Positions 1 through 45,326 of a stretch of 45,326 nt of DNA are shown one piece after another. Location of the stretch: the IMG/VR virus record IMGVR_UViG_3300021121_000005, positions 1 through 45,326 of that record, one strand, 5' to 3'. The notes beneath the pieces are model-generated. The model was not told the DNA's origin and did no database searches. It saw only the letters and a list, made by a program, of their open reading frames with translations. The position numbers and the translations under genes are program-made. Within the stretch, counting starts at the first letter, position 1. The number at the start of each line of letters is the position of its first letter. The stretch comes from a virus (lineage: Duplodnaviria > Caudoviricetes).

Positions 1-386
1 AATCCAGCTTGCGTACCATCAAAAGCCACTTCTTGAATACTTGATAAAACACAGTTATTCAACTGAAATGGTGATAATGCTACAGAATCAGGATAGATTG
101 TTACAGATCCTAATGTTGTATTAGTTTCAATTTGAGATTTATATGCATTACCAAGAGCTTGCGTTCTTAATAAATGCATGGTTACATTTCCATAAATATA
201 TGGTTCAGGACTGGTTACTGCTCCAGTTAAAGTACCAATTAATAAAGATGTATCACCATCAAATCCTAAACTAATAGCTTCTTTTGCTAAATAAGAAGAA
301 GTTACATTGAGATTTGCGAAATTTGCATAAACTACACTTGCTAGTAGTCTATTTAATGTGCCTTGCACGACTTGTGGATTTGCCAT
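1..386 (-). CDS. Putative tail tube protein (runs off the window start)
   Basis: Not in ORF track. Hand translation MANPQVVQGTLNRLLASVVYANFANLNV... from ATG at 386 with AAGGAG RBS; lies directly after the sheath gene. Confidence 0.7.
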   Translation of the reverse strand, partial: MANPQVVQGTLNRLLASVVYANFANLNVTSSYLAKEAISLGFDGDTSLLIGTLTGAVTSPEPYIYGNVTMHLLRTQALGNAYKSQIETNTTLGSVTIYPDSVALSPFQLNNCVLSSIQEVAFDGTQAG

Positions 387-398
387 TATTTATTCTCC

Positions 399-1721
399 TT
401 AAACTGGAATATTTGAAGCAGTTAGGTAAATAGTAATGGAACTGAATCCTCTTAATGGTACAAAGGTACAGCTTAAACCTTTATAAACACCAACTGCATA
501 ATCTGATGGATTTTGAGCTACATAAGTAGCAAAAGATACAGCATTGACTGTAGCAGGTGAGAGAATTAATCCAAATGAAATACCATTATTAACTGTTGCT
601 TGAGCTACTTTTTGCAAAGTATTGATACCAGCCTGATTGTAGTACAAAGGATTTGTTGGAGTATTTGATCCATTAATAATTGCACCAGCTAATGAGGTTG
701 CAACATTAATAGATAACCAATCCACTGAATACCAGTAATTAAATGGATTGTTGTCCATGAAATTACCACCTTCAATTAGTGTATTACTAATCTGACCTTG
801 AGCACCTGTGAATACAAAATTAGCTCCACTAGCAAGAACTTGTGTTTGTTGCGTTAAAGTTAATGATGAATAAGGTGTTACTGAATAAATATAAGTATAT
901 TCAAGAGGTGAAGCTAAATTAGTAGAACTTGGATTGTATTCTAATGTTGCCCAAAAGAAAGCACTTGTACTAAATTCAGTAGCAGGAGCACTAGGACTTG
1001 GTAAAACAGCAAATACTGATTTAATTCCAGCATACAAATTATAATTTGCTAATGTAGTTGTTACATAAAAATACTGTTGAGCAGTTGTTCCTTCATATAA
1101 CTTGTACATATTAATAGCATTTGTATTAGCATCCCAACTCTTAGGAACTAAATAACTATAAAACTGTGGAGTTAAAGAACTTGCTGGTTGTCCTACATTT
1201 GCAGTAATGTAACTCTGTAGTGCTGTTACACCATTTGCTACAGTATTAGTTCCTAATTCAAGAACATAAACTCCTAAACTAGCACTTTGAGCAAAGAATG
1301 TATTTGCCATTGCTTGTAGTTCAACTGCTGAATTTAATTGGAATGTTCCAAGAGTTGATTCAGCACCGGGGTTTGTTGTTAATGGATAAGTAACAGTATT
1401 TGTTCCTGTAGCTGTTCCAGCAAAAGTACCATCATATCCTGATGGAAGTGTACCAGCAATCACGATTTGCACTGTTGCACCACTTGGAATTCCATGAGGT
1501 GTAGAAGTTGTTACTGTCACTACTGATGATGACCAAGTAATTGCAGTAATATTAATTGCTGGATTAATGATTGATGTAAGACTACTCAAGCTAGTTAATA
1601 GCTGAGTAGAACCTGTAGCTAATGTAGTACCCCCTTGGCTAACAAATGCACCTGTCCTTTGAAGGGTGTTAGGAGCACTGGCTACCTGTTGAGATACTAC
1701 TACATTGACAATGTTGGGCAT
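399..1721 (-). CDS. Tail sheath protein (DUF3383-like) with an inserted beta-rich domain
   Basis: 440 aa; C-terminal YWYSVDWLSIN...LYYNQAGINTLQ resembles sheath proteins; position between neck and tube genes. Confidence 0.75.
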   Translation of the reverse strand: MPNIVNVVVSQQVASAPNTLQRTGAFVSQGGTTLATGSTQLLTSLSSLTSIINPAINITAITWSSSVVTVTTSTPHGIPSGATVQIVIAGTLPSGYDGTFAGTATGTNTVTYPLTTNPGAESTLGTFQLNSAVELQAMANTFFAQSASLGVYVLELGTNTVANGVTALQSYITANVGQPASSLTPQFYSYLVPKSWDANTNAINMYKLYEGTTAQQYFYVTTTLANYNLYAGIKSVFAVLPSPSAPATEFSTSAFFWATLEYNPSSTNLASPLEYTYIYSVTPYSSLTLTQQTQVLASGANFVFTGAQGQISNTLIEGGNFMDNNPFNYWYSVDWLSINVATSLAGAIINGSNTPTNPLYYNQAGINTLQKVAQATVNNGISFGLILSPATVNAVSFATYVAQNPSDYAVGVYKGLSCTFVPLRGFSSITIYLTASNIPV

Positions 1722-1742
1722 AATGCTTCCTTATTTAAAAAA

Positions 1743-2060
1743 TTAAATGAAGCTGATAGATACAACTTGACCAGTTCCTACTTCGTACACGATGCCATTT
1801 TTACAAGGAAAATCAATTGTATAAGTACCTACAGTATTAGGGATGACAGCAACTAAATTTGAAGCACTTGCTCCACCAATAGTTGCAGAATCATAAATTC
1901 CACCTGTTGTTGATCCTGCTGTTGTTACATTGACTTTAGCGATACGACCACCTGTTGATTTAACTAAAGTATTTGCTGATACATTCAAGAATGTATTGAT
2001 GCCTTGTGCTGTAATTAATGCACCATTAATTACTGCTGGTTGTCCATTTCCAATTGCCAT
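1743..2060 (-). CDS. Small virion structural protein (hypothetical)
   Basis: 105 aa, G/T/V-rich, AAGGAG RBS, inside the structural operon. Confidence 0.6.
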   Translation of the reverse strand: MAIGNGQPAVINGALITAQGINTFLNVSANTLVKSTGGRIAKVNVTTAGSTTGGIYDSATIGGASASNLVAVIPNTVGTYTIDFPCKNGIVYEVGTGQVVSISFI

Positions 2061-2099
2061 GATAACTCCTTATTTAAACTGTTAAACACATAAAAAAAA

Positions 2100-3185
2100 C
2101 TACACTGGTACAGTACCTCTTGTAAGCGTAATAAATGCTTCCTGTATCAATTTTAATGCTACATCATTTACTGTACTTTGGTAATAACTAACCTCAAAAA
2201 TAATTGATTTTTTCTGAGCAAGAATACCAAATTCAGGCTGAGTAACCTTTTCATCAAAAATGATAGGCATATTCATCATGCCAATGTTATCAGTATTCAA
2301 ACTGTATTGATAGATGTAATTTACAAAATTTAAGGCTTCTTGATTTCTGATTCCAAATATACTAATTTTTACTGTATCTTTTGATAATTGTTGAATACTA
2401 GATTGAGTTGCAATTTCATTTTCTCCTGCAACTGCATAACCAGCTACAGCATATCCAGCCACAGCAGTTTTACTTTGATTTGCTATTGGAGCAATATTAC
2501 TAACAATAGGAAATTGTCCTAAAGCAATAGTAGATTGAATATCTACAGAAGCATAAGGTGGAGAAATATTTTGCCCTACCAAATAAGCAGGATACATTTG
2601 AAAGAATTGATTCAAAGATAACCAAATAGGTAAACTATTAGAAACAATCACGCTGGTAGAATCAAAATCTGTCATCGAATTGATCAACTGTGTATTCATA
2701 ATAGAATACAAAGCATCACCACGATAATGATATAAATCTGCTTGTTTATAATAGTTATCTCTACGACTGAAAGCAAAAGTTAAATCTTCATAATTCGCTA
2801 CATATAACAAATTAGGATTTAGTAGATTGAAATCTTGTATAAGTTGTGGAGAAGTAAAAATAGTATGGTTATAAGCTGTAGTGCGATCTTCCAACTGATG
2901 CATTTCAGTATTAAAATGGAATGATCCATTAACTGTAATTTTTCTCGATGGAAGGGTACTCCCTTTGTTGTTAAATTCAGCAAAGCCATAAGTTAAGGCA
3001 TTATAAATTGCTGTATCATTTAAAAGTGTTGCATTTACCCAAAAAACATAGCCATCCAAAGGCAAAATTAACTTCACATACAAAGTAAAAGTAACCTGTT
3101 CATTTCCTGACAGAGTTTGCATACCCTGAGTTAAACCAGCACCTAATTGTGGTTTAGCTCCTGAAGTTTCACCTATAGTTGCCAT
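2100..3185 (-). CDS. Putative neck / tail-completion protein
   Basis: 361 aa; position between head-tail adaptor and sheath; contains an AVAGY repeat. Confidence 0.55.
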   Translation of the reverse strand: MATIGETSGAKPQLGAGLTQGMQTLSGNEQVTFTLYVKLILPLDGYVFWVNATLLNDTAIYNALTYGFAEFNNKGSTLPSRKITVNGSFHFNTEMHQLEDRTTAYNHTIFTSPQLIQDFNLLNPNLLYVANYEDLTFAFSRRDNYYKQADLYHYRGDALYSIMNTQLINSMTDFDSTSVIVSNSLPIWLSLNQFFQMYPAYLVGQNISPPYASVDIQSTIALGQFPIVSNIAPIANQSKTAVAGYAVAGYAVAGENEIATQSSIQQLSKDTVKISIFGIRNQEALNFVNYIYQYSLNTDNIGMMNMPIIFDEKVTQPEFGILAQKKSIIFEVSYYQSTVNDVALKLIQEAFITLTRGTVPV

Positions 3186-3643
3186 TATTCAATCCATGCT
3201 TTTAAAGATGCTTCTAAAACTCCTGAATATATAAAAGAAGGTCTACGAGCATTTTTAGTTACTTTTCGTACTCCTCTTTTACCTTTTACATATTGCTTGG
3301 CTGATACATTTTTCATACGATAATTTGTACCATCAAGAGCGGCTTGTGTTGGTACACCTTCTATTCCAACATTTTCAACTTGTTGCAAATAGATCCACTT
3401 TTTTAAATCTTCTTCAATCATGGATGCACCAGCATTAATTGAATTTTGATAAGGAACTCCCAAAGCCATTTGAGCAATAGCTTGTTCTAATCCTTCTGCT
3501 AGATGATTCGCTATATTTTCAGTTTTATTATCAACAAATGCTGAAAATAATGTATATTTTTCTTCGAGTAACTTACCAACTTCATAAGTTGTTTTTTCAC
3601 CATAAGGTTCAGGGACATCAATAACCCCAAGGTGCAATTTCAT
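3185..3643 (-). CDS. Putative neck / morphogenesis protein
   Basis: Start moved to the ATG at 3643 (ATGA overlap with upstream stop); MKLHLGVIDVP...; structural gene order. Confidence 0.55.
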   Translation of the reverse strand: MKLHLGVIDVPEPYGEKTTYEVGKLLEEKYTLFSAFVDNKTENIANHLAEGLEQAIAQMALGVPYQNSINAGASMIEEDLKKWIYLQQVENVGIEGVPTQAALDGTNYRMKNVSAKQYVKGKRGVRKVTKNARRPSFIYSGVLEASLKAWIE

Positions 3644-4098
3644 GTTAATCCCCAAAGAGTTCCAATAGTTTGCATAAAAGCTAATGCTTGTCTGCCATAA
3701 GGATCTTTAATTGCTTGTAAATCTAATAATTGTAGATTTTGTAATCCTTTGCCTATTGTCAATGTTTCACTGGTGGAAACATCGCTTGCAGAGCTTATTA
3801 CTCCAGCTACAAAATTATTCATGCCATAGGCTTGTCTTGCATCAGCAAAAAATGTTTGACCTGCATAATCTTGTTGCCACTGTATTAATTGACTACCACC
3901 CCAGTTATACACAGTTAAGGTATAAATATCAGGAACAGTATTAGCAAAATCTTTAGGAACAATGTCCAATGCAATTTGAAAAGCATAGGCATATCCTTGA
4001 TCTGTAGGACTTATGACTACAGAATTCAATCCCATTACAGCTTGTGACCAAGCTACAAAACCTGCTAATGTTGGTGGAGAAGTAATGGGATCACTCAT
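3640..4098 (-). CDS. Putative head-tail adaptor (DUF4054-like)
   Basis: GVISSASDVSTS and DPYGRQALAF motifs typical of this adaptor type; follows the capsid genes. Confidence 0.6.
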   Translation of the reverse strand: MSDPITSPPTLAGFVAWSQAVMGLNSVVISPTDQGYAYAFQIALDIVPKDFANTVPDIYTLTVYNWGGSQLIQWQQDYAGQTFFADARQAYGMNNFVAGVISSASDVSTSETLTIGKGLQNLQLLDLQAIKDPYGRQALAFMQTIGTLWGLT

Positions 4099-4129
4099 AA
4101 TCAAATTGTACCTAAGTTAAATTAAAAAA

Positions 4130-4636
4130 TCATGCTTTTCTTGGTCTACCTCTACCTTTTGGAGCAATACCTTCTTTTACTACTTCAATGGTTTGTTCAA
4201 ATTTAGGTTCATTATCAGCATAATGCTTTCTTTCTTCGATGATTTCCACTTCCAAAGGTGCTTTTTGCTTTAAACCCATTTGTTGAGCAGTTTCAGATAT
4301 TTTTTGATCTGATGCTACTGCTGTAATTTTTCTTGCTTCAGTTGCTCTATCAATCATGGCTTGATCTCTTACAGAAATGCCATTTTCAATAGCTTCAACA
4401 TTAACAGGCTTGTCTATACGATAAGCCATTCCTGAAAAATTACCTTTAATTTTATCTACAGGTACTAACCCATAAACCTCATGTTGTTTTATGATTTGAT
4501 CAATTTCATCTTTTGATCCTTGAATCTTAACTTGTGATCCAGCCCTTATTCTTTCCATAAAAGGTCTTGGATTTTCAAACAACATATAAGTAAATTGATG
4601 ATCCTGTTTTGTACAATTAGCTATATAAAGTTCCAT
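4130..4636 (-). CDS. Hypothetical head-associated protein
   Basis: Likely start MELYIANCTKQ at 4636 with GGGGA RBS; basic C-terminus KGRGRPRKA; the upstream in-frame extension overlaps a structured RNA. Confidence 0.65.
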   Translation of the reverse strand: MELYIANCTKQDHQFTYMLFENPRPFMERIRAGSQVKIQGSKDEIDQIIKQHEVYGLVPVDKIKGNFSGMAYRIDKPVNVEAIENGISVRDQAMIDRATEARKITAVASDQKISETAQQMGLKQKAPLEVEIIEERKHYADNEPKFEQTIEVVKEGIAPKGRGRPRKA

Positions 4637-4650
4637 AATATTTCCCCAGT

Positions 4651-4730
4651 TGGGTGGGTGACAGATGATGCGGCACTTCTTTTGAAAGTACCCTGCCACC
4701 CATTGTTACAAACTTGGCATCACACAAGTC
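4651..4730 (-). ncRNA. Putative pseudoknotted structured RNA or 5' leader
   Basis: Hairpin ACUUG-UGUGAUGC-CAAGU; stem UGGGUGGCAG/CUGUCACCCA; inner stem GGUACUU/AAGUGCC; bulge GCAUCAU complementary to the first loop; TGnTATAGT extended -10 immediately upstream. Confidence 0.6.
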
Positions 4731-4744
4731 TTAATACTATAACA

Positions 4745-4900
4745 TTAACTTTTTGAAGCTGGTGATTCTGATGTATTATCTTTTGATACTTCAGGAGCAG
4801 GAGTGTCATTTACAACTGAATCGTTGTTTTTCTTTCCCATAAACTCACGAACTTCTTCCATGAATTTTTCCAATTCTCTAAGAACATTTTCAATCATCAT
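4745..4900 (-). CDS. Small hypothetical protein
   Basis: Start MMIENVLRELEK at 4900 behind an AAGGA RBS. Confidence 0.55.
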   Translation of the reverse strand: MMIENVLRELEKFMEEVREFMGKKNNDSVVNDTPAPEVSKDNTSESPASKS

Positions 4901-4913
4901 ATTTTTTTCCTTT

Positions 4914-4941
4914 AAAAAAAACCCCACAATTAAGTGGGGTT
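4914..4941 (-). terminator. Rho-independent terminator after the major capsid gene
   Basis: AACCCCAC/GTGGGGTT stem followed by a T-run on the minus strand. Confidence 0.8.
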
Positions 4942-4962
4942 AGTCTACTTCGCACATGAAAA

Positions 4963-5988
4963 TTAATAAGCCGCAGATAACAAATACATAGCTTCAGGTC
5001 TTAAACCCCAACCTGATGTAGATCTCATTGTGTATAAAGTTGTAATGCCACCATCAGGGATTGGAGTAGGAATCTCTGTAGGAGCAGATACATCAGTAAG
5101 CATCAATGAAGTAGCTGTTGTATTAGGTGTTAATGTAGCAAAAATGTTAGTGTTGATCTGAGCATTAGCTTTAGGGATGTTGAGTTCAGGAGCAATTAAA
5201 AGAATTGCGTCTGTACCACCAGCACCTTGACCAATCAAAGTATCATCAACTGCAAAACTAACATCATCACCACCTGCCCACTTAGCAACTGTTTCAACTA
5301 AACCTGCCGCTGTTTCAACACCAGCGCCAATTCTTTGGAACTGAGTTAATGAAACAACACCTGAGTAGCTGATTTGGCTAATAAAGCGTTGTGGAGCTAA
5401 GAATACTAAACGCAATGGCTGACCAATTTGCAATGTATTAGTCTTTAAAGTACCAATCATATTCAATAGGTATTGAGCCAATTGTCCTGAATCCCACTTG
5501 GAGTAGCCTGTATTACCATTAGTATCAGCACCTAAAGTAGATGTTGTAATACCAGCAGTATTGAGCAAGCCTTCACCATTTGAAGGATTGTATCCAAATA
5601 ACAATGCATTACGCAATTGTTGAGCAATACCTTGACGAGCCGCTAATCGCATAGCTTGTGGTAATGCATAACCCCAAACACCAGTAGCCGCTTCATCAAA
5701 GTTATCATACTGTGCTCTAGTTTGAACACGATATGTAGCAGTGCTGATCATAGAAGGAATGACTGAAGCACTTGGCAATTGGTTAAATTGAGATTGGTTA
5801 GCTTGAACCTGAGTTGTTACTTGTAGCTTTTTAGCATACACATACAAATCAGCTTCACCCAATCTTGGCATTGGATTTTCTGTAGCAAGGGTTGTAAACG
5901 CACCTGACGCTAAACTGTACTGCATAATCAGTTCAGGCATCATATAGTGTGGGTTAGCTGTTACAAATGAGGGAGCAAAGCCTGACAT
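4963..5988 (-). CDS. Major capsid protein (putative)
   Basis: 341 aa; follows the prohead and decoration genes and is followed by a terminator. Confidence 0.75.
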   Translation of the reverse strand: MSGFAPSFVTANPHYMMPELIMQYSLASGAFTTLATENPMPRLGEADLYVYAKKLQVTTQVQANQSQFNQLPSASVIPSMISTATYRVQTRAQYDNFDEAATGVWGYALPQAMRLAARQGIAQQLRNALLFGYNPSNGEGLLNTAGITTSTLGADTNGNTGYSKWDSGQLAQYLLNMIGTLKTNTLQIGQPLRLVFLAPQRFISQISYSGVVSLTQFQRIGAGVETAAGLVETVAKWAGGDDVSFAVDDTLIGQGAGGTDAILLIAPELNIPKANAQINTNIFATLTPNTTATSLMLTDVSAPTEIPTPIPDGGITTLYTMRSTSGWGLRPEAMYLLSAAY

Positions 5989-6003
5989 AGTAAAGTTCCT
6001 TTA

Positions 6004-6651
6004 TTAAATTAGGCAAAGAGCCACATATTGATTGTAAATCCAGTTGGCTGTATTTGTTCCTGAACTATAGGAAACAGTTTTATTGCCACTGGTGCTAACT
6101 GCGATAACCTTTACAGGGAAAGCAGATTGTGTACCGGGTTGTGTTGTTGTTACCCAGTTGTTTGTGTAGTTAAAGTAAACAGTAGTTGTAATCAATTGTC
6201 CATCAATACCTACAGAAGCAGGATCAAGGATCAAAGGAATACGAGCACCACTACCAAAACGATAGAAGTTTACTGACATACCGGGGCTGTATAAAGGTGC
6301 TGTACTTTGTGGAGTAGTGATACCTGCATAAGCCTGATTGTAAACTGCAATACCTGTTGGATTTGCAGAGCCAGTAGCTTGAAGAACTGAAGAACCAAGA
6401 GTAGCAGTGCCGGGCTGTACATTACCTGATAAAGTTCCTTGACCATTTTGTCCAACAGCAGAAAATTCCTGAATTGGAATACCACCCCATAATGGAGTAG
6501 TTGCTGATGTTGAAAGAATACCACCAGCTAAATAAAACTTAACTGCTGGATCATCTTGTGCATCACCTTGCGTAAAACCAGCAGAGTTGGTATTAAATAA
6601 ACCACTCGCATTGGTTGTTTGCATAGGATTTAGTGAAATGAGTGCTGACAT
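6004..6651 (-). CDS. Putative capsid decoration / cement protein
   Basis: 215 aa, G/S/T-rich, between the prohead protein and the capsid gene. Confidence 0.6.
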   Translation of the reverse strand: MSALISLNPMQTTNASGLFNTNSAGFTQGDAQDDPAVKFYLAGGILSTSATTPLWGGIPIQEFSAVGQNGQGTLSGNVQPGTATLGSSVLQATGSANPTGIAVYNQAYAGITTPQSTAPLYSPGMSVNFYRFGSGARIPLILDPASVGIDGQLITTTVYFNYTNNWVTTTQPGTQSAFPVKVIAVSTSGNKTVSYSSGTNTANWIYNQYVALCLI

Positions 6652-6661
6652 AATCTAATCC

Positions 6662-9262
6662 TTATCTTTTGAAGTTGTTGAGGTTGAATTCCTTAACTCT
6701 TTGAGCAGGAACTTTAAAAGCATCTAGCCAACCAAAACCACCTTTGAACTTGGTAATAGTACGACCTGAAGCATCTCTTTCCTTAATTTCATATTCTGCA
6801 TCATTAGCATACAAAGTAGGAGATTTAGCGGCTTTCAATGCGTCATTAAAAATTTGCTTTTCTGCAATAGAGAGCATCTTTTCACCCTTGATTTCTTTAA
6901 GAAGATTTACATCTTTATAAGTATCAGAGTATGCCTGTAATCCACGCAACAAACGCTTACGATAAGCAATTAAACTTTCGCCTTGTAATGGTCTTGAAGC
7001 AGATTTGCCAAATGATGCAAATACTGAATCAGCTTTAGCTTGAGCATCAGCATATTTTGCTTCTTCTTCATCCATCTTCATGGCTTCTTCATCTTTCTTA
7101 GACATTTTTTTGTCATCGTCATCATCGTCATCATCTTCATCTTTTTTGAATTCCATGTGACCCGGATGTTCTACTTTACCTTCATCATCAGGCTTCATTT
7201 CTCCAGCCTTTCCATATTCTTTAGGATCAGAGCCTTCAGAATCCATGCGATCATCATCGTCATCTTTACGCTTTTTAGCATCCATCTTTCTTTCCATGAA
7301 TTTCTTGGCTTCTGATTCTGATTCTTCTTCATCATCATCGCACATTGCATCATCATCGTCTTTTTTGGCTTTCTTTTTGTCAGCCGCAGTAACCAATGGT
7401 GGTGCTGGTAAGTTTTTTTCCATACTATCTACACGATAAGCAAGATTGCTCAAGGCTGATAGAATGGCATCTAATTTTTCACCTTGGGCATCTGCCTTTG
7501 GTGCATTTACATTTTCATTCATATTTGATACCTCAGGGTTAGTTAATAAAACTCCGGCTGGATCGCCACCTTTATCCCATACTCCCTTAGATCCTCTAGC
7601 TTTGGTAACAATAGCTATATGATCTAAAAGAAATGGAACACCTTCTATTAAGAGTGGTTCACCATTCTCAGTAGTAAGTGTAGTGTTTCCTGCTGTATTG
7701 TCAAATACAACAGAAGGGGATGTACTAATTTCACCTTCGCAAATCTCATTAATTGCGTTTTGATCGTAAATTTTAGCAATACCCCAAACTTCGTCACCTT
7801 TAATATAAGGTAACATAATACTTCCAACTGCTCTATCTTTGAATTCTTTTCCATTCAATACAGCAGTTTCAGGGTGATCCATGATCACCATTAAACCATT
7901 ACATCTTTTTAAAAATTCATCATTTAAATATAGTGACGAATCTCTCCAAACATATTCACCTATAGAACCTCTATATGCTAATCCAGTTCCAGTAATGCGA
8001 ATTGCCAATAGCATAATATTCGCATACATTTGTGGACTTGGCAAAACATTTGCTTTAACTAATTCTGCAACATCCAATTCAGTTTTAATACTTGCTACTT
8101 TCATTGCTATTTCTAAACCGGGGTGCAATGGCTGTGGTGGTTGATTAACAGGACACCAATCGTATCCAGTAGATTCATAATTTAGCTTAACATCGCACTT
8201 TTCAAAACCTCTTGCGATATAAGTACAAAATTGACCATCATCATGCAATACTTCAAGTTTGCCCTTGTAATCAATCCCTGTTTCCTCGAAACATTCTCTA
8301 CGAGCACATTCTTCTAAACTTTCATCTTTTGGGTTCTGATGACCACCGGGTACTGCCCATGTGTAAGGGTAATCCCCACCATCACCTCTGCGAATCATTA
8401 AAACTTCGCCACCATCAGTTAAAAATAATATTCCTGAAGCTCTGCCTTCTGCTCCAGCATCTTTAGCTATAGGCTTGGATTCTTGAGCAGGAACTTGTTC
8501 CCCATGAATATCTGAAATACTCATTGCTGAATCAGGTACACAATTAGGAACTTGTTTACCATTTTTTTCTTTCATACCTACTTGATGGTAATCTTGCCAG
8601 CATGGATCTTCATCAGGAATAGATTCTGCATAATCAATTAAAGCATCCAAGATATTGGTTAAATCATGCTTGACATCATCAGCATCACATTTCCACTTAC
8701 GCAAGGATTTATTAATTCTTGAATCAGGATCATGGGCTGTTTTTTCTGATGTTAATTTTGCTTTCATGCCCTTCATACGAGCACAAAATGACGCTTTTCT
8801 TGATCCACCTTCAGGTTGTGGAGCTTTTAAATGTGCATGGTGAGTTCTATTGTAGTTTTCTCTACCTTTTTCATTTAATCCACCATTTTTATTTTCACCT
8901 TTTTTGGTTTGCCAAACTTCAGTATCAACACCAAATCTAGGAACTAGTTCACCATTTCTGACCATTACATCATCAGATTGCATGGCTTTTTGTAGGTAAT
9001 TATCTACTTTTACACCTAGAATTTTACGACTAATAGCTTCTATTTCATGCCTAATTGAAGCAAGCTGATGCTTCGCTTCGCTTAATTCAGAGCTTTCATC
9101 TTCTATAAATTCAGGGGTACTTAATGGGGTGGGTTCTTCAGGGGATTCATCTTTTGAATGTTTGATGAATTTTTTTGCTACTTCTTTAGGGATGCCAATA
9201 TTGCTTTTGCCACTTGCCGCGGCATACATAGCTTTTCGTTGCTTTTCTGATTCAAATGGCAT
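6662..9262 (-). CDS. Composite prohead protein: N-terminal small modules + Nudix hydrolase + DUF2213-like protease/scaffold
   Basis: Nudix box GGHQNPKDESLEECARRECFEETGI; IRITGTG, MDHP, STSPSV and DHIAIV motifs; acidic low-complexity scaffold-like C-terminus. Confidence 0.75.
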   Translation of the reverse strand: MPFESEKQRKAMYAAASGKSNIGIPKEVAKKFIKHSKDESPEEPTPLSTPEFIEDESSELSEAKHQLASIRHEIEAISRKILGVKVDNYLQKAMQSDDVMVRNGELVPRFGVDTEVWQTKKGENKNGGLNEKGRENYNRTHHAHLKAPQPEGGSRKASFCARMKGMKAKLTSEKTAHDPDSRINKSLRKWKCDADDVKHDLTNILDALIDYAESIPDEDPCWQDYHQVGMKEKNGKQVPNCVPDSAMSISDIHGEQVPAQESKPIAKDAGAEGRASGILFLTDGGEVLMIRRGDGGDYPYTWAVPGGHQNPKDESLEECARRECFEETGIDYKGKLEVLHDDGQFCTYIARGFEKCDVKLNYESTGYDWCPVNQPPQPLHPGLEIAMKVASIKTELDVAELVKANVLPSPQMYANIMLLAIRITGTGLAYRGSIGEYVWRDSSLYLNDEFLKRCNGLMVIMDHPETAVLNGKEFKDRAVGSIMLPYIKGDEVWGIAKIYDQNAINEICEGEISTSPSVVFDNTAGNTTLTTENGEPLLIEGVPFLLDHIAIVTKARGSKGVWDKGGDPAGVLLTNPEVSNMNENVNAPKADAQGEKLDAILSALSNLAYRVDSMEKNLPAPPLVTAADKKKAKKDDDDAMCDDDEEESESEAKKFMERKMDAKKRKDDDDDRMDSEGSDPKEYGKAGEMKPDDEGKVEHPGHMEFKKDEDDDDDDDDKKMSKKDEEAMKMDEEEAKYADAQAKADSVFASFGKSASRPLQGESLIAYRKRLLRGLQAYSDTYKDVNLLKEIKGEKMLSIAEKQIFNDALKAAKSPTLYANDAEYEIKERDASGRTITKFKGGFGWLDAFKVPAQRVKEFNLNNFKR

Positions 9263-9272
9263 AAAAAATACC

Positions 9273-10070
9273 CTACTTAGTTTTTATTGATTGTAATGCC
9301 AATTCCCCTTTTTTTGTCAAAATATTTTTGCATTGTTTTAAATTGTATAAATACACATAATTGCACCTACAATACACTTCTTCACCGGGTTGCGTAATCT
9401 GATCAGTATAACCATTAGGATGAGTTAAATAACCTTCCTTATCAGCCCAAGATCCACGAATAACATAGATTTTTTCATCTCTCTCTTTGTGATCTTTACG
9501 ATAATCATAATTAATTTGTTTCCAGTGGCTATGCCATTTCCCAGCAATAGCTCCATTGTCTACTGCAACTATGTCATTGATATTAGATATTAATTTATGA
9601 GTTTGATCAATAATTACCCTTCTTTGTTCAAACCCTATTTTCCCTAAAGATTTACGAATATCCTTTTTTTGCTGTACACGATCTACAACTTTTGATCCAC
9701 CAGCAGGAATAGATGTTGCCCATCCTTCAAATCTACGCAAAACTGTATTGACTGCTTCTTCACGATTTAATTTAATTAAATTCGCTGATGTGACAATTCT
9801 ACGATCTAGTTCAGCTTGTAGTTTAGGTTTTAGCTTATCAACATCAAATTTACTGATGTTGCCTTTTACTAATGATCCTTTGGTGACTAATCTATAAAAA
9901 GCTGATCTAAGAGCTTTTTCTAATTCTTGCTGTATTTGAGATTCAGGGATAAGTTCAGCTATTGCTGATTTGTAAATTCTATCCATCCACATCCTGATTC
10001 GTTCTTCAGAATCATAACCATTTTCTATGATGTCATTAACAGCTTCAGTTAGGATTTCAAAAAATGTCAT
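9273..10070 (-). CDS. Head morphogenesis protein (MuF / SPP1 gp7-like)
   Basis: DQTHKL, W..H..R..H and PGEEVYCRC motifs. Confidence 0.8.
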   Translation of the reverse strand: MTFFEILTEAVNDIIENGYDSEERIRMWMDRIYKSAIAELIPESQIQQELEKALRSAFYRLVTKGSLVKGNISKFDVDKLKPKLQAELDRRIVTSANLIKLNREEAVNTVLRRFEGWATSIPAGGSKVVDRVQQKKDIRKSLGKIGFEQRRVIIDQTHKLISNINDIVAVDNGAIAGKWHSHWKQINYDYRKDHKERDEKIYVIRGSWADKEGYLTHPNGYTDQITQPGEEVYCRCNYVYLYNLKQCKNILTKKGELALQSIKTK

Positions 10071-10270
10071 TGTTTAATCTTTATAAGAAATAATTCCCAA
10101 GCACTTGGATGCATACGAGCTTTCCCATTTTCATAATTACTCCATCTTGCTTGTGTAGTATATATCAAACTGGATGCTTCAGATTGGCTTAATTTTCCCC
10201 TAGCAGAAATAATTTCTATAGGAGAAGGGACATACCCTTGTATGCCCCTTGATCTTTGTTTAATAACCAT
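10067..10270 (-). CDS. Small XRE-like HTH regulator
   Basis: LSQSEASSLIYTTQARWSNYENGKARM helix-turn-helix pattern. Confidence 0.75.
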   Translation of the reverse strand: MVIKQRSRGIQGYVPSPIEIISARGKLSQSEASSLIYTTQARWSNYENGKARMHPSAWELFLIKIKQ

Positions 10271-10279
10271 TAGTTAAAT

Positions 10280-10477
10280 TTAAACTCCTACCAATTGTTT
10301 TGAAACATTATATTTTGAAACTTCAATGCCCATTTGTATTAATTTATCAGCTGCTTCATCAGAATAGTTCATCCAAAGAACAGTATCAAATTCTCCACTA
10401 TCAACCATGTCTTTAGATACAAGCAAACTTCCAATTAAATCACTAATTAATTTTGCTTCTTTTTTACTAATTGCCAT
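10280..10477 (-). CDS. Hypothetical protein
   Basis: Start moved to the ATG at 10477 behind a CACGAAAGGA RBS box. Confidence 0.65.
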   Translation of the reverse strand: MAISKKEAKLISDLIGSLLVSKDMVDSGEFDTVLWMNYSDEAADKLIQMGIEVSKYNVSKQLVGV

Positions 10478-10483
10478 TTTTAT

Positions 10484-10542
10484 TCCTTTCGTGTTAATCA
10501 AGACTACATCTTTATATTAATGCTTATTAAGCATAGTGTCAA
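10484..10542 (-). promoter_or_regulatory. Sigma70-type promoter with palindromic operator and CACGAAAGGA box
   Basis: TTGACA-17 nt-TAATAT; spacer contains ATGCTTAATAAGCAT; followed by TGTAGT and CACGAAAGGA. Confidence 0.7.
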
Positions 10543-11060
10543 GCAATTTGTTGCTTTTTTTTCATTAAATTTAAAAATATTTCTATTAAATAAGGATTGT
10601 CAATATTGGCTGAATTAAATACAGCTTGAGCAAATTCAAAATACTTTAGTTTTTTTTCTATGCTCCAGTTGGGTGGACTATCCAATACATCCCTGATATT
10701 GCAAATCTTATCAGCTACTTTGATTAGTTTTCCAGCATAGGAAATACTTTTTACCTTTTGAATTTGTGCCAATTTTCTATCTTCACCATCCAAGCCTACT
10801 GGATCAGTTACATCATCTACGATTTGAGCAATGCAATCATTAAACATATTGCCAATATCTGAAATGCTGATAGCACAATCTTCTACAACATCGTGCAATA
10901 GTGCAGAGCACAAAATATCTTCATCGTGTATACCAGCTTCAAACAATAGTTTAGCAACTGCTATTGGGTGATTAATATATGGAGTTGCATTTGCATCAAG
11001 TCTTTTTTGATCTCGATGCAAAGTGCTTGCCAGTGATATTGCATTAATTAAATTTTTCAA
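10539..11060 (-). CDS. HD-domain small alarmone hydrolase (Mesh1/Aph1-like)
   Basis: HRDQKR..PYINHP, LLHDVVED and KVADKICN motifs. Confidence 0.88.
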   Translation of the reverse strand: MKNLINAISLASTLHRDQKRLDANATPYINHPIAVAKLLFEAGIHDEDILCSALLHDVVEDCAISISDIGNMFNDCIAQIVDDVTDPVGLDGEDRKLAQIQKVKSISYAGKLIKVADKICNIRDVLDSPPNWSIEKKLKYFEFAQAVFNSANIDNPYLIEIFLNLMKKKQQIA

Positions 11061-11089
11061 TTTTTTTTCTTTCGCTTTCTCACAATATC

Positions 11090-11118
11090 ATAGTATCATG
11101 CTTAATAGGTATTTGCAA
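11090..11118 (-). promoter_or_regulatory. Promoter of the HD hydrolase gene with an operator in the spacer
   Basis: TTGCAA-17 nt-TACTAT; ATGCTTAATAGGTAT at 11098-11112. Confidence 0.6.
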
Positions 11119-11163
11119 GGATTTTATTAAAAATAAATATTTTTGTTTTTTTGGACAAATTAC

Positions 11164-11223
11164 TTTACATTTATGCTTAATAGGTATATTATAAAAATGT
11201 AGTCTTAATTAACCACGAAAGGA
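11164..11223 (+). promoter_or_regulatory. Promoter with operator and CACGAAAGGA box
   Basis: TTTACA-17 nt-TATTAT; ATGCTTAATAGGTAT at 11173-11187; TGTAGT; CACGAAAGGA at 11214-11223. Confidence 0.7.
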
Positions 11224-11230
11224 AATTAAA

Positions 11231-11407
11231 ATGCAGATCGCCCAAGCAATTGAAATTATTCAGGAATATCAAGTACAAAATGCTTTGCCTTTTATTTTGG
11301 AAGCTGTAATTGATATGCAAGACAATCGTGAAGATTTAAATCCACAACAACTTATTGCTTTGAATGTTTTTGTAGCAATGGGACAACAAATGTTTGCACC
11401 AGCCTAA
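11231..11407 (+). CDS. Small hypothetical protein (58 aa, not in ORF track)
   Basis: MQIAQAIEIIQEYQVQNALPFILEAVIDMQDN...; strong RBS and upstream promoter. Confidence 0.7.
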   Translation: MQIAQAIEIIQEYQVQNALPFILEAVIDMQDNREDLNPQQLIALNVFVAMGQQMFAPA

Positions 11408-11416
11408 GGAGAAAAA

Positions 11417-11728
11417 ATGAGATACGCAATGCACATAGCTTATTCAGATATAAATCCTTATGAAGTTATTAGGGTAGTTTCTGAAAAATGTATAGAGATC
11501 AGGGCAATGAAAGCTGAAAAAGCTCCTTCTTATAAGCCTGAATTTGTCGCTGGTGGTTTTAGTGCTGTTTGTATAAATCAAGGTGAACAAGAATGGATTA
11601 TTGAGCCTGACGAATCAGCACCAATTATCAGAATCAGAGCAAATAAGAAATTAGGTTGGGCTGATAAGTATGGACAGAAGTTTGTTTTAAGAGATAAGCC
11701 AGTTAAGTATTACGATTACAACTTTTAA
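11417..11728 (+). CDS. Hypothetical phage protein
   Basis: 103 aa, AAGGAG RBS, ends YYDYNF. Confidence 0.7.
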   Translation: MRYAMHIAYSDINPYEVIRVVSEKCIEIRAMKAEKAPSYKPEFVAGGFSAVCINQGEQEWIIEPDESAPIIRIRANKKLGWADKYGQKFVLRDKPVKYYDYNF

Positions 11729-11749
11729 AAAAAGCCCCCAGTAGGGGGC
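11727..11749 (-). terminator. Rho-independent terminator (T-tail on the minus strand)
   Basis: GCCCCC-AGTA-GGGGGC preceded by an A7 run on the plus strand. Confidence 0.65.
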
Positions 11750-11765
11750 AAACGAGGGAAAAATT

Positions 11766-12005
11766 ATGATGTCAAATCAAGAAATGTTGAAGTTCGCAAA
11801 TTATGTTTATAGCTTTTATGGTGCTGGTGGTGTTTATGACATGGGTGTTCCTATTGAAATTATAAGACAAGCTATTCGCTTTTTACAATCCAAAGATGGT
11901 AGAGAGTTTCGTAATGGTTGCCCTGTTTGTGGTGATTCTGTAGATCGTGAACACATCAGAGAAATATTAGAAAAAAAATATGGTTTTTTTGAAATAAACG
12001 CTTGA
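11766..12005 (+). CDS. Hypothetical phage protein
   Basis: 79 aa; FYGAGGVY...GDSVDRE; GAGG RBS. Confidence 0.65.
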   Translation: MMSNQEMLKFANYVYSFYGAGGVYDMGVPIEIIRQAIRFLQSKDGREFRNGCPVCGDSVDREHIREILEKKYGFFEINA

Positions 12006-12058
12006 CATTATGCTTAATTAGTATATACTGTAATTGTAGTAATTATTTCACGAAAGGA
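12002..12058 (+). promoter_or_regulatory. Promoter with operator and CACGAAAGGA box
   Basis: TTGACA-16 nt-TATACT; ATGCTTAATTAGTAT at 12010-12024; TGTAGT; CACGAAAGGA at 12049-12058. Confidence 0.72.
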
Positions 12059-12064
12059 ATAAAA

Positions 12065-12211
12065 ATGGAATTCGAAATTTATGGGTATTTGGTTCGGAAT
12101 TTAGAGCAAGCTAGAGCTGTTCTTGCTTTGGCTGTCGCAAAAGGGCAGTTAGGTAGACAAGCTGTGGCTTTGCAAGTGATCCAACAAATTCAACAACAAG
12201 GGGGTGTGTGA
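12065..12211 (+). CDS. Small hypothetical protein
   Basis: Start moved to the ATG at 12065 (MEFEIYGY...) behind the RBS box. Confidence 0.6.
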   Translation: MEFEIYGYLVRNLEQARAVLALAVAKGQLGRQAVALQVIQQIQQQGGV

Positions 12212-12813
12212 TGGCTGTTCGTGAGTTAAATAGGTATGTTCCTGCTGGTTATGAACCTTTGATGCAGGATGCAGAATATGGCATTGAGATCTTCGCTGAT
12301 TTAAATAGATTGTGTGCCATTGGTTTTGCTGGTAGAAGAAATAATCCTGATTTTAGGTATCGTTTTAGCAATGCAGAAAGGTTAAATGCTTATGTTGCTG
12401 AATATGCTCAAAGGATCAGAGGTAATGCCCAGTACAGAGCACAACAAAGGGCACAAAGGTTAGAAGCCAGTAGGCAAGTTGTTGTGAATGTTGGTGACAT
12501 TTTCAGAAGTAGCTGGGGATATGAACAAACAAATATTGATTATTATCAGGTTGTTGCTGTTCGTGGTCGTATGATAGATGTAAGACCTATCAGCCAGTTA
12601 AGAGAGGGAAATGGATGTCCTGATCAGGGTTACTGTGTTCCTGTTCCAAATAGCTTTGTGGGTGATGCAGTTAGTAGTTATCGTGCCCAAGGTGATGCTG
12701 AAAATGCTTACTTTAGAGTTGCGAGTTACGCAAATGCGTATAGAATTAATCCTGTGGCTGTTGTTGCTGGTGTTCCAATTTACGAGCAAAGTCATTGGAC
12801 TGCTTACTACTGA
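12208..12813 (+). CDS. Hypothetical protein (SWGYEQTN motif)
   Basis: 201 aa; VGDIFRSSWGYEQTNIDYYQVV segment that I recall from mobile-element accessory proteins. Confidence 0.7.
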   Translation: MMAVRELNRYVPAGYEPLMQDAEYGIEIFADLNRLCAIGFAGRRNNPDFRYRFSNAERLNAYVAEYAQRIRGNAQYRAQQRAQRLEASRQVVVNVGDIFRSSWGYEQTNIDYYQVVAVRGRMIDVRPISQLREGNGCPDQGYCVPVPNSFVGDAVSSYRAQGDAENAYFRVASYANAYRINPVAVVAGVPIYEQSHWTAYY

Positions 12814-12828
12814 TCTAGTAGGTTTTCC

Positions 12829-12853
12829 AGCCCCTTGAATAAAGGGGTTTTTT
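12829..12853 (+). terminator. Rho-independent terminator
   Basis: AGCCCCTT/AAGGGGTT stem followed by a T-run. Confidence 0.75.
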
Positions 12854-12903
12854 GCAAGCTAAAATCATAGTATTATGATAAAATATAACTGAAAGGATTT
12901 AAT

Positions 12904-13101
12904 ATGCAATTCGACAAATCAGCTAGATTCTATGTTACTGAGGATGGTATTCCTGTTGTTTGTGGTGGTGGTGGTGATCTACCTTACTGTTCAGCATGGG
13001 ATCGTAAAGAGCCAAGAGAATATAAACTAAGTGGCTTTTATATGCCCTGTAGTTATGAGGGTTTCGAAGAAGCTAGAATTTCTTGCCAAGCTGAATCATA
13101 A
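12904..13101 (+). CDS. Small protein, candidate immunity/antitoxin of the convergent synthetase
   Basis: 65 aa; GAAAGGA RBS; own TTGCAA/TATGAT promoter; 49-bp tail-to-tail overlap with 13053..13976. Function is inferred from context only. Confidence 0.5.
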   Translation: MQFDKSARFYVTEDGIPVVCGGGGDLPYCSAWDRKEPREYKLSGFYMPCSYEGFEEARISCQAES

Positions 13102-13976
13102 GCAACTTTCATTTCTTTCATTAATTTAGTTCTAGTTGCTTCTTCTTCCTGAGTTAATGGTCTTTTAGAAGTATTTGCTTCAGCTTCCATTTCTCGAATA
13201 ACTTCATAATGCTTATGAAAGCCTTCTTTTGCTTTTAGCATGGGTGCAAAATTAACTTGTATTTCTGCGTATGTTCCATCAATTTCCACAACCATATTAA
13301 TATCACGATAACCAGTATCAAATAAAGAACCCTTATCAGGATCTAATAGATTTCTTTCTTTAACTGGCTTACCATATTTTTCTTTGATCTTATCAATTGA
13401 TTTTTGCACATCAGATAATGAATTGATTTGTATTGTAGATCTTACAAGATCTTTAAGTTTACTAGCATCACCATCATAATCAGATAGAATTTTCTCTACT
13501 GCTCTAGCTGTTCCCTTCAATGGAACATCAACATATTTACCACCAAGTTCTTGAGCTATACCTTCGTTGATCTTGTCATAGTGCACTTTTACCTCTGAAG
13601 CCCTTTGATACATGGATTCTAATTTAGTCTTGGCTTGTGGACTTAATGGTTCAAGATCGTTAGGCTTAAAACTTTCACCAAAGAATTCTTTAGCAGTTGT
13701 GCTTTTCTTTTTAGCTGTTGGAGCTTTAGGTTTAGATAATAAAGCTGGAGTTGCTGGAGTTGTAATAGGTGCTACTGCTTTTCCTGTAGTTGGTGCTTCT
13801 GCTCCACCACCTGCACTGGTGAATTTGCCATCAGTATCTCTAGGATGATCTGCTTCTTGCCATATAGCATCATTAACAACTAAATAATCTTGTGATCTCA
13901 ATAAAGCACATACAGCTTGTGTATGTTTAGGATAAACAGTTACAAATTGCCCTGATTTTTTATTGAGAAATCGCAT
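13053..13976 (-). CDS. RelA/SpoT-superfamily small synthetase (toxSAS/Apk-like) with N-terminal HPR motif
   Basis: LKGTARAVEK, KDLVRSTI, GYRDINM and AEIQV synthetase-like motifs; WQEADHPRDTDGKF N-terminal motif. Confidence 0.78.
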   Translation of the reverse strand: MRFLNKKSGQFVTVYPKHTQAVCALLRSQDYLVVNDAIWQEADHPRDTDGKFTSAGGGAEAPTTGKAVAPITTPATPALLSKPKAPTAKKKSTTAKEFFGESFKPNDLEPLSPQAKTKLESMYQRASEVKVHYDKINEGIAQELGGKYVDVPLKGTARAVEKILSDYDGDASKLKDLVRSTIQINSLSDVQKSIDKIKEKYGKPVKERNLLDPDKGSLFDTGYRDINMVVEIDGTYAEIQVNFAPMLKAKEGFHKHYEVIREMEAEANTSKRPLTQEEEATRTKLMKEMKVAYDSAWQEILASSKPS

Positions 13977-13986
13977 AACAGCACTC

Positions 13987-15402
13987 CTAAGATACTTTAC
14001 GAGTTAATTTTTCTTCAGGCATTGTTCCCTGAGGTGGTTCATATTCAGATATTAAATCAGGATCAAGATTTAATGAACTTTCAAATAAATCTTCCATTTC
14101 ATTAATATTATCCTGTGCCCATTGTATCAATGTTGCTCTGTTTTGTGGATCTATGACTGGTAAAACAGTACGCAATACTTCATTAATAGATTTAATCTTG
14201 ATGTCTGCAACTTTAACTTTTTCGCTTGGTGGTTCTTCCATGAGAGAAGTCCAATCAGCTTTATATGCATTTTGCCACATATAAAAAGCCTGCTCATAAG
14301 TCTTATCCTTGTAGATTTCAGGATATTGATTTTGAACTGCTTCGAAAAATTCTCTATTCCATGCACGATGCTGTACGATCTTGTCAAAGAATTTAAACAA
14401 GCTATCCATGTCATTTCTAATACCATCTATGAATTGAACTATGGCTTTTGCATCCTCTGTACCTTCTCCAAATCCTTGCGTAAATGCTTCATCTTTGAGC
14501 AACAATGCAGGAACATCAGAAGCAGCGGCTATGTTCGCTATGATGTTATTTCTAGCAGTTGTCATAGCAGTATCAGTATTAGTGAGATTTAGTGCTTCTA
14601 TACTTTCATCAATATCAATAGAAAGCACATTACCTGTTGCTCCTTGCTGAAGATATGTTCTCTTAATGCCAGCCGCCATTTGCATCAAATTATTAACAAT
14701 TGATCCAGCAGGTTTTTGTTTTGAAATTAATAATCCAGCCTTAAAAGTTACCAAATCATCAGTGATCATGGATTGCACAAATGATTTCAAAGGATATAAA
14801 GCTCTTAAAAATACTGATCTACCAGTAAAGCCAAACGCTGAGGATTGGAAACTTAAATAAATTGGAGTGTTGTTAAATACAACTACTGATCTACTAGGAT
14901 GATATGGTTGCCCTGCCGCTGTACTATAAGCCAATGGCTTTTGGAAATCAGGAGCATTAGGGTTTTGATTCGTGACAATAGAACCAGCCAAATTCAAAGG
15001 ATCGAGTTGATTAAAATAAATCTCTTGATCAGCAAGTTTCCATAAATCTAATGGTTCAGTTGTAGGTATATTGGGAGCACCAATAACGATAGCACCAGCA
15101 CCATAAGCTCTTTTGATAAAGCTCACATCACGAATATGGTTCGTTGCTCCTAATTTTTCCCATTCTCTCTCAAATGCTTCCACCAACATTTCTTTTGGTT
15201 CAGCATCTACTGTAATGATTCTAGGTTTGGATAAAGCCATCATAATTGGCTTTTCTACCAGTTTTCCACCTAAAGGATGATATTCCCATAGGGTTTTACA
15301 TAATTCATAACTAGCATTATCACCGGGCTGTATATCACCTGAAGCAAGAATATTCATTAGATTTCCACCAATGGTTGTAGTAGTTATCGTTATATCTGAC
15401 AT
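13987..15402 (-). CDS. Portal protein (DUF1073-like)
   Basis: 471 aa directly after the terminase large subunit; YHPSRSVV and IAAASDVPALLL..GEGTED motifs. Confidence 0.8.
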   Translation of the reverse strand: MSDITITTTTIGGNLMNILASGDIQPGDNASYELCKTLWEYHPLGGKLVEKPIMMALSKPRIITVDAEPKEMLVEAFEREWEKLGATNHIRDVSFIKRAYGAGAIVIGAPNIPTTEPLDLWKLADQEIYFNQLDPLNLAGSIVTNQNPNAPDFQKPLAYSTAAGQPYHPSRSVVVFNNTPIYLSFQSSAFGFTGRSVFLRALYPLKSFVQSMITDDLVTFKAGLLISKQKPAGSIVNNLMQMAAGIKRTYLQQGATGNVLSIDIDESIEALNLTNTDTAMTTARNNIIANIAAASDVPALLLKDEAFTQGFGEGTEDAKAIVQFIDGIRNDMDSLFKFFDKIVQHRAWNREFFEAVQNQYPEIYKDKTYEQAFYMWQNAYKADWTSLMEEPPSEKVKVADIKIKSINEVLRTVLPVIDPQNRATLIQWAQDNINEMEDLFESSLNLDPDLISEYEPPQGTMPEEKLTRKVS

Positions 15403-15411
15403 AGTTATCCT

Positions 15412-16692
15412 TTAATAGCCATATTTATCGCCAACTCCAATAGCAATTCCATAAGTAAAACAATCCAATAGATCATCAGCCCTTTTATGAGCATCACGAT
15501 CACCTATTCTAAATCCAGTTACTTGAGTAATCAAATGATTTCTTGTAGATCCTTTGAAACTTGCTACCTTATCAAATGCATATTGCGATATTTTAAGTTT
15601 TTCTTGGTGAAAATGCCCTGAAACTGAAATAGCTCTTTCATCCTTTCCTACAGCAGTGAGCTTGGAATCTATGGCATGAGTATTCCATCCTCTAGTTCTT
15701 CCCTGTTGAATAAGAATTGATCCAGTTGCAGTATCCTCAATAAATAGCCCAACACTTCCATTTCTAGCCTGTGTTTTTCCTGCAAAATCATCTAATCGCT
15801 GAAAGATAGTAGGAATATAACTTTCTAATAAAGCTCCATCCACTTGCAATATATCCCAGTCTAAGATAATTAATGGCTGTCCATATAACTTATTGATTGC
15901 AAAGTAAATAACACCTGTACCATCATTTTCTTTGCCACCTTTGACTGCTGTATCCATTACAGCATAAACACCATCACATTTGACTGGATAATCTATAGGC
16001 TTACCATCCTGTAACATTTTGTCTAAGCTAAAGAAAGCAATCCCTGACCAGTCTACGAATTCAGCTAGATATTCTTGCTGGAATACTAAAGGATTATTGC
16101 GTTCCCTTTCTTTTTCGAGTTCTTCAGGTGGTACATAAGGATTTGTACTGGTTGGCTTATGGAATGTCTTAAATCCCATATCAGGATCATTACAGATCGA
16201 ATAAAAGAAGTTTTCAGTATCAACACCATTAGGAGTTGAAAATACCCATGCTGTACCTCTTGTGGTGAGCATGGTAGGTTTTAATGATCTCTCCCAAATC
16301 TCTTTCATTTGTGGAGTTTTGGTAAATGATGCTTCATCAATTAGGATTAGATCATACTCTCTACCCCTACCAGCAAGTTCATTATCATTTAATATCCAAA
16401 AATCAACCTTGCCACCAAATTTAGATTTGATTGTTCCTTCATTTCTGTTAGCTGATGAAATAATAGGAGTTAGGATTTCTCGTATGTGATCCCATGGTTC
16501 TTGTAGCTGTTTGTATTCAGGAGCAAATATCCCCACTGATTTCTTCTTACATATTGCATCAGTAGCTATGATTTCTAAAAATCTAGTCTTACCCCATCGT
16601 CTGCCACATCTTACTGCATTGAGTTTTGTTCCATTCAGGTATAAATCAGTTTGTCCTGCATGGAATGTAGGAGCATAGATGTCATACTTCAT
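15412..16692 (-). CDS. Terminase large subunit
   Basis: GRRWGKT Walker A, ILIDEA Walker B, STPNG, nuclease DTA..D and DDLLD motifs. Confidence 0.92.
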   Translation of the reverse strand: MKYDIYAPTFHAGQTDLYLNGTKLNAVRCGRRWGKTRFLEIIATDAICKKKSVGIFAPEYKQLQEPWDHIREILTPIISSANRNEGTIKSKFGGKVDFWILNDNELAGRGREYDLILIDEASFTKTPQMKEIWERSLKPTMLTTRGTAWVFSTPNGVDTENFFYSICNDPDMGFKTFHKPTSTNPYVPPEELEKERERNNPLVFQQEYLAEFVDWSGIAFFSLDKMLQDGKPIDYPVKCDGVYAVMDTAVKGGKENDGTGVIYFAINKLYGQPLIILDWDILQVDGALLESYIPTIFQRLDDFAGKTQARNGSVGLFIEDTATGSILIQQGRTRGWNTHAIDSKLTAVGKDERAISVSGHFHQEKLKISQYAFDKVASFKGSTRNHLITQVTGFRIGDRDAHKRADDLLDCFTYGIAIGVGDKYGY

Positions 16693-17158
16693 TAGCTTTT
16701 ACTGGAAGTCCACCATGATATGTAATTTCTACTGATCCAGTATTTTCTACTTCTTGTCTATCTTTCCAGCCAAGAACATTTTTAGCTGTAAATATGGCAA
16801 ATGGTTGTGAAAATGCTCCAGCCATTGCACCTTCAACGAGTATAGATTCTTGATATTCTTTGGCTTTTTTATAAGCGTAGGAAAAATTTGGGTGTTTTAA
16901 CTCACCATTTGGAAGTTTTGCAGTAGACCATTCATATAAAGTATCTCTGCTAACTCCTATGTTACAAGCAAATCTAGCAAGTGTTGGGAATTTACAAGGA
17001 ACTAATTCTCTCTTTTGTCCACCACTACGATCTTTAAGAGTTACTTCTTTATAGGGTTCTTTATTGAAGAATTCTAAAAGCTGATCACAATATTCTTCTT
17101 TGTAATCAGTTGGTCTACCTCTAGGTAATAGATCTTCAGGATTTTTTCGCTTAGTCAT
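16682..17158 (-). CDS. Terminase small subunit
   Basis: GRPTDY N-terminus, HTH (IGVSRDTLYEW), AIFTAKN..GWKD; immediately upstream of the large subunit. Confidence 0.82.
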   Translation of the reverse strand: MTKRKNPEDLLPRGRPTDYKEEYCDQLLEFFNKEPYKEVTLKDRSGGQKRELVPCKFPTLARFACNIGVSRDTLYEWSTAKLPNGELKHPNFSYAYKKAKEYQESILVEGAMAGAFSQPFAIFTAKNVLGWKDRQEVENTGSVEITYHGGLPVKANEV

Positions 17159-17171
17159 AGTTGGGATACTA

Positions 17172-17510
17172 TCACAAATTTACAGGATTTACTCCAAATT
17201 GTTCTTCGATAAATTCAAGTAAGGCTTGCTCGTTAATTCCATAGCGAGCTTCAAATTTCCCTTTTTTACCAAGAGAGTGAACACCGGTATTTCCTCGATG
17301 ATGCTCGAAACATAATGGGATAACTGGAGCTTGCTTTCTTGGGATGTTTCCATTTCTGATATGGTGAATTTCTGCTGGCACTCCTTCGAATCCAATGAGG
17401 TGGCATAAGACACAGCCAAAGTTTGCGAGTTTTCCATAATAGTCTTTTTCTTTTTTCGTTGTCATTTTGTAATGTATAGCATCAATGTTTACACCTTCAA
17501 ATTCTGTCAT
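17172..17510 (-). CDS. Ref-like HNH / zinc nuclease
   Basis: GCVLC..AEIHH..IPLCFEHHRG..GVH. Confidence 0.75.
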   Translation of the reverse strand: MTEFEGVNIDAIHYKMTTKKEKDYYGKLANFGCVLCHLIGFEGVPAEIHHIRNGNIPRKQAPVIPLCFEHHRGNTGVHSLGKKGKFEARYGINEQALLEFIEEQFGVNPVNL

Positions 17511-17890
17511 GGATCTATTCCATGTTCTACTGCAAAAGCCATAATGTATTCTATGAACTCTGACATTTCTGCCACTGTGAGGTGGGAAGTATGTCGAAAT
17601 ACAATATCTACTCCTTGGTAATCAATAGATGGTAATATTTCAATTGATTCACCTCTTGCTCTCAACCAACCAGCAGTAAGGAGTCTTTTCCATGTATCTA
17701 TTGCTCTTTTTTTTCCTGCCCATTCTACCTTTAATGATATTTTTTGGATGATGGTATGAAGTAATGCATTTTGTTCTAAGGATCTATTCTTGGGTTTGAT
17801 TTCAACAATATGTCCTTCAGGAGCTTTTTTGATCGCTTCTATTGCATTAATTCTTACTGCATCATTAGCAAGAATAAAAAATTCTTTCAT
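17507..17890 (-). CDS. ninB: NinB-family recombination protein
   Basis: RSLEQNALLH, WKRL, TSHLTVAEMSEFIEYIMAF. Confidence 0.85.
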   Translation of the reverse strand: MKEFFILANDAVRINAIEAIKKAPEGHIVEIKPKNRSLEQNALLHTIIQKISLKVEWAGKKRAIDTWKRLLTAGWLRARGESIEILPSIDYQGVDIVFRHTSHLTVAEMSEFIEYIMAFAVEHGIDP

Positions 17891-18138
17891 TTAATCTTAT
17901 CAGGAAAATAAGTATATTGCCAAATGATCCTTCTTCCCTTGGGATTAGGATTGGCAACTTGTTCTCTTGTTGCGTATTTCAGTTTGATTAAATGACATAA
18001 AGCCATGGATATTTCAGTGGCATTTAAATCACAGTTTCTAGCAATATCAGTATAAGTAAATGGATTTCTTTGATTTACAAGGAATTCCCTAACTTTTTTG
18101 ACTGCATTACCTTTGGGTTCAAGTTTAATTTTTGGCAT
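17887..18138 (-). CDS. Small winged-helix-like protein
   Basis: 83 aa; FTYTDIA..EISMALCHL pattern. Confidence 0.5.
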   Translation of the reverse strand: MPKIKLEPKGNAVKKVREFLVNQRNPFTYTDIARNCDLNATEISMALCHLIKLKYATREQVANPNPKGRRIIWQYTYFPDKIK

Positions 18139-18167
18139 AATTTATAATATATCACAATTAAATTTTT

Positions 18168-19664
18168 TTATAAATTCAATTCTTCTATATCTTTAATTCT
18201 TTTGCCTATCCATCGCATTACAGGAACAGCCATTGAATTGCCTAATGCTTTATATCTTGAACCATCAGGACAATTATGCTTTATATTTGTGTAGTTATCA
18301 GGAAATCCTTGTAATCTTTCACATTCAATAGGTGTTAATCTTCTAACTTGCATAGATGATTGATATACTGATGCAATTTGATTAGTAACTTCAGATGCAC
18401 GAGGACTACGACTTGAATCATTAGTTGTTAATGTTGGGGCTAATATTTGTTGGTCTTGCGTTGTAGATAAAGTAAATGCTTTTTCATCTTGTTCTAAATA
18501 ATCTTTTCCACCACCATCACATCCACCTCGCACTTTAAATGCATGAACATTGGCAACATCTTTAACAACTGGCACATGACCACCACCAGTACCCATAGCA
18601 CTTGTTAATGTAGGACTTAAATTTTCTCCAATTGAAGCATTTGGATGTTGTCCACCTAAAATAGCAACTCCATGAACTTCAGTCGCATTTAAAGTATAAG
18701 CACAATGCATTTGACTACCTTTTAATAAAGTTGAAACTGGCAAATTTGGTTCTACTTTTGTACCATTTTGTTTACTTGTAATTTGTGCTAAATCAAAAGA
18801 TATTGGTTGAACAATATATTGAGAATCGGCAGTGGTATCTGCTCCAGTTCTACTTATGCCAGCACCACTAGAAGTTAATGTTGGTGCTAAATGATTGCAA
18901 TATGTAACTAATTTAGTAGCAGTATCATCTGCACTAATACCTTTATAATCTCTAGCCATTAAAGTTCCACAAACATTTGAAACTGCTATCATTTGACCTG
19001 ATATTTCACTTAATCCATCTGTTTCTGAAAATCTTCTTGCAGCAAGAGGGCTTGAGATTTCAATGCCAATTCCAGAGTTAATGGTAGTTTCTTTCCTCTT
19101 TTCTCTGCTCGGCGGAGAATTCCCTCGCAAGCTTTCGGGCTCAAATAATACTTTTCCTGCAGTTCTCCAATTTCCAAAACATCCGACAACGAACACACGC
19201 TTGCGTCTTTGGGGAACTCCGAAGTATTGAGCATCAAGCACTCTGTAGGCGAACCCATACCCGAGTTCAGCCACCGCCCCAAGGAAGGAACCAAAATCCC
19301 TTCCTCCATTGGAACTGAGGACACCCGGCACATTTTCCCAAATGAACCATTTTGGTTTAAATCTATCAAGAATTCCAACATAGGTGAGTGCGAGGTTTCC
19401 TCGTGGATCTTCAAGTCCTTTTCTAAGTCCTGCGACACTAAAGGATTGACAAGGTGTTCCACCGACCAAAAGTCCAACTGTTCCATTTAAACTCCATTCT
19501 TTGTATTTAGTCATATCTCCAAAATTTTTAACATTTGGATAATGATGTTTTAAAACTTCTGAAGGAAATTTTTCAATTTCAGAAAATCCTATAGGATTCC
19601 AATTAAAATCATTCCAAGCAACAGAAGCGGCTTCAATTCCACTACAAACAGATAAATAATTCAC
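18168..19664 (-). CDS. C5 cytosine DNA methyltransferase with a long repetitive variable region
   Basis: SVCSGIEA, GGTPCQSFS, WENVPG, QRRKRVF, RRLTPIECERLQGFP and LGNSM motifs. Confidence 0.92.
   Translation of the reverse strand: MNYLSVCSGIEAASVAWNDFNWNPIGFSEIEKFPSEVLKHHYPNVKNFGDMTKYKEWSLNGTVGLLVGGTPCQSFSVAGLRKGLEDPRGNLALTYVGILDRFKPKWFIWENVPGVLSSNGGRDFGSFLGAVAELGYGFAYRVLDAQYFGVPQRRKRVFVVGCFGNWRTAGKVLFEPESLRGNSPPSREKRKETTINSGIGIEISSPLAARRFSETDGLSEISGQMIAVSNVCGTLMARDYKGISADDTATKLVTYCNHLAPTLTSSGAGISRTGADTTADSQYIVQPISFDLAQITSKQNGTKVEPNLPVSTLLKGSQMHCAYTLNATEVHGVAILGGQHPNASIGENLSPTLTSAMGTGGGHVPVVKDVANVHAFKVRGGCDGGGKDYLEQDEKAFTLSTTQDQQILAPTLTTNDSSRSPRASEVTNQIASVYQSSMQVRRLTPIECERLQGFPDNYTNIKHNCPDGSRYKALGNSMAVPVMRWIGKRIKDIEELNL
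19010..19486 (-). CDS. Nested alternative-frame ORF inside the methylase (beta-polypeptide-like)
   Basis: ATG start with GGAG RBS; 158 open codons; CSLSDVLE..KYYLSPKACEGILRRAEKRGK motif. Confidence 0.6.
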   Translation of the reverse strand: MEQLDFWSVEHLVNPLVSQDLEKDLKIHEETSHSPMLEFLIDLNQNGSFGKMCRVSSVPMEEGILVPSLGRWLNSGMGSPTECLMLNTSEFPKDASVCSLSDVLEIGELQEKYYLSPKACEGILRRAEKRGKKLPLTLELALKSQALLLQEDFQKQMD

Positions 19665-20575
19665 AAATCCCCCAAATAATTAATAATAGGTTGTTGAAAA
19701 CTTTCAGTAAACTGTTGGCTTTTCTTATCAAACCATAATCCAATTTTTCCACTCCAATCACCATGACGCTGTTTTGAAATAATTAATGCGGCATCAGGTT
19801 CTGAGTTATCAGGTAATAGATTTCTTTCAGTTTCTCGTTCTTTTTTTATATTTCTTGAAATAATCATTACATTATCTACAAGATCAGATATTGAGCCTGA
19901 TCCCTTTAAATCAAATTTATTAGCTGTTTCAGTTTCATCATTTCCTTTTCTTACATGGTGAACTAAAAAAATATGTATATTCATTTCTTTTGCAACTTCA
20001 CATAATTGATTCATAAAGTCTTTTTGACCATCATAATCAGTTTCACCTTTGGTGCATTTAGTCAAAGAATCAATGATTACATGAGTTACACCTAACTCAA
20101 TTGAAGCATATCTGCATAAACTAATGACTTGCCAAGTTTCTAGGCTTCCTACATGATTAAATAAATAAAAATGATCTAATTTCCATTTCATAAACTTATT
20201 TATTTGATGTTTATTAGGAATGTTTGAACCAGTTGCCTGTCTAGTCATTCTTGCTAATGTTGATACTGGTGGCATTTCTAATGAAGCCATTAATATTTTT
20301 GAACCTTTATTAACAATGTCTAATGCTATTTGTCCAAGAAGTAAAGATTTACCATGACCATTTACACCAGCTAAAACAGTTATTTCTTTTCGCCTAAATC
20401 CTATTTTTTGGTCAGCATCAGGAAAAGGCAACTTATCTCCTAAAATTCCATTTTGTCTTGTTTTGAAATATTCTAAAACTTCATTTTCAAAATCTGACTT
20501 TTCATTTACACGACTGCGTATTTCTGAATATTCAGCATATTTATTTAAATCAATATCAACTAACATAAAGTTCAT
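19661..20575 (-). CDS. SF4 (DnaB/T7 gp4-like) replicative helicase
   Basis: AGVNGHGKS Walker A, SLEM, IIDSL, LVHH, KGSGSI and KQR motifs. Confidence 0.88.
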   Translation of the reverse strand: MNFMLVDIDLNKYAEYSEIRSRVNEKSDFENEVLEYFKTRQNGILGDKLPFPDADQKIGFRRKEITVLAGVNGHGKSLLLGQIALDIVNKGSKILMASLEMPPVSTLARMTRQATGSNIPNKHQINKFMKWKLDHFYLFNHVGSLETWQVISLCRYASIELGVTHVIIDSLTKCTKGETDYDGQKDFMNQLCEVAKEMNIHIFLVHHVRKGNDETETANKFDLKGSGSISDLVDNVMIISRNIKKERETERNLLPDNSEPDAALIISKQRHGDWSGKIGLWFDKKSQQFTESFQQPIINYLGDL

Positions 20576-20867
20576 CCTGAGAATCCAACGCTAGAAGCGT
20601 TTTTGGGTTTAAGGTAAGGATATGTCTATACCATAAGAAAAAAAACTCGTCTGAAGCCGTTTTAGATTGAATTAGGTGTATTGTTTGGTCTTTAAAGAAC
20701 CCACAATCGTATGGTTTAGGTCTGTTTTGTTCTGTATAGATACTTGGCATTGAAAAATCTTGATCATTTGGATTAAACCAATAAGGCTTATCACCAACAA
20801 TCATAAATATTCCATTAAAATTATTTCCTCGATAAAAATGTAAAAATGCTTCTTTTTCTCCAATCAT
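20556..20867 (-). CDS. Hypothetical protein
   Basis: 103 aa, overlaps both neighbours between initiator and helicase. Confidence 0.55.
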   Translation of the reverse strand: MIGEKEAFLHFYRGNNFNGIFMIVGDKPYWFNPNDQDFSMPSIYTEQNRPKPYDCGFFKDQTIHLIQSKTASDEFFFLWYRHILTLNPKTLLALDSQDELYVS

Positions 20868-21562
20868 ACTGGTCTCCTTAGTGATGCAAAAATATCATCA
20901 TTTGATGTTTTTACAATTAACTCATCTTCCCATCTCCTATCTCTAATCCATCGTTCAGCGTCTTTACGATATTTAGATTCAGGTATTGCAATAGCTTGAG
21001 CTCTTGCTTTTTCAATAATTACCTTTATAAGTTCAGAATCAGGATTTAATTTGTTCCATTCTTTAAAAGCAACACTTTTACCTACAAACTTTGAATATGC
21101 TTTCCAAAACAATTCAAAATCACTCGTATATGTATTACTTCTCTTCTCTTCTCTTCTCTTCTGCTGACTTGAGCCTGTCTTAAGACTGTCTTTAGTCTGA
21201 CTTAAGTCAGTCTTTTTAATTGTTATGTCATTGATTTCATTAGGTGGTATTGGATATTTGCTATTTACAAATCTTAATCTTTGTTTAAATCTTGGTATAA
21301 AAATAAACCTTTCATTATTTACAAAATAAAGTCGTATTAAATCTTGATCAACCAGTTCTGTTAGCAAAATTTCCATACGATTCGATTCCATTCCACGACC
21401 TGAAAAACATCTTGTTCTTAAGGTAAAATTTTTCCCTGAATAACGAGCTGTATCATCAGCAGATAAAATTAAATGAATGTAAAGAAGTTTTGCTTCATCA
21501 GAAACTGACCAATATCGTTCAGAATTGAGAAGTTCATCTCGGATTAATCTGTCAGGCATCAA
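20864..21562 (-). CDS. Putative replication initiator protein
   Basis: N-terminal LLYIHLILSADD, C-terminal FELFWKAY..W..RWEDE; upstream of the helicase; internal iteron-like repeats. Confidence 0.7.
   Translation of the reverse strand: MMPDRLIRDELLNSERYWSVSDEAKLLYIHLILSADDTARYSGKNFTLRTRCFSGRGMESNRMEILLTELVDQDLIRLYFVNNERFIFIPRFKQRLRFVNSKYPIPPNEINDITIKKTDLSQTKDSLKTGSSQQKRREEKRSNTYTSDFELFWKAYSKFVGKSVAFKEWNKLNPDSELIKVIIEKARAQAIAIPESKYRKDAERWIRDRRWEDELIVKTSNDDIFASLRRPV
21138..21218. repeat. Putative replication origin: five 11-bp tandem iterons plus (CTCTT)n
   Basis: CTGACTTGAGC, CTGTCTTAAGA, CTGTCTTTAGT, CTGACTTAAGT, CAGTCTTTTTA at 21164-21218; CTCTT x4 at 21141-21160. Confidence 0.65.
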
Positions 21563-21826
21563 TTAAATTCCATTCAAAAGACAAATTATTTGTATAAATT
21601 TTGATAATTCATTTCTATCAAGCCATGTTTTTTGTTCAACTTGGCGAATCCAAAATATTGCTTTTTTGCCATCCTTAAGATCAATTAATGGAATCTCATA
21701 GCTATAACCACCATGAGTTAATATTAAAACATCATCATCAATATAAAATTGATTAACATTAAATTCATTTAAAATTTTTGTATCAAAATCAATTGCTTTA
21801 ATAATATTGAACATATCATTCTCCAA
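21563..21826 (-). CDS. Hypothetical protein
   Basis: 87 aa; YSYEIPL..W..Q...KTW pattern. Confidence 0.55.
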   Translation of the reverse strand: MENDMFNIIKAIDFDTKILNEFNVNQFYIDDDVLILTHGGYSYEIPLIDLKDGKKAIFWIRQVEQKTWLDRNELSKFIQIICLLNGI

Positions 21827-22016
21827 ACAAGTCAGGTCTAAGCATTTCTTTTGTTAATCTTCCTTCAGATAAAACGCTAATTTTTTTCAAATGTTTAATA
21901 GGTATTTGTTTCCTAGAAAGCCAGTTATAAACTGCTGTATTTCTAACACCTAATAACTTTGAAAGCTCATCTAAAGTACCAAATTCAACTTGCAAATGTT
22001 TTTTAATTTCTTCCAT
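21816..22016 (-). CDS. Cro/YdaS-like HTH regulator
   Basis: LSKLLGVRNTAVYNW..IP..LRPDLF; AGGAGG RBS. Confidence 0.8.
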   Translation of the reverse strand: MEEIKKHLQVEFGTLDELSKLLGVRNTAVYNWLSRKQIPIKHLKKISVLSEGRLTKEMLRPDLFGE

Positions 22017-22107
22017 AAATCCTCCTTAAAAAAACGATAACACAAAATTAAGAAGAAATGCAATAATAATAAATAAAAATATTTTAATAAACAAATAAAT
22101 TTGTGAG

Positions 22108-22389
22108 TTATTTTGAAAGTATTTTTATGAGTTGTATGGCTGAATCAATAGAATCTATCCTAGCTGCAGTGCCACCTTTCCATGCTTCAAGCCATTTTTC
22201 TTGATGGATTGTATACTTGGCTTTGCTACTGGATTTAATCTCAACTAGGGCTGTTTTATTATTAATTCCCACCAAAAGATCAGGACAACCCTTTCCTACT
22301 TTGCTAAGATCAGTCACACTTGCTCCCATCTTTCGCATAGCATTCATAATTTCTTGTTGGTTTTTATCAGTTCTTTTTGCAAATGTCAT
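22108..22389 (-). CDS. VRR-NUC-like PD-(D/E)XK nuclease
   Basis: RTDKNQ, GCPDLLVG, LVEIK and Q..W...W.G motifs. Confidence 0.75.
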   Translation of the reverse strand: MTFAKRTDKNQQEIMNAMRKMGASVTDLSKVGKGCPDLLVGINNKTALVEIKSSSKAKYTIHQEKWLEAWKGGTAARIDSIDSAIQLIKILSK

Positions 22390-22407
22390 AGTATTTATTT
22401 AGAAGTA

Positions 22408-22457
22408 TGATATAATAGTTTTAAGTAGTAATTTTACTACCCTATTTCACGAAAGGA
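22408..22457 (+). promoter_or_regulatory. Early promoter (extended -10) and CACGAAAGGA box
   Basis: TGATATAAT at 22408-22416; GTAGTAA/TTACTAC inverted repeat; box at 22448-22457. Confidence 0.7.
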
Positions 22458-22463
22458 ATAAAA

Positions 22464-22784
22464 ATGAGTTATGACAGTTGGTTGCAAGAGCCATATTACC
22501 CTAAAGAAGATCCGTTGATGGATGAAAAAATTTCAGATCGTGCTAGAGAATATATGACTGAAGGATCATTATATGATCCATTCAATTGGGAAAATTTCAG
22601 TAATGTTATTTTTGATGCTCCACAAAAAGATGTTGATTGCATTTTAGATATTGCAAAAAATAAAGAGTTTCTTGCGTTAGGAAGATACATTTATTTGATG
22701 GTAATGGATGAAATGGAAAAACAAGCTGAAAAGCAAGCATCAGAAGATTTTAATGCTGGTTTAATAGGTAATGACTACGAATAA
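22464..22784 (+). CDS. Hypothetical acidic protein
   Basis: 106 aa, MSYDSWLQEPY, strong RBS. Confidence 0.7.
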   Translation: MSYDSWLQEPYYPKEDPLMDEKISDRAREYMTEGSLYDPFNWENFSNVIFDAPQKDVDCILDIAKNKEFLALGRYIYLMVMDEMEKQAEKQASEDFNAGLIGNDYE

Positions 22785-22801
22785 TCACGAAAGGATTAAA
22801 A

Positions 22802-23347
22802 ATGAACTATAAAGAATTAAGAACAATTAATGTTAATGAACATACTGAAAAAAAAGGTAATTTAACTTATCTTAGTTGGACATGGGCTGTTGATACCTTA
22901 TTACAACAAGATCCTATGGCTGTTTGGGAATTTTTAGAACCTAAAATTTTTAATGAAACCATGATGGTTTTTTGCAAAGTTACAGCTTTTGGGAAAACTA
23001 TGACGATGCACTTACCAGTTATGGACAATCGAAATCAAGCTATTAAAAATCCTGATGCTAGAAAAATTAGTGATGCTATGATGCGTTGCCTTGCTAAATG
23101 TATTGCTACTTATGGAATAGGTTTGTATGTGTATGCCGGTGAAGATTTGCCAGCAGAAGAAGATATATCAGAAGAAGATTTAGCTATTTATGATTCAGAT
23201 ATTCAAAATGCTGAAACTGTAGATCAGCTTGTAAATATTTTTAAATCAGCATCCACTAAATATCCAAGAAATACAGAATTCTTAACTCAAATTCGTACAG
23301 CTTGTGGAATTCGTAAAGCTGAAATAATGAAAGGAACAAAAGAATGA
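22802..23347 (+). CDS. Single-strand annealing protein (Sak3/DUF1071-like)
   Basis: LTYLSWTWA, LPVMDNRN, MRCLAKCIA..GIGLYVYAGEDLP. Confidence 0.85.
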   Translation: MNYKELRTINVNEHTEKKGNLTYLSWTWAVDTLLQQDPMAVWEFLEPKIFNETMMVFCKVTAFGKTMTMHLPVMDNRNQAIKNPDARKISDAMMRCLAKCIATYGIGLYVYAGEDLPAEEDISEEDLAIYDSDIQNAETVDQLVNIFKSASTKYPRNTEFLTQIRTACGIRKAEIMKGTKE

Positions 23348-23541
23348 AAAGAGAAAAAGTAAGAATAACCATTAATACTGAACCCATAAGCTATGAATGT
23401 TATTTAGATGAAGTTTGGGTAAATGAAGAATTTCCTGTAGGTAATGGAATACCAGCAGGTGCAAGATCTTTAGCTTATCCACACCATCAAATGAGAATCA
23501 TAGTATCTCCAATTAAAGAAAATGAGGAAAAAAATGATTGA
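23344..23541 (+). CDS. Small hypothetical protein
   Basis: ATGA overlap with the upstream gene; 65 aa. Confidence 0.5.
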   Translation: MKREKVRITINTEPISYECYLDEVWVNEEFPVGNGIPAGARSLAYPHHQMRIIVSPIKENEEKND

Positions 23542-24160
23542 ACAAGGAACATTAGAATGGCATGAACTTCGTAAAGGTAAAGTTACTGCCAGCAGGGTTG
23601 CTGATGTAATGGCTAAGACCAAAACTGGAGTTTCAGCTAGTCGAGGTAATTATCTAATAGAACTAGCTCTCCAGCGAATGACAGGCATCATAGAAGAAGG
23701 TTTTAAGAATGATGCTATGGCACATGGTTCACACTATGAAGATGAAGCTAGATTGGCTTATGAGGTTTCATGTGAAACATTTGTAGAGCAGATTGCTTTT
23801 GTAGATCATCCTACAATACCTTGGTTTGGTTGCTCTCCTGATGGCTTAGTTGGTGAAGGATTGATTGAAATAAAGTGTCCTTATCAATCAGCAGTTCATT
23901 GGAGCTATCTAAAAGAAGGCAAACCACCAGCTAAGTATATTCCACAAATGATGGCACAAATGTCTTGCACTGGTGCTAAATGGGTTGATTTTATTTCCTA
24001 TGATCCAAGAATGAGTGATAACACTAAATTATTTATAGTTCGCTTAAATCGTGATGAAAATTATATTGAGCAAATGGAAACTGAAATTAAGAAATTTTTA
24101 GAAGAAGTAGAAAATGAAGTACAACTTATGAAGGAATTTAAAAATGGCATCAGTAAATAA
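23522..24160 (+). CDS. YqaJ/lambda-type exonuclease (true start probably at MIEQ)
   Basis: QGTLEWHELR..TASR, CSPDG, EIKCP and Q...QM motifs. Confidence 0.9.
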   Translation: MRKKMIEQGTLEWHELRKGKVTASRVADVMAKTKTGVSASRGNYLIELALQRMTGIIEEGFKNDAMAHGSHYEDEARLAYEVSCETFVEQIAFVDHPTIPWFGCSPDGLVGEGLIEIKCPYQSAVHWSYLKEGKPPAKYIPQMMAQMSCTGAKWVDFISYDPRMSDNTKLFIVRLNRDENYIEQMETEIKKFLEEVENEVQLMKEFKNGISK

Positions 24161-24572
24161 ATGGATTGGTATTGGTAATTTAACGAAAGAACCTGATCAG
24201 AAAGCATTTTCGGATGGTTCTTTTGTAACCAATATCACAATTGCTTGTAATGAAAAATACAAAGATAAATCAGGTGAGCAAAAAGAAGTGGTGGAATATG
24301 TTAATATTTCTTTTTTTGGTAAATTGGCTGAAATTGCTAGTAAGTATTTAGCAAAAGGTAATCCAGTATATGTTGAAGGTAAATTAAAAACTGATAAATA
24401 TACTGATAAAAATGGAATTGAAAAATACTCTACCAAAATAATTGCTAATTCATTACAATTACTGGGAAATAAATCTGAAGCTAAACCAAAAGATACAGAA
24501 GATCCATTTGCAAGTTTAGTTCCTAAATCAGTAGGTGGTTTATCAGAAATGGATGATGACCCACCTTTCTAA
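24144..24572 (+). CDS. ssb: Single-stranded DNA-binding protein
   Basis: SVNK..IGNL, YLAKG..VYVEGKL, acidic DDDPPF tail. Confidence 0.93.
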   Translation: MASVNKWIGIGNLTKEPDQKAFSDGSFVTNITIACNEKYKDKSGEQKEVVEYVNISFFGKLAEIASKYLAKGNPVYVEGKLKTDKYTDKNGIEKYSTKIIANSLQLLGNKSEAKPKDTEDPFASLVPKSVGGLSEMDDDPPF

Positions 24573-24579
24573 CCAGCTA

Positions 24580-24666
24580 TGGGGTGATGTAAGTCCTGAG
24601 CAAGACTATAAACCTACTTTCTGCTTTTTCACACAACCAAGCAGATCCTTTCGTGGCATCACCCCA
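24580..24666 (+). ncRNA. Putative three-stem antisense RNA exposing an anti-RBS seed
   Basis: P1 24580-24590/24656-24666 (11 bp); P2 AGUC/GACU; P3 UCUGCUU/AAGCAGA; unpaired UCCUUUCGUG (24646-24655) is the reverse complement of the repeated CACGAAAGGA box. Confidence 0.65.
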
Positions 24667-24759
24667 CCCCATAAAAACAACAAACTATGATAAATAATTA
24701 TTGCTAATATCATAGTTCTATGTAATACTATGATTGTAGTAATTAATGAAAGGTTAGTT

Positions 24760-24912
24760 ATGTATTATGTCTACGATGAAACTGGTGATTTAATGCGTAA
24801 AGTTCGTTACAGGGCTGAAGCTATAGCATTGGTTTCAATTCGTGAAGGTTGGACATATAAATACATTAAACCAAAGAAAAGCATTAATCATTTTGAAGAA
24901 GCACCATTTTAA
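24760..24912 (+). CDS. Small hypothetical protein
   Basis: Start moved to the ATG at 24760 behind GAAAGG; MYYVYDETG...FEEAPF. Confidence 0.65.
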   Translation: MYYVYDETGDLMRKVRYRAEAIALVSIREGWTYKYIKPKKSINHFEEAPF

Positions 24913-24930
24913 TTTCACGAAAGGAAAAAA

Positions 24931-25029
24931 ATGTTATTAGATCACTTAGATATACCAGTATGGGTTGAATACCTAGTTGCAACTTTATTTGGCATTTTGT
25001 TTGCAGTAATGTTTGCTTTGCCAATATGA
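24931..25029 (+). CDS. 32-aa single-TM membrane peptide (not in ORF track)
   Basis: MLLDHLDIPVWVEYLVATLFGILFAVMFALPI; CACGAAAGGA box at 24916-24925; ATGA coupling to the next gene. Confidence 0.6.
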   Translation: MLLDHLDIPVWVEYLVATLFGILFAVMFALPI

Positions 25030-25463
25030 ATGGTTCTAACACTTATCAAGAAAGACAAAGTTTTGTAAACATTGCTGAACAAATATTTGAAGAATACTGT
25101 ACAGAAAAAAACTATCAATTTCATAGGTTAGGTTTTAATGAAAAAACTAGGAACATCAATTATTTTTATGATTTGAATGTTTTGATTCGAAACCTTCCTG
25201 ATTACATAGTTGATGTTGGTAATCAATTATTTGTTGTTAATGTTAAAGGCACTGCGAATTTCAAAAAAAAGGAAGTTGATATGATTCCTTTATTTTTGGA
25301 ATGGTACGACAGCAAAAAAGCATCATTAATTTATGCATTTTGTTTTGTTGGTAAAAAACCTAAGTTGATTTATCCTGAAAAAATCATAAAGTTATATGAC
25401 GATTCGCATGATCAACGATGGTCTGATGATGTTATTTATAGAAATTTAAATTTAGGAGAATAA
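25026..25463 (+). CDS. Hypothetical protein, possible PD-(D/E)XK fold
   Basis: AEQIFE..LPDYIV..VNVKG (N in place of the usual E). Confidence 0.55.
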   Translation: MNGSNTYQERQSFVNIAEQIFEEYCTEKNYQFHRLGFNEKTRNINYFYDLNVLIRNLPDYIVDVGNQLFVVNVKGTANFKKKEVDMIPLFLEWYDSKKASLIYAFCFVGKKPKLIYPEKIIKLYDDSHDQRWSDDVIYRNLNLGE

Positions 25464-25670
25464 ATGAAAGCATTTCCAAAATCAAATCATCAGTTTTTTG
25501 ATGCACAAGAAGGCATGGATTTAAGAGATTACTTTGCTACTCATGCTATGTTAGGAATTTTAACTATGCTTGAAGGAGGTAATGAAGGTCTTATAACTGT
25601 TCAAAAATCAACCAGTAAACATGCTTACGAATTAGCAGACGCAATGATGAAAGCAAGGGAGCAAAAATGA
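25464..25670 (+). CDS. Small phage protein (GMDLRDYFA motif)
   Basis: AFP..GMDLRDYFA..AY..ADAM..AR motif. Confidence 0.75.
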   Translation: MKAFPKSNHQFFDAQEGMDLRDYFATHAMLGILTMLEGGNEGLITVQKSTSKHAYELADAMMKAREQK

Positions 25671-25831
25671 ACATTCCATACGATACTGGAAAAGTAAAAA
25701 TAGGTATTAATTATCAGCCTAAACCTTATATTGAGCATGACAAAGATATGCTATTTATTCAAAGATGTTTGCTAGATAAAAATGATAGAAATAAATTTCT
25801 TCAACTTTTATATAGGATCGTATATGGATAA
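25667..25831 (+). CDS. Small hypothetical protein (not in ORF track)
   Basis: MNIPYDTGKVKIGINYQPK...; ATGA coupling to the upstream gene. Confidence 0.6.
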   Translation: MNIPYDTGKVKIGINYQPKPYIEHDKDMLFIQRCLLDKNDRNKFLQLLYRIVYG

Positions 25832-25994
25832 GCAAATTGAATACTTACAAAAAGTTGTTAGTGATTTAAAGAATGAGATTCTCCAGCTTCGCATACAGAA
25901 TGTTGATATTCAAACTCAAATGAGAATGTATAAACATCATGCTGAACAACTGGAAGGGCAATTAATTCTTTTAAAACATAGATTGGGTCAATAA
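25824..25994 (+). CDS. Small coiled-coil protein
   Basis: MDKQIEYLQKVVSDLKNE...; start shortened from the track ORF. Confidence 0.55.
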   Translation: MDKQIEYLQKVVSDLKNEILQLRIQNVDIQTQMRMYKHHAEQLEGQLILLKHRLGQ

Positions 25995-26173
25995 TGAAAG
26001 ATTATTCTTTAGTTTGGTTTGGTTTTTTATTTAGCTTATTAATTTGTTCATTCATTATATTTTTAAGTGAATTTAATCAATACAGAGCAAAACATGATTG
26101 TCGCATGGCTACTTATCCCTACGCTATTGATATTCCTAAAGAAGTAATTAAACAATGTAAGGAGAAAAAATGA
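25994..26173 (+). CDS. Small membrane-anchored protein (not in ORF track)
   Basis: MKDYSLVWFGFLFSLLICSFIIFL...; coupled to neighbours at both ends. Confidence 0.55.
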   Translation: MKDYSLVWFGFLFSLLICSFIIFLSEFNQYRAKHDCRMATYPYAIDIPKEVIKQCKEKK

Positions 26174-26424
26174 CTGAATTAAATGTAAAGTTGCTTGAAG
26201 AATTAGCAAATACATGGATTGTTTGTTCAGAATGTGGGCAAAGAGTAACAGGTGATTCTGTTCATACTTGCTCACCACAATATGTGTTTGCACCATTAAA
26301 TCCAAATTACGCTGGTTCTTGGATTATTGGTGGCAATTGGCACATGAATGTTAGAGAAAAGCCTACAGAAGAACAGATTAAAAATACTGAACTGTTGCTT
26401 GGTTGGAAATGGAAGGATGTATGA
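26170..26424 (+). CDS. Hypothetical protein with CxxC..HxC motif
   Basis: CSECGQ..SVHTCSPQ; AAGGAG RBS. Confidence 0.6.
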   Translation: MTELNVKLLEELANTWIVCSECGQRVTGDSVHTCSPQYVFAPLNPNYAGSWIIGGNWHMNVREKPTEEQIKNTELLLGWKWKDV

Positions 26425-26717
26425 TGACAGCAAATGAACTAGCAAATAAAGTTGAAAGTGAAGATTGCAATCCATTTTTTGAAGAAATAGCCACTATGCT
26501 ACGCCAACAAGCCAAAGAAATTGAGGAGTTGAAAACTGACGCAGAAAGATATAGATATTTAAGAAATTATTGCTACAAACTAAAGTATCCAAATAGTGAT
26601 ATTGATAGAGCAATGGAGTTAAATTTTGTGGTTAGTGGAGTATGGGCTGATAACAAAAACCCTGAAGTATTAGATGGTTTAATTGATTTTATGCATAAAG
26701 AGGCGATAAATGACTGA
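26403..26717 (+). CDS. Hypothetical protein (true start probably at MMTANELA)
   Basis: MTANELA..ATMLRQQ..DAERYRYLR motifs common in small phage proteins. Confidence 0.6.
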   Translation: MEMEGCMMTANELANKVESEDCNPFFEEIATMLRQQAKEIEELKTDAERYRYLRNYCYKLKYPNSDIDRAMELNFVVSGVWADNKNPEVLDGLIDFMHKEAIND

Positions 26718-26895
26718 TAAAGAATCTGATATTTACTCAACTGGTTATTGGAATGGTATTGCTTCTAAAAAACTTCGTGAACTTACTGATGAGGAAATAT
26801 GGGAAGTTATATCGCATTTTTCTTTTAAAGATTTATCAGCAGACTTAATTAAATTTGCAAGAGCAATAGAAGCATATTTAAAAAGTGAGATATGA
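26710..26895 (+). CDS. Small hypothetical protein
   Basis: LTDEEI..FARAIE motif; GAGG RBS. Confidence 0.65.
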   Translation: MTDKESDIYSTGYWNGIASKKLRELTDEEIWEVISHFSFKDLSADLIKFARAIEAYLKSEI

Positions 26896-26896
26896 T

Positions 26897-27067
26897 TTAA
26901 TACTTATGCTGTTTGTTAAACAATCCAAATTTAGTGGCTAGTTCAAATTCTTCAGCACATTCTTCGCTACAAAACTTATCATTGCTAATAGGGGTATTGC
27001 AATAAGCACAAAAGCCTGAAAAGCCATTTAAATGCTTTTTAGGTTCTTGTTCTAAATTCTCATTCAT
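26897..27067 (-). CDS. Small zinc-ribbon protein (not in ORF track)
   Basis: MNENLEQ..GFCAYCNTPISNDKFCSEEC..; ATGA coupling to the endolysin gene. Confidence 0.6.
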   Translation of the reverse strand: MNENLEQEPKKHLNGFSGFCAYCNTPISNDKFCSEECAEEFELATKFGLFNKQHKY

Positions 27068-27675
27068 ACAAGAATAGATAATATTTTTTGAATGTTGGCA
27101 ATTCTTTTATCTAATCCTAAAGTGCCACCATTAATCAACTTAGTCATATTGAGATAATCTTGTTTATCAGCAAAATTATTTAAATGACGAGTATTCCAAA
27201 ACCATCCAGCAGATAGGCAAGCATATTCAGGAGTTGCTAATAAAGATGGATTATTTAAAATCTCTTGATTACCTATGTAATTTGCAAAAGCAGTATAGTT
27301 TGCTCGACCAGTTAGCTGAATCAAACCCCTTCCAAAAAAAGCACCACCATCACCATCCTGTGTATTGCCAAGATCTGATCTATGCCCATACATACCTTCA
27401 GCAATCGCTTGTTTGCCCTTAGCAACACATTCTTGTGCTTTAGCAAGGGTAAACCTGTGAGGCATTATTTCAACAAGTCTTACAGCAGAATAATTAAGGT
27501 TTTCTTCTAGGTGACTAAAATTGCCACTTTCGTGTTGGCATTGTCCAATAAAAGATGCCATTCTTTGTGGAGTATTAATTTCAAACTTAGCAAAAGTATC
27601 ATTCAATGGTTGTAGCCATTTTTGATCAATACCTATCTTTGTTAATTGCTCATTTGTTATCATCATTATCTCCAA
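27064..27675 (-). CDS. Endolysin, glycoside hydrolase family 19
   Basis: FIGQCQHES, EENLNY, FFGRGLIQLTGRANY, SAGWFW and INGG motifs. Confidence 0.92.
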   Translation of the reverse strand: MEIMMITNEQLTKIGIDQKWLQPLNDTFAKFEINTPQRMASFIGQCQHESGNFSHLEENLNYSAVRLVEIMPHRFTLAKAQECVAKGKQAIAEGMYGHRSDLGNTQDGDGGAFFGRGLIQLTGRANYTAFANYIGNQEILNNPSLLATPEYACLSAGWFWNTRHLNNFADKQDYLNMTKLINGGTLGLDKRIANIQKILSILV

Positions 27676-27874
27676 TCTTGATACCAGTAATTAACCCAAT
27701 AAATCCACCCACAATAGTTTGAAATGCTGGAGTTATTGCTTCAAATATTTTAGTGTTATCTACTTTGTCAAAAAAAAGCCCTGTTAATAATACAAACACC
27801 ATGCTTAATAATATGACAGATAAAGTAATAGTTGCAATCAATGTCACATAATTAGACAGAGTTTCTTTATTCAT
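27650..27874 (-). CDS. Two-TM membrane protein (lysis cassette)
   Basis: Two hydrophobic helices; PAFQTIVGGFIG. Confidence 0.6.
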   Translation of the reverse strand: MNKETLSNYVTLIATITLSVILLSMVFVLLTGLFFDKVDNTKIFEAITPAFQTIVGGFIGLITGIKIGDNDDNK

Positions 27875-28365
27875 ACAGGTGTAGATTGATGTAACAATTC
27901 ATCCTTACGCTGACTGCTTGATGAACTGCCAAAATAAAAAGACAAAATTAATATAACCCCATCTCTTAAAGTTGTTAAGAGATCTTGTATGGTTGGATCT
28001 TGCACAATTGCATAACCCATGACTTTCATGCCAGTAATTAAAGCAAATCCACCGATCACAATAAAAGCCAATATAGCTGGTATGGCTGACCTAGTTGTGG
28101 ATTGCATATCTCTTGCTGATTTACGATCCTCTACAGCAAGTTTTTCAAAGTCTAAGCCTAATTCTTGAGCTTTAGCTTGTAGTTCAATTTCAGCTTGTTT
28201 AAGACTAGCTAATTGATCAGCAGTAAGTTTGCCTGAATCTATAGTGGATTGAACATCTTTCTCATCAACTCCTAATGCTTTTGATATGGCTGATACAGCC
28301 AAACCAGCAAGAGGACCGCCCAATGCTGTAGCAATAGTAGGAGCTATTTGTTCAAGGATATTCAT
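27871..28365 (-). CDS. Putative holin (3TM GTA-type)
   Basis: APTIATALGGP, DRKSAR, TM segments, FYFGSS. Confidence 0.7.
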   Translation of the reverse strand: MNILEQIAPTIATALGGPLAGLAVSAISKALGVDEKDVQSTIDSGKLTADQLASLKQAEIELQAKAQELGLDFEKLAVEDRKSARDMQSTTRSAIPAILAFIVIGGFALITGMKVMGYAIVQDPTIQDLLTTLRDGVILILSFYFGSSSSSQRKDELLHQSTPV

Positions 28366-28589
28366 TGTGTTAAATAATGTTTAATTAAATCAATAACAAA
28401 TTCTTTACCAAACAAAACTGAAAATATAACAACATACAACATATATTCAATTTTCTGCATACGCTTAGTGCCATTATCAAATGCTTTTTGTATGCCTTCA
28501 TACCTCTCTGCACAAACTTGCTCATGGACAGAAAGTCTTTTGTCAGTATCGTGCACAATAGATTCGATTCCATCCATGAGAAGTTCCAT
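28362..28589 (-). CDS. Small coiled-coil plus TM protein (lysis-associated)
   Basis: LSVHEQVCAERY motif and a C-terminal TM helix. Confidence 0.65.
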   Translation of the reverse strand: MELLMDGIESIVHDTDKRLSVHEQVCAERYEGIQKAFDNGTKRMQKIEYMLYVVIFSVLFGKEFVIDLIKHYLTQ

Positions 28590-28756
28590 TATTGTACTGT
28601 TTCAGCAGTTTCAGCAGGTGCTTCTTGCTGAACTTGTGGAGCAACTTGAGTTTGTACTGCATTGATCAATTGAGCAACTTCAGTAAAAGGTTTAGTACCT
28701 AAATAACCAAGAATTGCATTGACGAGTTCAACTGTTAAATTTACGGATTGCATCAT
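28589..28756 (-). CDS. Small hypothetical protein (not in ORF track)
   Basis: MMQSVNLTVELVNAILGYLGTKPFTEVAQLI...; AAGGA RBS. Confidence 0.65.
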   Translation of the reverse strand: MMQSVNLTVELVNAILGYLGTKPFTEVAQLINAVQTQVAPQVQQEAPAETAETVQ

Positions 28757-28805
28757 TGTTCCTTAAAAAAATAGGCAAAATTACCTAAAAACATTATATA
28801 CAAAA

Positions 28806-29171
28806 TTAATTAACTGGTGCTTGTAAAGTTACCCAAGGCAAAGGTTGTGTTGATGGTGATACTGGTGGGTTTACAATACTGTTGATTTGACCATCCACAT
28901 TTGCTTCTAAATTAGCTACACCTTGTGGAGTTAATACTTCTTGCACCCAGCCAATAACGATAGCTTGTGTAAGTTGATCATAAGGAATGAAATCAGATTC
29001 TTTTTCTTCAACAACTAATTGAACATTGTAGCCAATAGATGCTGTTACTGGTGGAGTTGCATCATTAGATCCTGTAAGTTGTCCACTTACTAAAACTACA
29101 TAATTAGGTTGATTTGGAACATCAGGTAGAGTGGACATTGAAGTTACTGTCCATGTGTATGTGTTAGCCAT
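28806..29171 (-). CDS. Tail-fibre-associated hypothetical protein
   Basis: YTWTV..FIPYDQLT..VIGWV..PLPW pattern, located after the fibre gene. Confidence 0.65.
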   Translation of the reverse strand: MANTYTWTVTSMSTLPDVPNQPNYVVLVSGQLTGSNDATPPVTASIGYNVQLVVEEKESDFIPYDQLTQAIVIGWVQEVLTPQGVANLEANVDGQINSIVNPPVSPSTQPLPWVTLQAPVN

Positions 29172-29172
29172 A

Positions 29173-29487
29173 TTAGCCTTTCTTTAAAATTTGATAATTA
29201 GAAACCACAACAAAACTATAAACTAAATTGAATAAAATAAACATCACTACAACCAAGTCTATTTCAATAATAAAAAAAGTATAAAGGTGTTTTGTTGCTA
29301 GGTAAGCGAAGATGGCAATAAGTATAGACTTAGCCACAGCAAATCCACCAACCACTCCAATTTTGGAGAATAACCACTCCATTACAGCGTTGCCTTCATG
29401 CCCTTTGCCTGATTGAATAACATTGTAAGTTGTCCAAAAGTCTAAGAACTGAAGTATGACAAAAATAGCAAATAGGATTAGGTTCAT
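29173..29487 (-). CDS. Membrane protein (DUF5658-like)
   Basis: LDFWTT..EGN..M..K plus three TM segments. Confidence 0.6.
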   Translation of the reverse strand: MNLILFAIFVILQFLDFWTTYNVIQSGKGHEGNAVMEWLFSKIGVVGGFAVAKSILIAIFAYLATKHLYTFFIIEIDLVVVMFILFNLVYSFVVVSNYQILKKG

Positions 29488-32414
29488 TGTTTAGCCTCTA
29501 GTGTTGCAATACGAGCTTCTAGTTTTTCAATAATTGCTTGTTGTTCTTGTAAGGCTTTGACCAATCGAGCAGTTGTTTTATCCCAACCCGCAATCATTTT
29601 CATTCCATCTTCACGCTCACCAACAGAATCAGGATAAATTTCTTCCATTTCTTGGGCAATAAAACCAATTTGATGACCCCCACCTTCAGATTCTATGTAA
29701 TCAAACTCTGTAGGTCTAAGAGCAAGAATATTATCAAGTTGTGGTGGTAAATCAACAATGTTTTGCTTTAATCGTTTATCTGAATATGTACCAAAAGCAG
29801 CGGTATTAGCACCATTGGCTGTAATTTGTCCTGAACCCGCAGAATTATTATTTAAAGTAAAACGAACAAAAATTTGGCTTGTGGTTGTATTGTTGTCAAA
29901 TTTACCAAAAATAGCTGCGGGATTTGCAACATCACCCGTAACACCTTGACACGCAAAAGCTGGTGATGTGTTGGCAGATGGAACAACAAATATTCTTGAG
30001 CCGTTTGTATTGCTTGTAGTACCTACCAACAAATTACCACTATTGTCTAAAGTGAGTGCTTGGGTAAATGATATTGCGTTTCCTGCTGTACCTGATGGTG
30101 CTGTGAACCATTGATGCTGACCACTTACTTGTAGATAATTTGTTGCATAGGTACTTGCAGAATATTGTGCTGATGCCCCTAATGCTAGTTTTATAACTGC
30201 ATTACTTGATAAACCGATTCCATAATTTAATCCGCTACCATAAGCACTTCCATACGAAGTAACTTGACCTGTTGTATATACTCCATCGCTAAATGTTAAC
30301 CTTTGTAGTGTACCTACACTTCCTGAAGCAGCGCCAAGAGTTAATACAGACTCTTGATAAAGACTATTTGCAATAAATGCGTTTCCACTTCCATTCACAT
30401 ACAGTCTTGGGTTACCTGCACCATCACTTAGAACAATGTAGTTACTTGCTGTGCGAATGTCTAAGCCACCTTGGTTGCCGTTGTAACCACCGATGATTGT
30501 GTTATATCCACCTGTAGTTACATAATAACCAGCACCATAACCACCTGAGCCTACCCCAATAAAAGTGTTGTAATTACCAGTAGTTGAATAGCCTGTTTGT
30601 AATCCAAGAAAGGTATTGTAATTACCAGTAGTTGAATATCCTGAACCATAGCCTAAAAATGTATTTCCAGGACCCGTACTATTTGTATACCCTGCTTGAT
30701 AACCTATTGCTGTGTTATTAGATGCGGTGGTGTTTGCATTTAATGATCCATAACCAATTCCCGTATTATTTGAACCCGTTGTATTAAATTGAAGTGCAAT
30801 AGAAGCAATAGCAGTGTTAAACGTCCCTGTAGTATTTGAATATAAAGCAGCATTACCAAAGGCGTTGTTATTATTAGCAGTAGAGTTTGAATACCCCGCT
30901 AAACGACCAACAAAAGTATTATCGCCTCCTGTTGTATTATTTTGACCGGCGGTATAACCAATAAAAGTATTTTCATATCCTGTTGTATTACTGAATCCTG
31001 AAAAGACACCAATAAAAATATTAGAACCACCTGTTGTACTAGAGTAACCAGCTTGATAACCTACTGCTGTGTTGTTAGATGCTGTTGTGTTGCTATGAAG
31101 AGCATAAATACCAACGGCAGTATTAAATGAGCCTGTTGTATTCAAACCTAAAGTTGGGGAATCTCCATCAGAATTTGCACCACCAACACCTACATTAAAC
31201 TGCCCCGTTGTGTTTGCAGATAAAACACCATTCCCTACAGCAAGATTGGCAACTCCAGTTGTGTTTGCATATAATGCTTGTGCTCCTAATGCTGTATTCC
31301 ATTTTCCAGTGGTGTTAGAGTATAAAGCCTGATAGCCAAAAGCACTAATTACTGCACCAGTTGTATTACTATATCCTGCTTGATAACCTACTGCGGTGTT
31401 ATTAGAGGCTGTGGTGTTGTTAAATAAAGATTGATAACCTAAAGCAACATTGTAACTTCCAGTTATATTTGCTTGCAATGCACCATTGCTTGCAGCAGCA
31501 GTTCCAGAACCAATAGCCACATTAGATGTTCCTGAAATATTGGAAAGCATTGCACCTTGACCAATAGCAATATTGCTAGAGCCAGTTGTGTTTGTATAAA
31601 GCGATTGCAATCCAATACCCACATTTCCTGAGCCTGAAGTATTTGCAGTTAAAGATGACCAACCTATGGCAGTATTCCAACCTGTTCCTGTGTTTGCCGT
31701 TGCTAAAGCATTAACCCCTAAAGCAGTTGAATAAGGAGCTCCACCATTTCCTGTACCAACAGTAAGACCTTGAATTGTTGCTCCGGGCGTAACAGTTAAA
31801 ACTGTATCTGAAAGACGCATATACTCGTTACCAATACCGCCAGCACTATCAGAAAGGTAAAATGATATTTGACCACGAGTAGATGAGTTTATACCCCATG
31901 CACCAAGCAAACTTGTTCCCGAACCTTGATACGCTAAAACTGCACCTGTAGTGTTAGAGGCTATTGCACCTGTTGCACGAATAGCACCACTAACTTGAAG
32001 TTTTTCACCCGGACTACTTGTTCCTATACCTAAATTTGTTCCACTAAAATATAAATTCGCACTACTTCCAAATGCACTCGTTCCATTACCATAGGGTATA
32101 TAGCCAGCAGTTAGACTGGACAACCCAGTTCCCCCATTGCTTACATTTAAGATACCAGCAACAGTAACAGCACCTTGAGTTAATGTATTAGGAGTTAATC
32201 CTGTAGTACCAAAACTAATGGAATTTTGAGATGCTCCTTTTGTAGCTAAAACCTGAACTACTCCATTATTATCTTTATAAAACAACTTACCATCAGTTGC
32301 GTTGATTGCAAGTTCAACACCATTAGTGGTTGTTGTAAGATTAGAAGCTGATGGAGTATTACCAGTAGTGGTACTACCATATATCAAAATGGGGGTATAT
32401 CCTGTTGCTGACAT
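29484..32414 (-). CDS. Tail fibre/spike with NTAxG repeats and a C-terminal intramolecular chaperone (peptidase S74-like)
   Basis: Many NTT.G..NTA.G repeats; YSDKRLKQNI..GFIAQE..coiled coil. Confidence 0.85.
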   Translation of the reverse strand: MSATGYTPILIYGSTTTGNTPSASNLTTTTNGVELAINATDGKLFYKDNNGVVQVLATKGASQNSISFGTTGLTPNTLTQGAVTVAGILNVSNGGTGLSSLTAGYIPYGNGTSAFGSSANLYFSGTNLGIGTSSPGEKLQVSGAIRATGAIASNTTGAVLAYQGSGTSLLGAWGINSSTRGQISFYLSDSAGGIGNEYMRLSDTVLTVTPGATIQGLTVGTGNGGAPYSTALGVNALATANTGTGWNTAIGWSSLTANTSGSGNVGIGLQSLYTNTTGSSNIAIGQGAMLSNISGTSNVAIGSGTAAASNGALQANITGSYNVALGYQSLFNNTTASNNTAVGYQAGYSNTTGAVISAFGYQALYSNTTGKWNTALGAQALYANTTGVANLAVGNGVLSANTTGQFNVGVGGANSDGDSPTLGLNTTGSFNTAVGIYALHSNTTASNNTAVGYQAGYSSTTGGSNIFIGVFSGFSNTTGYENTFIGYTAGQNNTTGGDNTFVGRLAGYSNSTANNNNAFGNAALYSNTTGTFNTAIASIALQFNTTGSNNTGIGYGSLNANTTASNNTAIGYQAGYTNSTGPGNTFLGYGSGYSTTGNYNTFLGLQTGYSTTGNYNTFIGVGSGGYGAGYYVTTGGYNTIIGGYNGNQGGLDIRTASNYIVLSDGAGNPRLYVNGSGNAFIANSLYQESVLTLGAASGSVGTLQRLTFSDGVYTTGQVTSYGSAYGSGLNYGIGLSSNAVIKLALGASAQYSASTYATNYLQVSGQHQWFTAPSGTAGNAISFTQALTLDNSGNLLVGTTSNTNGSRIFVVPSANTSPAFACQGVTGDVANPAAIFGKFDNNTTTSQIFVRFTLNNNSAGSGQITANGANTAAFGTYSDKRLKQNIVDLPPQLDNILALRPTEFDYIESEGGGHQIGFIAQEMEEIYPDSVGEREDGMKMIAGWDKTTARLVKALQEQQAIIEKLEARIATLEAKQ

Positions 32415-32430
32415 ATTCGTTCCTTATATG

Positions 32431-33018
32431 TTAAAAACTTCCACCTTGAATTCCACTAGAAGCTACTAAAGTAGTGAACTTTCCTGTGCTGGGAGTTGTG
32501 TTTCCAATTGCTACATTATCCATTGTGCCACCAGTAATATCAACAAAATTAGCATTTTGTGTAGACATTGTTCCTAAACCACCTATGGCAGTATTAGGGA
32601 TCTGTGTTGATGCTGTCATAGCACCTGCACCATTACCATAAACATAACCAGTTAAATTAACATTTCCAGTTCCACCACTTGATGTAGGTAAAGGATTTGC
32701 AAGTGTTAAAGAGTTAAGATTTAAACTTCCTGTAATAGTAAGACTAGGTACAGTTAAAACAGTTCCATTAAAAGTTAAATTAGAGCTACTTTGTAGTGCT
32801 CCACCAGTTCCAGCAAAAACTAATTGTCCATTGCCTAAATTACTGCTAGTTAATGATCCTGTGCTAATAAATCCTGAAGTTAAAGTTGTCGTGCTTAAAT
32901 TAGCAATATTGACATTAGGAGTTTGAAAAACACCACTATAAACAAGTCCATTAACATCATTTAACCATTGAGCATAAATGACTGTTTCATAGTTAATAAA
33001 ATTAGTAGAATTACTCAT
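32431..33018 (-). CDS. Small fibre-like structural protein (paralog 1)
   Basis: NSTNFINYET.IYAQWLNDVN N-terminus; GLGTMSTQNA motif; ends GGSF. Confidence 0.65.
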   Translation of the reverse strand: MSNSTNFINYETVIYAQWLNDVNGLVYSGVFQTPNVNIANLSTTTLTSGFISTGSLTSSNLGNGQLVFAGTGGALQSSSNLTFNGTVLTVPSLTITGSLNLNSLTLANPLPTSSGGTGNVNLTGYVYGNGAGAMTASTQIPNTAIGGLGTMSTQNANFVDITGGTMDNVAIGNTTPSTGKFTTLVASSGIQGGSF

Positions 33019-33332
33019 TAGAAGCTACCCCCACTAATTCCATTGACAGAAACTAGATTATTAACTGTTAAAGTATTTCCATCAAATCGCATGGTTGGAC
33101 TAGATTCTAATAAGCCACCTGTTCCAGCATAAATGACTTGACCATTGCTTAAACTAGCATTGGTTAAACTTGCTACAGTTAAATTTGCAATAGACCCATT
33201 TTGACCAATTAGATTATAAATATTGACTGTTGGAGATTGAAAGTTGCCATTGTAAACAAGATTATTAACATCATTTAGCCACTGGGCATAAATGGTGGTT
33301 TCATAATTAATAAAGTTTGTTGAATTAGTCAT
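33018..33332 (-). CDS. Small fibre-like structural protein (paralog 2)
   Basis: Same N-terminus as 32431..33018; ends GGSF. Confidence 0.65.
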   Translation of the reverse strand: MTNSTNFINYETTIYAQWLNDVNNLVYNGNFQSPTVNIYNLIGQNGSIANLTVASLTNASLSNGQVIYAGTGGLLESSPTMRFDGNTLTVNNLVSVNGISGGSF

Positions 33333-36300
33333 TAGAAACTTCCCCCAGCTACAGCACCAAAAGTAGGTGCTGATGTGCCATTTGATATTAGAACTTGACC
33401 TGCTGTTCCTGCTGAAGTATATCCTTGTGTCGTTGAGGAAGCTCCATAAACTACACCACCTTGAGTTGGTGCAGTTGATATTCCTGTACCACCTCTATTA
33501 TAAGCAATGACATTACCATTCCATGTTGCAGAAGTTATTGAACCTGCATAATCTAAAGTATTGGTAGACCAAGATACATTTGATGGTGTTGAATCGTGTC
33601 GATCCCAAGAACCAGCAGAAGTTGAATTATTTAATAAAACTACAGTTGTATATCCACCTGATTGTATTGTTGCAACAGTTGTGGATGAATTGTTTTGAAC
33701 AACAATAGTTCCTGAAGATTGATTATTATTAAAAGTAAATGTTGCACCATTAGGTAAAGTTGTAGCATCAGGCAATCTAATGGTTTGCCCACCTGAACCT
33801 GTAATTTGATAATTTTGTGCCGATGATGCAGTTAAAACTAATGTTGTGCCAGTTGCAGATTGTGTAACATAACCTTCAAAAATACAATTTGTAGTGATAT
33901 TTCCATTAGCATCACGCAATACTACAGAGTTAGCTCCACTAGAACTAACGACACCAGTTCCACCATTGCTTACTGCAAGAGTGCCACCTAAAGTAAGAGT
34001 TCCACTTGTAGTAATTGGTGAACCAGTAAAACTTAATCCAGTTGTACCACCTGATGCACTTACTGAAGTTACAGTACCACCAGTACCAGTTGCATTTATT
34101 GTTATTGCTGTAGAACCATTATAGGTAGTTCCTGAACTAAAATTAACTCCAGTTCCAGCAGTTAAATTAAATAAATTACTACCTAGTGATACACCTGAAA
34201 TAGTGCTATTTGCCAACTGAGCATTAGTGATTGTTCCACTTAAAGCTGTTGTAGGAATTGTTGTTGATGATGTTACATTACCAGTGGTATTGTTGGCATA
34301 CATATAGCCAGTTAAACCAGTAACAGCTAAATTGGTAGTGGTTAAATTGGTAAATGATTCGCTAGTAGAACCCGGTATTTTTTGCCATACACTATTTTCA
34401 AAAATAGCCCAATCACCAACATTCCAATTTGATACACCATTTAAAGTAGTGTTACCAGCTACAGATACAACATAGTAATATCCAACAGTTCCTACAGAAG
34501 ATGTCAAAGTAGGAGTATTAGTAGAAGCGTTCCATACTCCCTGATAAGAAGGAGCATTAGTAGCTTGTGTACTTACTGAAGTAACAATACCTTGTGAATT
34601 GACTGTTAAAACTGGAATAACTGATGCAGATCCATAAGTACCTGAAGTTACTCCACTTGAAGGCAAATCAGCATTAACTAAAGATCTAAAGCTAGGAACT
34701 CCAGCAGTTCCATTAGGAGAAGCCAATACATAATTAGCTGTTTTAGATGCATAAGGATTTTGTGTATCACCATATCCTGAAGATAAACTTACAGTAGTAG
34801 CACCACTGGTTGTGCTTGCAGATACAGGGGATGTACCTGTGACTGATAAAACACCTGTATTTGCAATTGTGACAGCAGTAGAGCCATTATAAGAAGTTCC
34901 TGATAAGCCTGTACCAATCGTTAAACTTGCAAGATTAGAACCTAGGGAAATCCCTGATATGGTTGAATTAGTTAATTGACTATTAGCAATACCACCTAAA
35001 GTTCCACCTAAAGTTAATGAGCCACTTGAAGTTACTGTACCAGTTAAAGTAATGCCATTAACTGTTCCTGTTCCTGAAACGCTAGTAACTGAACCACTTC
35101 CCTTAGAGTTAAAAGTATTCCAATCTGTACTAGATAAATATCCACTGGTAGTGCTATTTGCCTGACTAATACTAATAGCAGGAGTAGTTGTTCCAGTTGC
35201 AACACTAATTGGTGATGTTGCAGTTACAGAAGTGACTGTACCAACACTTGTAGAACCACCCAAACTAATGGCATTTCCATTAATAGTAATAGAACTATGA
35301 TCTAATTGAGCATTGGTTATTGTTCCACTAAGAGCAGTTGTAGGAATGGTTGTAGATGCTGAAATAGCACTTGATCCATTGGCATAAATATAGCCTGTAT
35401 AGTTTCCTAAAGTAACTGTACTATTGGCTGATAAAGTAGTAAATTTAGCTGTAGATGCTGTTGTAAATCCTATAGGAGTATTATCTAAACTATCAATAGT
35501 TAAAGATACACCTTGAATTGTTCCACCAGTTATTGCTACGCTATTTGCATTTTGGGTACTCATTGTGCCCAAACCTGAAACTTGCGTATTACTAATCGCT
35601 ATAGAAGTTGTTGTTGCATTAGTCAATTGACCTTGTGCATTAACTGTAAATGTTGCCACAGATCCAGCAGATCCATAAGATCCTGCTGTAACAGTAGTTG
35701 GAGATATAGCAATTGTTACTGGAGCAGAGCCATTAAAAGATGTTCCTGAAAGTCCAGTTCCAATCGTTAAAGCATTAGGTGTTTGTGATGTGATTGTTGC
35801 TGATCCACCTAAAGGTATAAGATTTCCATTAATGGTAATACTCGAATTAACTAATCCTGAATTGGGAATATTTGTAATAGTATTGGTAGAACCACTAATG
35901 GAAACTCCTGCTAATGTAGTTAGGGTATTCCCTAATGCTACATTCGTTGAACCAATCGTAATGGATGAATTGGTTAAACCTGAATTGGGTATAGTTGCAT
36001 TAATCTGACTAGGTGCGATACTAATAGGTGTATTCGATACGCTAGTAATTTGACCTTGAGGATTGATAGATAAAGTAGGTACTGAAGTTGCTGTTCCATA
36101 AGTACCTGAAACAACTCCTGTAGAAGTAATGCTAAATTGTGTACCTGTTAGGGTTAGCCCTGTACCTGCTGTATAAGTTCCATAACCTGAGAATTGTGTC
36201 CAAATAATTGGAGTGACATTAATTGTTCCATTTTCAGGAGCTATGACATTCCAGCCTGTATTGGCATATAAAGTTCCATATTGAACAAAAGTAGCGGCAC

Positions 36301-36949
36301 CCGGTACTTCTGACCATACACTCATATCACCAGCACGAACCCAAGCAGTAGTAGAAGCTACATAAATACCATTGTAAGCATTGTTAAACTGATTCTTAAC
36401 AAGAACACGATCACCAGCTAAAGTTGTATATCCATCAATAACTTGCAATCCTGAAAGCGTAATATTTGCTGTAGTAGCTACTTGACATTCAGCTTTAAAC
36501 AATCCTTGAGATACAGAATCAACATAAGCCTTATTTGCTATATCAACACCATTTACAGGAGCAGTTGCAACTTGCCCTGTAGTGGTAGACATATTATTAA
36601 ATATTGGAGAATAATATCCATTGTCTAAACCATAAAGTTGAGCAAAAGCATTGCCAGTTCCAGCAGTCATCATATTGATGACAAAATCACCTTGATTCCA
36701 AGCTCTTGCAACTGTACCTTCTTGACCTCTAGCAACAGTTAAAACATCACCAGTAATATTGGTACAAGAAATAATTTCAGTAATTAGTCCACTTAAAGCA
36801 CTGACAATCGTTAATGTTATTGATTGATTAGTAGATGGTGCAGGGAAATATGTTCCTGTACCACTTGCAACTGTAATAGTTGTTTGAGTGCTTGTGATAG
36901 GTAACGCTAATGTAGTTTGTGCCTGATTAGCGAATAATAAAATGGACAT
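33332..36949 (-). CDS. Long S/T/G-rich fibre-like structural protein
   Basis: 1205 aa; DRVLVKNQ, GTVTSV, GTYGSA and YQGVWNASTNTP modules. Confidence 0.75.
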   Translation of the reverse strand: MSILLFANQAQTTLALPITSTQTTITVASGTGTYFPAPSTNQSITLTIVSALSGLITEIISCTNITGDVLTVARGQEGTVARAWNQGDFVINMMTAGTGNAFAQLYGLDNGYYSPIFNNMSTTTGQVATAPVNGVDIANKAYVDSVSQGLFKAECQVATTANITLSGLQVIDGYTTLAGDRVLVKNQFNNAYNGIYVASTTAWVRAGDMSVWSEVPGAATFVQYGTLYANTGWNVIAPENGTINVTPIIWTQFSGYGTYTAGTGLTLTGTQFSITSTGVVSGTYGTATSVPTLSINPQGQITSVSNTPISIAPSQINATIPNSGLTNSSITIGSTNVALGNTLTTLAGVSISGSTNTITNIPNSGLVNSSITINGNLIPLGGSATITSQTPNALTIGTGLSGTSFNGSAPVTIAISPTTVTAGSYGSAGSVATFTVNAQGQLTNATTTSIAISNTQVSGLGTMSTQNANSVAITGGTIQGVSLTIDSLDNTPIGFTTASTAKFTTLSANSTVTLGNYTGYIYANGSSAISASTTIPTTALSGTITNAQLDHSSITINGNAISLGGSTSVGTVTSVTATSPISVATGTTTPAISISQANSTTSGYLSSTDWNTFNSKGSGSVTSVSGTGTVNGITLTGTVTSSGSLTLGGTLGGIANSQLTNSTISGISLGSNLASLTIGTGLSGTSYNGSTAVTIANTGVLSVTGTSPVSASTTSGATTVSLSSGYGDTQNPYASKTANYVLASPNGTAGVPSFRSLVNADLPSSGVTSGTYGSASVIPVLTVNSQGIVTSVSTQATNAPSYQGVWNASTNTPTLTSSVGTVGYYYVVSVAGNTTLNGVSNWNVGDWAIFENSVWQKIPGSTSESFTNLTTTNLAVTGLTGYMYANNTTGNVTSSTTIPTTALSGTITNAQLANSTISGVSLGSNLFNLTAGTGVNFSSGTTYNGSTAITINATGTGGTVTSVSASGGTTGLSFTGSPITTSGTLTLGGTLAVSNGGTGVVSSSGANSVVLRDANGNITTNCIFEGYVTQSATGTTLVLTASSAQNYQITGSGGQTIRLPDATTLPNGATFTFNNNQSSGTIVVQNNSSTTVATIQSGGYTTVVLLNNSTSAGSWDRHDSTPSNVSWSTNTLDYAGSITSATWNGNVIAYNRGGTGISTAPTQGGVVYGASSTTQGYTSAGTAGQVLISNGTSAPTFGAVAGGSF

Positions 36950-36964
36950 AAAGCTCCCAAAAGG

Positions 36965-37237
36965 CTACAAAATACTATAAGTATCGTTAATTGCTCCAGT
37001 AAATTGTATCGCACTTACAGGGAAATTCAAGACATAATAAATTTGTCCTGTGAGTGTTTGTGTAGGAGTTACTGCTGGATAAAAATTAGTCCCATCCATA
37101 GATAATTGGATAGCACGACCACCAGCACTAGAATTTAAAACAATCGTTGCTGGAGTGGTTAAAGCATTAGTAATAGGAACTATAGCTGTAGTAGCTGATA
37201 ATGTTCCTGTGATTGGACTACCATAATTGAATGACAT
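36965..37237 (-). CDS. Small structural protein (hypothetical)
   Basis: 90 aa; QLSMDGTNF; AAGGAG RBS. Confidence 0.6.
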   Translation of the reverse strand: MSFNYGSPITGTLSATTAIVPITNALTTPATIVLNSSAGGRAIQLSMDGTNFYPAVTPTQTLTGQIYYVLNFPVSAIQFTGAINDTYSIL

Positions 37238-37246
37238 AAATTCTCC

Positions 37247-38497
37247 TTAATATTTAATACAAGTAAGCACAGAAATATTAATAGGTCTTGATTCAGAGCC
37301 ACCATTACCACTTGTTGTGCCACTTAATGAAACTGAATGATTGTGTCCTGAATCATATACTCCTGTAAAAGCTGGATTTATAGTTGCCCCCGGCCAATTT
37401 AAAACATTTGGAGCATTATATCCACCCGGAGTTCCATTAAAACTTACAGTTTGTATTGTTACTGCATCGCTTGAATGTGTATGAGAAGGATCAACAATAT
37501 TTGCACTAGCATTACCAGTGTTTGTACTACCACTCCAAGTATGAGTATGCGATAAATTTTGATTAGATTGCACTGAACCAAGAACTCTACTTGGATCAAT
37601 AGCATTTCCATTATCTAAAGTTCTTAGGAAATAACCACCATATTGAGGTATTCTAAAAGTAGTAGATCCATCACCTGTACTAAAACTACCATATTGACCA
37701 CCTTGCCAAACAGTATCACTAACTAAGTTTCCACTTGCTTGTGCAAAAGTCCAAAGAGATGCATAAGTTGTTCTTGAAACTAATTGACCATTGGCTATTA
37801 AATAGCCTGAAGGTGCTGTTGTTGCAGGGAATTGAACAATAGCTCCAGTAGGAACAGCCGCTACAAAAATACCAGTTGCAGGATTTTGCATAACCCAAGC
37901 AGAAAATTCAGGACTCCAATTTAACTGAATAGGATAACCATGAGCAGGAATATCTCCTGAAACCAATGTTTGATTATTACCTTTTACAATAGGATAAGCA
38001 CCTAAAATAGTTGATCCCAAGGTTAAGTTAAGAGTTGTTGCTCCAGTATTGGCAGTTAAAGCACCAAGAACTAAAGTCATACCATCAGGTACGCTAGTTA
38101 AATTAGAATTTACTGTTGCAGTTAAAGCATTTGCTGAACCAGCTACATCAGCATAAACATAAGTTCCACTTTGTAATTGTTCAGATTGAACTAAATCAGC
38201 CATGACACCAGCAGTATCAAAATGACCAACAATATCTCCAGCATTAAAAGCTAAAGCTGATGTTCCTTCTTGACCTCGTTGCACTGTCAAAGTATCACCA
38301 CTTCGAGCAGTGCAATTACAAATTTCATAAACTAATACAGAGGTTGCACTATTTAAAGTAACTTTAAATTGTTGCCCTGATGTTGGATTTGGAAACTGTG
38401 AGCCTGTACCTGATGCAACAGTAATTGTGGTTTGTGTACTGGTTATATTGGAAGCTAAAGTGGTTTTAGCGTTATTAGAAAATAACTGAATCGTCAT
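37247..38497 (-). CDS. Tail fibre with collar domain
   Basis: PTGAIVQF..PSGYLIANG..SRTTYASL..GDGSTTFRIP..ESRPIN..CIKY. Confidence 0.85.
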   Translation of the reverse strand: MTIQLFSNNAKTTLASNITSTQTTITVASGTGSQFPNPTSGQQFKVTLNSATSVLVYEICNCTARSGDTLTVQRGQEGTSALAFNAGDIVGHFDTAGVMADLVQSEQLQSGTYVYADVAGSANALTATVNSNLTSVPDGMTLVLGALTANTGATTLNLTLGSTILGAYPIVKGNNQTLVSGDIPAHGYPIQLNWSPEFSAWVMQNPATGIFVAAVPTGAIVQFPATTAPSGYLIANGQLVSRTTYASLWTFAQASGNLVSDTVWQGGQYGSFSTGDGSTTFRIPQYGGYFLRTLDNGNAIDPSRVLGSVQSNQNLSHTHTWSGSTNTGNASANIVDPSHTHSSDAVTIQTVSFNGTPGGYNAPNVLNWPGATINPAFTGVYDSGHNHSVSLSGTTSGNGGSESRPINISVLTCIKY

Positions 38498-38506
38498 AAA
38501 AACTCC

Positions 38507-39118
38507 TTAATAAACCACAGTATAAGTATACTGATATGGTACATTTAAAACACCATATTGTATAGCTGATTGCAAAATTGGTGATACAGGCAAATTAGGT
38601 ACTGTTATTGTAATTCCATTTGTTGTAGGATAAGTTACACTAATGTTATACAAATCAGCAACATTAGGTATATCAGTTCCATTTACACCATATAAAAATC
38701 TTGCTACCCTTTTTTTTAACCAAGGTGTTGTGTATTGGAATCCATCACCTTTATAAAAATTCCAAGTAATCATTCTTTGAAAATAATCATCAGTAATCGT
38801 GTAAAAATTAGTTGGTGTATTTAATACATCTTCGTTATAAGGCAAAGTATCATAAGGAACAGTATCATAAGCACCCAAAGGACTAAAAGTAGTGGCATTT
38901 GATAATGATGGTCTTTCCATACCATATAAACTAAATGCTACCCAATCTAATAAAGGAGCAGTCATTTTGGTATAAATAGGTAAATTTAAACTATTTGTTT
39001 TGTCTAAGTAACTTTGTGCAGTTGTATTATATGCATCAAAAAAAGGCTGAATATATTGCGTTGAATCAAGCCTTTGATATTGCTGATATAAATAAGCAGG
39101 TAAAATAGTAGTAATCAT
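38507..39118 (-). CDS. Baseplate wedge protein (gpI/DUF2612-like)
   Basis: LLDWV..YG..R and TDDYF motifs; follows the baseplate J-like gene. Confidence 0.65.
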   Translation of the reverse strand: MITTILPAYLYQQYQRLDSTQYIQPFFDAYNTTAQSYLDKTNSLNLPIYTKMTAPLLDWVAFSLYGMERPSLSNATTFSPLGAYDTVPYDTLPYNEDVLNTPTNFYTITDDYFQRMITWNFYKGDGFQYTTPWLKKRVARFLYGVNGTDIPNVADLYNISVTYPTTNGITITVPNLPVSPILQSAIQYGVLNVPYQYTYTVVY

Positions 39119-40323
39119 ACTTTATTGATAATTACGCTAGTTGTTGCTGTTGATCCAGCAGTTGTATTGTAATAGCCTTCTACATCAGCTAAATATAAAT
39201 GTGTTCCAGTAATAGGTGTTATAGCAGATCCACCAATATAAACAGTTACAGATATATTTGAAATTAAATTAGTAGGCAAAATGCTTGCTACTGATGTTTC
39301 AAATATACTTTGAATTTCATATAAATTAATAGGCTGACCAACATAAATATTATTAATGTAATTAATAATTGCTGGTTGAGCCAAAGATACAACAGCAGAG
39401 TTAGCCGCCACATTTGTTGCTTGAGAACTCCAATTTAAAGTAATACCAGTTTGTTGAACCACAGGATTTACAAAAATAATATTATAAGTATCAGGGTAAT
39501 TATTAATTGTTACAGTGACATTTCTTGAACTAGATACAGTTGATCCTACCAAAGAGGATATATCAGGTACAGAATTAAAAATTGCATTGGCTATCTGATA
39601 AGGATCTGCACTACCACCACAAATAATTTCCCATTGATTTGTTCCTACATTTCTGACAGATACTAAATTAGGTTGAACTCCACTTACATTTAATAAAGCT
39701 GTTTTAATAAATGCTGGAACTCCTTGTGCTGTTGCTAATCCAGCTTGAATAACTTGAGCTTGATAAGATTGAATAGTTTGTGCTATAGCTCCAGCAGTAC
39801 CGGGGTTTATATTGGTACAAGTTAAAGTAATCCCTGAAGGCACAGAAGTAATTAAAGTAGTGACTGTACCAGCAGGAACAGCCCAAGATCCTGAAGAAAT
39901 AGCTAAACAAAATAATGCAGGGCTTTGACTTGTATTTCCTATAATGCCACCATCTTGAACTGTGTATTGGTATGTACCATCAGATACAACAAAACCAATT
40001 GGAATAACGAAACCAGCATTACCAGTAAAAGTTACATAGACAGAAGTATTTGATCCTTGTCCTTGTGCTACACCATAAACTGCACCTAATTCATACAAGA
40101 TAAATGGATTGGCTGTATAGGGTGAAATTGAGTTCACTAAATCAACATAGGCTTGATCTTGAATAACTACAGCACCAGCGGCTGTTGAAGCTAAATCCTC
40201 AATAAGAGAACCCGGTAGATTTGCAGTAAGACCGGGGCTTAAAGCAGTAGCGGCAGAAATTTCAGCATTTAAAAGATCTGTTGGACTTGCAGGAATAGCT
40301 CCTGCTGTGGTTAAAGTTGCCAT
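39115..40323 (-). CDS. Baseplate J-like protein
   Basis: VTFTG..GFVIPIG..VSDG and LLNVSGV; 402 aa; gene order. Confidence 0.8.
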   Translation of the reverse strand: MATLTTAGAIPASPTDLLNAEISAATALSPGLTANLPGSLIEDLASTAAGAVVIQDQAYVDLVNSISPYTANPFILYELGAVYGVAQGQGSNTSVYVTFTGNAGFVIPIGFVVSDGTYQYTVQDGGIIGNTSQSPALFCLAISSGSWAVPAGTVTTLITSVPSGITLTCTNINPGTAGAIAQTIQSYQAQVIQAGLATAQGVPAFIKTALLNVSGVQPNLVSVRNVGTNQWEIICGGSADPYQIANAIFNSVPDISSLVGSTVSSSRNVTVTINNYPDTYNIIFVNPVVQQTGITLNWSSQATNVAANSAVVSLAQPAIINYINNIYVGQPINLYEIQSIFETSVASILPTNLISNISVTVYIGGSAITPITGTHLYLADVEGYYNTTAGSTATTSVIINKV

Positions 40324-40326
40324 GTA

Positions 40327-40647
40327 TTAACTCGCTACAGTAGTTTGAATTGTTGTACCATTTTGAAATATTGCACTTATATTATAGGTTGGGTTTACAA
40401 CATTTTGCTGTTTTATAACACTTAAACTTGCAAAATAAGGAGCATATTGTTGCTGTGTTCTATTGATTGCAACATCAGGTGGTATTTGTGTTTGTACAGA
40501 TTTTTGAGCAGGTATGCCATAGTTTGCATAAAAAGGACTTTCGTTCTCACTTAATCGCAAAGTTTGTGCAAGAGTAGCTAACCAAATATAAGAAGTTTCA
40601 GTTATTTCTACCCATTTGCCTTCTGCATTAACTCCATAAGATCTCAT
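40327..40647 (-). CDS. Baseplate wedge initiator (gpW/gp25-like)
   Basis: ESPFYANYGIP motif; between spike and J genes. Confidence 0.6.
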   Translation of the reverse strand: MRSYGVNAEGKWVEITETSYIWLATLAQTLRLSENESPFYANYGIPAQKSVQTQIPPDVAINRTQQQYAPYFASLSVIKQQNVVNPTYNISAIFQNGTTIQTTVAS

Positions 40648-41363
40648 ATTGGTGTTCCTGTATTTGATGTACCTGTTTGAACTCCTGAATGTTTATGCGT
40701 ACTTCCTATTGATACTCCATTATTGGTAATAGTTCCAGTAGTATCAATATTACCAGTAACACTCATGGTGCTACCTGTACCACCACTAATATTAAATCCA
40801 TCTTGACCTGTAATGCTACCTTTTACCAATAAATTATTATTCATTACAACATTTCCATCAATTGTTATACCAGTAGAATCAATTGTAATTTTGTTACTAG
40901 AATAAGCCAATTCTATTTTGTCATTGCCTATCGTTGCTACAGCAGTTGTATTGGGAGAAGTAATCACAATTGAATTTAAATCAGTAGTAGTCCAATTAGC
41001 ATTTCCTACAGGAACAAAAACCAATGCTCCTAAATTACTAGGTGGAATTAATGAGGGTAAACCCTTACCCAATCCAGTAATATTTCCTATTTTTGTACTT
41101 GCTGAAATACAAATTCCAGTATCACCCACTTGAACAGGTATTCTAATATATTTGCTACCAATAATAGGGCAGGTTACTTGAGGAAGGGTTAGTAATCCAC
41201 CAGTATCTACTTCAAAATTCACAGTGACGATTGCATTAATTGGATCAACACTTAAAACTGAACAAGGATAAACTTGACCTAATTGTTCTTGATGAGAAGA
41301 TATTTTTTCATCAGTAAAATTATTTAATGAAACAGCAAAAGGGGTTTTTTGTGATGAACTCAT
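40644..41363 (-). CDS. Baseplate central spike (gpV/gp138-like)
   Basis: P.QVGD.G segment and C-terminal THKHSGV metal-binding tip. Confidence 0.82.
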   Translation of the reverse strand: MSSSQKTPFAVSLNNFTDEKISSHQEQLGQVYPCSVLSVDPINAIVTVNFEVDTGGLLTLPQVTCPIIGSKYIRIPVQVGDTGICISASTKIGNITGLGKGLPSLIPPSNLGALVFVPVGNANWTTTDLNSIVITSPNTTAVATIGNDKIELAYSSNKITIDSTGITIDGNVVMNNNLLVKGSITGQDGFNISGGTGSTMSVTGNIDTTGTITNNGVSIGSTHKHSGVQTGTSNTGTPI

Positions 41364-41364
41364 A

Positions 41365-42399
41365 TTAATTAATTGTAGTAGGTAAATTAGATGAAACTAC
41401 ACAATCAACAACTGTTACCCAGCTATTGCCATCAGCTTGTCTACTGCTTCCTACATTACGAACACGATTGATTTGAAAAACACCTTGAAAAGATACATTA
41501 TTTCTTGCTTGTGTTAAAGCTGATGCAGAAGTGTTCACAATAGGTGATTTACTAGGAAAAATAATGTAATTACCAATCTGTAAATCTCCACGCATAGCCA
41601 ATTTTGCTTGTACAGTTACTAAATCTACCCAAGTTAAGTTTCCAATAATATCTTGAAAATCAACAACTACTGTTTTTTGAGTAACAAGTTCTTCTTGAGA
41701 AGTTGTACCATCATTAAGAAAAAATCCTGAAGGAGTAGCAACAATTCCAACACCAGCATAATTAGTCAATTTTAAAATGTCTTTACTGGTTTGATTTAAG
41801 TATTTATTAAAACTTTCTAAATTGGTATACTGAGCAGATTGAGTTTCAGTAGCAATTAAATTAGGACTTATTCCACCATTAATCACTAATTCTAATCCAG
41901 TTTTACTTTTTGGATAAGCCTTCTGTAAAGTATTTTTAATCGCATCTTCTAAAAATGTTCCTTTTGTCCAAGTAAAATCCAAATTGACATTAGCACTTGG
42001 ACTAACAGTTGAATTGGTAATAACTAAATCTAAGGTAACAAGATTACCTTGCCAGTTTGCATACGATTGCAATATAGATCCATTAATAACTAATCCTTGT
42101 TGTGCTGGATTAGCGAAGGGTAAACCTTTAGACATTCCTAACTTTATCTGAATACTCGCAAATAAATTATTTGTGTAATCAGGATTTAAATTAGCTGACT
42201 GATTTAAATCTTCAAAACTAATTCCATAAATTTTTACATACCCTAAACCTTGTGGTTGATAATTCCAAGATTGTGGAATATCAACATCTATTTTTAATGC
42301 TTGAGTATTATTCATTCCATTAGAATATAGCGTACTATAACTTAATGGTGATCCACCTAATCCTGATTTTGGAACAATTGTAATATCGTAATATCTCAT
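41365..42399 (-). CDS. Baseplate hub protein (putative)
   Basis: 344 aa upstream of the spike; G..R..DGNSW C-terminus. Confidence 0.65.
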   Translation of the reverse strand: MRYYDITIVPKSGLGGSPLSYSTLYSNGMNNTQALKIDVDIPQSWNYQPQGLGYVKIYGISFEDLNQSANLNPDYTNNLFASIQIKLGMSKGLPFANPAQQGLVINGSILQSYANWQGNLVTLDLVITNSTVSPSANVNLDFTWTKGTFLEDAIKNTLQKAYPKSKTGLELVINGGISPNLIATETQSAQYTNLESFNKYLNQTSKDILKLTNYAGVGIVATPSGFFLNDGTTSQEELVTQKTVVVDFQDIIGNLTWVDLVTVQAKLAMRGDLQIGNYIIFPSKSPIVNTSASALTQARNNVSFQGVFQINRVRNVGSSRQADGNSWVTVVDCVVSSNLPTTIN

Positions 42400-42668
42400 G
42401 GATTTATTTCAAAACTAGAACTGCTGACACGATAAACTAAAGTTGATGTTTTAAAATAGCCAAACACTAAATTAATATCATAATCATCAGGAGATCCGAT
42501 AATAGGTCTACTAACAATCAAATTTCTTGAAGTATCATAAATAGAAACATAATATCTTGGTGAATAAATATTCCAAGAACATACAGCTACATAAGTAACC
42601 CCATCTAATACAGGATTAAACTGAAAATTAGAAGTAGATTGAGGAGTAAATTTAATATAAGTTGTCAT
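42396..42668 (-). CDS. Small baseplate protein
   Basis: LDG..Y..WN..RYY..I.D pattern; gene order. Confidence 0.6.
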   Translation of the reverse strand: MTTYIKFTPQSTSNFQFNPVLDGVTYVAVCSWNIYSPRYYVSIYDTSRNLIVSRPIIGSPDDYDINLVFGYFKTSTLVYRVSSSSFEINP

Positions 42669-43330
42669 CAGAATGGATAGTATTGATCAACAGCAGGAGC
42701 AGAAGTTGGTGGAACATTATTCCATCCTGTACTTCCACCTAAATTGGGAACAGTAGGAGTGCCATTTGTAATACTTTGCATAACAGTTCCTAAAGTTTGC
42801 TGTAAAAAACCACCTGTGCTAATTAAAGGTTGTACAAAATCCCATTGAAACATATATTGTGTTTGTTTATCACCCATACTGCTTACATCTTTAATACTGG
42901 TTAATAAACAGTTTGTATAAGTGTATGCAGGAGTAATTACACTAAATGATCCACCTGAAGAAAGGTGTAAATCTAAAGTTAATTTCATAGCAGTTAAAAT
43001 CGCTTGCTTATAAACATAGCCACCATTACTTTGTGCTGGGCATATCATTAACATACTAATAGTTAAAGGTTCTTGAATAATCGCATTGGAAGCTACTTGT
43101 AAACTTGCAAATGGGTATTCTGCTACTTGCCACTGTTGTAAAGTGCCACCGGGTAATGGTTTCCAATGTGCAAACAAAGATTGATTCTCAATCCCCGGTA
43201 CATCAAACAATTCTGTGATAGCAACAATAGGTAAAGTCTGCCCCGGTAAAAATTGTGCAATTCCACCTTGCAACAAAATAGGTGATTGCTCATAAGCTAG
43301 TGAAAATATTGTTTGCGTTAAAGAAGTCAA
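42668..43330 (-). CDS. Tail tube initiator / baseplate protein (putative)
   Basis: First gene after the tape measure; VAEYPF..NAII..P..ITPAYTY. Confidence 0.6.
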   Translation of the reverse strand: MTSLTQTIFSLAYEQSPILLQGGIAQFLPGQTLPIVAITELFDVPGIENQSLFAHWKPLPGGTLQQWQVAEYPFASLQVASNAIIQEPLTISMLMICPAQSNGGYVYKQAILTAMKLTLDLHLSSGGSFSVITPAYTYTNCLLTSIKDVSSMGDKQTQYMFQWDFVQPLISTGGFLQQTLGTVMQSITNGTPTVPNLGGSTGWNNVPPTSAPAVDQYYPF

Positions 43331-44970
43331 TTTGCACCCCTTGGGTTTTGTATAGCATTAGCAGAAGTATTAATATCAGCACCAGCATTATTATTAACTT
43401 GCACTCTAATTTTATTAGCATAAGCAAGTCTAGTTTCCAATGCTTTAACTGGATCTGCTGGTCTTTCATATCCTATCCCAGCTTGTACTGCACCTCTAAT
43501 ATCTGTAGCACCTGATAAAGCTCTACCTGAAGATCTTTCATTATTCTTTAATTCATAATCAATAAATTCTAATTGTTCTTCTAAAGAACTTTTATAAATT
43601 GAATGACCAAATTGTTTTTCAAATAATTTTTGTCTATCAGGATGCCATTGAGCCAAACCATAGGCTTTGCCTTGATCGCCTATAGTTCCAGTTTTATAAT
43701 CACTTTCTGCTTTTAGATTAGCCAAAATTCCTATTGTTGCATTTTCAGAATATCCTTTTGATTTAAAAAAGTTATAGGCTTTTTGTTGTGTATTTCTTTC
43801 TTCTTCTATATTACTTTTTGCAATAGATTCTTTTCCAATTACCCACCAAGGCAATTTCTTTTTTTCCTGATCTATTTCTTCTTGTGATATAGCTGGTCTT
43901 TTAAGAATTCCTAAAAATCTTAATGCTTCTACTACGCTATCTGCTAAATTTTTAACACCATAAATAAATGAATTAATATCTTGTTTAAATTCAGCACTAG
44001 AAATATAAGTAGCAAAATTTTTAATTCCTTCTCCTAAATCTTCAAACCATTGTTTTAAATTAGGATTACTTAAAAATATTTTGATAGCATCAGCAATGGA
44101 ATCAGATAATTTTCCTAATGATTCAGGCAGTTTTTCTAAACCTTCTATTAAAGATATTTGTAGTTTTTGACTACTTTCTTTTAATTTAACCCAAAAATCT
44201 TGAAATGCTTTATCAACTTTATCTTGTGTTTCAAATGCTTTATTGCCTTTTTTTAAATTTTCAATAAATTCTTTAAATTCTTTATCTGATAATCCAGCCA
44301 ATCTTCTTTGACTTTCATAGTCTACAATTTGTGTAGTTCCTAAAGATTCTAATACTTGTCTTTGTCCACCAAATTGTTTATATAATTTTCGTATACTTGT
44401 TAAAGTATCAGGTAAAAGTTCACCAGCACTTTTCCCTGTTGTGTTCCCAAGAGCTAAAGGATTTAATAAGTATTGTTTAGTAATGTCACTTTGTATATCA
44501 GCCAAATTACCAAGAGTTTGTATAGGATTGATATATCTTCCACCATATACCTCTGCTGATCTCAATTGACCAGTAGTAATTCCTAAACCTTGTGCAGTTC
44601 TTCTTTGACCACTTGTTGCAGAAGCTAAAGCTCCTAAACCAAATCCACCACCTACAGCACCTATAGTTAAAAATTTAGCAAAAGAAATAGCTGTATTAGC
44701 CATATTTCTTGCAATATTGGAAGTGACATTTGCTATATTCTTTAATGCTTGTTCGCCATCTTTGATAGATTTATTAAAATCATCTTGTTTTTTCTTGGCA
44801 TCTTGTAGGCTTTTACCTACACTTTTTATTCCTTTTTCACCACTGGTATTTGCCTTATTCCAATCTGAAGGCATTTGAGCAAGAGCTTTTTTAATTTTTT
44901 CAAATTCTTTAGCAAATGTTTGAAATTTTTCATCTAGGACATCAATTTCAATTACGCTTTTTACGCTCAT
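43327..44970 (-). CDS. Tape measure protein with a C-terminal tail-lysozyme domain
   Basis: Helical K/Q/E-rich N-terminus; GILANLKAES..GDQGKAYGLAQW..R..QLEFIDYEL..YERP. Confidence 0.8.
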   Translation of the reverse strand: MSVKSVIEIDVLDEKFQTFAKEFEKIKKALAQMPSDWNKANTSGEKGIKSVGKSLQDAKKKQDDFNKSIKDGEQALKNIANVTSNIARNMANTAISFAKFLTIGAVGGGFGLGALASATSGQRRTAQGLGITTGQLRSAEVYGGRYINPIQTLGNLADIQSDITKQYLLNPLALGNTTGKSAGELLPDTLTSIRKLYKQFGGQRQVLESLGTTQIVDYESQRRLAGLSDKEFKEFIENLKKGNKAFETQDKVDKAFQDFWVKLKESSQKLQISLIEGLEKLPESLGKLSDSIADAIKIFLSNPNLKQWFEDLGEGIKNFATYISSAEFKQDINSFIYGVKNLADSVVEALRFLGILKRPAISQEEIDQEKKKLPWWVIGKESIAKSNIEEERNTQQKAYNFFKSKGYSENATIGILANLKAESDYKTGTIGDQGKAYGLAQWHPDRQKLFEKQFGHSIYKSSLEEQLEFIDYELKNNERSSGRALSGATDIRGAVQAGIGYERPADPVKALETRLAYANKIRVQVNNNAGADINTSANAIQNPRGAN

Positions 44971-44979
44971 ATTATTTCT

Positions 44980-45210
44980 CTAAAATAATGATTTATTATT
45001 AATTGCTTTAATAAGATGTCTTTGCCTAAATTCTTCTACATCTGACCACTTACTACCAGCTTCTTCCATAAACTCTTTAAAGCCAATACTACTAATATAA
45101 TCTAAGATACTAGCAATGATTCCTTCGCTTTCTTGCCAGTAGATTCTTTTTTGATCAATATCGGTAAACCATTCTGATATTCCATAATGTCCAAGGATGT
45201 AAGTTCCCAA
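44980..45210 (-). CDS. Probable frameshift extension (or second gene) of the tail assembly chaperone
   Basis: Open -1 frame overlapping the chaperone 3' end and ending just before the tape measure start. Confidence 0.45.
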   Translation of the reverse strand: MGTYILGHYGISEWFTDIDQKRIYWQESEGIIASILDYISSIGFKEFMEEAGSKWSDVEEFRQRHLIKAINNKSLF

Positions 45211-45326
45211 CCTCTTAATGACCCTGCCATCTCCAAGAAAGAATTTTTCAGATCCTTGGGTGCAACCTTGGAGATTGCTGTAAAAAAAACGAGTGAACTC
45301 AATATCTCTGCTTCTTCATCTTCATC
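45102..45326 (-). CDS. Tail assembly chaperone (5' end outside the window)
   Basis: Frame open to the window edge (DEDEEAEILSSLVFF...); position just upstream of the tape measure. Confidence 0.55.
   Translation of the reverse strand, partial: DEDEEAEILSSLVFFTAISKVAPKDLKNSFLEMAGSLRGWELTSLDIMEYQNGLPILIKKESTGKKAKESLLVS

Follow-up and report, generated by a model that had tools for sequence, protein, structure and literature searches.

A group of freshwater phages keeps an RNA of about 80 bases, folded into a pseudoknot, ahead of a block of tail genes, and the question raised by this locus is what such an RNA does there. The window analysed (the whole stretch of DNA) is a 45.3-kb virus record, 92% complete, with annotated terminase, portal, capsid, sheath, baseplate, fibre and lysis genes; a host search gave two genome matches, which are draft bins from different phyla. 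The RNA, here called the head RNA (4651..4744, minus strand), is flanked by the capsid-gene terminator and a 60-aa ORF on one side and by a 168-aa gene on the other, and RNA and gene together lie upstream of the tail sheath gene. An initial annotation had recognised a pseudoknotted RNA here and offered a cis-regulatory leader, a riboswitch- or ribozyme-like element, or a multimerising RNA in the manner of phi29 pRNA as possible roles. The reading that we favour, with a little more confidence than doubt, is that the head RNA is a precursor from which RNase P would free a hairpin, and that this hairpin would bind gene-start loops in trans and lower the translation of tail-assembly, accessory and lysis genes.

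A covarying pseudoknot ahead of the tail genes

Along the minus strand the element opens with an extended -10 promoter element, TG-n-TATAGT (4736..4744; TG at 4744-4743, TATAGT at 4741-4736), which predicts a +1 at ~4729. It is followed by the P1 hairpin (4712..4729, loop UGUGAUGC), whose 8-nt loop, N-GUGAUGC (4724-4717), is of that length in 70/70 homologues as parsed and would act as a decoy in cis for a bulge further on. An A/U-rich single-stranded linker (4702..4711) ending in A(-2) U(-1) leads to the long P2/P3 hairpin (4656..4701), the predicted released small RNA, with RNase P predicted to cut at 4702/4701. P2 pairs 4702/4701-4693 with 4664-4656/4655 and varies from 7 to 11 bp; P3 pairs 4692-4686 with 4678-4672 and carries a highly variable loop. 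The 7-nt bulge GCAUCAU (4665..4671) is the pseudoknot partner of P1 and the proposed seed. An ACCC tail (4652..4655) mimics an acceptor end (A73 C74 C75) and also pairs with the downstream Shine-Dalgarno sequence of the 168-aa gene, GGGGA (4643..4647), which is predicted to be half-hidden by it. Promoter element, P1, P2, P3, bulge and tail all lie on the strand and at the places first annotated, and of the two strands the minus strand alone is more stably folded than its shuffles (z -3.4, vs z -0.15 for the plus strand).

Homologues were collected through the 168-aa protein, which gave 271 loci with 86 distinct upstream stretches, two without upstream DNA. The motif is found in 76/84 distinct orthologue leaders, yielding 70 distinct cores. 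It follows protein identity closely, being present in 76/77 leaders at 47% identity or more and 0/7 at 42% or less, so that the eight leaders lacking it belong to seven orthologues at 42% or below and one at 59%. Leaders were sorted with a pattern drawn up once the variants had been seen. A gene-independent scan with a DNA pattern gave 79 matches, and the 168-aa gene lies within 1.5 kb of all 58 structured ones and of none of the 21 unstructured ones. Upstream of one distant orthologue, 38% identical, the int-alpA RNA (RF02996) occupies the same position (L308:196-261); it has another fold and sequence, and the head-RNA model R2 does not match this locus.

A first structure model, made from a plain alignment, retained only the 7-bp pairing and was replaced. 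In the model-fitted alignment 98.1% of cells are paired, with two-sided changes in 21/26 pairs, and all three stems covary: 4/4 counted pairs in P1 (100% paired), 9/9 in P2 and 6/6 in P3. A control with slid partners pairs in only 40-53%, and a model-free parse is in agreement with the fitted alignment. The loop-bulge helix, GUGAUGC/GCAUCAU, pairs in 489/490 cells, the single break being in L278. Two-sided changes occur at 2/7 of its pairs (GUCAAGC/GCUUGAU in L243 and L272, GUGAAGC/GCUUCAU in L367), and in three homologues its G-U is replaced by G-C. On a tree of 70 downstream proteins (66 with the RNA and 4 without, a further 4 RNA-bearing loci having been dropped for truncated ORFs) the compensated sequences fall in one subclade, mixed with standard ones, and therefore represent about one to three independent events. 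The covariation on which the initial annotation had staked its pseudoknot is thus present, and the head RNA is a real structure.

The topology, a two-way junction plus bulge with the apical loop paired to the bulge, is kept in 70/70. It is that of the branched kissing loop, in which a hairpin loop pairs with a bulge between two helices and of which 14 natural examples are listed in the accessible text of PMC8457670; the head RNA is not among the examples in that text, and differs in that its bulge appears with one cis and many possible trans partners. The pseudoknot sequence is nearly constant, whereas all stems vary freely, and among the 70 homologues no nucleotide is invariant outside the 7-bp pairing and the G+1/A73 end.

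It had been anticipated that the region might instead be translated as the N-terminus of the downstream protein. This coding (uORF) reading was rejected, as the AUG in P2 has no constant frame relative to the gene (34/21/15 homologues in the three frames); AUG or UUG is missing from the P2 start position in 6/70 homologues. The RNA is also single-copy, with no second copy or mobile repeat in the window (next model match at E 0.19) and one strong match each in 20/20 records and in 25/29 of another set, where the four misses were one contig with an RNA-less orthologue and three pattern-only matches. Rfam 15, whose families include C4, c4-2, int-alpA, riboswitches and small ribozymes, gives no match at gathering score in the window, and over 4651-4744 no family appears even at E up to 10, in keeping with the annotators' inability to assign one. 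Literature searches found no description of the head RNA, and the text supplements of PMC10690425 (10,000 candidate viral RNAs) hold no match to the motif, an unnamed listing in the alignments of that work being possible. It is apparently an RNA family undescribed so far.

The 168-aa gene (phrog_6737; 4130..4636, minus strand), to which the RNA is always linked, is the first past the capsid block and precedes the tail sheath gene. Its protein had no named match in fold searches or an Atlas family search, and is also found in phages without the head RNA. The C-terminus (4130-4160, minus strand) carries an AT-hook-like GRGRPRK, conserved throughout the clade. The terminator after the major capsid gene (4920..4941, minus strand) is the sole terminator-like site within 4000-5200 and separates the RNA transcript from the head operon; between the head RNA and the 168-aa gene there is none. 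Metatranscriptome contig cover stops at 4941-4971, by this terminator, in 7/8 runs, a weak hint that it is functional. The head RNA is covered in 0/8 runs, which is evidence in neither direction since contigs cannot show a small RNA.

Gene order around the element varies. Close relatives of the window have a short acidic ORF (4745-4900, minus strand) between capsid terminator and promoter, and in most homologues the promoter follows the terminator immediately, without this ORF. Elsewhere in the window a prohead protease/scaffold-like gene (DUF2213) is fused to DUF6321 and NUDIX domains (6662-9262, minus strand), and the head operon is split between two head-morphogenesis genes by a block of small genes (10067-12904), among them one for an HD-type phosphohydrolase and several ORFs on the plus strand.

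Promoter and RNase P-type ends

That the RNA has an extended -10 promoter of its own, as first annotated, is borne out by its homologues. TAnnnT stands 9-13 nt before the loop in 58/70, of which 42 have TG, compared with 5/67 and 7/55, none with TG, in shifted-window controls; twelve homologues have no clear -10 box. The fixed distance of the box places +1 at the start of P1, where we infer that transcription begins.

The ends of the P2/P3 hairpin are conserved in a different manner from its interior. The closing pair G+1-C72 and A73 are each present in 70/70, alongside A-2 (58/70), U-1 (64/70), C74 (64/70), C75 (69/70) and C76 (66/70). There is no G at -1 to -4, and the distance from loop end to G+1 is 15-18 nt in the 70 homologues; six of them end in A-U-C or A-U-U in place of A-C-C. 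The parser took the outermost G-C before an A, and the helix extends at most one pair further in 70/70. A73 is kept in 6/6 sequences whose -1 base, not being U, cannot pair with it.

These ends match the contacts of RNase P as described in the available portions of PMC11143913 and PMC12710915, namely G+1-C72, a U-1/A-2 leader and a 3' RCC, and the head RNA has all of them, its leader being single-stranded. The 4.5S RNA of E. coli, a verified RNase P substrate according to the text available for PMC5499578, has a 3'-CCC end. Like pre-4.5S and model RNase P hairpins, the head RNA has a long stem, a G after U and an A-C-C end; it differs in lacking an SRP domain, in a 5' leader that folds onto the stem and in a 3' side that runs into mRNA. 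Against an ACC rule, the single betaproteobacterial 4.5S gene examined ends in AAC. Pairing with the Shine-Dalgarno sequence offers a second explanation for the CCC of the tail, and would compete with RNase P: the CC..GG pairing is possible in 66/70 homologues, and the Shine-Dalgarno sequence is predicted to be unpaired at less than 0.5 in 59/69. After removal of P1 the bulge is predicted to be unpaired at more than 0.8 in 70/70. On the pattern of its ends, the head RNA is likely to be cut free by host RNase P.

A parallel case is found downstream of ssb (24577..24669, plus strand), where an RNA of a different family shares the U|GG..CC|ACC ends and carries a seed of its own. Such ends occur on the ssb RNAs of the window, G003, G005, G006, G043, L403 and L410, with an inner sequence unrelated to the head RNA. 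The unpaired seed CCUUUCGUG complements CACGAAAGG at the ribosome sites of six or more genes in the window (near 10500, 11070, 11230, 12065, 22463 and 22801), and such matches involve 5-12 genes per genome across the window, G003, G006 and G043. G005 has an altered seed, with the matching change in five ribosome sites. The initial annotation had likened the two RNAs to each other; the likeness holds for the ends and for the unpaired seed 3' of the inner hairpin, and fails as regards a common family, the head-RNA model having no match to the ssb RNA. A pairing of GGCAUCAC in the ssb RNA with the P1 loop is lost in the ssb relatives L403 and L410 and was treated as chance. The ssb RNA has the look of a second antisense RNA with multiple targets and RNase P-type ends, and the apparent use of such ends with a free seed elsewhere in these phages raises the odds for the same reading of the head RNA.

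Seed-matching hairpins at other gene starts

A first look for the complement of the bulge, in 17 records, found RUGAUGC at gene starts. Start regions hold 20 copies of the word, a few of them at falsely called genes, where 8.7 would be expected (rank 78 of 4096); its sister words show no enrichment there. The target word had been spotted before it was tested, and the gene starts came from our own simple gene caller. When position in a hairpin is considered, R-UGAUGC is the top of 4096 words lying flush at the 3' edge of 8-9 nt gene-start hairpin loops (13/29 occurrences, background 4.4%, 1144 start regions). In a larger set (1538 genes from 40 records) such loop tags account for 29/80 occurrences at gene starts and 10/216 in gene bodies, against a background of 3.2%, and in four RNA-less control phages for 1/9. 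The genomes are related, so these tag counts overstate the number of independent events.

The tags form 23 distinct hairpins whose first base is A or G only (0/24 with C or U), as would be expected of pairing with the U at the bulge end. The 3' end of the bulge is U rather than C in 67/70, which makes the cis pair weaker, yet allows both AUG- and GUG-type sites to be read. One clade retains the hairpin with GUGGUGC, which still pairs through G-U. Tags (N-RUGAUGC) are found on an inferred tail chaperone, tail fibre, glycosyltransferase and holin-like genes, and the gene that heads the lysis cassette, and within gene families the tag moves between positions. Two lie on the strand opposite the RNA (G001, G045), for which a trans factor is needed.

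The chaperone assignment of the 190-aa gene is inferred from its position, a database search having given no name. In this gene codons for V-M-x form the loop, which is closed by a stem of up to 9 bp, and Val is GTG in 17/17 distinct sequences without a start-codon tag, compared with 13% of Val usage overall and 25/101 in the same context elsewhere. In the two exceptions, one of which is the near-twin of the window (G043), the tag has relocated to the start codon.

In the window, AUGAUGC (28750..28756, minus strand) lies on the start codon of a 55-aa gene (28589..28756), the first in the overlapping holin-to-endolysin cassette; this copy has no clean hairpin. The site is present in 6/7 members of the family, on the start codon or ~27 nt upstream, and in 3/5 members from held-out records, two of them identical in sequence; it is missing from one RNA-less phage and three loci of undetermined RNA status. 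A TATAAT box and a GGU-AAUUUU-GCC hairpin (GGC-AAUNNN-GCC in relatives) precede this gene at 28760-28802 (minus strand), which makes a separate promoter for the lysis cassette probable. A further candidate target is a P1-like hairpin in the first codons of ninB (17850..17875, minus strand; 9-bp stem, loop AAUGAUGC), found only here and in the near-identical G043. Taken together, word position, base choice and codon use indicate that the tag sites are under selection.

Several counts go against targeting of many genes. A crude test of promoter proximity gave 18/87, seven of them the head RNA itself, vs 10/55 for a control word, and a genome-wide hairpin count gave 29/385 vs 3/62; neither shows enrichment. 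Contigs with a variant seed (G013-G016) have no tag of any type in 82 genes, and stop before the lysis region; pattern scans for variant-seed tags returned only short contigs or unrelated phages, none of the variant clade. By script, 9/41 pieces are tagless, all of them RNA-bearing: the near-complete G007 and G006, of which G006 carries the tag word in a 3-bp stem, the 74% complete G019 and six shorter fragments.

The main rival, to which we give a minor though real share of belief, is that a phage or host protein reads N-RUGAUGC loops as operators. P1 would then be one such site, with the bulge as its competitor in cis, and the leader would serve to switch either the downstream gene or its processing. 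A protein would account for the tags, the fixed loop size, the near-invariant loop and the presence on both strands. Small hairpins before phage ribosome sites are also common: GGGC-AAUCAA-GCCC, for which Rfam had no match in 12 tested, stands right before a ribosome site and ATG in 32/49 matches from unrelated phage contigs (L513, L517-L560), and some upstream tags may therefore belong to a wider hairpin class. A protein reader leaves unexplained why the bulge ends in U rather than C, why the first base of the tags is always a purine, the variant that still pairs by G-U and the RNase P-type ends common to the ssb RNA. No candidate RNA-binding protein was found, and the downstream protein is present in RNA-less phages too.

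Less likely again is a leader acting purely in cis, as the initial annotation had proposed among its options. The pseudoknot would stabilise the 5' end or time RNase P cleavage, the tail would hide the Shine-Dalgarno sequence and so set the dose of the first neck or tail gene, and the other sites would be a separate class. Part of this proposal stands, given the widespread tail pairing, the strict linkage of a single-copy RNA to one gene with no terminator between them, and the other structured RNA in the same place at L308. What it cannot accommodate are the matching loops at other genes: the exact match of the P1 loop to 23 distinct gene-start hairpins and the codon constraint are left to coincidence, and the near-constant pseudoknot amid freely varying stems is unexplained.

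The remaining readings are all very improbable. Loop-bulge kissing is known from the pistol and twister ribozymes and from THF, ZTP and c-di-GMP-II riboswitches (in the accessible text of PMC8457670), and the leader does stand before a hidden ribosome site; a ligand-binding riboswitch or self-cleaving ribozyme on such a core is nevertheless hard to credit when Rfam gives no match, the invariant positions are only pseudoknot pairs or the G+1/A73 end, and the downstream genes are structural, not metabolic. An antiterminator heading the long tail operon has precedents in HK022 put and EAR. Slightly less credible still, it would suit an RNA at a promoter's +1 ahead of a long same-strand gene block, and several tags that also follow -10-like boxes, and is opposed by terminator-like sites at chance in the scanned regions (11 vs 12.3; 10 vs 9.6) and by tags within coding regions and on start codons, which suit translation better. 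Least credible is a phi29 pRNA-like RNA multimerising hand in hand on the prohead, because the head RNA, for all its kissing interaction (in which loop and bulge could pair between molecules) and adjoining capsid gene, lacks both the three-way junction found in all pRNAs according to the text available for PMC4201828 and a terminator of its own, the window has small and large terminase genes, and distant phages with the same head genes lack the RNA. In suggesting kissing between molecules the initial annotation was nonetheless probably right in spirit, with mRNAs rather than copies of the RNA as the partner.

A candidate RNA regulator of late genes

If the head RNA is the precursor of a trans-acting hairpin, its action can be laid out in steps. 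Transcription would begin at P1, as the conserved -10 suggests, and the P1 loop would dock on the bulge, a pairing supported by covariation, and so presumably mask the seed. RNase P may then cut at U|G, guided by G+1-C72 and ACC, to judge from the conservation of these determinants. A second cut and trimming past ACC(C) would free a hairpin of ~50 nt and unmask the neighbouring Shine-Dalgarno sequence. The freed bulge would kiss P1-like loops holding or flanking start codons, at the sites whose selection was described above, and a helix on or beside the ribosome site would be expected from its position to reduce initiation. The 7-bp kiss is a modest one, and the cut-off P1 piece could remain bound to the hairpin.

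The C4 RNA is reported to be processed by RNase P, as is the CI RNA. The C4 RNA of phages P1 and P7 and the CI RNA of satellite P4 are cut from a longer transcript, have unpaired seeds and act on targets near ribosome sites, and in P4 a complementary sequence, seqA, lies upstream within CI's own precursor (accessible portions of PMC4825925 and PMC12197685). The head RNA likewise has an unpaired seed in a stable hairpin, a complementary P1 loop upstream in its own precursor, with compensatory changes, and complementary sites at translation starts, though not in every genome. It differs in having no Rfam match and one bulged hairpin with one 7-nt seed rather than a multi-loop structure, in lying in the late head-tail region and not in immunity, with tags mostly on tail, accessory and lysis-region genes, and in its numerous proposed targets, hairpin loops that lie far off and in some cases on the opposite strand. 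By analogy, it would work like C4 and CI while standing outside those families.

A broader version, to which we lend somewhat less than even credence, is that these phages have an RNA-only regulon of late genes, in which an RNase P-activated hairpin, shut by its decoy, docks on 'address' loops of 8-9 nt. Placed where tail-chaperone, tail-fibre, modification and lysis genes begin, these loops would allow dose to be tuned and lysis to be delayed, and a second RNA of the same design would act on the ribosome sites of early genes. For most environmental phages it is poorly understood how tail parts are kept in balance and lysis delayed when no late regulator is recognised, and the head RNA offers a small system open to direct test, with a single 50-nt hairpin, a seed of 7 nt, target loops that can move and a host enzyme as the predicted trigger. 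If the reading is true, control of the C4/CI type would reach beyond immunity into the late genes, loop-bulge kissing would have a natural code, and U|G..C|ACC ends with a free seed would provide a rule for finding other phage small RNAs.

Follow-up and report, generated by a model that had tools for sequence, protein, structure and literature searches.

A Tas1-related alarmone synthetase behind the phage portal gene and an opposite-strand small gene as a putative virion-linked toxin–antidote system

Between its portal and MuF-like genes, the window (the whole stretch of 45,326 nucleotides analyzed here) carries a cassette that we read, with a probability of about 0.6, as an antibacterial toxin system. 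An alarmone synthetase would be loaded into the head and delivered with the DNA, and a 65-aa specific inhibitor encoded on the opposite strand would be made early from a predicted promoter. This reading follows from the intact catalytic motifs, the position behind the portal gene, a shared leader, the fusion of relatives to portal, MuF, and virion proteins, selection on the antisense gene, and the co-exchange of toxin and antisense gene. On entry, the enzyme would use ATP and an acceptor to form a 3′-pyrophosphorylated nucleotide, and the host would be stalled. In cells where the genome persists and its transcription starts, the 65-aa protein would block the enzyme, and late in infection it may also shield the producing cell. 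An optional Mesh1-like hydrolase would clear the nucleotide product.

The cassette is bounded upstream by the portal gene (13987..15402, minus strand; PF06381, E 4.8e-16) and downstream by a gene for a short head protein that is MuF-like and has no toxin domain (9273..10070, minus strand; phrog_324, E 1.3e-23; no MuF match in Pfam). The preliminary description had placed the three central genes accurately. The synthetase ORF (307 aa; 13053..13976, minus strand) starts 10 nt past the portal gene, contains GYRDIN at aa 222–227, and gave no MuF match, the MuF-like gene being separate. The 65-aa ORF (12904..13101, plus strand) overlaps the synthetase 3′ end tail-to-tail by 49 nt. The HD hydrolase gene (173 aa, TTG start; 10539..11060, minus strand; HD_4, E 8e-16) stands apart from this pair, 2.0 kb on.

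The synthetase consists, in order, of a 37-aa N-terminal leader (13866..13976, minus strand), a D-x-x-(W/F)-x-E-x-D-HPR-x3-G-x-F tag (HPR tag; 13803..13865, minus strand), a Pro/Thr/Lys linker, and the catalytic domain (about aa 115–293), the only part covered by the phrog_7625 match. Its sole significant PDB match was Tas1 (6ox6_A; E 4.8e-12, and E 6.2e-23 with the profile). K154, R158, K162, D176, R179, Y223, E238, Q240, and H254 were invariant in the alignments, and R179, N227, and E238 correspond to R330, N370, and E382 of Apk1 (PMC12691689). Judged by these motifs, the ORF encodes an intact Tas1/RelV-type alarmone synthetase. A tRNA-modifying toxSAS was set aside, as the profile found no PDB match besides Tas1 up to E 1.

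The acceptor is predicted less firmly. The domain shares 32% identity with Tas1-like enzymes and 25% with RelV-like enzymes, and it has the syn2 R-x-T, N227, and EIQVN of Tas1. In quick trees, both the Tas1-like enzymes (a long-branch clade, 99*) and the RelV group (99*) formed separate clades. AU tests gave p = 0.17 for the window group with the Tas1-like enzymes as one clade and a borderline p = 0.050, no clear rejection, for a clade joining the window domain to that of L001. If the product were strictly (p)ppApp, the enzyme would be a functional Apk2 copy that drains ATP instead of mimicking the stringent response; this would fit the Tas1-like backbone, and Mesh1-like SAHMex is ppApp-specific while MESH1 cuts both alarmones (PMC10083569). 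However, Apk enzymes have GxN at syn3 (PMC12226406), whereas the window enzyme has DxN, as do Vibrio RelV-group sequences (GYRDLN), and VpEAS, the tested member of that group, produces pppGpp only (PMC12691689). Likewise, the Aph1 motif D-K-A/S occurs in 18 of 23 hydrolases beside Tas1-like genes, but all three GYRD phage lineages have Arg there. GYRDIN thus points to (p)ppGpp at least as much as to (p)ppApp, with a backbone nearer to the ppApp-forming Tas1. We lean slightly towards (p)ppGpp or a mixed product; (p)ppApp alone has lower, still appreciable odds, and another product is improbable. Since the GYRD clade lies between the G-specific (RelV) and A-specific (Tas1) groups, it is a natural place to study the switch in acceptor specificity.

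The hydrolase has a single HD_4 domain with an intact HDxxED and is closest to MESH1 (human protein, E 7e-30; fly protein, E 9e-30). It carries Arg where Aph1 has Asp24, and Q-K-R-L and N-I-R-D-V-L stand where Aph1 has D24 (D-K-A) and the N-x-D-x-x-R signature; membership in Aph1 was rejected, while Mesh1-like membership held. MESH1 and SAHMex were its best PDB matches, and of the ten SAHMex marker residues, roughly seven are present as judged by spacing; unlike them, it is phage-encoded beside a synthetase. The gene was found in four of the 39 toxin clusters and was absent from the other 35 within about 6 kb, a correction to the earlier proposal. It may instead act early and on its own, outside the toxin system, to reduce the (p)ppGpp of the host: it has its own operator-bearing promoter 2 kb away, most toxin loci lack it, 30 of its 38 viral homologues have no GYRD synthetase nearby, and lone phage SAHs are described in the available text of PMC12846349. 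We consider this rather doubtful, because the seven closest homologues (>160 bits) all adjoin a GYRD synthetase, the gene occurs in 0 of 51 toxin-free slots, and in phage PHB04 the genes for synthetase, small protein, and hydrolase follow one another behind the portal gene; these synthetase-linked cases represent three lineages. By this distribution, the hydrolase is best described as an optional partner of the toxin system.

A virion-linked toxin, as suggested before, gains comparative support from the relatives, the window synthetase itself showing no fusion to any known virion protein. The 37-aa leader is common to unrelated cargo genes directly behind the portal gene: it is nearly identical on an HExxH-motif cargo in the related locus L114, it occurs on other cargos, and among the matches listed for its profile all lie in genes just behind the portal gene. 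Portal fusions carry the HPR tag as well, placed between their portal and synthetase parts. In its nearest relatives the synthetase domain is joined to portal, to MuF, or to a large virion protein; among 61 scanned of 2052 representatives, five were portal fusions, one was a MuF fusion, and nine were ddrB-ParB polyvalent proteins, and the carrier proteins in the loci match portal, internal virion, and DarB-like families. A frameshift joining portal and synthetase was rejected, since relatives have a further gene between them. These observations suggest that the head of the virion probably contains the window synthetase, which leader and tag would carry there.

The pair might also work inside the infected cell only, as a late toxin with an early inhibitor that harms co-infecting phages or times the end of infection, with no virion delivery. 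The window protein is standalone, and intracellular action is described for other toxSAS pairs in the available text of PMC11782079, but fusion of the closest relatives to portal or MuF, or their place within virion-type proteins, and the leader common to other cargos make this unlikely. A point against the toxin reading is that the characterized MuF toxins derive from temperate phages, according to the accessible part of PMC5576092, whereas tyrosine and serine integrases (PF00589, PF00239) were found in 0 of five records (the window and four relatives, 90–100% completeness).

Homologues of the 65-aa gene were present in 33 of 39 toxin clusters, on the strand opposite the toxin in every case (0 on the toxin's own strand), and in 25 clusters the toxin ORF encloses the whole gene. 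The locus L080, whose matched stretch lacks GYRD, had been removed before clustering. Among the 25 nested genes, 23 have a Shine–Dalgarno sequence (SD) and 20 a −10 box; both occur jointly in 20, compared with 1/1173 and 0/915 in the controls. The start codon and SD of the antisense genes are conserved. At sites silent for the toxin, the antisense residue was kept in 213 of 220 cells against 107 expected (control, 695/1035); the cells are not independent, and many loci are near-duplicate contigs. Tryptophan of the antisense protein, at which third positions are free in the sense frame, was kept in 22 of 22 cases against 7.7 expected. The gene persists in six clusters whose sense frame has one to four stops, and in L030 it lies 290 nt outside the toxin ORF. 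The matching segment directly follows the toxin domain in 86 of 114 long representatives and is found elsewhere in none. Because the two frames share wobble positions, conservation of one partly forces that of the other, but the idea that the antisense ORF merely mirrors a conserved linker of the sense strand, or acts as RNA, is highly improbable and already largely refuted by the residues and tryptophans kept at sense-free third positions, the survival of the gene past sense-frame stops and outside the ORF, and its conserved SD and start codon. On this evidence the 65-aa gene is a real protein-coding gene, and in many related phages its nested homologues are likely read from their own ribosome site and a likely promoter.

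Its product is likely a specific inhibitor of the synthetase, a putative antidote. The earlier idea of an antisense immunity gene stood in its distribution, conserved signals, and protein-level selection, while by sequence the small gene and the hydrolase did not belong with IapK/Tis1 and Aph1, to which they had been compared: 0 of 32 family members matched Tis1/IapK (PF24154; positive control L185, E 1.5e-36), and hhalign against Tis1 aligned only a C-terminal motif (E 0.13, probability 0.4%). No Pfam or PHROG family was assigned to any of the 32 members, a PDB search with the protein and its profile gave no meaningful match, all Atlas matches were below the bar, and tblastn of one nested member against cultured phages found none. 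A single-sequence model (pLDDT 51, four strands) was too poor to use. Profile comparison with the in-frame C-terminal domains P0011, P0128, and P0139 gave E 0.003 at 10% probability, a lead only; against the small gene of the PHB04 type, E was 0.22.

Near-identical phages (L001–L005) carry another toxin domain (50% identity) together with another antisense allele (47%), so by comparison of these genomes the two are swapped together. In 60 complete portal–MuF slots, small gene and hydrolase never occurred without the synthetase. The expectation that all three genes occur together was borne out for the small gene but only in the four clusters above for the hydrolase.

The closest known system is Apk2–IapK–Aph1 of temperate phages (PMC10083569, PMC12226406), which likewise combines a Tas1-related synthetase, encoded in the head module, with a small gene and with an HD hydrolase that is not always present. 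There the enzyme is MuF-fused with GxN at syn3, whereas here it has the leader and DxN, with relatives fused to portal or inside virion proteins; the small gene here is antisense, often nested, and without a Tis1 match, and the hydrolase is Mesh1-like. The placement among synthetase subfamilies came out as Tas1-related with intact catalytic residues but outside Apk2, for lack of an N-terminal MuF and GxN. The system is no Apk2 member but probably functions like one. The T6SS effector pair Tas1/Apk1–Tis1 (6OX6), the only PDB match, shares the catalytic residues but has GYSGxN, a same-strand Tis1, and mostly Aph1-type hydrolases. Exported RelV/VpEAS synthetases (PMC12691689) share GYRD-x-N but form a separate clade and are chromosomal, with a Sec signal peptide and no immunity gene. 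RelA/SpoT domains of phage polyvalent proteins have similar carriers (ddrB-ParB, LPD38, InPase, MuF), and an alarmone-like host shutdown was proposed for them; the available sections of that paper (PMC5512222) mention neither an antisense or nested immunity gene nor a portal-adjacent leader family.

With a conserved N-terminal carrier, an exchangeable C-terminal cargo, and a linked small gene, the system adds to the phage polymorphic toxins, its new feature being the antisense-nested immunity layout, which our literature search did not find elsewhere. The probable reason for this layout is that the antidote can be transcribed apart from the late operon and that the toxin domain can sit inside a longer virion protein with the antidote gene kept. 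The nested gene and the toxin form a protein-coding pair in full overlap, a rare arrangement that is widely conserved here and has expression signals of its own. A gene caller that does not allow overlaps of this kind would miss the nested gene, so toxin domains in large virion proteins may seem to lack an antidote that is in fact encoded. The Apk2 work (PMC12226406) called the role of virion-linked toxins open, and the GYRD system offers a small, testable case beyond MuF fusions. More speculatively, and we think improbably, a large phage clade may inject a synthetase with its genome and encode the antidote backwards within the toxin frame, a self-protected cassette insertable mid-virion-protein that acts as a dead-man switch. 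If so, a cell destroying or silencing the incoming DNA would make no antidote and would stall or die; a permissive cell would receive only a short, phage-timed stringent-like pulse.

Separate promoters had been proposed for small gene and hydrolase. The likely promoter of the 65-aa gene (TTTGCA-17-TATGAT with SD GAAAGGA; 12851..12897, plus strand) has signals conserved in relatives; that of the hydrolase (TTGCAA-17-TACTAT; 11118–11090, minus strand) was read by eye and is absent from the scan list, and scan matches alone are at chance level (19 sites against 17.1 expected). A terminator-like hairpin (12832..12847, plus strand), weak alone (4 found against 2.6 expected), separates the 65-aa gene from an island of five small genes with unassigned functions (58, 103, 79, 48, and 201 aa; 11231..12813, plus strand), whose content varies among relatives; L114 rejoins the window at 10071. 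A palindromic operator-like site (10520..10534) has further copies at 11098, in the spacer of the hydrolase promoter (11098–11112), and at 11173, 12010, and 21891 (six matches at five sites against 0.29 expected; 0/100 shuffles), with none in the promoter region of the 65-aa gene. A 67-aa HTH protein (10067..10270, minus strand; HTH_31, E 2.8e-4, under the cut-off), whose gene overlaps the MuF start, probably binds this repeat. Its homologue is present in 9/9 cassette-bearing loci and 0/51 without the cassette. Both the HTH gene and the five small plus-strand genes, on which the preliminary description was silent, travel with the cassette.

ORF and domain scans of the window, a record of 45,326 bases that is 92% complete, bore out the layout given in the preliminary description: a 307-aa alarmone synthetase (13053-13976, minus strand), a convergent 65-aa ORF overlapping it by 49 nt (12904-13101, plus strand), and a Mesh1-like HD hydrolase (10539-11060, minus strand) lie between the portal gene (13987-15402, minus strand) and a short MuF-like gene (9273-10070, minus strand). 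This three-part cassette is real. The separate promoters also proposed there are less secure, because consensus matches in the window, taken alone, are at chance level (19 versus 17.1 expected). Sheath and baseplate genes are present, related portals of cultured phages share 45-49% identity with that of the window, and a search of the window record and four relatives for tyrosine and serine integrases yielded none (0/5).

Pfam RelA_SpoT gave no score on the 307-aa protein, and Tas1 (6ox6_A) was its sole significant PDB match (E 4.8e-12; by profile, 6.2e-23). R179, N227, and E238 probably correspond to Apk1 R330, N370, and E382, residues named in PMC12691689; this mapping assumes that the chain and the paper differ throughout by 21 in their numbering, which fits all three residues. 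The catalytic residue set was unchanged across 30 aligned relatives. The domain family comprises 2052 representatives at 50% clustering. We surveyed carriers among the best 150 of these, and the 61 scanned with Pfam included fusions to portal (5) and MuF (1) and proteins carrying ddrB-ParB (9); the ten closest representatives, among the matches listed, include these portal and MuF fusions. Among the families matched by 36 carrier ORFs from the loci are portal, internal virion proteins, and DarB-like proteins, and RelA/SpoT domains in polyvalent proteins of such kind were already noted in PMC5512222. The synthetase is likely a virion-carried alarmone toxin, judging from these sequence comparisons. 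Cultured phage PHB04 (MF663786.1, 5077-7342) carries in one row portal, a GYRD-motif synthetase annotated as hypothetical, a 69-aa same-strand gene, and a Mesh1-like hydrolase.

The interest of the system lies mainly in the nested antisense layout of its relatives. C-terminal tails of long relatives contain a conserved segment that resembles the 65-aa protein when read on the other strand. To the best 80 of 86 viral loci we added earlier loci, PHB04, and the window, excluded L080, and obtained 39 clusters at 70% identity. A profile grown on these loci from the 65-aa protein matched 33 of the 39 cluster representatives, always on the minus strand, opposite the toxin. All matches but one ended 206-278 nt past GYRD in a single relative frame (32/33); the remaining one, in L030, lies 290 nt beyond the end of a long ORF. 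In 25 of the 33, the antisense gene is wholly inside the toxin ORF, while the window represents the un-nested form, with three stops in 49 codons of the sense frame past the toxin end. With a profile made from the 25 nested loci, the segment was found directly after the domain in 86 of 114 long representatives and elsewhere in none. Six clusters gave no match; in L071, L079, and L083 of these, the frame used by the matched genes holds different small antisense ORFs that have a Shine-Dalgarno sequence (SD) and a -10 box, and L082 has an antisense gene resembling the same-strand small gene of PHB04. The 65-aa family has 79 more members at E up to 0.001, and family searches assigned it no Pfam or PHROG name. 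Identity with Tis1 was ruled out by sequence, the alignment being limited to a C-terminal motif. Three synthetases (P0011, P0128, and P0139) have an in-frame 60-aa C-terminal domain weakly resembling the antisense family and may possibly be single-chain toxin-antitoxins.

An SD precedes 23 of the 25 nested genes, a -10 box 20, and both 20. Among the controls, the two signals coincided at 1 of 1173 antisense starts within these toxin ORFs and at 0 of 915 starts chosen by the same best-of-window rule. We then considered third codon positions that can vary without altering the toxin yet decide the antisense residue. The commonest antisense residue was retained in 213 of 220 such cells (107 expected) and in 12 of 13 columns at at least 90%, against 695 of 1035 cells and 2 of 73 columns for silent sites of the catalytic domain in the same loci; these cells are not independent, a dependence the control shares. 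The size of the 65-aa protein, its strict linkage to the toxin domain, and the exchange of the two together make it a likely toxin-specific inhibitor that would confer immunity. Pore-forming colicins also have convergent immunity genes, a precedent for the orientation but not for the nesting. We found no report of nested or antisense immunity genes in the literature searched, most subscription papers being outside its reach.

Residues 1-37 of the synthetase (13866-13976) form a leader common to unrelated cargos immediately behind portal. In L114, whose sequenced portal part is 100% identical to that of the window, the common stretch within the cassette is only 13873-13976, homology resumes at 10071, and between them lie a gene for an HExxH-motif protein of 547 aa and another of 50 aa. 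L001-L005 keep the N-terminal part but differ in synthetase domain (50% identity) and antisense allele (47%); quick trees placed the window and L001 domains apart, with a borderline AU p of 0.050. Sixty of 80 portal-anchored loci reach from portal as far as MuF; the cassette is missing from 51 of these, five have synthetase and small gene, and four have all three. These cargo swaps and slot occupancy indicate polymorphic-toxin behaviour, and the leader or the HPR tag (13803-13865) would direct packaging into the virion. Metalloprotease-like HExxH cargos on the same leader, each with a gene for an acidic 50-aa protein behind it on the same strand (L114, 995-2787; L094, 1528-3329; L095, 9423-11054), are a candidate second toxin-immunity pair. 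In L098 (8001-10592), the HPR tag joins portal to a P-loop domain (GGSGSGKS), which presumably resembles zeta-toxin, with a similar small-gene island after it. Additional short leader-bearing genes with varied C-termini sit between portal and synthetase or MuF (L001, 6001-6453; L004, 6001-6387; L097; L102; L104; P0010). N/K/A-D-A/D/S usually precedes cargo modules at leader and tag junctions and, speculatively, could be a head-protease cut site.

The hydrolase, closest to human and fly MESH1, is at best an optional second antidote. It occurs within about 6 kb of the synthetase in 4 of 39 clusters, representing three lineages (window and L001 group; L023 group, 2/5 loci; PHB04), and a GYRD synthetase lies near 8 of 38 viral hydrolase loci, including the seven closest homologues. 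In all three lineages Arg replaces Aph1 Asp24, whose change was one of two that conferred ppGpp activity on Aph1, according to PMC10083569. Many Tas1-like loci in bacterial genomes (L169-L192) have an Aph1-type hydrolase behind Tis1 (Aph1 motif in 18/23 adjoining hydrolases), an arrangement of three genes like that described for Apk2. Membership of the window system in Apk2 was rejected; the cassette likely acts in an Apk2-like way.

As for the product, syn3 of Apk enzymes is GxN (PMC12226406), while that of the window is GYRDIN. GYRDLN occurs in Vibrio sequences from the supplements of PMC12691689; according to that paper VpEAS, presumably with this motif too, has pppGpp as its only product. 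Eight RelV-like genomic proteins also have GYRD, yet form a separate clade (25% identity to the window domain, versus 32% for ten Tas1-like proteins). The occurrence of GYRD on both sides of the clade split suggests that this motif is the older of the two, with GYSG as a derived, adenine-specific state. The presence of a hydrolase cannot decide the product, since MESH1 cuts both nucleotides and SAHMex only ppApp (PMC10083569). We favour a guanine or mixed product, at a probability of roughly 0.55; an adenine-only product is a serious but weaker candidate, and any other is improbable.

A 15-nt repeat occurs at five promoter-like places, including those of the hydrolase and of an island of five small plus-strand genes (11231-12813), and is absent from the promoter of the 65-aa gene. 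The hydrolase and island would be expressed early and repressed later, and inhibitor expression would be unrepressed. A homologue of the 67-aa HTH gene (10067-10270, minus strand) is present in 9/9 cassette loci and 0/51 cassette-free loci, drawn from few lineages. Inside the island, a terminator-like hairpin (11734-11749, minus strand) faces the late direction, so that MuF and the head genes downstream would need the operator-bearing promoter at 10542 or antitermination. Among these head genes, an 866-aa protein (6662-9262, minus strand) combines DUF6321, a Nudix domain, and a DUF2213 protease/scaffold part, which makes the Nudix the head module's second domain for nucleotide cleavage.

Follow-up and report, generated by a model that had tools for sequence, protein, structure and literature searches.

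A predicted tRNA-ended phage RNA with an open strand complementary to tags at early-gene ribosome-binding sites: a candidate regulon with a readdressable code

The P4 CI RNA and the IsrK RNA of Gifsy-1 are phage small RNAs that are processed from a longer transcript and act on leader sequences. In phage T4, RegA and RegB bring about the post-transcriptional shut-off of many early mRNAs at translation-initiation regions. RNase P releases the C4 RNA from a longer precursor by cutting at the foot of the P1 helix; the RNA covers a ribosome-binding site (RBS) and serves immunity, with a 4-nt change separating phage P1 from P7 (PMC5320573). Cluster K mycobacteriophages carry Start Associated Sequences (SAS), an asymmetric repeat that covers the Shine-Dalgarno sequence (SD) a few nt ahead of the start in non-structural genes; four genomes also have a single inverted copy. 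The study leaves open whether RNA or protein binds the repeat, and describes no partner RNA (PMC3203893).

Here we analyze a 45,326-nucleotide stretch of phage DNA (the window), a record that is 92% complete and encodes a tail sheath, portal, terminase, helicase, replication initiator, and a sak-yqaJ-ssb block. A sequence-only reading had proposed that a structured RNA behind ssb presents an antisense seed to the RBSs of six genes. We find that the fold is conserved, that seed and tag are exactly complementary, and that the two change in matched fashion among relatives. This is a real, uncatalogued family of phage RNAs, and there is strong comparative evidence that it pairs with an RBS tag of multiple genes. 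The family is absent from Rfam 15. A literature search found no description of this RNA, and six text supplements of PMC10690425 do not contain the seed; an earlier prediction without a name is possible. The RNA and its parts are as follows.

24581-24668, plus strand: predicted mature RNA of 88 nt with a GG start and CC-ACC end (fold, family covariation, ends common with P1 C4; mature ends predicted)
24581-24590, plus strand: 5' strand of P1, pairing with 24656-24665 (end-anchored pairing in 28 RNAs)
24592-24607, plus strand: P2, a 4-bp hairpin (27 of 28 RNAs have it, with changes in both arms)
24608-24619, plus strand: A-rich unpaired linker, family consensus AAAAWCT (alignments; partly ascertained, as the word was in search patterns)
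24620-24645, plus strand: P3 hairpin, its loop starting TTTCAC like the P3 loop (b') of P1 C4 (fold, family comparison)
24646-24655, plus strand: seed TCCTTTCGTG, 7 nt identical to a betaproteobacterial 16S rRNA tail plus 3 nt of specificity (site counts, co-variation)
24666-24668, plus strand: 3' ACC after the helix, a tRNA/C4-like end and candidate RNase P substrate (28 of 28 RNAs)

The three-way junction originally described for 24580-24666 is recovered on folding (-27.3 kcal/mol, z -3.55), with one of 200 shuffles as good. Its closing stem had been given as 11 bp, but the helix conserved in the family has 10 bp (24581-24590/24656-24665) and is followed by ACC (24666-24668). The outer pair T24580-A24666 is not kept, the base before the helix being T in 23 and C in 5 of 28 RNAs. 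The objection that the seed is buried in the real fold does not hold in the window, where the predicted ensemble gives it a mean unpaired probability of 0.86, the most open of the family (range 0.34-0.86 over 28 RNAs). In four of the 28 ensembles the seed is less than half open (0.34-0.43 unpaired), i.e., partly paired. ARAGORN finds no tRNA or tmRNA gene in the window and neither does Rfam, which returns no match there at gathering level or at E values up to 10.

The first homologs came from 40 SSB relatives and a seed pattern, and four further patterns widened the set; four of the scans in this work covered 26, 24, 6, and 47 of the 64 parts of their collections. An HMM run over 517 loci (5.2 Mb) separates members, at E <1e-5, from the rest. 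Pattern matches with a closing helix below 8 bp, tRNA-like matches, and duplicates were dropped before counting, as were matches with a helix below 7 bp in the last, ends-only search (81 of 96). The relatives yield 28 distinct RNAs, plus four found later. Pairs were counted from the RNA ends, and a family covariance model, which had only four pairs because its ends were misaligned, was not used. Counted this way, P1 is paired at 279 of 280 positions over the 28 RNAs, with 276 Watson-Crick pairs and 3 G-U. The helix has 10 bp in 25 RNAs and shows compensatory changes: every position from 5 to 10 occurs with two to five pair types. P3 varies freely, and the mean fold z of the family is -3.4. All 28 RNAs end in ACC; this word was in most patterns, yet RNAs found by protein or seed alone carry it too. 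In the L569 RNA, the ends read GGAG...CTCC-ACC. The seed is conserved while all helices change. An Rfam scan of 12 short and 10 long member loci gave no C4 match. An origin from tRNA-Leu was rejected: seed-free patterns caught tRNA-Leu-like genes, but the family HMM does not match those tRNAs, and the overlap is one of patterns only.

Several elements resemble the family or take its place. Relatives with 96% identical SSB have an inserted ORF and a different RNA allele with the seed unchanged, which suggests cassette exchange; the ORF (L005 10478-10990, also in L002-L004 and L006) is Cys-rich, 145 aa long, and situated between ssb and the RNA, with only a sub-cut-off Pfam match. Other predicted folds replace the RNA downstream of ssb in L019-L025 and L012-L016. 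Two of these loci, L021 and L025, carry CATTGAAAGG tags, with no partner RNA found in these records (17% and 40% complete). A sister form of about 44 nt occurs in six of 80 loci chosen by YqaJ (L564, L567, L568, L571 at about 11020-11064, L573, and L576); it consists of a 6-bp helix, P3 (a GCAAT hairpin with a compensatory change), the seed CCCTTTCAAG, and ACC, and a matching tag is at the yqaJ start. Behind a gene whose end resembles that of ssb, L614 has at 3718-3796 an element with GG...CC-ACC ends, two hairpins, and a 12-bp helix, and 5 kb of sequence there holds no matching tag. Near the L089 RNA, L245 has a sub-threshold pistol ribozyme match at 374-463 on the minus strand (30.4 of 34.5 bits).

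The tag CACGAAAGGA occurs seven times over both strands of the window, against 0.01 expected, and none of 100 shuffles reaches seven. As had been proposed, six copies lie at RBSs, 5-7 nt before the ATG of ORFs of 32-181 aa and with A-rich spacers; the seventh is the antisense copy in the fold junction after ssb. Two sites, 11213 and 22786, extend to 11 matches, in keeping with the two extended targets first described. Two single-mismatch sites lie elsewhere in the window, neither at a start.

10484-10493, minus strand: tag at the RBS of a 65-aa ORF (10477-10280), which opens a transcript shared with a weak HTH gene (exact tag match)
11214-11223, plus strand: tag at the RBS of a 58-aa ORF (11231-11407; exact tag match)
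12049-12058, plus strand: tag at the RBS of a 48-aa ORF (12065-12211; exact tag match)
22448-22457, plus strand: tag at the RBS of a 106-aa ORF (22464-22784), first gene of the RNA's own operon (gene family tagged in 14 loci)
22786-22795, plus strand: tag at the RBS of sak (22802-23347, PF06378; exact tag match, Pfam match)
24916-24925, plus strand: tag at the RBS of a 32-aa ORF (24931-25029; exact tag match)

Across 71 window starts, predicted seed pairing sets the six tagged ones (-14.8 to -15.4 kcal/mol) above the next best, at 23344 (-11.6), 12904 (-9.7), and 24760 (-9.6), and no virion gene among these starts has a tag. The targets are spread over several transcripts and both strands. Features of the surrounding genome that bear on control are these.

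22464-24572, plus strand: operon carrying the RNA, comprising ORF106, sak, ORF65, yqaJ exonuclease, and ssb, with the RNA after the ssb stop (gene calls, Pfam)
10067-10270, minus strand: weak HTH protein, candidate binder of the palindrome (PF13560 at 21.6 bits, below the cut-off of 27)
10520-10534, minus strand: palindrome ATGCTTA-A-TAAGCAT in a promoter-like stretch, a candidate operator (variants at 11098, 11173, and 12010; function predicted)

The phage had been described as having no visible CI. This is so for S24-type repressors (none in four records) but not for HTH proteins generally, since the window has a Cro/YdaS-like HTH protein (21816-22016) besides the weak one. The palindrome is upstream of three of the six window tags and recurs in promoter-like spacers of early genes in L166, L372, and L426; together with the two HTH genes, it suggests a protein layer of control too. 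An HD-domain protein (PF13328, 58.6 bits; window 10539-11060, minus strand) adjoins the early promoter cluster.

Co-variation of seed and RBS boxes in relatives had been singled out as the decisive test, and we observe it in four seed classes as well as in a sample chosen without reference to the RNA. Patterns lacking the seed gave three seeds in addition to that of the window (class A): CCTTTTCGTG (class B), CCTTTCAAG (class C), and CCTTTGCGTG (class D). We counted 8-9-base tag cores at RBS position in 36 loci. Class A loci (306 kb) have 91 A tags and 2 B tags but no C or D; class B loci (80 kb) have 21 B and 4 A, likewise with no C or D; class C loci (32 kb) have 9 C and none of the others; and the class D locus (8 kb) has a single D tag and none of the others. 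Background, in 2.6 Mb of non-member loci, is 13 A, 5 B, 26 C, and 0 D, and tag density is about 60-fold higher in RNA-bearing loci. All four A tags seen in class B loci belong to a single gene carried by near-identical genomes. Independent seed changes number about four, with seven of eight class B loci sharing one RNA. Class A is common to very different phages, with GC of 0.31-0.45.

Individual genes follow the same rule, in that orthologs swap their tag with the seed. The DUF932 gene has 6 A and 3 B tags, the first gene of the recombination operon has 13 A and 1 B, one small ORF is tagged B and C in different loci, and the replication initiator likewise changes its tag with the seed. When each seed was scored without regard to class against all 154 AAAGG-type RBSs of 16 loci, cognate combinations came out 1.1 kcal/mol better, a difference that 0 of 20000 permutations reached in a test that treats class A loci as independent despite their relatedness. 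Among 80 loci chosen by YqaJ alone, at least two A/B tags are found in 5/5 RNA loci versus 0/75 others; three of the five are near-copies of the window and two are new (L553, class B; L569, class A), and single class A tags occur in 8 of the 75 loci without the RNA. The ends-only pattern gave 96 distinct matches in newly fetched loci; six have a helix of at least 10 bp, and five of these are seed-tag pairs (two new), L614 being the exception. The class C tag is less specific, with two or three copies in L560, L587, L021, and L025, where the RNA was not found (all partial records). L061 has one exact 8-mer tag only, its other starts being bulged variants. At the other extreme, a record that is 77% complete carries 14 tags, every one of them at a start.

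Tags keep a tight register: 86 of 98 are 6-8 nt from the ATG, and they always cover the SD. The 115 tagged ORFs, with a median length of 79 aa, comprise small early genes, annealing proteins, DUF932, and in some relatives the initiator; none of them matches the ssb, yqaJ, capsid, or Cro-like proteins of the window. A different start tag, AGAAAGGCA, occurs two to four times per locus in L528, L529, L542, L543, L548, and L551, with no inverted copy found in the DNA examined. In phage Venkman (L527, MT375522), TGTTTAAAC directly precedes the ATG at 2153, 2374, 2610, 3788, 4657, and 9017, i.e., at six of the 42 starts listed. A few bases upstream of tagged RBSs, seven loci have hammerhead-like three-helix cores (L017 near 6411, L067 near 5952, and, on the minus strand, L061, L063, L089, L333, and L388); Rfam makes no call for them at gathering level.

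The inverted box might have been the minus-strand RBS of a real ORF. This we reject: an ATG ORF of at least 28 aa lies behind the box in 0 of 28 RNA copies and an ORF with any start in 3 of 28, and the spacer is 23% A versus 61% at true tags. A TTG, GTG, or ATG does follow the inverted box by 6-8 nt in 25 of 28, arising from CA in P3 loops, and ORF lengths there are unconserved. Predicted energy favors the reverse strand in 19 of 28 RNAs. The plus strand is supported because P1 then has 3 G-U versus 0 A-C pairs, and because of the ACC end and co-orientation: RNA and yqaJ point the same way in 19 of the 19 loci where yqaJ was found (25 tested).

For the P3 loop, pairing to the start codon is not significant (p 0.25, 16 loci), and a second target box has no cognate excess upstream (p 0.12) or downstream (p 0.38) in the 16 loci. 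A candidate second seed, TGTAGT, upstream of some tags was rejected as not significant. In L089 and L107, the P3 loop CCTTTCATT is a second anti-SD-like word that can pair 4-7 bp across the target AUG. Cofolding of the whole RNA with its targets gives -0.2 to -7.2 kcal/mol from a program that cannot model pairing within a junction.

As to the host, the closest cultured sak is that of Methylophilales phage Venkman (67%), in which we found neither the RNA nor the tag, and capsid matches of 45-53% are to phages of differing hosts. The Neisseria 16S tail reads GAUCACCUCCUUUCUA (PMC6288834), and seven seed bases equal that tail. An opposite-strand copy in G001 was rejected as an RNA, being coding sequence.

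Co-variation in four classes, failure of the minus-strand RBS alternative, and an open seed in the window fold together support the antisense-regulon reading. Under it, the RNA (plus strand) would be transcribed together with the sak-yqaJ-ssb operon, behind ssb, and host RNase P is predicted to release a stable 88-base RNA, whose ends are compatible with such 5' maturation. The unpaired 10-base strand would pair in trans with tags over the SD and so block ribosome loading at six early genes. Because the seed copies the 16S tail for 6-7 bases, it would compete with the ribosome; the bases next to this 16S-like core may serve as a code particular to each lineage, by which ordinary sites are spared. 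Tags are present on the first two genes of the operon that carries the RNA and on many genes that open early transcripts, but not on ssb or the virion genes. This arrangement suggests a delayed negative feedback that would end early-gene translation once the RNA accumulates, and a loop that would be self-limiting, since its targets include the genes that open the operon carrying the RNA. Pairing in trans with the tags is very probable on the comparative data, and repression of translation through this pairing is probable. We place moderate confidence in the whole sequence of events, in which an RNase P-matured antisense RNA acts as a timer through delayed negative feedback on early genes. The first proposal had offered "a timer or a repressor substitute." A lytic timer fits better, as no integrase or S24 repressor was found in four records, two of them 92% complete; a repressor substitute is the weaker half, given this lack and the presence of HTH proteins.

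That lack also bears on immunity, in which the RNA would persist in a carrier or infected cell and silence early genes in any incoming phage that carries the matching tag, the seed classes being immunity groups as in P1/P7. The role of C4 and the 4 nt that separate P1 from P7 (PMC5320573) offer a precedent, four seed classes do exist, and the tagged genes include those that open early transcripts and, in some relatives, the gene for the replication initiator. However, a scan of GTDB genomes for prophage copies gave six pattern matches, all without the closing helix, the RNA is at the end of a lytic recombination operon, and the span of class A over very different phages is a poor fit to diversifying immunity, which we consider unlikely. 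We give still less credence to an effect on message fate, in which pairing would shield 5' leaders from host nuclease or guide decay or termination, with a net effect that is stabilizing or polar. Many tags follow closely on promoter-like sites and are thus probably near 5' ends, and some come after hammerhead-like cores, but their fixed SD spacing puts them where a 10-bp duplex excludes the 30S subunit. A function as an RNase P external guide sequence seems at odds with the geometry and was rejected, as the ACC follows the RNA's own helix.

Two further readings strike us as very improbable. One takes the minus strand as the working RNA, a decoy showing the tag itself to a protein that binds tagged RBSs. 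The reverse strand folds as well or better in 19/28, and there is one weak minus-strand promoter match at 24726-24697 (six sites found versus 16 expected by chance), but G-U pairs occur in the plus orientation only, the C4-like ends, A-rich linker, and GCAA loops read on that strand, yqaJ is co-oriented throughout, and the protein would need a new specificity for each seed class. The other has the RNA mainly dampening host translation as a mimic of the 16S tail, with phage tags secondary. It would account for the Neisseria match and for CCTTT being kept in all classes (though CCTTT was part of a search pattern), but not for the way the varying seed bases, which lie beyond the rRNA-like core, track the phage's own tags. 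Least credible of all is that the tag is only a strong ribosome-binding consensus and its inverted copy an accident or relic. Where the host has a UCCUUUC tail, GAAAGGA is an ordinary extended SD, and both the window and phages lacking the RNA have weaker starts with GAAAGG; the roughly 60-fold enrichment, the conservation of the seed while helices change and its switching in step with tags, and the diagonal class table all contradict this.

The antisense timer remains our preferred reading, and its broadest form is tentative, somewhat short of an even chance in our estimation: a phage-wide regulon with a readdressable code, in which a tRNA-ended RNA, combining an anti-SD mimic with a three-base lineage barcode, would silence up to 14 early genes as an RNA counterpart of T4 RegA/RegB, and in which the same design would explain mycobacteriophage SAS. 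The four natural seed-tag pairs amount to a ready compensatory experiment and possibly to orthogonal translation switches.

How does this RNA compare with the systems already described? P1 C4 (AF234172, folded for comparison) shares a length of about 77-88 nt, a three-way junction with a long closing helix, TAT before the GG start, and the CC-ACC end; its antisense a' element, like the seed here, occupies the junction strand that connects P3 to the closing helix, and the P3 loop starts TTTCAC in both C4 and the window RNA. A check against Rfam and C4, suggested at the outset, gave no RF01695 match (clan CL00128) in the member loci, nor at E 10 in the window or in five records; as controls, P1 C4 scores 68.8 bits with RF01695 (45-bit threshold), and the family HMM does not find C4. 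The two also differ in targeting. C4 uses two elements (a' and b') on sites flanking itself in one operon, its own, in a context of temperate immunity with an antirepressor, whereas here one strand faces the SD of 6-14 dispersed genes, the second element (b') is unsupported, and no temperate context was found. The RNA would thus work like C4, but because it has no Rfam match, no second pairing site, and no confinement to a single operon, we do not file it as a member; the family may be a distant relative.

Like Cluster K genomes with SAS, the window has asymmetric tags over the SD (six), a single inverted copy, and none at virion genes, although sequence and host are unrelated and the tag differs from the 13-bp Cluster K consensus. 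In Anaya (L524 near 31871; JF704106 near 59870), the lone inverted SAS forms part of a hairpin loop in the gp96-gp97 intergenic region; the portions of Pixie and TM4 that were analyzed contain no inverted copy. The seed-tag system offers a mechanism for repeated start-associated phage motifs, for which the Anaya copy is a lead only. The GG...CC-ACC ends are those of a tRNA, but the T-arm and anticodon arm are absent. P4 CI and IsrK act on one operon, and no Rfam match to them was found here; T4 RegA/RegB are proteins, whereas here RNA base pairing would give the specificity. Described phage antisense RNAs of this build govern one operon; here, one RNA appears to address a genome-wide set of early genes through a tag that co-evolves with it.
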